Of a DNA stretch of 37,844 nucleotides, positions 1-37,844 are shown piece after piece; positions within the stretch are counted from its first letter, which is position 1, and each line of letters opens with the position of its first letter. A model generated the notes under the pieces. The model saw only the letters and a list, made by a program, of their open reading frames with translations. It searched no databases and had not been told where the DNA came from. A program made the translations under genes and the position numbers. Source of the stretch: a virus (lineage: Duplodnaviria > Caudoviricetes); the IMG/VR virus record IMGVR_UViG_3300049009_000076, positions 1-37,844 of that record; one strand, given 5' to 3'.

Positions 1-19
1 GTCCATATTGTCCATAAAC
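1..19 (+). repeat. left terminal inverted repeat (19 bp)
   Basis: GTCCATATTGTCCATAAAC is the exact reverse complement of 37826-37844; 7-18 (ATTGTCCATAAA) is also inverted at 49-60. Confidence 0.95.
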
Positions 20-182
20 CCTAAAATAGTCAGGTTGTATATGGTTTTTTTATGGACAATTCGCGCATGATTTTAGTTATCCATGTCAAATCCAAACTAT
101 CCATGCAAAATAAGGGTTTGTCCCTATAGTATTTGCAAGGGAATAATTTACATTCTATTTGTGCGCGCGATATTGCGCCACA

Positions 183-210
183 CAATCAACTACATGAAAG
201 TAAAAACATG
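183..210 (+). repeat. conserved early-gene leader, copy 1
   Basis: CAATCAACTACATGAAAGTAAAAACATG ending in a start codon; near-identical copies at 433-459 and 1267-1294. Confidence 0.9.
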
Positions 211-399
211 ACAACACTCAATAAATACCAGCGCCGCGAAGTGGCCACAATCGAGACAATGCAACACTTCGGCGCGAATTACGTCGCGCGCGCGTTGTCT
301 ATGTTGCACCGCGCCGCGTTAAAAAATAGCCAAAAAGCCGAAATATTGGCACTGGCCGCGCGTTACGGTGTAACGCAAAACCCCGAATTTATTATCTAA
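208..399 (+). CDS. hypothetical early protein (63 aa)
   Basis: ORF 133..399 trimmed to ATG 208, which closes the conserved leader. Confidence 0.75.
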   Translation: MTTLNKYQRREVATIETMQHFGANYVARALSMLHRAALKNSQKAEILALAARYGVTQNPEFII

Positions 400-407
400 A
401 CCAAACC

Positions 408-459
408 GGCCAGCCACGCGCTGGCCACAATTCAATCAACTAATCGAAAGTAAACCATG
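408..459 (+). repeat. stem-loop plus conserved early-gene leader, copy 2
   Basis: hairpin GGCCAGC-cacgc-GCTGGCC (408-426), then CAATCAACTAATCGAAAGTAAACCATG. Confidence 0.85.
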
Positions 460-1212
460 TCAAATAAAATTCTAGGATATATCGCATATGAGGGCGCGTC
501 GCAGATCGACGGCTCGCCGATCGTCGTCATTGTGAATAAAATCAGCAGCGGCAGCGCCAACGCGAAAACCGGCGCGATTGTGCAAACATTTATTATCCGC
601 AGCGACGTTAACCCCGTCGAAGCACTGCAAACCGGCGCCGATGTGGCCATATGCGGCGACTGCGAACACCGGCCAGCGCTGGCCAAAGAAACCGGCGCAG
701 CGCCGTGTTATGTACAGGTAGCAAAATCAGTGCTGGCCGTTTATAACGCATACAAGCGCGGCCGGTATGTAAAAGCCGATCCGGCCACAATTGCAAAAGC
801 CCTACAAGGGAAAATTGTGCGACTGGGCACGTATGGGGATCCATTCGCTGCGCCGGTAGGCATGTGGAATCAAATTATCAGATATGCAGCCGGGCACCGG
901 GGTTATACACATCAGTGGCAGCGCGCCGATTTTGACGCGGCCGCGTGGAGCCCGCTAGTAATGGCCAGCGCCGATACTATCGACCAGGCAGCGCATGCGA
1001 ATTTATTGGGCATGCGGGTTTTCAGAGTGTCGATAGGTGTAGACAAACAAGCCGGTGAGGCAGTATGCCCGGCCAGCGCCGAGGGTTTAAGAAAATCAAC
1101 ATGCGCTAAATGTACATTGTGCGCGGGCACGTCGATTCAAGCACGGGATGTCGTCATAGCAGACCATGCAGCCGGGCATGCGCGCCGGGTTATAACCCTG
1201 GCCGTTATCTAA
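457..1212 (+). CDS. Cys-rich Gp88-like / radical-SAM-like putative Fe-S protein
   Basis: NAKTG, CGDC...C, RLGTYGD, GYTH, ASAD and C-terminal CPA...TCAKCTLC motifs. Confidence 0.6.
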   Translation: MSNKILGYIAYEGASQIDGSPIVVIVNKISSGSANAKTGAIVQTFIIRSDVNPVEALQTGADVAICGDCEHRPALAKETGAAPCYVQVAKSVLAVYNAYKRGRYVKADPATIAKALQGKIVRLGTYGDPFAAPVGMWNQIIRYAAGHRGYTHQWQRADFDAAAWSPLVMASADTIDQAAHANLLGMRVFRVSIGVDKQAGEAVCPASAEGLRKSTCAKCTLCAGTSIQARDVVIADHAAGHARRVITLAVI

Positions 1213-1221
1213 TATTCGACT

Positions 1222-1294
1222 GCATGCGGCCACACCGGCCGCATGCGGGCGCGTATTGCGTCGATTCAATCAACTACATGAAAGTAAAACCATG
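1222..1294 (+). repeat. stem-loop plus conserved early-gene leader, copy 3
   Basis: hairpin GCATGCGGCC-acacc-GGCCGCATGC (1222-1246), then CAATCAACTACATGAAAGTAAAACCATG. Confidence 0.9.
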
Positions 1295-1489
1295 ATGACA
1301 TCACAAAAGCAGATCCGCGCGGCCTTTTGGGCCACGTTTCCTAACTTACCGCGTCGCAAAATTCGCGATTATGCGGGCACCGGTCGCATGCATGTGACAG
1401 ACACGCGCTGCGCGTTTGTCGACTTTGTCGATTATTTGCAAACCAGCGGCCAGATCAGCGAAGCGCTGGCATACCGCGTCACACTTTAA
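1292..1489 (+). CDS. hypothetical early protein (65 aa)
   Basis: ORF 1256..1489 trimmed to ATG 1292 after the leader. Confidence 0.75.
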   Translation: MMTSQKQIRAAFWATFPNLPRRKIRDYAGTGRMHVTDTRCAFVDFVDYLQTSGQISEALAYRVTL

Positions 1490-1500
1490 GGGGTTGCACG

Positions 1501-1743
1501 ATGAAAAAACTAAAATTTAACGTCGGTGACACGGTCGCATTCGCGCGGCACGTGGTGGCGCGCACTGGCCACAATAAGAGCGACGCCGACGCGCGTGGCC
1601 GCGTGGTGGCCGTCGAAGGCGCAGTAGTGGCCGTCGATTTTGCCGGTACATGGATCGCGCACGAAAACGGTAGCACCGTGCGCTGCTTACCGGCTGCTAA
1701 TTTGACGAAAATTATGGCCAATGGGGTGGTGTATGACTATTAA
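1501..1743 (+). CDS. hypothetical protein, possible KOW/SH3-like barrel
   Basis: 80 aa, FNVGDTV motif, AAGGGG upstream. Confidence 0.7.
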   Translation: MKKLKFNVGDTVAFARHVVARTGHNKSDADARGRVVAVEGAVVAVDFAGTWIAHENGSTVRCLPAANLTKIMANGVVYDY

Positions 1744-2017
1744 ACTCATGCAAGCAAAATACAAGGGTACATGCGCGCGCACCGGCGCGCCGATCCGGCC
1801 AGGGGATCCGATTCACTACGACACGGCCACGCGCAGCGCCACGCATGCGGAGCTCGACACGGCCACGCATGCGGAGCCGGAGCCCGAAGAGATATACCTG
1901 GCCCGCGCGCGCGGCCCGTATATATCGCATCTGTGGAATAACGGGGGCCGCGAATACTTTCAAAATAAGCGCGGGCGCTGTATCGACTCGCCGTGCTGTG
2001 GGTGTTGCAATATATGA
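1733..2017 (+). CDS. hypothetical Cys-rich protein
   Basis: AKYKGTC...IRPGD N-terminus, RCIDSPCCGCC C-terminus; overlaps previous stop. Confidence 0.7.
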   Translation: MTIKLMQAKYKGTCARTGAPIRPGDPIHYDTATRSATHAELDTATHAEPEPEEIYLARARGPYISHLWNNGGREYFQNKRGRCIDSPCCGCCNI

Positions 2018-2169
2018 CTTATTACACACACAAGGGCCAGGCGCAAGCGCTGGCTGACGAGCTGGCCATGCAAGATCGCGACGCGTGGAGCTATCAAGTG
2101 CACGGGAGCCCGCGCGGGTTCTACGTGGCAGTATTCGACGACGACGGTTATTTTTTGGGGATCTTATGA
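2014..2169 (+). CDS. hypothetical protein (51 aa)
   Basis: read by hand, MTYYTHKGQ...FDDDGYFLGIL; ATGA overlaps at both ends. Confidence 0.7.
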   Translation: MTYYTHKGQAQALADELAMQDRDAWSYQVHGSPRGFYVAVFDDDGYFLGIL

Positions 2170-2243
2170 CACGCATTGAAAAAATTGTTTATTTGGCCGC
2201 GCTGGCAGTGCTGGCGCTTGATTTATTTATCTGGAGAATCTAA
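2166..2243 (+). CDS. small single-TM peptide (25 aa)
   Basis: MTRIEKIVYLAALAVLALDLFIWRI; ATGA-coupled, fills the gap to the next ATG. Confidence 0.65.
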   Translation: MTRIEKIVYLAALAVLALDLFIWRI

Positions 2244-2245
2244 AC

Positions 2246-2545
2246 ATGAGAAATATCACATTAGGGAAAACCCGCTACACGGTCCGCGATGACCGGATCG
2301 ACATTATGGCCGCGCATGCTAAGTGCACCGGCAAGCATAAGGTTGTCAAGTCTAAGGGCGCAGAGAAGCGGATCTATCCGCAGCACTGGGCCGGTGACTC
2401 GACCGCCGATTATGTGGCTGCATACGAGCGCGTGAACCATGCTAAGCACTTGCTGCCGTGGGACTGGGACCAGCTGCGCGCTGAGCCCTGCATGCTGCCG
2501 GTAGGCGAAGATTCAGCCTGGGAGGTCGATCATGCGGACAATTGA
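2246..2545 (+). CDS. hypothetical protein (99 aa)
   Basis: GGAG upstream; fits the + strand gene string. Confidence 0.7.
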   Translation: MRNITLGKTRYTVRDDRIDIMAAHAKCTGKHKVVKSKGAEKRIYPQHWAGDSTADYVAAYERVNHAKHLLPWDWDQLRAEPCMLPVGEDSAWEVDHADN

Positions 2546-2834
2546 AGATTTTGAAGCACTGGAAGACATGGTCCGCGAGCTGCGCGAAGAGCTCGACGAG
2601 TGCCTTATGGCCGGTATGACACCGGCGCGCGGTATCGGTGAGATTGAATTTATTTTTGACCACCCGAACGGTGACGAGATCGTATGCCACTTGGAATACG
2701 ACGCGGGCGACGAGACGGAGCCGGAGCGCATGACGCTGGTCGGTGCCTATATAGGGGCCACTGACGTGCACGGGCTGCTACCCTTTGCGATCATCGACCA
2801 GATCGAAGCGGAGGCGCTGAATGAGCCTCGCTGA
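2532..2834 (+). CDS. acidic hypothetical protein (100 aa)
   Basis: GGAGGT SD; very Asp/Glu-rich. Confidence 0.75.
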   Translation: MRTIEDFEALEDMVRELREELDECLMAGMTPARGIGEIEFIFDHPNGDEIVCHLEYDAGDETEPERMTLVGAYIGATDVHGLLPFAIIDQIEAEALNEPR

Positions 2835-3042
2835 CTTTTGCGCGCTGCCACGCACAATGGCCGAAATTGAAAATGAGGGTTTTACGCGCGACCAGGTCTA
2901 TGGGGCCGTGAAACGTGGGGAACTGGTCAACCAAAACCGAAAGGATGCCTGGGGGCGCATCAGGCGCGGCGCTGGCCTATTCACGGTGGCCGCACCGGCA
3001 CCGGTTTATGACGCTGCCGCGTTGATGCAATCATGGCGGTGA
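2821..3042 (+). CDS. hypothetical protein, possible winged helix
   Basis: GGAGG SD; T-x-A-E-I...QVY.A...GEL pattern. Confidence 0.65.
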   Translation: MSLADFCALPRTMAEIENEGFTRDQVYGAVKRGELVNQNRKDAWGRIRRGAGLFTVAAPAPVYDAAALMQSWR

Positions 3043-3092
3043 TCTGCGCGGCCATCATTGCCGCTATACTGGCCGTGCTGCTAGGTCTCTAA
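3033..3092 (+). CDS. tiny hydrophobic peptide (19 aa)
   Basis: MAVICAAIIAAILAVLLGL, between previous gene and terminator. Confidence 0.45.
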   Translation: MAVICAAIIAAILAVLLGL

Positions 3093-3112
3093 AGCAGTTG
3101 CCAAAACTTAAC

Positions 3113-3139
3113 AGGGCCCCATGCGGGGCCCTTTTTTTA
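3113..3139 (+). terminator. rho-independent terminator of early block
   Basis: AGGGCCCC-atgc-GGGGCCCT followed by a T run, at a convergent gene boundary. Confidence 0.9.
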
Positions 3140-3167
3140 TGCTGACGCCGTAGGCGGCGGCATTGTC

Positions 3168-5432
3168 TTATCCCTCGACCATATTCCGCAGTTCTGATTT
3201 CGTGGCCTTGGCCAGATCAGGGGCGCAAAAAATATGCTTTTTGGTGTCATGCAGTGACGACTTAAGGCGACCGCAGTCGATCCAATTAGCTTCCTTCAGC
3301 GCGTGGAGCAGCGCGGCCTGTACGATTTTGACACCCCCAGGCGCGTACCCTTGCAAGCGGTCGCACAGGGCGTGGAAGGGCGACGCCACGACGCCACGGG
3401 AGAATTCACCCACGCGGCGGCGCATCTGGTCAACCAAGAACGACTCGGCGGTGCTCATGCCGTGCTCGACCATGATGGCCTTGGCCTCAGTGAGCGGGGG
3501 CGGCGCGGTCGGGTTCCAGTCGGACACGTCCCGCGTGTGCAGGTAATGGGCGACGGCTTCAAAGCCGCCTTGGCGTTGGTAAAAATTCCAAAGCGAAACA
3601 GCCTGAGCCTCGGGTAGCTTAGGCGCAGCGCACCAGATGACAAACCACCGGCGGTCTTCGCTGGGCAGCGAGATGGCCACGCGCTCATTACTGAACGCAA
3701 TTACAAACACGCGGTTCAGGGCGTAGTAAGGGTGCAAGCCCTTGCGGTTGACCATCAGGTATTCGGGGGGCGCGGCAATGATGGGCTTGAGGGTATTCTC
3801 AAGGGCGCGGCGGTCTTTGGCCTCGGCTTGGCGCAGCTCGGCGATCTCCATCACTTCGCATTCGAGCGCGTAGCCCCATTGCGAATTTAGGTCTTCGTTC
3901 TTGACCAGTGAGCAGTTGGCCTTGGCGTTGCCGCCGATAGCCCAGAAGAACGGGGCGAAGAGGGTATCTTTGCCGCTGCCGTGGTTGCCGCCCATCAGGA
4001 TAGCGTGGTTGATCTTATGCGTTGGGAATTGCACTTTATGGGCCAGCGCGTTCAATAGGTGCTCACGCTCAAACCGCTCGGGCACCATGCGCTCGACGTG
4101 CGCCAGCCACGGGGCGACGTCACCAGGCGCGGGCTTAGGGCGGGCATCACGCCAGCGGTTGCCGTAGACCATGCCTTCGCGGGCGACCAGAATGGATTCA
4201 CCGGCGGCGTAAGTGACACCGACCAGCGCCTTAGCGCCCTTGGCTTGGCGTAGCTCATCAAACGACGTACTGGCTTCAATGCGGCGCTTGGTGTTGTGGA
4301 TTGACTTGCAGTCTATGTGCCGGAACAGGGCGTTGAAGGTGTACCGGCTGATTTCGCGGCGGTCTTGCATGTCGAAGAACGCATCATCTACTTGGATGTA
4401 CGCGAACCGCTCAAACCATTCGGCCTTCTCAATGCGGCCAAGCTCTTTGCGCTCGACCTCGGCGATCACCCGCGCGGCTTCGTTGGGGTACTGGACAGTT
4501 GGGGTGAGCTTAGACAGCGCCGAGTCCATCGCCTGCGCCAGCAGTTCTTCGCGAAGGCCAGGCGTATGCGCGGGGCCGTCATTGTCGGCCACCCATTGCA
4601 GGAACATGCGCGAGTCGAAGTCCACGCAGTGCGAATGCAGGCAACAATAGGCGCGGTTGGCGGGCATGTAACGGCCTTCGGGGTTGCCGTCGGTATGCTC
4701 GGCACCATTGGGACAGATCACGCCTGCCCAGCCTTCGCCGTTGGGTCGGGACAGCAGCAGACCCTGCTGGGACAGCCACGCCATCACGTCATCAGCGCCG
4801 TCGTCGGACAAGCGGATCGGGCGCAGGGTCAGCGAGTCGGCTTCAACCGGCACCACGCCCAAGGCATCACATATTTGAGATAACGTGAATTCGCGGTCTG
4901 GGTGGAACTCGACCAGGCGCGACGCGAACAGGTTACGCTCGGGCTTGAGGTTGACCGAACCAGGCAACCGGAAGTTGCGGACGGGGTTGCAAGCACCAGG
5001 GTCGGTGTAGCCTGCGTCTGCGATGGCGCGAATGGCCGCGCTGAACTCGGCTTTGGTCGGTTGGTCAACGAAAGCATAGCCCCACTGGAACGAACCTTCG
5101 GATGTCTCCATGATCCACGTCGGGGCGATGGGCGGGACTTTGGATTTGGTGCCAATGTCGTCCAGCATCATGACAAGGATGTACTCGCAGTTGGCTGCGG
5201 ACGCTGACACGCGGCCATCGGCGAAGCGGTCAACGACGAAGCTGGCGGTGTTGGCGTACCACGCTTGGCCAGCCCTGATGCCTTTGGTAGGCAGGTGCGC
5301 TGGCCATGTGCATTTGACTGCGCCGTCGGCGTGAAGTTGAATCTGGCCGTCTTTTAATTGTGGTTTTTGGTGCACAATAAGTGCAGTCTCGCCGCTTGGG
5401 GCGAGTTTTGTGATAAATTCCAAGAATTCCAA
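3168..5432 (-). CDS. primase-helicase (RepB-like primase, Zn finger, D5/SF3-type NTPase)
   Basis: LDDI, ETSEGSFQW, RLPGSVN primase motifs; CP..EH...CLHSHC; Walker A GNHGSGKD; TTG 5432 has GGAG 7 nt upstream. Confidence 0.88.
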   Translation of the reverse strand: MEFLEFITKLAPSGETALIVHQKPQLKDGQIQLHADGAVKCTWPAHLPTKGIRAGQAWYANTASFVVDRFADGRVSASAANCEYILVMMLDDIGTKSKVPPIAPTWIMETSEGSFQWGYAFVDQPTKAEFSAAIRAIADAGYTDPGACNPVRNFRLPGSVNLKPERNLFASRLVEFHPDREFTLSQICDALGVVPVEADSLTLRPIRLSDDGADDVMAWLSQQGLLLSRPNGEGWAGVICPNGAEHTDGNPEGRYMPANRAYCCLHSHCVDFDSRMFLQWVADNDGPAHTPGLREELLAQAMDSALSKLTPTVQYPNEAARVIAEVERKELGRIEKAEWFERFAYIQVDDAFFDMQDRREISRYTFNALFRHIDCKSIHNTKRRIEASTSFDELRQAKGAKALVGVTYAAGESILVAREGMVYGNRWRDARPKPAPGDVAPWLAHVERMVPERFEREHLLNALAHKVQFPTHKINHAILMGGNHGSGKDTLFAPFFWAIGGNAKANCSLVKNEDLNSQWGYALECEVMEIAELRQAEAKDRRALENTLKPIIAAPPEYLMVNRKGLHPYYALNRVFVIAFSNERVAISLPSEDRRWFVIWCAAPKLPEAQAVSLWNFYQRQGGFEAVAHYLHTRDVSDWNPTAPPPLTEAKAIMVEHGMSTAESFLVDQMRRRVGEFSRGVVASPFHALCDRLQGYAPGGVKIVQAALLHALKEANWIDCGRLKSSLHDTKKHIFCAPDLAKATKSELRNMVEG

Positions 5433-5447
5433 GTTAGTGCTCCAGTT

Positions 5448-5471
5448 AAAGCCCGCCTGCAAGCGGGCTTT
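5448..5471 (-). terminator. GC hairpin (weak terminator or attenuator) between polymerase and primase
   Basis: AAAGCCCGC-6 nt-GCGGGCTTT. Confidence 0.6.
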
Positions 5472-7406
5472 TTATTTGCCGTATCGCGACATAATCCCCA
5501 CCTCTGCGCCAAGGGGCAAACCCTTAGCCCACTCGGGCGGCGTACACATCACCTCTTTAAGCCGCACGGCCATCTCTTCTGGCCGGTCGGTTTCTAACAC
5601 AATTTCGTCATGCACATGCAGCACCACGTCATCAAGCTGGCGCAGCGCGTGACGCAGCAGATCGTTGGCGGTGGCTTGGGTAATATTCTCACACGCCAAC
5701 CCTTTCCAAAGCCTTGCGCGCGGCCACTCAGTCGCGTCTGCTGCCGGTTTCCAAGCGGCCTTGGCGTAGGTTACACCATCGGTTTCGAGTCGTGCGTACG
5801 GGTAACACAAGACTCGACCGGAGGGCAAAGCGTACCAGAGATGCTGGCCGTCAAACAGGTAGGTAACCCGCCCCACGCTGAACTCATGGCCTTTGTTCCG
5901 CATGGCGCGGGTGTAGGCTTCTTCCAAGCTCTGCCAGTACGGCACCGACCACGGGTTTGCCCTGCGCCATGCGTCCACCATGCGCTTGGCATCCGACTCG
6001 GGCAGGTTCACGCCGTAGGCGCGGCCCATCGCGGCAAAGGCACCGATGCCACCGGCAAAGCCACAGGCCAACTCTTGAACCTTACCGATCTGGCGCTGCT
6101 CGCCGTTGACTTCGGTCACGGCCACGCCAAAGGTGGCGGCGGCGTTGACCTTGTACACGTCATCGCCCTTGGCAAAAATGGCCAACTTGCGCTCGCCTGC
6201 GGGGCAGTTGGACAGCCAAGGATTGGCGCGCGCTTCGATGGACGACCAGTCAGCGACGACCAGATGCTTGCCCTTGGCCGGTATCAGTGCGGGCCGGAGC
6301 ATTTCTTTGAGGACATCTGTAACCCGTTCGCCAAAGACAGGAACAATTGCATGGCCTCTGACCATTGCAGTTCTAACGTCTTCGGGCGATTTGGCGCACT
6401 TGCGAGTGAAATTATGAACTTGGGCTCCGTAGCTGGAAGCTCGACCCGTCGCAGATCCTCCAGCAAACACGAAAGCTCCTCGGACTCGGTTGTCCTCGAC
6501 GTCTGCAAGAGATGCAAGGCGGCTAAACTTCGCAACCGAAGACGCCCATAGGTCGTCCGCGCATTGGATGACCTCGGCAACAGCGGGCGGTATCTCATCT
6601 GGGTTCTCCATCGCAAGCAAGTTGGCTCGCACAGTCTTGTCAATCGAATATTTTTTCTCACCGTCTTTGTAGGTTTCCATCAGCTTTAAAGCCTGTGGCC
6701 CCACGCGGTCGATCACCCACTGGCGCATCTTAGGCGACCGGACGCTGGTGATCTCGCCTTCGGTCACCTCGGCCACGATCTGCTCAATCTCGACCAACTC
6801 ATCGCTGGCGAACTTGATGGCGGCGTTGCACAGCGGCACGTCCACCAACACGCCACGGTCGTTGATCCGCTCGTTGACGTGGTAGTCGGCCAGCTCGTCT
6901 GCTGACAGCGGGCGCAACGCCTTGCTGATGGAGCGCATGACCTTAACGTCCTGCTCGCAATACTCAACCATCTCGGCCATGAGCGCAGGGTCTTGCCTGA
7001 AGCTGCCGTCGGCCTGTGGAATTGACAGCAAGCGGATCAGTTGGGCACCTCGGTGGCTTTTCTTCATAGACGCGCCAGCAAAGCGGCCAACGTCTTCCAG
7101 CGAGCCAGGCGCGCAGTTGGCGCGGGCTTGTGTTGCGGTGCAAACAAACTGCTCCAGCTTGAAGTTGATCTGCAAGACATACCAAAAGATCAGGCGCTCA
7201 AACGCTGCGTTGTGGGCGTAAATTTGGCCTTTGTACGCTTTTACTTTCTCAGGAAAGGGTTCGGTAGGTATCCACGTCACCACCTCATCGTCACCAAAGG
7301 CATAGGACATGCACAGCACTTCGGTGCTAGCGTCCTGCGCGTAGTTGTAAACGCCGTGCTTGGGTAAGTCGCACCGGCTGCGGGTTTCAAAGTCAATCCA
7401 AAGCAT
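5472..7406 (-). CDS. polA: family A DNA polymerase with 3'-5' exonuclease
   Basis: ExoI DFET, ExoII HNAAFE, ExoIII YCEQD; motif A DWSSIEAR, motif B RQIGKVQELACGF, motif C VHDE; ATG 7406 with AAAGGA. Confidence 0.95.
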   Translation of the reverse strand: MLWIDFETRSRCDLPKHGVYNYAQDASTEVLCMSYAFGDDEVVTWIPTEPFPEKVKAYKGQIYAHNAAFERLIFWYVLQINFKLEQFVCTATQARANCAPGSLEDVGRFAGASMKKSHRGAQLIRLLSIPQADGSFRQDPALMAEMVEYCEQDVKVMRSISKALRPLSADELADYHVNERINDRGVLVDVPLCNAAIKFASDELVEIEQIVAEVTEGEITSVRSPKMRQWVIDRVGPQALKLMETYKDGEKKYSIDKTVRANLLAMENPDEIPPAVAEVIQCADDLWASSVAKFSRLASLADVEDNRVRGAFVFAGGSATGRASSYGAQVHNFTRKCAKSPEDVRTAMVRGHAIVPVFGERVTDVLKEMLRPALIPAKGKHLVVADWSSIEARANPWLSNCPAGERKLAIFAKGDDVYKVNAAATFGVAVTEVNGEQRQIGKVQELACGFAGGIGAFAAMGRAYGVNLPESDAKRMVDAWRRANPWSVPYWQSLEEAYTRAMRNKGHEFSVGRVTYLFDGQHLWYALPSGRVLCYPYARLETDGVTYAKAAWKPAADATEWPRARLWKGLACENITQATANDLLRHALRQLDDVVLHVHDEIVLETDRPEEMAVRLKEVMCTPPEWAKGLPLGAEVGIMSRYGK

Positions 7407-7451
7407 GTGTGTGTCCTTTCCAATGCCGCCTGTCACGCGGCATCAGGAAGA

Positions 7452-7568
7452 TTACTCTTGCGGTGGCGCAGGCATCTGCGCTTGGGCTTGCATTCGGATT
7501 TTGTCCATCAGCGAAGCCAGCAACGCCATCACAGCGTTGATTTCTTGCACGTCAAGGTCTAATCTCAT
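7452..7568 (-). CDS. hypothetical protein (38 aa)
   Basis: MRLDLDVQEIN...; ATGA overlap with upstream gene, GGAGG upstream. Confidence 0.65.
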   Translation of the reverse strand: MRLDLDVQEINAVMALLASLMDKIRMQAQAQMPAPPQE

Positions 7569-8200
7569 GCTGACCTCCGGCGACGGCCTGCTGGCGCTGG
7601 CGCTTCTGGCGCTGCCTCTGGAACCGGCTCGCCGTCCATGCTGACCCACTCGACCACTTCAAACACGGGCGTGTAAATCTTGCCGTAGCTCTTGTGGGCG
7701 TAGTGGTCTTTACGCAGACGCACGATAGCCACTGGCTTGGCTTGATCCTTATCGACCTGCTCGGCCAAGGCGACAGCGATAGACTGAACCGCTTTTTTAC
7801 CGCCCACTGACGTGGTGGTGTAACGCGCTTCCATACCCTTGTCTTCGCCGCTGATGCACTTCAAGCTCAGGCCGACCTGTGTTTCCCAACCCTTCTTAGC
7901 ACCAGGAGGCGCTTCGTCGAGTTCGGGCAACGGCTGGCTGACACTGGCCATCTTTTCGGCCAACACCTCACCATCACCCCAAGCGATGAAGCCGTGGACA
8001 AAGGAGAAGGGGTTGATCGCCCACTTGCTGTCGTCTTCGACTTCGGTCTGATCGGCACCGAAGACCCAGTGGCCAGTTTTATCCATTTTCAGGATAGCTG
8101 TACCGGCTGGGCCGACATCGGATTGGATCGCCCGCAGCGCGGATGACAGGGTGGAAACTGCGGGCAAGCCCGCTTGAGAGAACGCTACTAAATTGGACAT
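7565..8200 (-). CDS. putative single-stranded DNA-binding protein
   Basis: sits between exonuclease and polymerase; aromatic beta-rich core (HKSYGKIYTPVF), flexible tail; function inferred from position. Confidence 0.6.
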   Translation of the reverse strand: MSNLVAFSQAGLPAVSTLSSALRAIQSDVGPAGTAILKMDKTGHWVFGADQTEVEDDSKWAINPFSFVHGFIAWGDGEVLAEKMASVSQPLPELDEAPPGAKKGWETQVGLSLKCISGEDKGMEARYTTTSVGGKKAVQSIAVALAEQVDKDQAKPVAIVRLRKDHYAHKSYGKIYTPVFEVVEWVSMDGEPVPEAAPEAPAPAGRRRRSA

Positions 8201-8210
8201 TTGTTTTTCC

Positions 8211-9332
8211 TTATTGAAGTTTAGAAAGGGCGGCAATTAACTGCTTCCCGATTTGCAACACTGCTGGGCGCGGGTCATCCGCGCTTGCCAATGTTGTGCC
8301 TGAAGACACTGACACGACAAGATCGTCGGGCAATGTCAACTTGCTCTTTTTGAGTTCCTTCTCCGCTTGCGCTGGAGAAATTAACTCGAGTTCTTTGTAC
8401 ACGGCTATGCCAGCGTTATGGAGCGCCTGAAAAGCTTTTGCTTCATCCACCCACTGACGTGTACCACGCTTGGCCACCAGTTTATACCCAGGCACTGGCG
8501 CGCCGCTATCCAAGATTTGATGCGCCAGCGCGCGCAGGTCTTTGATCCATTCTTCCAGAATGTCAGCGTTGGCCAAGTACGAGCCCAGCGTCTGCACGTC
8601 AATGGCTTCGACTTGCGTCTTCAGCGCGCGGTCAACAGCGCCGGTCATCTGCGGGCAGATGGGCTTGGCCGCGCACCAACGGCAGTGGTCACCAACTTTG
8701 AGTTCGGCGTTTGGTTGCTGCGCTAGTTTGACGGCCTTGACCAAGTCTTTTTCAAACTGTGCAATGCGCGCGGGTGTCGTCACCCAACGCTTGACGGCGG
8801 GCGGCTGGACGATGACCATCTCAATTTCTTCAACGTCCTTGAACGCCCATTTGGTTTCTTCGGTACGCATGGCCGCAGCGGCGTAGAACATGAGCTGATA
8901 ATTCTCTTCTACCTCAACAGCCACGCCGTCACCGAATTTCCAATCCAGTACGACAGCGCGGCTACCAATGCGCCCAATGAGGTCAGTGCTGCCAAAAACA
9001 CCAGGCAACAGATCGCCAAAACCCACTCTAGTTTCCGCTTCAATTTCCATCTCCTTGTTCGGGTCGATCACGTCAAGCGCCGCAAGGGCTGGCACCAGTT
9101 TGTTGTCGATCAAGTCTAGCGTCAGCACTTGGTCGTTGTAAGTGGTGCCGAGGAATGACTCGGGGTGTTCGTCTGACATCACTATTTCAGCGATGACGTT
9201 GTGCAACAGCGTACCCTCGTCGGCGTACTTGTTGCTGGGCTGAGGCGGCATCTTCTGCACCAAGGCTACAGAGCCTGGGCAGTTCATAACGCGCTTGGCG
9301 GTTGAGCCGCCGACTATCTTACTGTGATTCAT
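8211..9332 (-). CDS. Cas4-like PD-(D/E)xK nuclease (DUF2800 type)
   Basis: CPGS, EGTLLH, GSTD...DWKFG, QLMFY, CRWC..K..CP. Confidence 0.88.
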   Translation of the reverse strand: MNHSKIVGGSTAKRVMNCPGSVALVQKMPPQPSNKYADEGTLLHNVIAEIVMSDEHPESFLGTTYNDQVLTLDLIDNKLVPALAALDVIDPNKEMEIEAETRVGFGDLLPGVFGSTDLIGRIGSRAVVLDWKFGDGVAVEVEENYQLMFYAAAAMRTEETKWAFKDVEEIEMVIVQPPAVKRWVTTPARIAQFEKDLVKAVKLAQQPNAELKVGDHCRWCAAKPICPQMTGAVDRALKTQVEAIDVQTLGSYLANADILEEWIKDLRALAHQILDSGAPVPGYKLVAKRGTRQWVDEAKAFQALHNAGIAVYKELELISPAQAEKELKKSKLTLPDDLVVSVSSGTTLASADDPRPAVLQIGKQLIAALSKLQ

Positions 9333-9628
9333 ACTTTTCCCCCTGCTCTTTTAGCAACTCTTTCCATAGCGTCGCCATAGCTCATGCCCAACGCCTTCTC
9401 AATTAGTGTTAATGACGAATTAATAATCTCAGCAAACGTCGGTTCCATTTCCTTAATGACGTTCAGCGTCATCTTTGCGTCTTCCAACGCCTCAATGTCC
9501 GCGCTGTTGGCTTTGTACAGCAAGTCAATGTCTTCTTGGATAGGAGGCTTGGAAGGCTGTATCTGGTCAAACATTTGTTTGCCACGGCTGTAAAAATCTT
9601 TGTTTTTTCCTGTGCTGTTGTCTTTCAC
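9329..9628 (-). CDS. hypothetical protein (99 aa)
   Basis: GTG start with AGGAGAG; ATGA overlap downstream. Confidence 0.75.
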   Translation of the reverse strand: MKDNSTGKNKDFYSRGKQMFDQIQPSKPPIQEDIDLLYKANSADIEALEDAKMTLNVIKEMEPTFAEIINSSLTLIEKALGMSYGDAMERVAKRAGGKV

Positions 9629-9657
9629 TGAACTCTCCTGTAATTGAATGAGACTGA

Positions 9658-9690
9658 ACTATAGCACAAAAAATAAAACTGTGCTAAACT
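9658..9690. promoter_or_regulatory. back-to-back extended -10 promoters
   Basis: TGTGCTATAGT on - (9668-9658) and TGTGCTAAACT on + (9680-9690) in the divergent intergenic gap. Confidence 0.7.
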
Positions 9691-9697
9691 TTTTGAC

Positions 9698-9985
9698 ATG
9701 AAAGAAAAAATAGTTGAAAATCATTTCGTCTGGGCGGTTGAGCGCATTGGTGGCAAGACGTACAAGTTCACGTCACCAGGGCGCAAAGGCGTAGCAGACC
9801 GGATCGCGTGTCTGCCTGACGGCAGCACATGGTTTGTGGAATTGAAGACCAAGGGCGGCAGGCTGTCAGCGTTGCAGAAGATGTTCATGTCGGACATGAC
9901 GCTGCTGAACCAACGGTATGCGTGTTTATGGACAACAGAACAAATTGATGAATTCATTAAGACCCTACCAAGACGAAGCCGCTGA
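9698..9985 (+). CDS. VRR-NUC nuclease
   Basis: E..VE...KF.SPG..GVADRI....FVELK..G.LS..Q. Confidence 0.92.
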   Translation: MKEKIVENHFVWAVERIGGKTYKFTSPGRKGVADRIACLPDGSTWFVELKTKGGRLSALQKMFMSDMTLLNQRYACLWTTEQIDEFIKTLPRRSR

Positions 9986-11273
9986 CTTCTTGTACGAGCG
10001 CGATAGGGCCATGATCTTGGCACCTGTGGGCGCTGGCAAGACAGCCATCACCTTGACGGCCATGCAAGACATGCTGGCCAACGGCGTGGTCAAGCGGTTC
10101 CTTGTTCTTGCACCCAAGCGCGTCTGTACCGACGTGTGGCCAGTCGAGCAACCCAAGTGGGCCTCTGACGTACCGCTGGCCGTGGCGGTGGGTACCCCCA
10201 AGGAGCGAGGCGCAGCGTTGCGTTCCAAGGCGCAGATCGTAGTGAGCAATTACGACAACATCCAATGGCTGGCCGAGCAGGCGTTGGACTTTGACGCCAT
10301 CGTGTTTGATGAGTTGACACGCTTGAAGAACCCGTCAGGCACACGCTTCAAAGCGTTGCTGAAGGTGCTTGAGCCCATGCGCGTTCGTTGGGGTTTGACG
10401 GGCTCCTTCACCAGCAACGGTTTGGAAGACGTGTTTGGCCAGTGCAAAATCGTTGACCAGTCGTTGCTCGGTCGTTCCAAAGGCGCGTTCATGCAGCAAT
10501 ACTTTGTGTTGATCAACAAGGAGTTCGGCGAGTGGGCACCGCGTGTGGGTGCTTTGGCCAAGGTCATGGAGCGCATCAAACCGGCCACCTATGTGTTGGA
10601 AGCTGGCGAGTACGCCGACAAGCTGCCGCCGCTTCATGTGATCGAAGTGCGGTGCGATCTGGACGACCGCAAGCCCTACGAGAAGATGAAGAAAGATTTT
10701 CAGGCGCTGGACGTCACTGCCATCAACGCGGGCGTCGTCACCGGCAAGTTGCAACAGATGGCCAGCGGGTTTGTGTACGACACACGCAAGACGGCATCTG
10801 ACGTGCCAGGTAAGTTCATTGTGACACAGACGCCAGTGTGGTTTAGCTCACATAAATTTGACCGACTTGAGGAGTTGTTAAATGAAAATCAAAGAGCAAA
10901 TACGATCATTGCTTACACGTATCAAGAGGAATTGGCAGAGCTTAAACGCCGCTACCCCCGAGCCCAAACCCTTGATGACAAGGACGCAATTCAACGCTGG
11001 AACGCTGGGCAAATCGAGTTACTACTCGTCCATCCAAAGTCAGCAGGCCACGGGCTCAACCTTCAATTTGGCGGGTGCAAAATTGTTTTCTTGTCCCTGC
11101 CTTGGTCGTTGGAACTGTATGAGCAGACCATTGGCCGCTTGCATCGATCCGGCCAAACGCACGACGTTTGGTGCTACATCATGCTGACCAACAAAACCGT
11201 AGATGAAAAAATTTGGGGCGCGCTGCACGACAAGCGCGCTATATCAGCAATTGCAATGGAGGAACTGAAATGA
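9948..11273 (+). CDS. SNF2-like superfamily 2 helicase
   Basis: LRPYQ, GAGKT, FDEL, LTGS, HGLNLQ, QTIGRLHRSGQ. Confidence 0.93.
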   Translation: MNSLRPYQDEAADFLYERDRAMILAPVGAGKTAITLTAMQDMLANGVVKRFLVLAPKRVCTDVWPVEQPKWASDVPLAVAVGTPKERGAALRSKAQIVVSNYDNIQWLAEQALDFDAIVFDELTRLKNPSGTRFKALLKVLEPMRVRWGLTGSFTSNGLEDVFGQCKIVDQSLLGRSKGAFMQQYFVLINKEFGEWAPRVGALAKVMERIKPATYVLEAGEYADKLPPLHVIEVRCDLDDRKPYEKMKKDFQALDVTAINAGVVTGKLQQMASGFVYDTRKTASDVPGKFIVTQTPVWFSSHKFDRLEELLNENQRANTIIAYTYQEELAELKRRYPRAQTLDDKDAIQRWNAGQIELLLVHPKSAGHGLNLQFGGCKIVFLSLPWSLELYEQTIGRLHRSGQTHDVWCYIMLTNKTVDEKIWGALHDKRAISAIAMEELK

Positions 11274-11437
11274 GTGTACGTTTGAACAACTGGAAAACCC
11301 AGCTTAAGGCTGAGAAGTCTATACAGAAAATTTACCAGCGAGACTTTAACGCCGCCTGGCGCAAGTTGAGTAAGAGCATGACGTTAGTTAAAAAACTGGA
11401 GGACAAAGTTGCAACTTACTTGGCGAAAATTAAATGA
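11270..11437 (+). CDS. hypothetical basic helical protein (55 aa)
   Basis: ATGA overlap, GGAGG upstream. Confidence 0.65.
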   Translation: MSVRLNNWKTQLKAEKSIQKIYQRDFNAAWRKLSKSMTLVKKLEDKVATYLAKIK

Positions 11438-11600
11438 ACAACTCAAGACCTTTGACGAAGACAAGGTGTTGGAGATGCTGACCCATGAACGGGCAAACGC
11501 CAGACGTGTGGTGGTGCTGGAGCGACTGCACCAACGCTACACCACGCTTAGGGCGTCCCGCGAGCGTATTGAACTCTTACAGGAGGCTAAACAGCCATGA
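11409..11600 (+). CDS. hypothetical protein (63 aa)
   Basis: TTG start with GGAGG; ATGA-coupled to next gene. Confidence 0.7.
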   Translation: MQLTWRKLNEQLKTFDEDKVLEMLTHERANARRVVVLERLHQRYTTLRASRERIELLQEAKQP

Positions 11601-11866
11601 AGTATTTTCTTTTTTTACTGATGAGCGGATGCGCGGCGGGATCGTCTTGGCAGGCCAGCCTGGGCGAGCCTGCTGGCGGCGCGGAGCAAAAGATGGTGTT
11701 GGACAAGAACATCCAAGCCATGAGCCGCAACGAAGTGATTGTGGCCGTGCAGGAGTGTGAAAGCTCTGGCCTGCGGGCGGTCATGGTGTTTGCGAAACGC
11801 AAGATCAACAACTACACCGCTGACGTCGTGGCTGACGTGACGTGTGCCCCTAAATACAGGTACTGA
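11597..11866 (+). CDS. putative lipoprotein
   Basis: MKYFLFLLMSGC signal and lipobox; AGGAGG SD. Confidence 0.7.
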   Translation: MKYFLFLLMSGCAAGSSWQASLGEPAGGAEQKMVLDKNIQAMSRNEVIVAVQECESSGLRAVMVFAKRKINNYTADVVADVTCAPKYRY

Positions 11867-11868
11867 AT

Positions 11869-12015
11869 ATGATTGAAGCAATTAAAAATTTTTTTAGAAA
11901 AGACCAACAAATTGTTGAACAAGGTCTTGTCTGGCGTTGCACACGTTGCAACATGATTTTTCTAACTAGATCAGCAGGAGAGCGGCACCCATGCCAAGAC
12001 CCAAAAGTGAATTGA
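11869..12015 (+). CDS. small Zn-finger-like protein (48 aa)
   Basis: read by hand: WRCTRCNMIF...HPC. Confidence 0.6.
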   Translation: MIEAIKNFFRKDQQIVEQGLVWRCTRCNMIFLTRSAGERHPCQDPKVN

Positions 12016-12149
12016 CCAATGTGGCCAAGAACGTCGGTGTGCGGTTGATACCGGCGCACCACGCAGAATGGAAGCGTTTGGGTGGTGCCAAGTGGTTGCG
12101 CCAGATGCTGTCGCAAAGTATTAAGGAGAAGCGCGATGCCAGCGTTTGA
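11991..12149 (+). CDS. small putative DNA-binding protein, ribbon-helix-helix-like (52 aa)
   Basis: read by hand: MPRPK...VGVRL...KRLGGAKWLR; AGGAG SD. Confidence 0.6.
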   Translation: MPRPKSELTNVAKNVGVRLIPAHHAEWKRLGGAKWLRQMLSQSIKEKRDASV

Positions 12150-12285
12150 AACTTGGGAACGTGAAAATTTAATTAAGTTTGCTGCCGAAGCATACCAAAA
12201 GATGCAGGAGCAGCACGACCAGATTCAGCAGTTGCAAAACGATGTGAAAGACGCCATCAAGGCGTACAGGGAGTTGATGAAATGA
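12136..12285 (+). CDS. hypothetical coiled-coil protein (49 aa)
   Basis: ATG 12136 with AAGGAG. Confidence 0.7.
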   Translation: MPAFETWERENLIKFAAEAYQKMQEQHDQIQQLQNDVKDAIKAYRELMK

Positions 12286-12368
12286 TCACGACCATCTTCA
12301 TTCTGCTGCTAGGTGCCGCCATTGGCGTCGGCGGCGTCATTGCGTTTCTGTATTTCTTCGCTGATTAG
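12282..12368 (+). CDS. small single-TM peptide (28 aa)
   Basis: MITTIFILLLGAAIGVGGVIAFLYFFAD; ATGA-coupled; stop overlaps endolysin stop. Confidence 0.6.
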   Translation: MITTIFILLLGAAIGVGGVIAFLYFFAD

Positions 12369-12703
12369 ACGTTGCGCTCAAAGTGCGGGCAGTCTACAAG
12401 TGATTTAAAATTACCACCCCACCGATTTTTAGGGTGCAGGTTTTCCCAGTAAATGCCTAGCGGTTTAATGGTTGCCTTGTCCCAAATAATCTTGCCATCT
12501 TTAAAAAAGTTTAAGTCCATTGCACATCGCTTCAAGTGAACAGAGTTCATTGTTTTGCTACGGCCTGTCTTGAAATAGATGGCCTGTTGTTCTGGTGTAC
12601 GTGCAAGCTCCCCGCCTGTCACCTTGAAGCCTTGTTTTGTGGCATATTGGATAAGTTCACACACGTCTAACAGGAAGGCTGCTTGTTCGTCTGATAAGCT
12701 CAT
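12365..12703 (-). CDS. endolysin, M15-family Zn peptidase
   Basis: RT.EQQ, SVH....AMD, WGGNF, DCPHFE; ATG 12703 coupled to holin stop. Confidence 0.9.
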   Translation of the reverse strand: MSLSDEQAAFLLDVCELIQYATKQGFKVTGGELARTPEQQAIYFKTGRSKTMNSVHLKRCAMDLNFFKDGKIIWDKATIKPLGIYWENLHPKNRWGGNFKSLVDCPHFERNV

Positions 12704-13209
12704 TTTTTCCTCATTTCTGCAAGTTTCTCTATTGTCCTGCCACCAAAGTAAGCGCCCATGATTAGCATTCCCCAGTTGCCCAGCAATGTGACGTAGGACT
12801 CGTTGGCGTTCAAGCCGTAGGCAGACATCATGGCGAACAAGAAGTATCCCAGAAAGATCGCTATGAGGCTCATGGGCCGAATATTTTTGGACAGCCAAGA
12901 GTCACTGCTCATGTCGGCTTCCCACCTGTCTGTGATGTTGTCAGCATCGTTCTGCGCGGCTTTTGCCAACAAATCAAGCTCGGCCAGTTCCATCTTGGCT
13001 TTTTCAATGCCTAGCTCCAGCAAACGTTCCTCGTGGTCAAACTGAAGCTGGCGCAGTTTGGCAACATCCTCAGATGTTGGGTTGTCAGGAATTTTCACGC
13101 CTAGCGTCTTTTCGACTACGTCCTTGCCTTTGGCTTGGATGGCGCTGGAGAGCAGTCCTAAACCGTTTTCGGCTAGGCTGCCTAATAATGATGCAAGTAT
13201 CGGTAACAT
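12700..13209 (-). CDS. holin (GTA holin 3TM-like)
   Basis: DSWLSKNIRP, two C-terminal hydrophobic segments, YFGGRT.EK; adjacent to endolysin. Confidence 0.8.
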   Translation of the reverse strand: MLPILASLLGSLAENGLGLLSSAIQAKGKDVVEKTLGVKIPDNPTSEDVAKLRQLQFDHEERLLELGIEKAKMELAELDLLAKAAQNDADNITDRWEADMSSDSWLSKNIRPMSLIAIFLGYFLFAMMSAYGLNANESYVTLLGNWGMLIMGAYFGGRTIEKLAEMRKK

Positions 13210-13481
13210 TATTTTTCCTTTTTAAGTTCACGCCTGAGTTTCTCTACTTTCTCCACCAGCGCTTTAACCTCATGCTTGGCCTCTAGTATGTCCAGATACA
13301 ACATACCCAGCAGTGGCAACATCAACCCAACCAGAATCAAAGCAGCAACCCAACCCACTACGTTTTCCCAATCTTGCTTAAGAGGCCGAGAAGCAGCCAC
13401 ATATATAGGAGGAATAGGATAGTCGCCAGCAGGTACGCTTGCCTTTCGTTTAAAAGACGTTGCCTTTCCTTGCGTTGCCAT
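13209..13481 (-). CDS. membrane protein in lysis cassette
   Basis: central TM plus C-terminal coiled coil; TAATG coupling to holin. Confidence 0.65.
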   Translation of the reverse strand: MATQGKATSFKRKASVPAGDYPIPPIYVAASRPLKQDWENVVGWVAALILVGLMLPLLGMLYLDILEAKHEVKALVEKVEKLRRELKKEK

Positions 13482-14038
13482 GATTCATCATCTCGTTTCT
13501 TCCTTGCCTTGTCCTGCTCCACCTTGATGACATCCCGCATTTCAAACACTTTGCTGTACAACGCCCCCATCTCTTTAGGAGCGCCGTACACCATCGCCTC
13601 TCTTATCTCAACCTCCAACGCAGCCATCTGGTCTTGAGCCATTACCCGCTTCAGGGCGGCTTCCATCAAGTTGGCATCAGGGCTGTAGATTGTTTTGCTT
13701 TTCTCTTCCTCTTCCCTTATGTGGTCAGCAAGCTGTTCTTGCAATTTGAAAAACTGGGAAAGCTGGGTGACGATGTCCGACATGACTTGGGTTTCGTCAA
13801 CGGCAACGTAGGCCACAGGCTTGGGCGATTTTCCCTGTGGGACAGGTGCAGCACTTGCACCAAACATTTCTGCCAACTTTGCCCAGAAACCCCTAACCTC
13901 TTTTGCGATCCCAATGACTTCGTTAACAGTGCTTTTGACTTCCATAAAGGAAGTCTTAGCTTGCTTGTACAGCTTGCACCCTTCCTTGATTGCTGCAACG
14001 CAAGCATTGGCAGCGAAGAGGATGCTGATTGGATCAAT
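13358..14038 (-). CDS. coiled-coil membrane-anchored protein, probable ATT start
   Basis: ORF 13358..13945 stays open 31 codons upstream to ATT GAT CCA ATC, 1 nt after the previous stop; C-terminal TM. Confidence 0.7.
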   Translation of the reverse strand: MDPISILFAANACVAAIKEGCKLYKQAKTSFMEVKSTVNEVIGIAKEVRGFWAKLAEMFGASAAPVPQGKSPKPVAYVAVDETQVMSDIVTQLSQFFKLQEQLADHIREEEEKSKTIYSPDANLMEAALKRVMAQDQMAALEVEIREAMVYGAPKEMGALYSKVFEMRDVIKVEQDKARKKRDDESWQRKERQRLLNERQAYLLATILFLLYMWLLLGLLSKIGKT

Positions 14039-14039
14039 T

Positions 14040-14234
14040 TCACGCGCCTATTAATTTGCTGACAATCACGCCAACAAAGCCAGGGCCAAGCAACACCGCG
14101 CCAATCACGACGTAGAGCAGGTACTCTATGCGTGTCATGCGCCGGTCGCCATCGACAAAGGCTTTCTCAATAGCCGCGTATCTCTCACTGCATACCGCAA
14201 CGTGAACGGCGTGATCTTTTTCTATCTCGCTCAT
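14040..14234 (-). CDS. small membrane protein, XhlA/holin-like
   Basis: H.AVC.ERY..I...RIE followed by TM helix. Confidence 0.65.
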   Translation of the reverse strand: MSEIEKDHAVHVAVCSERYAAIEKAFVDGDRRMTRIEYLLYVVIGAVLLGPGFVGVIVSKLIGA

Positions 14235-14407
14235 GGTGCTGGTGTCTCAAGTACAGGCGTTGGCGCTACTATTACGGCTGCTGCTGCCTGAGCCTCTGCA
14301 AGTGCTTGTGCCGCTACTGCCGCATCATGCGCGGCTTGTTCTTCAGGTGTGTACTCCACTTGAGTGGTCACGCCTGTCTCTACGTTAACTACGATTCTGT
14401 GTGTCAT
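14231..14407 (-). CDS. putative tail fibre assembly/accessory protein (58 aa)
   Basis: read by hand: MTHRIVVNVETG...YTPEEQA; follows fibre genes; ATGA-coupled. Confidence 0.6.
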   Translation of the reverse strand: MTHRIVVNVETGVTTQVEYTPEEQAAHDAAVAAQALAEAQAAAAVIVAPTPVLETPAP

Positions 14408-14412
14408 GATGT

Positions 14413-14955
14413 TTACTCAAAAAGGATGTTTATGGAGCCAGCGTCAAATGTATTTGTTCCACCTATTGTGGTAATGCGAATTCGGTCAAGAGTTGCAGAA
14501 AGGCTTTTAACTCCGCCAACTATTCCTGTTACAGCACTATCACCTCGACCAAAAGTTCCTGATGCTGAAAAAATATTTGAAGATGAATCTAATAACGCAA
14601 TAGTCATAATTCCTGACCATGTAGCAGCAGCAGCATGATTCAAATTATCGCAAAGTTGAAAGCCAGTAGATAAAGATGATTGTGCAACGCCACCACCAGC
14701 ACCAATACCAGTAACCGCACCTGAATATCCAGATGTTTCAATACCGCCTGAATCACCAAGTTGAACCATTATGGTAGATGTTCCATTAGTACCAACATTC
14801 TGAAAATTTACAGTAATCCGCTTTACCCATGACGGTATGCTTGTAAAGTCAATGCTTGTACCGCTGGTAGATGCAACAGCAGTACCGGAGGTAATGCCTA
14901 GAATTGCGCCAGAGTTAATCGTGACGCTTGCTGAACCATCAATTACTGTACTCAT
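14413..14955 (-). CDS. tail appendage / receptor-binding-like protein, paralog A
   Basis: S/T/G-rich; shares STSGTSIDFTS.PSW.KRITV...TFDAG with 15581..16153. Confidence 0.7.
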   Translation of the reverse strand: MSTVIDGSASVTINSGAILGITSGTAVASTSGTSIDFTSIPSWVKRITVNFQNVGTNGTSTIMVQLGDSGGIETSGYSGAVTGIGAGGGVAQSSLSTGFQLCDNLNHAAAATWSGIMTIALLDSSSNIFSASGTFGRGDSAVTGIVGGVKSLSATLDRIRITTIGGTNTFDAGSINILFE

Positions 14956-15578
14956 GCCCATGTCCCCACGTTAGTCGCTGCGCCTGATGCGGAAAGCGGA
15001 TTGATTCGGATGTAGCTGCCAGCGACTGTTGAGTACGCACCGCCGGGTGCGGCAGATAAGGTGTATTGCGGGATGAACGTGCCGCCAGCGTTGATTGATA
15101 CTGTGCCTTTGAGTACTCCAGCTATAAACATAGTTGCAGAAGCATTTGCCGCAGTTACCGCTGTAGCAGATGCACTTTGCACAAATACAATATCTTGTGC
15201 AGAATTTGTTCTGCTTGTAAAACTAGAACCACTATCCATTCCTACGTATAAATATGAAATGTTGTTTAGCGTAGCCGTACCACCAAAACCTGTAGACAGT
15301 GTATGTGAAGTAGCACCTGCGGTTTTGCTAAACGCAGAAACTATCTCAAACTCATACACAGTGCTTGCTGACAGTGTTACACCAACACCAAATATGCTTT
15401 GCACTGTGCTGACGTTTGCTCCTGCAAGGTCAGCGTTCAGTCTGTAATACTGTTGAGTCGGAACAATCCCTCGCTGTGTGCCGATAGGTGTAGCCGCAAA
15501 GATGGGGCTTGTGTATTCAATGTTGCCAGCGGCTGCTGTAGCAATCAGCGTGTCAGAAGTTAAAACAAGTATTGACAT
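14952..15578 (-). CDS. tail appendage protein
   Basis: S/T/A/G-rich beta protein inside fibre cluster. Confidence 0.65.
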   Translation of the reverse strand: MSILVLTSDTLIATAAAGNIEYTSPIFAATPIGTQRGIVPTQQYYRLNADLAGANVSTVQSIFGVGVTLSASTVYEFEIVSAFSKTAGATSHTLSTGFGGTATLNNISYLYVGMDSGSSFTSRTNSAQDIVFVQSASATAVTAANASATMFIAGVLKGTVSINAGGTFIPQYTLSAAPGGAYSTVAGSYIRINPLSASGAATNVGTWA

Positions 15579-15580
15579 GA

Positions 15581-16153
15581 TTATCCTTCGTACATGATGT
15601 TTACGGTTCCGGCATCAAAGGTGTCGGTACTTGTTGACGTGATACGCAAAATAGACAGCGTTCCAGTAATAGCTTTTGACCCTGCCGCTAAACCCGCATA
15701 AGTATTTACAGAATCAGCCATAGTTGCAGAACACACCCATGTACTGCCAGTTATATTTGCAATCGTCACAATCCCCGAATAGGTTGATGTTGCTTGCCCA
15801 GTTCTTGTTATCAAACATCCAGTTCCACCCCATGCACCTTGAATGCCATTGCCCAACACAACGCCAGAATATCCACTTGTTTCAACGCCACCAGATGGCC
15901 CAATTTGAATCAGTATGTTGGCGGTGCTTGAAAGAGACACACCGTTCATCATCACAGTGATTCGCTTAATCCAACTTGGCAAACTTGTAAAGTCAATTGA
16001 AGTGCCTGATGTAGACGCAACCGCTGTTGCCAAGACATTCACAGAACTGGTCGCAGTGGCAGCAAGCAAAGTCAGCGTGTTTGTACCCGCAACAGCAGGG
16101 GCAGCAAGTGTTACCGCCCCGCTGGTATCCCCCGAAATAACGACTGATGACAT
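15581..16153 (-). CDS. tail appendage / receptor-binding-like protein, paralog B
   Basis: paralog of 14413..14955. Confidence 0.7.
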   Translation of the reverse strand: MSSVVISGDTSGAVTLAAPAVAGTNTLTLLAATATSSVNVLATAVASTSGTSIDFTSLPSWIKRITVMMNGVSLSSTANILIQIGPSGGVETSGYSGVVLGNGIQGAWGGTGCLITRTGQATSTYSGIVTIANITGSTWVCSATMADSVNTYAGLAAGSKAITGTLSILRITSTSTDTFDAGTVNIMYEG

Positions 16154-16162
16154 ATATTTCCT

Positions 16163-16876
16163 TTACAGAACAACCCAGCGAGCGCCGGAGGGGACAGTGA
16201 CAGTGATGCCGCTATTGACGGTGATCGGGCCAACAGACATTGCGTTAAAGCCAGTGCTAAGAGTATAGTTTGTTGTGACAGTCTGGCCGTTCTCCACGAA
16301 CACTTGGTCAGCGCCGCCGCCAGTTGCGCCGCCGCCCAGAGCACCCCAAGCTGTTGCGCCGTAGCCTTCAAACTTGCCGGTCGTGGTGTTGTAGCGCACC
16401 ATGCCGGTGACGGCGGTGGGGCGTTGGCCGGTGGTGCCCACGCTCAGTTTGGCTGCACCCGTGTTGTTTAAGGTCAGTTGGCCAGCCACTGTCAGTGTGG
16501 TAGCAAAGGTTACCGCACCAGTGGCCGACAGCGTGGTGAACGCGCCGGTGTTAGGCGTGACGTCGCCAATGGGAGGCGGGGAAGAAAAAGAATTGATGTC
16601 CAACGGGATGGCGATGTTGTCTACGGTGTAGAGCAGCACATCGTTGGCGTCCTTGACTATGAATTTGTAGCTGGTGGTGTTGACCAACCAGATATTGGCT
16701 TGGCCAAGCGAGTCCAAGATGATCGGGTTGGTGTTGGCCGTAGCAGCGGTGTAGTCGGTGTACGTAGCGATAGGTGTTGAAGTACCGCCCGCGTAGGTGT
16801 AAATTTTGCCGCCGACAAGAGGCAAGCCATCCGATCCGAAGATTTGCTGTTTGGGTGAGGGGGTTAAGCCAGCCAT
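16163..16876 (-). CDS. tailspike/fibre with virion-attachment N-terminus
   Basis: G.PL.GGKIYTY.GGT.TP..TY...NTNPIILD; G.VRYNTT..KFEGY; C-terminal GPITV...WVVL module. Confidence 0.75.
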   Translation of the reverse strand: MAGLTPSPKQQIFGSDGLPLVGGKIYTYAGGTSTPIATYTDYTAATANTNPIILDSLGQANIWLVNTTSYKFIVKDANDVLLYTVDNIAIPLDINSFSSPPPIGDVTPNTGAFTTLSATGAVTFATTLTVAGQLTLNNTGAAKLSVGTTGQRPTAVTGMVRYNTTTGKFEGYGATAWGALGGGATGGGADQVFVENGQTVTTNYTLSTGFNAMSVGPITVNSGITVTVPSGARWVVL

Positions 16877-16880
16877 GTGT

Positions 16881-19034
16881 TTACCTCAAGTTGTTTTGGT
16901 TTTCAGGTGCAAGCATGTTACTAACCCCCGAACGGATTTGCACCGCTGCTTTTTCAGCGGCGACGCCTTTTGATCCTTGTTTTAACACAGATGGATTGGA
17001 CAGTATTTGCAATACTCTACTGCGTTCTGCACCAGGCAAAGTTTCTAGCAAGTCGGCAGCACCTTTAGGTGTTTTAAGAGCTTGCGTCAGCACTGCCATA
17101 CTCTTGTTGCCAATTTTCTTTTCTAACTCACTGATGGCTTGGTTACCCGCCGTAGTCCAAAAATTAAGCCAAGAAGGAAATCTGAAATTAGAAGTCTGTT
17201 GGGATACCAACTGTGTCAACGCTTTTTGACCCTCGGTGACTTGTTCTTTAACCGACATTTGGGTCAAGTGTTTTTGCGCTTGATTTCGCATTACTGTCAA
17301 AGTACTGTCGGTCAGTTCTGCCGCTATGTTGTACTTGCCTGACCCCAAAATCTTTTCAACAGCCTCTGGCGATTCATTTTGAACCAAACGCACAAACGCG
17401 TCTTTATCAGTTTTCCAAAGTCTTAACGCTTCGCCGGTCAATTCTTTTTCGGCAATCCGTTGCATTCCTTGGGCATGGGTTGCAAGGTAGTTTTTCCAAC
17501 CAACACCGCCCGCAGCTTCAATTGCGTCGTCAATTGCAGGCTTGATCTTGGCCAACACACCGGCAGCAAGGTTGCGTTGGGTGGTTGCATCAGCACCTGG
17601 GCGCAGTTGTTGAATTGCAGCGTTGACTGAGTTTTTACGAATAGCTTCCAACGCTTTAATGTCAATCACACCGTTGCTGGCCGTCCATGCGGCAATATCA
17701 TCAGCAACATTTTTTGCCGCGCCAGCCAGCAAATCGTTGCCCGCAAATTCAGGCTTGTTGGTTGTAGCCTTGATACTTTGGATAAGCGGCGCGGTTTCTA
17801 AAGGTTTGATACCTACCGCGCGTAACGCATCCGCAGCAGCTTGGGCAAACCGAGCGCCTTGGCCAAGGTCAAGAGAAGCGTCAGCCGCTTTAGCCGCCCA
17901 TTCATCAGACATTTGCGCCAATTTTCCCGGATAAGTTTGTGTTTGAGCCCATGCGTCTGAATATCCAGCTTGAGATTTTGCGGGCGCTTGAGCCGACCCC
18001 GCAGGAAATCCCGCTTTAATTGTTTGCAACCTAGCAGCCGCTGCCGCATGATCACCTAGCTCTATCAAATCCCGCACCTTTTGTACTTCAGCCGCAGCTT
18101 GAGTGCTTAACTTGCCTGCTTGAGCCTCATACGCGGCCACTTCTTGACCTAAGTTAGCCCGCGCAATTGCAGACTCGCGTTGTGGGCCGGTCATGGCATT
18201 AAGATTACTTTTGGCCGTTTCAAGCGTTGCGCGAACATCTGTAGCGGTAGTGCCGCCCACCAGTTTGGCAAGTTCATTAACTGATTGCGCTTCATCACTA
18301 AGCCGCAGCTTGCGTAAAAACTGAGGGTCTTTATCCAATGCGTCTTTGATCAAAGCCTGCCATGTCGGATTTTGAATACCCGCAGTTAGTTCGGCTACGC
18401 TGGCGTTTGGCGGCGCATTTCGCAAAGCGTTGATAACTTGAGGCATATCGTCGCCCAACGCAACTTGAGCCATTTTGGCGGCTTTTTGTTGTGGCAACTG
18501 ACGCATGTCTATAGCTTTACCAATTACTTTGCCAATGAAAGGCGCGGCAACTTGGCCACCTGCTTCAAATGTTGAACCTGTAAGCACGTTTTTAAGCGGC
18601 TCGGTAACATTTTCAAAACCTTGCCTTGGCTTTCTAGCCCCAAAAGCTACGTCGGTTTGATACATTAATTCGTTGCCAATGGCGTACCCTAAGCCCGCGC
18701 CGCCAACAACTCCAGGCGGCCCTAAAGGAATACCTAACGTAGCGCCGCCAACTGCGCCTAACGCTTCAACTGTAGGCGCAACGTAGGGGCGAATTCTTTG
18801 GTACATTGTAGGCTCAGGTGGCGGGTTGCTGCCCATCGCAGTGCCAATACTTTCGCTAATTTGTTCGCCAAGGTTTTGCACGCCAAATTTTTCATGGATA
18901 GCTTGTTTGGTCGCTTCGTTTGCGTTGACGTAATTTAAATCGTCAGGCGCAAATTTTAAAAAAATAGCCGCCTTTGTCGCAGGATTTGCGTTGATGTAGT
19001 TGGGGTCGTTAAGGATTGTGGCTAAATCGGCCAT
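16881..19034 (-). CDS. internal virion / DNA ejection protein (P22 gp16 position)
   Basis: 717 aa, Ala-rich helical with Gly-rich hydrophobic stretch; gene order. Confidence 0.7.
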   Translation of the reverse strand: MADLATILNDPNYINANPATKAAIFLKFAPDDLNYVNANEATKQAIHEKFGVQNLGEQISESIGTAMGSNPPPEPTMYQRIRPYVAPTVEALGAVGGATLGIPLGPPGVVGGAGLGYAIGNELMYQTDVAFGARKPRQGFENVTEPLKNVLTGSTFEAGGQVAAPFIGKVIGKAIDMRQLPQQKAAKMAQVALGDDMPQVINALRNAPPNASVAELTAGIQNPTWQALIKDALDKDPQFLRKLRLSDEAQSVNELAKLVGGTTATDVRATLETAKSNLNAMTGPQRESAIARANLGQEVAAYEAQAGKLSTQAAAEVQKVRDLIELGDHAAAAARLQTIKAGFPAGSAQAPAKSQAGYSDAWAQTQTYPGKLAQMSDEWAAKAADASLDLGQGARFAQAAADALRAVGIKPLETAPLIQSIKATTNKPEFAGNDLLAGAAKNVADDIAAWTASNGVIDIKALEAIRKNSVNAAIQQLRPGADATTQRNLAAGVLAKIKPAIDDAIEAAGGVGWKNYLATHAQGMQRIAEKELTGEALRLWKTDKDAFVRLVQNESPEAVEKILGSGKYNIAAELTDSTLTVMRNQAQKHLTQMSVKEQVTEGQKALTQLVSQQTSNFRFPSWLNFWTTAGNQAISELEKKIGNKSMAVLTQALKTPKGAADLLETLPGAERSRVLQILSNPSVLKQGSKGVAAEKAAVQIRSGVSNMLAPENQNNLR

Positions 19035-20969
19035 TTATTTTCCCTTCAACAAGGGGTTAGACGTATCAACCGCGCCTTTAGCCGCTGGCGTATTATTCCT
19101 ATACGAATATGTATCTTCAAACGTTTGCTTAACAGTGTCGCGAGTAGCTATTGCTTGCGATTGTAATCGGGTTAACGATGCTTTTAAATCATCAAATGAC
19201 TGTGATGTTTCAAGAGATGCTTTTAGATTTTCAAACCTATCGCCTTCTTTGTTAGTCACGTTGCCTACGGCAGCGCCAGTAGCTGATGCGGCGCGCAACT
19301 CAGTTAAGCCTTGAACAAAAGCTAAATTTTTCAGTTGTTTTAAATCGGCAGCAGCTTTCCGCGCCGCGTCAGTTAGCGCCGGTGTATTGCCATACACTAA
19401 ACCTGTTATGCCGTTTAAGCCTTTTTCGTTTTCCAGCAATCGTTTAACCGTAGCGTCAATTTCATTCATTGTTGCGGAAACAGTCGTGACCGATTGTTTT
19501 GCTACAGGATATTTAGCTTCACGCGCTTGAATTTCTTTTGGTGCCAAGCCTTCCATTGCATTTGCAGGGGTCATACCCTTAGATATGGCTTCTTCGCGGC
19601 TGACGTATATAGTTTTTCCGTCTTTGCCGACAACTGCAACCGGCGCTGAAGGCGTTGCAGAACTTACAGGTGCTTTTGGCACCAAGTCAGCATAGTTTCC
19701 AGACACGTTGAACTTAGCTACGGACTTAGGCGTGTAATCCGCAGGGTTGACATTTCCAATTGCTTTGTCTGCTTTGCTAGGTTTCAAAACCAAATCTGCA
19801 TAGTTGTTTGACGTAGAAAACTTAGCTACAGATTCTAAAGTGTAACTATCAGGGTTTATGTTAGCTATAAGTTTAGTTTCTTTTGTGTCCCTTGGCACCA
19901 AATCTGCATAGTTGCTTGACATCATAAATTTTTGCACAGAAGCTGGCGTGTAACTATCAGGGTTGATATTGGAAACTGATTTATCAACTTTTGCTGGCTT
20001 TAAAACCAAGTCCCCATAATTTTTGCTTGTTGCAAATTTAGCCAAAGATTCTGGCGTGTAATCCGCAGGGTTTACGTTAGCAATTACGGTATCAGCTTTT
20101 GCGGGCTTTAAAACCAAATCTGCATAATTACCTGATGTGGCAAATTTTTGCACAGAGTCAGGTGTGTAATCCGCAGGGTTGACGTTACCCAAATTTGTAT
20201 TCTTAATGTCAACTTTTTGAACCAAGTCAGCGTAATTCCCTGTTAGATTAAATTTTGCAATTGATTCTTGCGTGTAATCTTTTGGCGTGATAGCCGCAAA
20301 AGTAGAACGGCGTGGATCAAGCGCGCTTTCAAATTGCTTAACCAACAACTCACGTTGTTTTGCCCAACCAGGTGCGGAACCATATTTTCTGTCCCCGCTT
20401 TGTATTTCGGCTTTGATACTGTCCGCAGTCTTACCTTGCGGCGCAGCCATAGCATTAACCTGCGGCGCTGGCGATGCGGTAGAAGCAAGAGCGTTGGTTT
20501 GCGTTCCTCGGCTTACCGGCGTGGTAAACGCGGTTTCAGGTGCTATTGATGAAAGAAATGTAGTTGTAGGCCCCGCCGCAGCTTCAGGCGATTGGTCTTG
20601 CATAAACTGAGCTTGTTGCTGATACGCCAAAACTGTTTGATTTGCGTCAAACAAACTTTTGCCCGCTTCTCGGACTTTTGGGTTTGGATGATTTAACATT
20701 TGCATGGCCGCGTTCATAGGGTCGTCAGTTGGCGCGCCGTTCTTTTTAGCTTCGGCCATAATTTGGGTTATAAATTCTTGCGCTTCTTGCACTTCTCGCA
20801 TGGACATCCGAGCTTGGCCTAGCTGCGCTTGGGCCAACTCGTTTTGCGTACCGGCGGCTTGTCTCTGAGATTGCGCGGCCAAAATGTTTTGTGTTTGGCC
20901 ATACTGCGTCAGTGGGTCATTCAACTGAAGTTGTTGAACACCAAGGGAAATTCTAGGATCAATAGCCAT
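19035..20969 (-). CDS. internal virion / DNA ejection protein (P22 gp20 position) with 36-aa repeats
   Basis: 644 aa, Gln/Ala-rich N-terminus; gene order. Confidence 0.7.
   Translation of the reverse strand: MAIDPRISLGVQQLQLNDPLTQYGQTQNILAAQSQRQAAGTQNELAQAQLGQARMSMREVQEAQEFITQIMAEAKKNGAPTDDPMNAAMQMLNHPNPKVREAGKSLFDANQTVLAYQQQAQFMQDQSPEAAAGPTTTFLSSIAPETAFTTPVSRGTQTNALASTASPAPQVNAMAAPQGKTADSIKAEIQSGDRKYGSAPGWAKQRELLVKQFESALDPRRSTFAAITPKDYTQESIAKFNLTGNYADLVQKVDIKNTNLGNVNPADYTPDSVQKFATSGNYADLVLKPAKADTVIANVNPADYTPESLAKFATSKNYGDLVLKPAKVDKSVSNINPDSYTPASVQKFMMSSNYADLVPRDTKETKLIANINPDSYTLESVAKFSTSNNYADLVLKPSKADKAIGNVNPADYTPKSVAKFNVSGNYADLVPKAPVSSATPSAPVAVVGKDGKTIYVSREEAISKGMTPANAMEGLAPKEIQAREAKYPVAKQSVTTVSATMNEIDATVKRLLENEKGLNGITGLVYGNTPALTDAARKAAADLKQLKNLAFVQGLTELRAASATGAAVGNVTNKEGDRFENLKASLETSQSFDDLKASLTRLQSQAIATRDTVKQTFEDTYSYRNNTPAAKGAVDTSNPLLKGK
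19670..20300 (-). repeat. six tandem ~108-bp coding repeats
   Basis: N(V/I)NP.DYTP.S(V/L).KF....NYADLV.K six times; DNA GTAATCCGCAGGGTT recurs at multiples of 108 bp. Confidence 0.92.
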
Positions 20970-20972
20970 AAT

Positions 20973-21674
20973 TTACCCTGTCATAGAAGAATAGTCACCC
21001 GGCACCGGCTTACCGTACCCAGTAGGTGAAGATAAGTTTCGCATTGCTAATTGATTTGCTATGTTTTGACTGTTTGTGTAGTTTAAATACGTATTCAAAC
21101 CGCCGGTCAAAGCGTTTGCGCTGCCGACATAGCCAGACGCCCGTGCAGCAGCACTGCTGCCCATAGCGTCGCCAACATTTGAAGCCATCTGCTGACCTTG
21201 CTGACCTATTTGTTGGGCAGTGGTTTGGCCCATACCTGTCATAGCTTGCAAAGGTTGCAAACGAGCGGTACGCTCGGCCTGATAGCGGTTGAATGCGTTG
21301 GTGTACTCTTGCGAGCCCATTTCTTGGCCAAACCGCGTAAGCGCCTTGCCAGTGCCGCCAGACAGCAAACCACCACGGGCCGCAGCGGATCGCTCCAAGG
21401 CTTTTGTACCTTCGCTCAATCGAAATGCATAACCTGGATCAGCCTTAAACTGATCCATACCAAACGGTTTGTATTTTGATGCCTCAACCAGTTCCGGCAA
21501 TGCGTTGACACCGACGTCGTAGAAAGGTTTTTGTCTTACAACGTCTTCTTGGTATTGTCGGTATTGCAATTCCGAAGAACGATCCATTGCGCCAGCTTGT
21601 ACGTCTGCGCCTCTTTCTGCCGCCTTTGAACCCATGAAGGACGAGGCGACAATTGCTGTTGCTATTGCTGACAT
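20973..21674 (-). CDS. DNA ejection protein, P22 gp7-like
   Basis: DPGYAFR...SAAARGGLLSG..GKAL.RFGQ..SQEY. Confidence 0.8.
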   Translation of the reverse strand: MSAIATAIVASSFMGSKAAERGADVQAGAMDRSSELQYRQYQEDVVRQKPFYDVGVNALPELVEASKYKPFGMDQFKADPGYAFRLSEGTKALERSAAARGGLLSGGTGKALTRFGQEMGSQEYTNAFNRYQAERTARLQPLQAMTGMGQTTAQQIGQQGQQMASNVGDAMGSSAAARASGYVGSANALTGGLNTYLNYTNSQNIANQLAMRNLSSPTGYGKPVPGDYSSMTG

Positions 21675-22537
21675 GCTGACTCCTTAAATTCAATACCTGA
21701 CAGCGCCAAGGCTTGCCGGTAGTCAATTGTTATCTCAGTACCCATAGCGCCGCCTTTACATCCTTCAATGTCAACTAGCGCAACAAGATCGATGTTGCCG
21801 TTAGGCAGCATAACCATTTTTGCGTTTGGTGTCTTTGAATGATTGGTAAATCGACCACCTTGTGTTCGGTACCCGTCTATTCTGGCCGCGCAAATAATGT
21901 CGCCTGATTTTACTGGTGAAGTCAAAAATAGACCTTTACCTTCTATGGGCGACTCAGCTACGCGAGTAATTTGGCTATCAACCCATCTTTGATCGTATTC
22001 GTTTTCAGACTGCTGTCTGGCCAACTCATGAGGTATACCGCATTCGTCAAGCAAGTTAAAGTAATCTTCACGGTCGTCTACACAGGTTAGCTTTTCAACC
22101 GCCAGTTTAGATTGTTGGTCTTGCATCCAATCTTCGCTCTTTTCAATAAAAACAGCTTCCACCGAGTCTGGGTCTGTCAACTCAGTAGCGTAAATGTTTT
22201 GCCATACCATGTCTTCCAAAACGTATCCTATCTTGCGGCCAGCTTTGCCGGTAAAGATCATTGGCGCGGTCAATACTTGGGTGCTGCCGTCGTCTGTAAC
22301 GATCATTACTTTGCCGCGCAACATAATGTTCAGGTGGTCAAATTTTTGTTTATGGCCAATAGCCAAAGTGTCCGCAGGCATGAAAACCTCACGGATACAC
22401 ACCCCAGGGCCAAAGTGATGCACGACAGAGCATTCGACTTGCGGCAACTGCAAAAGCGTTTGCTCAGGCTTTTCTAAGCTCAAAAGCTTACGCAAAACCA
22501 GTTGGCCGACGTCTTCTTGCTTGGTTAAATTGCTCAT
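21662..22537 (-). CDS. cupin-like domain fused to SET domain (putative lysine methyltransferase)
   Basis: N: HHFGPGVCIRE..MPA....GH....H..I...G; C: SPIEGKGLF, RFTNHS..PN, EITIDY. Confidence 0.85.
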   Translation of the reverse strand: MSNLTKQEDVGQLVLRKLLSLEKPEQTLLQLPQVECSVVHHFGPGVCIREVFMPADTLAIGHKQKFDHLNIMLRGKVMIVTDDGSTQVLTAPMIFTGKAGRKIGYVLEDMVWQNIYATELTDPDSVEAVFIEKSEDWMQDQQSKLAVEKLTCVDDREDYFNLLDECGIPHELARQQSENEYDQRWVDSQITRVAESPIEGKGLFLTSPVKSGDIICAARIDGYRTQGGRFTNHSKTPNAKMVMLPNGNIDLVALVDIEGCKGGAMGTEITIDYRQALALSGIEFKESACQQ

Positions 22538-23406
22538 AGTTGAGCCTTTATGTTGCTGAGTAAGCCTTGCACTGCAACATCGTATCCGCTTTGAATTCCT
22601 TGTGCTTGGCCTAAAGTTTCACAAGTTTTAATCATTTCAGCCAACATCATTTCACCACGCAAAGGTTTTTGACGTTGTGATTTAAAGTGTTTATCTTGTT
22701 TGCGCCAAATGCCTTTAAGCGCAGCCAAGTCATTTCCTGCTGCGGCCTGATGGGCAAAATACGTTAAGTTTTCATCGTTTAACGCGGGTTGCACAACAGG
22801 AAGATGGGAGCCATAAAATAAGTGATCGTAGCAATCAAGTTGCGCGTCAGAGAATGAATCGCATTTGGTGGCTAACGCTTGGTACAAACCCGCGCCGGTG
22901 TCCCAGAAATACATTTTGCCGTTGGCTGGCGCGGAAAACTGACGCAAAGGATCAAAGCCATTAGCGTGTGTATTTGCTAATGCTTGACGCAGCTTGGTCA
23001 CATCTGGCACCCATAGATAACTAGGGTGCAGCCGAGACAAAGAAGTCACGCCGTAATTGTAGAGGTCAGGAATGAGTCTGCCTGCCATTAAGCCGTCAAA
23101 TTTCCAATGCTCTACGTTGTTCCAAAACACTACGTCAGGATCAAGTAAAACTACCGAAGTCATGGCGGTCTGCTCAAACAATACCCAGCGGTAGAAATCT
23201 AAAAAATGCTGACGCGGCGCGGGCGTAAACAAGCATCCGGCGTCGAGGGCTGCTTTTTCTATTTGAGGCAATACGTCTGGGTGGCTTCCGTTATCAACAA
23301 CAAGTACTTTTGCGGTGGGAAATCCCACGCGCAATGTTTTAAACACCATCAAAGCGCCGTAGGCCAAAGCGGGGTGTTCGCAGTAAGTCTGAATGACAAC
23401 GGTCAC
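22534..23406 (-). CDS. GT-A fold (GT2-like) glycosyltransferase
   Basis: VLVVDNGS and VVLLDPDVVF (DxD). Confidence 0.75.
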   Translation of the reverse strand: MTVVIQTYCEHPALAYGALMVFKTLRVGFPTAKVLVVDNGSHPDVLPQIEKAALDAGCLFTPAPRQHFLDFYRWVLFEQTAMTSVVLLDPDVVFWNNVEHWKFDGLMAGRLIPDLYNYGVTSLSRLHPSYLWVPDVTKLRQALANTHANGFDPLRQFSAPANGKMYFWDTGAGLYQALATKCDSFSDAQLDCYDHLFYGSHLPVVQPALNDENLTYFAHQAAAGNDLAALKGIWRKQDKHFKSQRQKPLRGEMMLAEMIKTCETLGQAQGIQSGYDVAVQGLLSNIKAQL

Positions 23407-23738
23407 GAGATTTCCCTTCCGCTGACGCGCATGTTGATGGCGCTGGCTGTGCCTGCGATTGTGGAGATAAATCCACCAGATGGCAAGATGTGGCCAACAA
23501 GCTCAGGAAAAATGTACGTTTCAGATGCGGCCAAGGATTTGGCCTTGACAATCAAGTTATCGTTGCTGGCAGTGCCCGTGGCGGTGATCAAGTTGACGCT
23601 GATGGTGGCCGCAGAACCGCTGTAGTTGGTGGCTGTGAACTTGTCAATGATCGTGGTCACGCCATTGGCCGTGTATTGCGTTGTTTGAGTTGCCTCAACG
23701 GTTTTGGCTGGCACTAGATTTTTGGCAGTTACAGTCAT
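23403..23738 (-). CDS. small virion structural protein
   Basis: 111 aa Thr-rich beta protein within tail module. Confidence 0.65.
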   Translation of the reverse strand: MTVTAKNLVPAKTVEATQTTQYTANGVTTIIDKFTATNYSGSAATISVNLITATGTASNDNLIVKAKSLAASETYIFPELVGHILPSGGFISTIAGTASAINMRVSGREIS

Positions 23739-23749
23739 TGAAGCACCTT

Positions 23750-24472
23750 TTACAAAACAACCCAGCGGGAGCCGGACGAAACCGTCACTGTCTGACCGCT
23801 AGCAATGGTGATCGGCCCAGCCGACATGCCTGAATTTCCAGTGGCTATAGTGTAACTCGTTGAAACGGTTTTGCTGTTGACGTAAATTCCGTTGCCCGCG
23901 TTAAATTGTTGGGCCAAGAATTCGCCCGTAGATGGCTTGTACAGCAACTTGGCGTTGCTGGTGTAAATTGTGGTTGGGGTGCCTGTTATGGCGTCGGCAA
24001 ACAACGGGAAGACGTTGGTGGCCGTGGCGGTGTCGTTACTAAGTGCCGCGCCTGATATTACCGTGGCCCATGAACCGTCACCCCGCCAGTAGGTTGTGGC
24101 TGACGCGCCGGTGCCGCTGTTCAGATTGGTGACTGGTAGATTGCCCGTGACTTGAGTGGCCAAGTCTACGTTACTCAGTGTGCCGCCCAACGTGATCGTG
24201 CCAGAAGTCGTAATGGTGCCGCCGGTCAAGGTAATTCCGTTGACTGTTCCCGCAGTAGCTACCGAAGTGACCGTACCTGTACTACCGCTAGATGGCACAA
24301 ACGGCGGCGCAAGTTGCAGGTCATCCAAAGATGTCTGGTTGTTGCCGCCGCCGGTCAACGTAAACAAGTTCAGAAAGAACCGGTACCATTCGCGCGACAT
24401 CAACCCCGTGCGGGGGTCGATAAACTCAACCCGCGACGAAGGTAGGTTCGTTATATTAAGTTGTTCAGGCAT
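23750..24472 (-). CDS. tail needle/fibre-like protein (P22 gp26 position)
   Basis: [14 protein letters not shown]-terminus, GTVTSV linker, C-terminal GPITI...WVVL module; follows hub gene. Confidence 0.65.
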
Positions 24473-25907
24473 TGGTCGGGCTCAGAATCAATTCAGCGCC
24501 CATAATGGCGACCTTTACAGGATCGGTGCCAGACACTTCATAAACCCTGTCCCGTAGCTTGAGCGTCATGCCAAGCCGCCGCCAGAAGACGCGCTGATAG
24601 TACGCCCCGATCTTGCCCATCGGTGACCAATGCTCATTGCTCCAAGTATGGCCGCCATCATCAGACCAGCGCAGCATGACCTGGGGATCGTCGCCTTGAC
24701 CGGTGGCCAACCCAGTACCTGATTCGCAATTTAACTGCAAACTGTGGTGCGCGGTACGTTTGAGGTTGTTTTGACCGCTAGGCAGCGCCCGCCATGAGCG
24801 CAGCCATTTTTGAGGCTCGTCATAGTCATCGTAGACATCCAACGTCATCTGGTAAATGTTGCCATTCTCAAAGTCGCCCACAATGGTGTTGCCACCAAAG
24901 TTGCACTGACAATTGGATCGGTGACGGGTAAATTCTCCGTTGTCCCAACCAGCACGTTCGTGCCATGCTTGGGTAGCCACGTCAAACACCCATGTGGCGT
25001 TGCCGGTAGGGAACGTCAGCACATAGAAAGCATGGCCTTCTTGCTGGTAGGTGTAGGCCACCGCGTCTGAAATGTCGCTGTACTGAGCAATTGCATATTC
25101 AATGGCGTGGGTAGATATGCGTTGGCCGGTGTAGCCGTTGGCTCGGTAGACAATACCTTGGCCACGGGCATCGGTGCCCAGCCAAAACAAACCGTTGTCG
25201 AGCTTGGCTACAGAAAACGCAGCCACGCAGCCAATTTCGTTGAAAGCACCTTGAATGCGGGTGAGCGGGAAGTCAGCCAAGCCAGCGTCGTACCAGACTT
25301 CAACAGAATCGGTACCAAACAACCAGGCTTCACGGTGGTCTACGATGAGCGCCACCAAACCGTCGGGTGAGCCTTCAGAGCTAGCAAAATCCAACGGATC
25401 GACTGACAGGCCGTCCAACAGCGAGGTCACCCACACCTTTTGGCTGTCTGGCTCATTGAACACAAAATAACCGTCTAGATAGCCTACAGTCACCGCGCCA
25501 GGGAAATCTGGATCAGTGATCTGGGCAAACACATTGGTGACTTCGTTGTAGATATAGCTGTCAGGATTGCAAGCAAAGAATATCTGGGTGCCGTTGTCGG
25601 CAATGGACACGGGGCCAGTGCCGGTCACGGTGCCAAGCAAAGTAGGCACGGCGGTCATGCCCGTAACTTTATAGACTTCCAAACCTGACACCACATAAAA
25701 GTCAGACCCGTTGGTCTGGTGTGCCCAAAGAGCGCGGATTGGGCCTGTGCCAATTGTTTGCAAAAACTCCAACCCAGGGCAGCGCGTTAGAAAAGCCGCC
25801 GTCTGACCGTTGTCTGGCGTGGCCTCGGGGTACAGGTTCACCATGCGATTGTTGGCAGCGTTGATGCTGCGAGCAACATAGCTTGCACCAAGAATCGGCG
25901 TTTGCAT
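24465..25907 (-). CDS. tail hub / DNA stabilisation protein, P22 gp10-like
   Basis: [41 protein letters not shown]. Confidence 0.88.
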
Positions 25908-26623
25908 CAGTAATTACCGGCAAAAATGTTGAACCGCTGACGTGAGGACACAATGGCGTAAGGCATGGACATGATGTCGTCAGGATTGTTGATGCGCTTG
26001 AGATTGCGCTTGGACGTCATTGCAATCCGTTGCACTTGTGGGCTGGGCTCAACGCCAAACTCAGGTGCAATTTCCATCGCCAAGTTGTAGACAAACGCCC
26101 GCAAATAGCCTGGTGGAAACAGAATGTTGGTTACCAAAGTGGCAGGCTGACTCAATTCTTCAACCGAAATAAAGTGCCATTCCAAATCCCGTGTAGGCTG
26201 CGGGTAAACGGTCATCGTAACGTCAGGGTAGGTCATGTTGACAAAAATGACTTGCGGGTACGTTGATGTAACGGTTTTCACAGCAATACCGTTGTATTGC
26301 TGTTGATTGATAAATTTGATGCCGTAAGACACGTTGGTGCCCGCATCGCGGTAGTAGGTAGCGTCATCCAACAATATTGGCCGGTTACCTACAAAATTAC
26401 CTGTGGGGCCAAGAGTGCGCGTAATTTGACCCGCAGGCCAAGTAAACATCTGATCTTGGGTGCTAAAAACAGCCAAACGCTCAGTGTTCCATGAATCAAT
26501 CATTTGATTCAACGCCATCAGCGAATCTTGAGACACGGACGCAGAAGTTGTCTCACCTTCAGCCAACACACCAAGCAATCGCAATGCTCTATTGATTTGA
26601 TCGCCAGCAGTGTAGATGGCCAT
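25907..26623 (-). CDS. head-tail adaptor, P22 gp4-like
   Basis: I.RALRLLGV..GE.....D.L..LN.M..W; PPGY....YNLA.E.APEFG. Confidence 0.82.
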   Translation of the reverse strand: MAIYTAGDQINRALRLLGVLAEGETTSASVSQDSLMALNQMIDSWNTERLAVFSTQDQMFTWPAGQITRTLGPTGNFVGNRPILLDDATYYRDAGTNVSYGIKFINQQQYNGIAVKTVTSTYPQVIFVNMTYPDVTMTVYPQPTRDLEWHFISVEELSQPATLVTNILFPPGYLRAFVYNLAMEIAPEFGVEPSPQVQRIAMTSKRNLKRINNPDDIMSMPYAIVSSRQRFNIFAGNY

Positions 26624-26625
26624 GT

Positions 26626-26811
26626 TTATGCTCCTTGTTCGACCACCTCTGGTGATCGGCTACGACGACGTTTGACTTCCAGTGGAGCCGCCTCAACAGG
26701 CGTGTCTAAAGTATATCGCACCCAGCCATTTTTTTCATCTTCTACAGCTTCAAGCTCCATAGTTGCAACCTTGGCACCATGAACCGGATGAGACATGTAA
26801 ATAACAGCCAT
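26626..26811 (-). CDS. hypothetical protein (61 aa)
   Basis: HPVHG.K...E...DE.NGW, basic tail; fits operon. Confidence 0.7.
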   Translation of the reverse strand: MAVIYMSHPVHGAKVATMELEAVEDEKNGWVRYTLDTPVEAAPLEVKRRRSRSPEVVEQGA

Positions 26812-26821
26812 AATTTCAGAA

Positions 26822-26838
26822 GGGGGTGATTAGCCCCC
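26822..26838 (-). terminator. hairpin / weak terminator after decoration genes
   Basis: GGGGG-7 nt-CCCCC with only a short T tail. Confidence 0.45.
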
Positions 26839-26845
26839 GTTTGTT

Positions 26846-27262
26846 TTAGCTTGCGCCGTGGATGATGGAAAAGTTGATGATGACAGCTTCAGAGTATGAA
26901 GTGGCAGCAGTCAAATTCCGCAATGTGATCAAAGCTGAACCAGCAGCCAGGTATGAAACATAGGTGGTGTAAGCACCAAGTGCGCTGCCAGTAGTATTAC
27001 TAGAAACGCACACAATGATTGTGTCATTGATAGAGATCATGCTGTTGGTCAAAACAAACGACACTGCGGTGGCTCCTGCCAATGCCGCGTTGTTCATTGT
27101 GATGCGGCCAGCACTGTTATTCAGTGTCACCCCTGTGGCTTTGCTGGTTAACTGCGTTACCGCACCTTGGGCTGCTGCGCTGTAGCCAATTTCTTGGCTA
27201 GCATAGCAAGTAGTGAATTCGGGGTCGCTATACGCAACACCTACTGCTTGAGTATTTGGCAT
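26846..27262 (-). CDS. minor capsid / decoration protein
   Basis: VTQ.TSK.T.VTLN...G.IT....LA....SF...N; downstream of coat. Confidence 0.65.
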   Translation of the reverse strand: MPNTQAVGVAYSDPEFTTCYASQEIGYSAAAQGAVTQLTSKATGVTLNNSAGRITMNNAALAGATAVSFVLTNSMISINDTIIVCVSSNTTGSALGAYTTYVSYLAAGSALITLRNLTAATSYSEAVIINFSIIHGAS

Positions 27263-27275
27263 GATTTTTTCCTTT

Positions 27276-27301
27276 AAAAATAGGGGCCGAAGCCCCTATT
27301 T
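27276..27301 (-). terminator. rho-independent terminator with UUCG loop
   Basis: - strand AAATAGGGGC-TTCG-GCCCCTATTTTT. Confidence 0.85.
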
Positions 27302-27305
27302 AGGT

Positions 27306-27728
27306 TTAAGCAATACGATACAAAGTGTATGCAGCGTCGCCTGTTTTGCGGAACATGAACTGCGCTGCGCCACCAACACCTGCCGCACTGCCAGTAATAG
27401 CAACAACCAAGTTGCCAACCGCAGTGATGCCAGTTCCAACAGCCATCGTGATGAGGCCGGTGGAAGTGCCGAGGTTAATAACAGTCAAATTGAACGTGCT
27501 GCCAATTTTTGCGTTAGTTATGACCGCATCAATTGCGGTTGCCGTTGGCAAAGTGTACGTAGCAGCGGTTGTGGTGGGGTTACCCACCAACAAGTTGCCC
27601 GTAATTTGTGCAGCGGTCAGGGTTGCGGTTGCGGTTGCGGTCTGTGGAGCCGCTGTTGCATACAAGTCGATTTCGTTCAGGTTGCCGTCACCGACTTGGT
27701 ATCCACCGCCAGAATTAGGTAATGCCAT
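27306..27728 (-). CDS. capsid decoration protein
   Basis: TLTAAQ...YTLPTA, Thr/Ala-rich; directly after coat and before terminator. Confidence 0.7.
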   Translation of the reverse strand: MALPNSGGGYQVGDGNLNEIDLYATAAPQTATATATLTAAQITGNLLVGNPTTTAATYTLPTATAIDAVITNAKIGSTFNLTVINLGTSTGLITMAVGTGITAVGNLVVAITGSAAGVGGAAQFMFRKTGDAAYTLYRIA

Positions 27729-27756
27729 GATAATTTTCCTTAAAAAGAGTTTCTAA

Positions 27757-28956
27757 TTAACCCCAGATGCGGCAAGCCATCTGTGGACGAATTGTGCTGA
27801 AGCCATACAGTACGTCAATACGGCAAGGCATACGGTCGTTGTTGATGTCGTACTGACGAACAACGCGCAAGCTAATACCGTTATGAACTGCGCGAGCAGC
27901 CATATCGACACCTTGGGGCAGCAACAAGTCGGCGGTCGCAAAAGTGATCGCATCTTTGTGGTAAACCAAGTTCTGGGGGTACTGAGTGCTGGCCGTACCG
28001 ACAAACACGACGGCTTTGCTGGTAGCAGGCAAAGTCAGCATGGTGGCCAGAGCATGTGTTGCTGAGTACATTGGCGCAACAGTCACAGTAGCAGTTGTGG
28101 TGGCTGTTGAAGAAGCCAAAGCAACAAACTGGAACAACGAACCAGTGGATTCACGGGTTTGTGGGTTTACAGAGTAAACATCAGCAATCGTAAACACATC
28201 ACCAACAGCGATAAGTTCACCAGAACCAACAGTCAATGTCAATGTAGAAGAACCTTCAGTTGTTACCGCAGCGCCGGTAGTGTTGCCGGTAGCAACGCGG
28301 GTGCCGGTGGTGTGTTGCTTGATTGACTGAGACATGTTGACCTCATCAAAGCCCAACACGCCAGTGCCCATCATGCCGTTCTTGAATTGCTTGCTGACAG
28401 TATCTGTCGGGTTAAACAAACCTTTCATGCCTTCAACCAAACCAGCGTTAGCGGCTGGGTTGACGGTAGCGTAACGTGGTGACATCACAGCAGCGTTTTC
28501 GTTCAATTTTTGTTGCGCTTGCAACAGAACCAAAGAAGTGCCTGGAGTGGTGCCTGGGGTGCCAACGGTGTTACCGATGGTTTTGTACGCATTGGCAACG
28601 TCAGCATCAATGCTAGAGGCCAGCTGGCTGATACGAGGCTTCAACACACGCTCTGCGAAGTCGTCCAATTGCATGGTCAATTCAGCAGATGTAAAGTTCA
28701 CGCCAATGTGCTTTTGTGAAGCAACAGTCAAGGTGGTGAACTGTTCGTTGTCGTCCTGAACTTGCAGGGCGGCACCGTCAGTTACCAGAGCGCGGTCGGG
28801 TAAACGGATACGCAATGTAGAACCGATCTTGGCACCTTCAACAGCAAAGCTGTCGTCGTACTGACGGTTTACGTTACGGGTGATCACCAGGTTGTTTTCG
28901 AGAATTTCGAGAGCTTTGCGGGTGATCATGTCAATCGTTAAGATACTATTAGCCAT
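27757..28956 (-). CDS. major capsid protein, P22 coat-like
   Basis: AL.ILENNL...VNR.YD..F...KIG.T..IR.P; RIDVLYG...RP. Confidence 0.93.
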   Translation of the reverse strand: MANSILTIDMITRKALEILENNLVITRNVNRQYDDSFAVEGAKIGSTLRIRLPDRALVTDGAALQVQDDNEQFTTLTVASQKHIGVNFTSAELTMQLDDFAERVLKPRISQLASSIDADVANAYKTIGNTVGTPGTTPGTSLVLLQAQQKLNENAAVMSPRYATVNPAANAGLVEGMKGLFNPTDTVSKQFKNGMMGTGVLGFDEVNMSQSIKQHTTGTRVATGNTTGAAVTTEGSSTLTLTVGSGELIAVGDVFTIADVYSVNPQTRESTGSLFQFVALASSTATTTATVTVAPMYSATHALATMLTLPATSKAVVFVGTASTQYPQNLVYHKDAITFATADLLLPQGVDMAARAVHNGISLRVVRQYDINNDRMPCRIDVLYGFSTIRPQMACRIWG

Positions 28957-28979
28957 GAAAAAAGTCCTTTAAAAATTAT

Positions 28980-29771
28980 TTAGCGGTTGGCTTGTGCTTC
29001 CCACTTTTTTCGTTGTCTTACTCTTTCAGCTTCAATCCACTGCGAATCCGTCATGGTCTTGGTAGACCGTGGATCAGTAGTGTCATAGGCTGGGCTCCCA
29101 GAGGAGCGAGCAGTGACAGGCGAAATCGGTGCTGGCGCAGACGTGGTTCGTTTCACGGGAGGATCACTGGCCATTTTGGCCTCAATTCTCCCAATTTCTT
29201 TAGCCTGCACGATAGGCGCAAGACGAGAGATTCGTTCCGCTTCCTTGGGGTTGGCACCGAGGTAGTAAGCTACTTCAGGGCCTATGTCCGAGGCTCGGAT
29301 CGACTCAGCCATCACGTCGGTAATTGGAAGTTTTGGGTTGTATGCAACTTGTTCAAAGTCATCATACTTAGCCCGCGCTTCTTCTTCCTGTTCGTGATAA
29401 GCATCAAGAATTGCAGATTGCTGCCGTGCTTGTTCTCGCTGGGCAAGCAGTTGTTCAGCTTTCTGGTAGGCCAATGCGTCTGCATAGGCTTCAGTGCTTT
29501 CAAACTGATCGACCGACGGGATCGTTGCTGGCGCTCTCAGCGTTTGCGTTTCCGCTTGGCGTTGAGTCTGCTCTCTTTCCCACTTACGTTGTTCTCTTGC
29601 AAGCCTTTTGCCAATTGCTGCATCAAGCTCTTCTTGGGTAAAAACCCGTGAAAGCTCTTTTGCTTCATCAGCGACTTCCGGCGCATTTACATTTGCTTCA
29701 GGAGTGGCCGTCACTTCTGCTGCGGGCGCGGAGTCTACTTCCGCTAAGGGTTGTTGGACTTCTTCAGTCAT
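28980..29771 (-). CDS. scaffolding protein
   Basis: acidic coiled coil, FTQEELD, GPEVAYYLG.NP.EA.RI, AP.PI.PV; precedes coat. Confidence 0.85.
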   Translation of the reverse strand: MTEEVQQPLAEVDSAPAAEVTATPEANVNAPEVADEAKELSRVFTQEELDAAIGKRLAREQRKWEREQTQRQAETQTLRAPATIPSVDQFESTEAYADALAYQKAEQLLAQREQARQQSAILDAYHEQEEEARAKYDDFEQVAYNPKLPITDVMAESIRASDIGPEVAYYLGANPKEAERISRLAPIVQAKEIGRIEAKMASDPPVKRTTSAPAPISPVTARSSGSPAYDTTDPRSTKTMTDSQWIEAERVRQRKKWEAQANR

Positions 29772-29775
29772 TTTT

Positions 29776-29813
29776 GAATCCTAAGATTCCCTGGTGATCC
29801 GCACCAGTACGGG
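29776..29813 (-). promoter_or_regulatory. structured 5' leader of scaffold gene
   Basis: hairpin CTGGTG/CACCAG followed by GAATC-ttag-GATTC overlapping the AGGA SD. Confidence 0.55.
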
Positions 29814-29822
29814 TTTTTGTCA

Positions 29823-30311
29823 TTATGCCGTCAATGCGGCAACTTTGGCTTGGAAATCTTTAACCCGAACGTCAAGGCTGGCTTGATCAGCCGTCAGTTT
29901 GGCGGCTAACTCATCCAAGCGAGTTTGATTTTCGCTTTGTCGGCGTTCGCGGGTAGCAAAAGTATTTTCGCGTGTGGTCAATGCAGCTTCCCGCTCGGCG
30001 CTAGAAGTTTCAAACGCCTTAACTTGGTTGGCCAGATCAAGCTCGCGGGCAGCAAGCTCGTCAGCCTTAATTTTGGAGCTATCGTTTTTGTCTTTGGCTG
30101 ATGCCACCATTTCTGCGGCTTGAGTTTTGGCAGTTGCCAATTCTGCGGCAGCTTTAGCACGGTCAACCACCGCGTCTTGGGCAGCGGATAACGCACCTTG
30201 GCGTATGGCCAATTCATCCCGCAAAGCGGCCATAGTGGCCAAATCTACAGGCAACTGTTTGGTGAAATATTCAACGTAATTCAAGGCGGGGGTATCGTTA
30301 GAAATGTTCAT
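29823..30311 (-). CDS. hypothetical coiled-coil protein
   Basis: 162 aa Ala/Glu/Lys heptads; GAGG SD. Confidence 0.75.
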   Translation of the reverse strand: MNISNDTPALNYVEYFTKQLPVDLATMAALRDELAIRQGALSAAQDAVVDRAKAAAELATAKTQAAEMVASAKDKNDSSKIKADELAARELDLANQVKAFETSSAEREAALTTRENTFATRERRQSENQTRLDELAAKLTADQASLDVRVKDFQAKVAALTA

Positions 30312-30321
30312 TTTGGCCTCG

Positions 30322-30627
30322 TTATGAATAGTAAGTAATGTTTAACTTTGCGCTAGCGGCTTGTTCAATAAATTGAATTTGCGACAGATCACCGTCGTAT
30401 TGCAAAGTAACACCAGCTGCCAAAGGCATACCAACAGAAGTTGTAGGTGCTACGCCATCATCACGCCAGCGCACAGCTTGGGTTTCGGGGGTAATGATTG
30501 CAATGCGGGGGGTGCCTGCCAAACCATTCAAATCTCTAGCTGGTACTGTTAATTTAGCCGCCGAACTAAGACTTGTGATCTGCTGGTACCCCATCGTAGA
30601 GGTAATTGCTTTGAGGTTAATAGCCAT
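30322..30627 (-). CDS. small virion protein
   Basis: GYQQI...VRWRDDG.APT..VG..L; AGGAG SD. Confidence 0.7.
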   Translation of the reverse strand: MAINLKAITSTMGYQQITSLSSAAKLTVPARDLNGLAGTPRIAIITPETQAVRWRDDGVAPTTSVGMPLAAGVTLQYDGDLSQIQFIEQAASAKLNITYYS

Positions 30628-31878
30628 TCAAAATCTCCTTCTTTCGGTAAATGACCGAAGTTTAACCAACAATTGATCTGTGTTAATTGTTATTGAGCTG
30701 TATGTGATAACGGCATTTTGACCTGTTACGCCATACGTTCCCGAATCACCCAGTAAAAATCTGCCTTTGGAAAGTGTAGCAGATTGTCCAGTTATGGTAT
30801 AGGAGCCGTTGTTTGCCGTTATGGTGTAACCGCCGCCAGGAGGTGCTGTAAATATCCATCCTGAGTTATTGCCACCATTTGTGGAGTTTGCCCCTGCATA
30901 CCATCCTGCCCCGCCAGTAGCTGTAGATTGACTAATTGACAAGAAATCTGCGCTTACAGTACCGCTTGACTTAGATAGCGTATGGCTTGCGGCAGTCACA
31001 GAGCCAATAGTTAGAAGTCTTGTGGATTCTCCACTTGCATTCCAATCAGTAAAAATATTTGTCGTTCCAGCAGTAAATAAAATAGATGCGGCACTAACAC
31101 TCTTGCGGGTATTGGTTATGTTGCTGAATGTGTTTGAACCTGTGATAGTTAAAGCACCAGCACCACCTTGGTTAATTGTGCAGTTGAACGTAGAGCCAGC
31201 ACCATTGAAAGTCTTGGCAGTTGTGGAAGTCAGGGTGATTGTGCCTGTACCTGTCCCTGCTGATGTTGTAAATCCTGTAGGCGCAGGGTTGACAAACGAA
31301 TTTGCACCACCAAGTGAGCAAACTAAAGTTCCCCCATTAAATGTAAGATTCTTTGTTCCTGTGGCGGTTGTAAATCTTAATGATGGAGTTAATGTTTTTC
31401 CATTTAAGTCTAATGTTCCATTAGTTAATGTTACTGCGCCACTTACTGTCACAGCAGTTTGTAATGCCCATGCACCACCAACACCATTAAAAGTAACAGG
31501 CCCACTAAAAGAAACGCCATTAGTAGTTACAGTTATACCTGTTGTTGTGGCGTTAAATGTGGTTGTGCCTGTATATGTTGCATTAAAATTTGTGGCTTGA
31601 AACGTAAGACTGCCTGATACTGTCAATCCAATGGCTGACCCAGCAAGCGTCATCGCTCCATCTAAACCTGACGCTGTAAAGTCATTACAGACCCTTGGCG
31701 TGTTTGCCATAGTGACTGTAAATGCAGTGGCTAATACATTTGAGTTTGCGTCAAAGAATACGTTATCTGCCGCAGTTGGTACAGAAGCACCTCCAGCACC
31801 ACCTGATGACGTAGACCAGTTAGCGGTGTTGGTGCTACTCCAAGAACCTGTTCCCAGAACCCAATAGCGATCAGCCAT
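30628..31878 (-). CDS. Thr/Gly-rich adhesin-like (beta-helix-like) protein, possible head appendage
   Basis: RYWV.GTG.W...NWS..SGG..GA.VPT..D.V.FD; GTLDLNG.TL; AT-richer DNA. Confidence 0.7.
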   Translation of the reverse strand: MADRYWVLGTGSWSSTNTANWSTSSGGAGGASVPTAADNVFFDANSNVLATAFTVTMANTPRVCNDFTASGLDGAMTLAGSAIGLTVSGSLTFQATNFNATYTGTTTFNATTTGITVTTNGVSFSGPVTFNGVGGAWALQTAVTVSGAVTLTNGTLDLNGKTLTPSLRFTTATGTKNLTFNGGTLVCSLGGANSFVNPAPTGFTTSAGTGTGTITLTSTTAKTFNGAGSTFNCTINQGGAGALTITGSNTFSNITNTRKSVSAASILFTAGTTNIFTDWNASGESTRLLTIGSVTAASHTLSKSSGTVSADFLSISQSTATGGAGWYAGANSTNGGNNSGWIFTAPPGGGYTITANNGSYTITGQSATLSKGRFLLGDSGTYGVTGQNAVITYSSITINTDQLLVKLRSFTERRRF

Positions 31879-32042
31879 TAGACCTCCTCAGTGGGAGGTG
31901 CAGTAATTACAGCAATCCAGTTATCAAACCTTTGTTGTTTCATGGCTTCAATCTCAGCATCTGTAAACGAATGATCGTCAGGCAAATGCAAAGCATCTGA
32001 AAATGTGCCGTACTGAGATGAAAAAGAGAAGTCAATCTTCAT
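31878..32042 (-). CDS. hypothetical protein (54 aa)
   Basis: read by hand: MKIDFSF...DALHLPDDH...RFDNW; ATGA and TAATG coupling. Confidence 0.7.
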   Translation of the reverse strand: MKIDFSFSSQYGTFSDALHLPDDHSFTDAEIEAMKQQRFDNWIAVITAPPTEEV

Positions 32043-32437
32043 GTCGCTTGGAACACACCGTTAGTACCGTCTAAAGTTACCGTAACTGTTTCGCTTGCCG
32101 CTACAGCTTGGCTTGATCCGTAGTCCCAATAAGCCACGTTTGTGCCTGTTGTTGAATCAGTCAAAATTGCGTACTGAAAACTAAAGCCAGCACCAGAAGC
32201 TGTCCAAAGCGTTGGGCTTGCCAATACCAACTTAAACGTACCGCCAGTTTGCGAGGCGCTAGTTGTACTAGCCGCATTACCGCCCGTTGTGTAGCCGTTA
32301 CCGTTTGCAACTTCGGTAATCGTCCCCGCAGCTTGGTTTACCGCTGTGGCTAACTTGATCACCCATGAGTCTGAACCAGAATTGATACCTTCAAACAAGT
32401 TCTCAATTGCTGGTTGAAATTTGTTGTACGTTGCCAT
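32039..32437 (-). CDS. putative virion appendage protein
   Basis: EV..GNGYT.GG...W.ASG....YA motif; Thr/Ser-rich. Confidence 0.65.
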   Translation of the reverse strand: MATYNKFQPAIENLFEGINSGSDSWVIKLATAVNQAAGTITEVANGNGYTTGGNAASTTSASQTGGTFKLVLASPTLWTASGAGFSFQYAILTDSTTGTNVAYWDYGSSQAVAASETVTVTLDGTNGVFQAT

Positions 32438-32446
32438 AGTAAATCC

Positions 32447-32809
32447 CTATGCCAAGTATTTGAGTTTGTAAATTGTGCGAAGATAAATTTCAACGATGTT
32501 ATCGATAAGCTGTTGCAATGACGAATCTGACTTGTCTGCAACCTTATACCGAACTTCTTCAATTTCAGCCAACGAGCTTTCTAAAAACTCAATGATGTTG
32601 GAAGTCTTCTTTGCCGAATGCAAAGTGATGGGGCCAATCAAACCATGACGGCCTTGGTAGGCTTCAGCAAAGTCATCTGCCGCTCCAACAATTCGATCAT
32701 AGAAAATATTAAGCGCGTCGTGTTTGCTGAAGCTGCGGGTGTTCAAGTGAACGCTATGCGCCACGTCCCGTGCTAGAAACAGCAAGCCTAAAAAATCAGC
32801 TGCTTTCAT
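32447..32809 (-). CDS. ferritin/Dps-like four-helix bundle protein
   Basis: H..H.....H.AL..FY.....D.FAE.YQG; IDNI......YKL. Confidence 0.7.
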   Translation of the reverse strand: MKAADFLGLLFLARDVAHSVHLNTRSFSKHDALNIFYDRIVGAADDFAEAYQGRHGLIGPITLHSAKKTSNIIEFLESSLAEIEEVRYKVADKSDSSLQQLIDNIVEIYLRTIYKLKYLA

Positions 32810-34986
32810 TGTGGCATTCCCATTTGTTGTTCAGGTGGCATCTCTTGCTCTGGAGGCATCATCTCTTGCTGGGGCATCTCAGGCATTTCATTAGCCATAT
32901 TTTGCGACTCCATTGCCGCAGCGACCACGCCCATCGCAATGTCTTGAATCTGTTGTTCGCTCATGCCCGCTTGCACCGCAGCAATTCGCTTGGTTTCGGC
33001 TTCGTACATCTTAACTTCAGCTTCAAAATCTTTGCGCTGCATCTCCTGCGCTTCGATAGACTTGCCGACGTTCTTAAGCATCTCATGCAATTGGTCAAGC
33101 TCTTGACCCATTGCTTGCATTTGCTGTTCTGCCGCTTGCAACTCTGGTGGCTTATCGCCGTCTTCCATGAGCTTAGGATCGATGGTCTTGGCAAACCGCT
33201 TGGCCATCTCTTGGGCACCAGGCCAGTCCATGTTCTTCACGAACAGGTCACCGGCCACAGACCACAGTTGCGGGTTACCTTGCAACAGTTGAGCCATTGC
33301 TTCCAACGCTTCTTGGCGTTTGGTCGCGTAGCCTGGGCCGGTCGCCACCACCACGTCGTACTTGCCGACGCTTGGGTTGTAGATTTTTTCAATTACCACG
33401 TCGCCTTGCATGATCTTGTTGACGGCTTCAGGCTGGTCAGGGTTTAACTTGACCATGTCGGTTTCACCGTCCACACCAATAATGCGGGCCACGCGCTGGG
33501 TGTCGTACACCTTGGGGATCAAGTCCACCAACTGGCGCACAATGTGGCGCACACCGCGAGCCAAGTTGTCGCCGTAGTGGTAAGTGCCCACATCGCCCTC
33601 GCGCTGGCGAGCCAAAATGGCTTTGCCGCTGCGCTCGTTGGATGTCATACCCAAAGATGCGTTGTATTGGCCAGTAGACGCTTTGATGTCTTCAGACGCG
33701 CCAGCTTTGGCTTGCAACAGACCACTGGACGCCATTGGCGGCTGGGCACGGGCAGGCAACGGCAACACCGCACCTTGGCCGTCGGTCACGTCTGGGTTGA
33801 CTTCCAAATACGGCCAGTTGGTCGTGTTGGCTGTCTTCCACTGAGTCTCATAACCTTCAAACTGGCCGCCGTAGCCAATGAACGGTGCCTTGGGTGCCAA
33901 CGCTAGCATTTCGGCTTCTTGGCTTACCCAGTAGTTGTACATGCGCTGGGCATCCTTGGCGTTACGCACAAGGCCAGACACGTACAAGCGGCCATCAACT
34001 TCAAATTCATTGCCAACGATGCGAACTACGGGGATGTATTTTCCCGCCCAATCGCGTTCTTCAAGAATTTCATAACCATTAATCTTGCAGTATTTAATTT
34101 TGACACGATCAGATTCACGAGATTTTTTAGGCTTGCCATAAATTGCTTTCAGTTGTTTGTCCTCTAGGGTGCCTTCAAATGCGGTCACGTTCCCAGGGTA
34201 CAGGTTAAGCGTTGCTTTGTCGTAATCTACATAGTAGTAATCAGCAACGCGGACAGTGTCTTCCATGAGCCACTGGCTCAAATTTTGGTCACCCACACCC
34301 AGCGTTTGCAAGGTGGTGATGGGCGCGGAGTCGGGGTACATCCGCTGGTATTCGTCTTTGGTGATGTCTTCAGTAATGAAGCACCAATTGGCGTCCGCGC
34401 CGGTCGGGTCTTGGATCGTTGGATCCATGTAGACGCTGAACGAGTTGCGAACACGGCCAATCTTGATGTCTTGGTCAAACGTGTTTTCGTCGCAGTATTC
34501 GGTCAGGATGCGGATGTAACCTTCGCCGTAGGAGACTTGGTTTTCACACGCGGTATCGTAGGCGACGTCAGCGTCGCTGATGTATTCGATGTGCCTGACC
34601 ATGCCGTTGAAGATTTCTGCGACTTCAATGTCTGCGTGGTCATCGGCTGGAATAACTTTGCCACTTGGGCGGTTCTGCCTTTGGTCATTAGTCACCTGTC
34701 TGACGTGCTGGGGCAGCTTATTGATCGTCAGGCACGGTCTGGCGTTGATTGTCTGACCCTGCACAGCGCCACGGGTGGCCAACACATCCGCTGGCCACTG
34801 CCAGCGATTGTCGGGTGAGCCAGCGTAGAACTTCAGATCATCAATCTCATCTTGACGAGACTCAGACAGCGCGCCAATGGCCATGTCCAAACGCGAGCGA
34901 GCAGTCGCCAAAACATTAGATTCTGAGCCTTTTTGTTTGCCGCCGTTGGCCACAGCACCGGCTGCGGCTATGCCTGTGTAGTCCAT
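32806..34986 (-). CDS. portal protein, P22-like
   Basis: DLKFY.G...QW, RP.LTINKL, G.VR.AKD.QR.YN, SG.AI.ARQ..G, Gln-rich tail. Confidence 0.95.
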   Translation of the reverse strand: MDYTGIAAAGAVANGGKQKGSESNVLATARSRLDMAIGALSESRQDEIDDLKFYAGSPDNRWQWPADVLATRGAVQGQTINARPCLTINKLPQHVRQVTNDQRQNRPSGKVIPADDHADIEVAEIFNGMVRHIEYISDADVAYDTACENQVSYGEGYIRILTEYCDENTFDQDIKIGRVRNSFSVYMDPTIQDPTGADANWCFITEDITKDEYQRMYPDSAPITTLQTLGVGDQNLSQWLMEDTVRVADYYYVDYDKATLNLYPGNVTAFEGTLEDKQLKAIYGKPKKSRESDRVKIKYCKINGYEILEERDWAGKYIPVVRIVGNEFEVDGRLYVSGLVRNAKDAQRMYNYWVSQEAEMLALAPKAPFIGYGGQFEGYETQWKTANTTNWPYLEVNPDVTDGQGAVLPLPARAQPPMASSGLLQAKAGASEDIKASTGQYNASLGMTSNERSGKAILARQREGDVGTYHYGDNLARGVRHIVRQLVDLIPKVYDTQRVARIIGVDGETDMVKLNPDQPEAVNKIMQGDVVIEKIYNPSVGKYDVVVATGPGYATKRQEALEAMAQLLQGNPQLWSVAGDLFVKNMDWPGAQEMAKRFAKTIDPKLMEDGDKPPELQAAEQQMQAMGQELDQLHEMLKNVGKSIEAQEMQRKDFEAEVKMYEAETKRIAAVQAGMSEQQIQDIAMGVVAAAMESQNMANEMPEMPQQEMMPPEQEMPPEQQMGMPQ

Positions 34987-35003
34987 TATTTCTTCTTCGC
35001 CAT
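34986..35003 (-). other. mini-ORF MAKKK bridging TerL and portal
   Basis: ATG GCG AAG AAG AAA TAA begins 1 nt after terL stop; its stop overlaps the portal ATG. Confidence 0.45.
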
Positions 35004-35004
35004 T

Positions 35005-36528
35005 TTATGATCCCATCCATGATGCGTTGACCCCACCGCCTTGAGCGTTCACGCGGCGGGTTGGCTCAACATATTGCCGATGTGCTACAGGAAACGCAAA
35101 TGTAACAGCAATCGCGTCGGCTGCGTCGGGCGACGCCAACCCACGCGACTTCATGTCCTTCTTCGATTCCAAGAATATCGTGCCTCTTGAGTCAGGCTTC
35201 ATCATAGGCGAAATCAAGTCCGTTTTCAAGAACCTATCGTTCGGAATGCTCGCCGTCTTGAGCCAATCGCGCATGTCGCCCCACATCTGCGCGCGCATGT
35301 TGCCGTACATGACGGGGTTCTTCGCCTTATTTCCGAAGTTCACGCCCTTGATTTTGTACCGTTGTTCTTTCAACCTATCCACAATGCCCGCGCCCAAGCC
35401 ACCTTCGTCGATTATTGTGAGCGTCGGCTTGTACTCTTCAATCGCTTCGATCACATGCCCGACCACCGTCATGGTGTCGTCCCCTCGATGCCGCATGATC
35501 TTCACAATATCCCGCCCTTGCCGTACCGCGATAACCGTTGCATCCGCTCCAAACCGTGCCGGATCGACCCCGATCACTATCGGCGCACTCTGATCTTGGT
35601 ACTTGGTGCGCTTCATGGCGTCGTCCACGATGTCAGCCCCAATGAACTGATCATCCCCCGCGTTGGGGAACTGACCGTACACCTCGACGTGCGCCTGCGC
35701 CGAGTCTGGCCCATATTCCGCGATGATCCGCTCGTATACCTGCTTGTCGGTGCCTTCGACCGTGCGCGCGTCCACCACTTTCGTGCGCCAGAACTCTCTT
35801 TTGCTGTTAAACGCTTCGTAAAAGTACCCCGTGTTGCGGCGCGGGTTGGAAAAGGCCAGCCAGAAGCGATTTGGCGTGTTTTCTGTGAAAAAACCGCCCG
35901 TAACTGCCCAAATTGAGTCGTCAATACCTGATGCTTCGTCAAAAATCACCAAAACACCGTCGAAATTGTGCACACCAGCGTAAGCGTCGGGGTTTTCCGC
36001 TGACCATAAGCGTCCCTCCACGCCCCAGTAGCGTGTGCCCTTCTTCAAATCCCGCTCGACCAGCTCAGTCAGCCACTTGGCGGGCATCAATCTTGTTGCA
36101 CTGACCTCAAACCAGTGGCTGTTGATCGACATTGCCAGCCACTTGGTGATCTCGGCCCAGGTGATACTGCGGAGCTGGGACTCCGAGTTGGCCGAGATGA
36201 TGGTCGTCGAGCCAATCCTTGTCGCCAGCATCCAGATAGTTAGCCAACTAACCAACGCCGACTTACCAATACCACGGCCAGACGATATTGCTTCTTGCAG
36301 CACGTCAAAGTCCAATTTATTGCTATTAGCTTTGATATGCACAGCAATATCCAGCAGCACTTCGCGTTGCCATTTGCGCGGCCCTTGGAAGTGCTCCAGC
36401 GGCGTACCCTTGACGCCCCAAGGAAAAGTCAGCATCACAAACGCCAGCGGGTTATCCTTGATGGCTGGGCTCCATAGCCGCGCCATAAGTTCTTGCTCAT
36501 CCTCCGCTGAATATATGGTGCTTTGCAT
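35005..36528 (-). CDS. terL: terminase large subunit
   Basis: Walker A SGRGIGKS, Walker B IFDEAS, SNP, nuclease GVDPARFG.D, SPDAADA. Confidence 0.96.
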   Translation of the reverse strand: MQSTIYSAEDEQELMARLWSPAIKDNPLAFVMLTFPWGVKGTPLEHFQGPRKWQREVLLDIAVHIKANSNKLDFDVLQEAISSGRGIGKSALVSWLTIWMLATRIGSTTIISANSESQLRSITWAEITKWLAMSINSHWFEVSATRLMPAKWLTELVERDLKKGTRYWGVEGRLWSAENPDAYAGVHNFDGVLVIFDEASGIDDSIWAVTGGFFTENTPNRFWLAFSNPRRNTGYFYEAFNSKREFWRTKVVDARTVEGTDKQVYERIIAEYGPDSAQAHVEVYGQFPNAGDDQFIGADIVDDAMKRTKYQDQSAPIVIGVDPARFGADATVIAVRQGRDIVKIMRHRGDDTMTVVGHVIEAIEEYKPTLTIIDEGGLGAGIVDRLKEQRYKIKGVNFGNKAKNPVMYGNMRAQMWGDMRDWLKTASIPNDRFLKTDLISPMMKPDSRGTIFLESKKDMKSRGLASPDAADAIAVTFAFPVAHRQYVEPTRRVNAQGGGVNASWMGS

Positions 36529-36530
36529 GT

Positions 36531-37022
36531 TTATGGCCGATGTGGGTGGTACAAGACTTCAGCTTGTTGTCGTGCTGCAACCGCGTCATCTATGTCTTGA
36601 AACATTCCAAGATATGTGGGTTTTCCGTTTACTTCGATGTGCGCTTGCCAGCGTTGGTCGCGTTTGTGCCATGTTACACCCAAATATCCAGACGCGCTTT
36701 TGGTTTTGCGGGCGCGGTTTTGATGGTTTTGAGCGCATGAAACATCGCGCAAATTGGTTATTCTGTTGTCGGATGTAACGTGATTTATATGGTCTATTTG
36801 ACCTGTAGGCCAAACACCATGCACATACAGCCACACCAGCCTATGCACTTTATGCACTTCACCGTCTACGCTGCATTGTAAATACCCCCTAGTGCCTAGA
36901 GTACCTACAAGAGTTCCTGCGGGTTGATTTTTAATTTTCACGTTGCGCGTGAATTTCCCTGTGGTCGGGCTGTAGTCGAACAGCGTCTTCAGCCGTTCTT
37001 GCGTTAAACTTGAGTGAGTCAT
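36531..37022 (-). CDS. HNH homing endonuclease with AP2 domain
   Basis: HRLVW, IDHIN...DNRI.NLR....N; SGYLGV.W....W.A.I.....YLG.F.....A. Confidence 0.92.
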   Translation of the reverse strand: MTHSSLTQERLKTLFDYSPTTGKFTRNVKIKNQPAGTLVGTLGTRGYLQCSVDGEVHKVHRLVWLYVHGVWPTGQIDHINHVTSDNRITNLRDVSCAQNHQNRARKTKSASGYLGVTWHKRDQRWQAHIEVNGKPTYLGMFQDIDDAVAARQQAEVLYHPHRP

Positions 37023-37479
37023 CGCCGTCCTTTTCACGGTTGTTGATTAGAAGCCCTGCATCGTTTCCGCGTTGCGGGGCTTCGTCTATTGTACCCATAT
37101 TTATAACCCGTGACTCTGCTTGGCGCAGCGCGCCGATGATGCTGATGCGCTGATCGACATCGATGCTGATGGACTGCTTGGCCACCCAGCCGTGTGAGTG
37201 CTGGAGGATCGCCAGCGCCGCTTTGGCGTCGCCTTCATGCGCTGCCTTGTGCAGGCACTTGGACATCTCCAACTCGCCGTCGGCTTTGCCCTTTTGCGCG
37301 GCCATGTCCGCGATGGGGTCTAGCTCGCACAGTTGCCGGTATTCGGTCGGCAACATGCCGGACGCTAAGGCCAATGCGTCGCCCTTCAAGCCCAGCTTGG
37401 CGGCGTCGTAGATTTTGTTCAAGCGCGCTTCGGTTGCGACAACCTTGCGCGGCTCAAAAGGTAGGCTGTGAAACGTCAT
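36931..37479 (-). CDS. terS: terminase small subunit
   Basis: HTH-like N-terminus, A..GD.KA..AIL.H..GW, ISI..AL.QA..RV; first gene of late block. Confidence 0.8.
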   Translation of the reverse strand: MTFHSLPFEPRKVVATEARLNKIYDAAKLGLKGDALALASGMLPTEYRQLCELDPIADMAAQKGKADGELEMSKCLHKAAHEGDAKAALAILQHSHGWVAKQSISIDVDQRISIIGALRQAESRVINMGTIDEAPQRGNDAGLLINNREKDGDDSLKFNARTAEDAVRLQPDHREIHAQREN

Positions 37480-37485
37480 GTGCGA

Positions 37486-37514
37486 AGTGTAATGGATGTG
37501 GGTCATGTGGGCAA
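37486..37514 (-). promoter_or_regulatory. sigma70-type promoter for terS / late block
   Basis: TTGCCC-17 bp-TACACT, 6 nt before terS ATG. Confidence 0.7.
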
Positions 37515-37523
37515 TGTGGACAG
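37497..37523 (+). repeat. three tandem 9-bp repeats
   Basis: TGTGGGTCA TGTGGGCAA TGTGGACAG. Confidence 0.8.
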
Positions 37524-37620
37524 CGGTTTTGAACTTGTAGCCATTTTTAAAAAATAAAAAAAATTGTTCGTGAAACCTCCGTCACCGTTGGCCCATGCGC
37601 GCGGGCCCTACCCCCACCCC

Positions 37621-37800
37621 TAAGTTAGTGAGCACTTACTTACAGCAGCCAGGTTAGTGAGTACTCACTTACATCTGAAAGTTAGTGGCTACTAACTTAT
37701 AGATTTGACAAGTTAGTGCATACTAACTTGGCGAAGTGAGTGCTTACTAACTTGGTGATGTTAGTGGTCACTAACATGGTAAGTTAGTGGGCACTAACAT
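37621..37800. repeat. array of seven palindromic SlmA-binding-site-like elements
   Basis: GTTAGT/GTGAGT...ACTAAC/ACTCAC/ACTTAC units; exact GTGAGTACTCAC at 37657-37668. Confidence 0.9.
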
Positions 37801-37825
37801 GGCCATTTGGGTATGTAGTACTATA

Positions 37826-37844
37826 GTTTATGGACAATATGGAC
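37826..37844 (-). repeat. right terminal inverted repeat (19 bp)
   Basis: GTTTATGGACAATATGGAC is the reverse complement of 1-19. Confidence 0.95.

Follow-up and report, generated by a model that had tools for sequence, protein, structure and literature searches.

Does a phage genome carry, in a short piece of non-coding DNA, a set of binding sites for the host protein SlmA, and if so, what would the phage gain from them? The question arises from seven palindromes near the right end of the window, which here means the whole stretch of viral DNA that was analysed (37,844 bp; the record is rated 100% complete). An earlier note, made from the letters alone, had linked these palindromes to SlmA and to a delay of host division.

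The Array and Its Surroundings

A scan of 58 open reading frames showed that the window encodes a P22-type head and ejection module, DNA polymerase A, a DUF2800 nuclease, an SNF2 helicase and a primase. Most of the best-matching sequencing runs are metagenomes of freshwater, lakes, rivers and sediment. Where the early block gives way to the late operon there is a non-coding junction, and this holds the array; the likely terS, an HNH gene and terL follow downstream of it. The features of this region are as follows.

35005..36528, minus strand: terminase large subunit (TerL)
36531..37037, minus strand: HNH/AP2 homing endonuclease between terS and terL, missing from most relatives
36931..37479, minus strand: likely terminase small subunit (TerS), with a helix-turn-helix-like structure model
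37486..37514, minus strand: candidate late promoter of the sigma70 type (TTGCCC, 17 bp, TACACT), immediately ahead of the terS start
37543..37565, minus strand: A/T tract; in 55 of 63 relatives 42 bp separate it from the G-run motif
37603..37620, minus strand: G-run element adjoining the array, its motif ending in GGCC
37622..37800, no strand: SlmA-type array of seven palindromic units, recognised by sequence
37624..37643, unit 1: complete 20-bp site whose two 16-bp registers are 4 bp apart; 18/20 to E. coli SBS17
37653..37672, unit 2: full 20-bp site with two registers (4-bp offset); exact 12-bp SBS consensus at 37657-37668
37681..37696, unit 3: single 16-bp register
37712..37727, unit 4: single 16-bp register
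37736..37751, unit 5: one complete register and a two-mismatch 12-mer; 16/20 to SBS12 including the left flank
37760..37775, unit 6: single 16-bp register
37783..37798, unit 7: single 16-bp register
37826..37844, no strand: one arm of a 19-bp inverted repeat, the other arm being window 1-19

All seven palindromes claimed in the earlier note were found at the positions it gave, as were the exact 12-mer in unit 2 (37657) and the two-mismatch 12-mers in units 1 and 5 (37628 and 37736); a further two-mismatch copy lies outside the array at 15029. Its description of the remaining units as two sites offset by 4 bp did not hold, since units 3, 4, 6 and 7 have one register each and no intact 12-mer, and the two registers 4 bp apart sit instead in the full 20-mers of units 1 and 2. 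In the 20-bp frame the units start 29, 28, 31, 24, 24 and 23 bp from one another. The core GTDAGYR-NN-YRCTHAC has nine matches in the window, all within 37624-37798 even when one mismatch is allowed, while 100 shuffles of the window gave a mean of 0.59 and a maximum of four matches. As the core was taken from the array and its relatives, this result proves clustering but not identity. A Logan contig, which may come from the source sample, reproduces 37653-37828 without any difference.

The candidate late promoter came from our own pattern and was not called by the promoter scan, whose sole call was a plus-strand site at 37800-37827 at chance level. The A/T tract is likely an UP-type element, judging by its sequence, and the G-run element, which is also found in relatives without the array, is possibly a packaging-start or late-control signal. 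The likely TerS has no PHROG or Pfam match; compared with solved structures, its model was closest to Sf6 TerS, although this match is weak (Z 5.8, rmsd 5.9, 86 aligned). The 19-bp inverted repeat was considered as the genome termini and rejected: both arms are internal and ≈105 bp apart in the relative L003, so the window ends are likely contig break points. Contigs from the RNA run X19 cover 16 of 30 bins, and contigs alone show neither ends nor expression.

Next to the array (window 1-130 and 37810-37844) there are origin-like inverted clusters of short repeats. Their unit differs among close relatives, being of the TATGGAC type in the window and of the GACCCACA, GACTAT, GCCCTAA and GACCAA types elsewhere, and these differences in the upstream regions of L001-L080 and L333-L412 suggest fast-changing origin iterons. 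Five of the seven relatives tested (L003:689-763; L006, L009, L020 and L059) have an inserted tRNA-Met gene directly ahead of terS; the window has none.

Conservation in the TerS Clade and Its Sister Clade

Similar arrays upstream of terS in relatives, which the earlier note suggested looking for, are indeed present. Of the 80 loci with TerS relatives, 74 have the array upstream of their likely terS, in 60 distinct sequences and with 3-10 units. Five of the other six loci are without upstream DNA, while L071 has 451 bp of it and zero units, yet its TerS is 89% identical to that of the window. The centre-to-centre spacing in the clade is mostly 22-35 bp, never below 22 bp, and shows no helical phase. 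In 40 of the 66 relatives measured the last unit is 10-15 bp away from the G-run motif; in the others this distance is 37-69 bp. Unlike this near-fixed distance, that between the last unit and terS ranges from 108 to 357 bp.

A second register at the 4-bp offset is complete in 81 of the 314 distinct clade sites, against a chance rate of ≈1.5% as estimated from column frequencies. At position 3 of the half-site T is dominant (67%). Complementarity between the arms at the variable positions was 0.42, 0.68, 0.46 and 0.12, compared with 0.46, 0.72, 0.53 and 0.32 for independent draws. Such a lack of excess is expected of protein half-sites and not of hairpins, and the compensatory variation between arms that would mark an RNA or DNA hairpin array was looked for and not seen.

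In the sister clade (TerS ≈56% identical) such a site was found in none of 80 loci. The same slot beside the G-run, upstream of terS, there holds repeats of the GTTTACAT/ATGTAAAC type (L081:3300-3450; L333-L412), most loci having between 1 and 18 matches in 900 bp. A search with this repeat matched 16 viral stretches; as 13 of them were contigs already collected for the sister clade itself, the repeat is not shown to be widespread.

Resemblance to Known SlmA Sites

The 12-mer of unit 2 was said in the earlier note to be the SlmA consensus, and PMC3020112 gives this 12-bp SBS consensus. The natural sites SBS17 and SBS12, together with SBScons and a 4:1 SlmA:DNA complex, are described in PMC4423959. 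In E. coli, one site is bound by two SlmA dimers and the DNA-bound protein antagonises FtsZ. The array contains the exact 12-mer (unit 2) as well as a match of 18/20 to SBS17 (unit 1), and the best matches of its units to SBScons and SBS12 are 17/20 and 16/20. From the sequence we infer that each 16-bp register would be the seat of one SlmA dimer, and the second register at the 4-bp offset fits the 4:1 complex as presented in PMC4423959. The layout for two dimers is seen in units 1 and 2 only. The T at position 3 departs from the purine preference of the 12-bp assay, but SBS17 itself has T there.

Arrays in Unrelated Phages

A three-unit pattern was found in at least 119 IMG/VR viral stretches, and we estimate their number at ≈260. 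We analysed 80 of the matched stretches with their flanks, and 19 of these lack the window's TerS, one of which (L106) is probably a truncated clade member. The 19 loci encode unrelated TerS, TerL and portal families, the TerS including phrog_1482, phrog_1206 and Sf6-like proteins, and 31 of their 93 sites have the second register at the 4-bp offset. When 13 TerL were compared, that of the window had no match among the other 12; these form six groups of their own, so that the array-bearing phages comprise at least seven TerL groups.

No protein is common to the 15 array-bearing records compared; the widest cluster, a DNA polymerase, spans 8 of them. The earlier note had recognised no TetR-family gene in this phage, and this extends to its fellows: TetR_N was found in none of the 30 array-bearing records scanned, 20 of which have a completeness of 90% or more. 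An autoregulatory operator would be accompanied by its TetR gene on one element, an arrangement that was not seen. The open reading frame at 11991..12149, which the same note had named as a possible binder, has no family match and recurs in only one of 14 other array-bearing genomes, a member of the same clade.

In 15 unrelated loci no more than ≈2 kb separates the array from terS or terL, and in G952, G955, G957 and G959 terL is 4-7 kb away; no terminase could be placed in the remaining loci. In three phages the array is interleaved with other regulator-like boxes (G955:C1:70100-70480, which is L107; L143:1290-1910; G947:C1:7440-7550, which is L109). In the 97-kb siphovirus G955/L107 the array region holds six of seven boxes which we take to be of the sigma54 type and a presumably Fur-like box; those of L143 would be NtrC-like and Fur-like, and those of G947 two LexA-type boxes. 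In the window's clade no such extra boxes were found. In two of the unrelated phages (G957 and G959) a DUF5856 gene lies at most ≈300 bp from the array, while in the window this gene is within the late operon (32447-32809).

No array was found in 16 named phage records, among them phages of Rhodoferax, Curvibacter, Methylophilaceae, Ralstonia and Vibrio. When two arrays were compared by BLASTN with 50,697 named phage records, one gave four matches at chance level and the other none, and TerL searches from two other array lineages returned distant cultured phages only.

The Motif on Bacterial Chromosomes

We counted the 16-mer in 150 Gammaproteobacteria genomes (GTDB class; centre genome G001 excluded), with the reversed motif as control and kinship ignored. 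The 29 slmA-positive genomes had 56 sites against 18 in the control and the 121 slmA-negative genomes, a class that may include incomplete genomes that miss slmA, had 69 against 114 (Mann-Whitney p 2e-6). The counts were 47 against 17 without the top slmA-positive genome and 63 against 112 without two unpublished slmA-negative ones, on which nothing here depends.

With the 20-mer pattern (at most three mismatches) E. coli K-12 gave 16 sites against four in the control, and SBS17 was recovered. None of the 16 lies at 0.42-2.63 Mb and, with oriC where we take it to be, 14 of them are in the origin half (p 0.002). Avoidance of the terminus region is likewise reported for SBSs in section 9 of PMC3020112. 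The strict 16-mer gave seven sites against four in E. coli, one of them near the terminus, and is a weak test alone. The 20-mer sites were one-sided in G002 (15 against 2) and G083 (13 against 9) and sparse in G021, G128 and G142; three of the five slmA-positive chromosomes had 4-6 of them against 2-4 in the control. The family of G001, which is the likely host family, showed weak enrichment (75 against 43 in 80 genomes, about one site each), and a chromosomal operator pair was found in none of 400 genomes of this family.

A two-unit scan of 16 of 64 parts of the bacterial genomes returned at least 120 loci, mainly Actinobacteria and Clostridia among the matches listed. In the subset scanned (27 proteins) the motif pairs adjoin TetR genes in Actinobacteria and DtxR/feoB genes in Clostridia. 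Pfam scans of 12 such loci showed a TetR gene flanked by motif pairs in 8, and five of the nine TetRs inspected have the SlmA-like helix TT...SEA(A/M)LY(K/R)HF. The second register at the 4-bp offset occurs in 36 of 251 chromosomal sites. As TetRs other than SlmA that have its recognition helix lie beside the motif, the motif reports the type of helix. Within Gammaproteobacteria it is SlmA that carries this helix (19 aligned proteins, picked by the helix pattern; 4 of 22 loci were missed by it). The interpretation in the earlier note is supported in part. Its SlmA reading of the motif has more behind it than the letters alone could show: the units match full natural sites, the motif tracks slmA on chromosomes and no binder encoded by the phages is shared among them. 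The motif is not exclusive to SlmA.

Three further observations concern chromosomal loci. In a slmA-positive Pseudomonadales MAG two motif copies lie ≈260 bp upstream of mraZ (L268:5001-5048), hinting at control of the division gene cluster by SlmA. The Clostridia loci L207-L322 have a recurrent GTTAGCA-NN-TGCTAAC pair beside feoB and DtxR-family genes, likely an iron-regulator operator. Finally, G032:C1 has a divergent slmA (150 bits) and nine motif copies, five of which are identical and possibly part of a repeat element.

The Likely Host and SlmA

We infer from sequence relationships that the host would be a slmA-positive Burkholderiales bacterium. Of the phages whose host is on record, the nearest are those of Ralstonia (TerL 48%) and Rhodoferax (adhesin 49%). 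A phage contig with two sites upstream of terS, and with TerL and portal families as in the window, was binned in a slmA-positive Ca. Aalborgicola MAG; binning is weak evidence. The window's TerS was found in none of 401 family-level bacterial genomes and its TerL in 6 of 401 order-level genomes. Only one of these TerL exceeds 60% identity, and its contig has no array and its MAG no detected slmA. For the relative DSL-LC05 the host is predicted as Gammaproteobacteria/Enterobacterales and no finer in PMC10611076, and no SlmA-type sites were found in the genome of this phage. In the tail region, window 21662-22537 encodes a protein with an adhesin-like N-terminus and a SET-like C-terminal match, 49% identical to gp30 of Rhodoferax phage P26218.

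A Burkholderiales SlmA keeps the recognition helix SEAALYRHF. The equivalents of F63/65 and N102 are also kept, whereas R71/73 is replaced by leucine. Non-enteric SlmA proteins in general keep the helix (L326:1495-2220 and L421-L440), but at this FtsZ contact (R71 in V. cholerae) 4 of 19 aligned SlmA have arginine and 13 have leucine. A literature search returned no study of SlmA function outside enteric bacteria and vibrios.

Possible Functions of the Array

The array is a real, conserved and widespread element, and the protein that binds it is probably the SlmA of the host. As the lead reading we propose that the array might be a docking platform for this protein and replicating phage DNA a mobile nucleoid-occlusion signal. 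Nine registers would take up ≈18 SlmA monomers per phage genome, and ≈20 genome copies would hold an SlmA pool of E. coli size (≈400). SlmA would leave its few chromosomal sites and become active at the phage DNA, wherever in the cell this is. Septation would then be delayed, and more progeny would come from a single larger cell. We lead with division delay because unit number and spacing are free to vary, which suits an effect of dosage, and because the antagonism of FtsZ sets SlmA apart. Even so, that the array has been selected for delaying division is a tentative proposal, which we put somewhat below an even chance. We put at slightly lower odds the wider idea that several unrelated lineages of aquatic phages have independently arrived at a division inhibitor without a protein, in which 100-200 bp of arrayed SlmA sites are switched on automatically by genome copy number.

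Several observations speak against division delay. The array is absent from L071 and replaced in the sister clade. Its tie to the G-run and, in some phages, its interleaving with regulator boxes point to a local role. Only 4 of the 19 aligned SlmA keep the arginine at the FtsZ contact, the motif is weakly enriched in the likely host family, none of the 16 named phage records has an array, and motif pairs on chromosomes mostly lie beside TetR or DtxR/feoB genes. The earlier note had stated that multicopy sites can block division in a SlmA-dependent way; this is true of SBS plasmids, which block Z rings in E. coli, but according to PMC3573117 and PMC4117426 the block was seen at about four-fold the native level of SlmA, which is ≈400 molecules per cell.

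Close behind division delay comes a local role, which we nevertheless think rather unlikely: host SlmA would bind without involving FtsZ and would anchor or shield the DNA of the packaging-start and late-promoter region, insulate it from the origin-like repeats or help the late promoter. The near-fixed distance from array to G-run, set against the variable one to terS, argues for such a role, as do the position close to terS or terL in the 15 unrelated loci, the sigma54-, NtrC-, Fur- or LexA-like boxes among the units in G955/L107, L143 and G947, the other repeat that fills the slot in the sister clade, and the scarcity of the FtsZ-contact arginine among the aligned SlmA (4 of 19). There is also a precedent in V. 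cholerae, where SlmA activates Pchb from 167 bp upstream and its occlusion activity is not needed (10.1101/141812). On the other hand, unit number (3-10), spacing and distance to terS all vary freely, terL is 4-7 kb away in four phages, no unit overlaps the candidate promoter and no extra boxes were found in the window's clade. Moreover, the early/late junction seems to be the main non-coding gap, which could alone explain where the array is. As for a place at the packaging start, the array lies upstream of terS and beside the G-run, and the contigs compared show no ends. If the phage's own TerS or another phage protein read the array as a packaging-recognition site, one would understand why it stands directly upstream of terS in the clade, why the TerS model is helix-turn-helix-like and why one TerS residue (YRQL or YRRL) co-varies with the array. 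This is nonetheless improbable because the motif does not follow TerS. One and the same motif accompanies unrelated TerS families and at least seven TerL groups, L071 lacks it despite its similar TerS, and seven array-less loci have GDALALASGMLPTEYR in common with the window. The units are unphased palindromes, the phages have no protein in common, and a repeat that co-varies with TerS family and recognition helix, as at a pac or cosB-type site, was not what we saw.

The array might also recruit or titrate another host regulator of the TetR family with the recognition helix of SlmA. The TetR genes flanked by motif pairs (8 of 12 loci), the SlmA-like helix in five of nine TetRs and the 4-bp-offset registers of the chromosomal sites all suit this idea, but we give it only a small chance, as these TetRs are mostly actinobacterial while the phage relatives point to Pseudomonadota hosts, the motif tracks slmA within Gammaproteobacteria and the 400 genomes of the likely host family contain no operator pair. 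That the phage instead profits from a sponge, removing SlmA from the chromosome and not activating it against FtsZ, is very unlikely. A phage genome has nine strict registers compared with about one per genome of the likely host family, and SlmA is scarce, given the ≈400 molecules in E. coli (PMC4117426), but we found no evidence for a benefit of losing occlusion. Moreover, SlmA is active when bound to DNA and should therefore not be silenced by being titrated onto that of the phage. Least credible are single-strand hairpins or a structured RNA. The minus strand of the array does fold strongly (-72.7 kcal/mol, z -7.5), but it does so because palindromes repeat; the arms are no more complementary than independent draws and the array has no Rfam match.

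We return to division delay by host SlmA for what it would mean. The phage blocks on host division that we found in the literature are exerted by a phage protein or a small RNA. A natural SBS array, if the proposal is true, would reach the same effect by DNA alone, would scale with replication and would be invisible to gene-based annotation. In a literature search with subscription papers outside its coverage, no description of SlmA sites in phage genomes was found. A laboratory assay in E. coli already exists, so the division reading is cheap to test. Even without a division purpose the array could serve to mark the host of many uncultured phages (the ≈260 IMG/VR stretches estimated above) and a lead on the role of SlmA beyond enteric bacteria and vibrios.

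Comparison With Known Systems

The operators of actinobacterial TetRs with the TT...SEAALYxHF helix have the same 16-bp motif as the phage array, sometimes with the 4-bp offset. However, they usually consist of two sites beside their own TetR gene, while the phages have 3-10 sites and no TetR gene. Sites for host proteins are known from the terminal or packaging control regions of other phages, namely the IHF site in lambda cosB and the DnaA boxes at the injection-stop region of T5. The array resembles them in its position, but these cases involve other proteins, and our literature search found no case with SlmA.

The chromosomal SBSs of E. coli and V. cholerae (PMC3020112, PMC4423959 and PMC4117426) are like the units of the array in half-site sequence, 16/20-bp layout and 4-bp offset. 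They are single, dispersed and away from the terminus, whereas the phage array packs seven sites into 180 bp, with five one-register units and a T-dominant position 3, and the likeness is one of sequence. The SBS at Pchb of V. cholerae is, like the array, intergenic and more than 100 bp upstream of a promoter, and shows SlmA used beyond occlusion. It is a single site with strict position dependence, unlike the array with its variable number and distance (10.1101/141812). The nearest parallel to the proposed mechanism is found in the plasmids pHC534 and p2SBSK, on which extrachromosomal multicopy SBSs delocalise SlmA and block Z rings (PMC3573117 and PMC4117426). These are engineered, with two sites and about four-fold SlmA, while the array is natural, with seven sites, and would act at the native level of SlmA.

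The phage division inhibitors T7 Gp0.4, lambda Kil, T5 Hdi and SPO1 gp56 block host division during infection, the same outcome as is proposed for the array. They are all proteins, whereas the array would need only DNA and a protein of the host.
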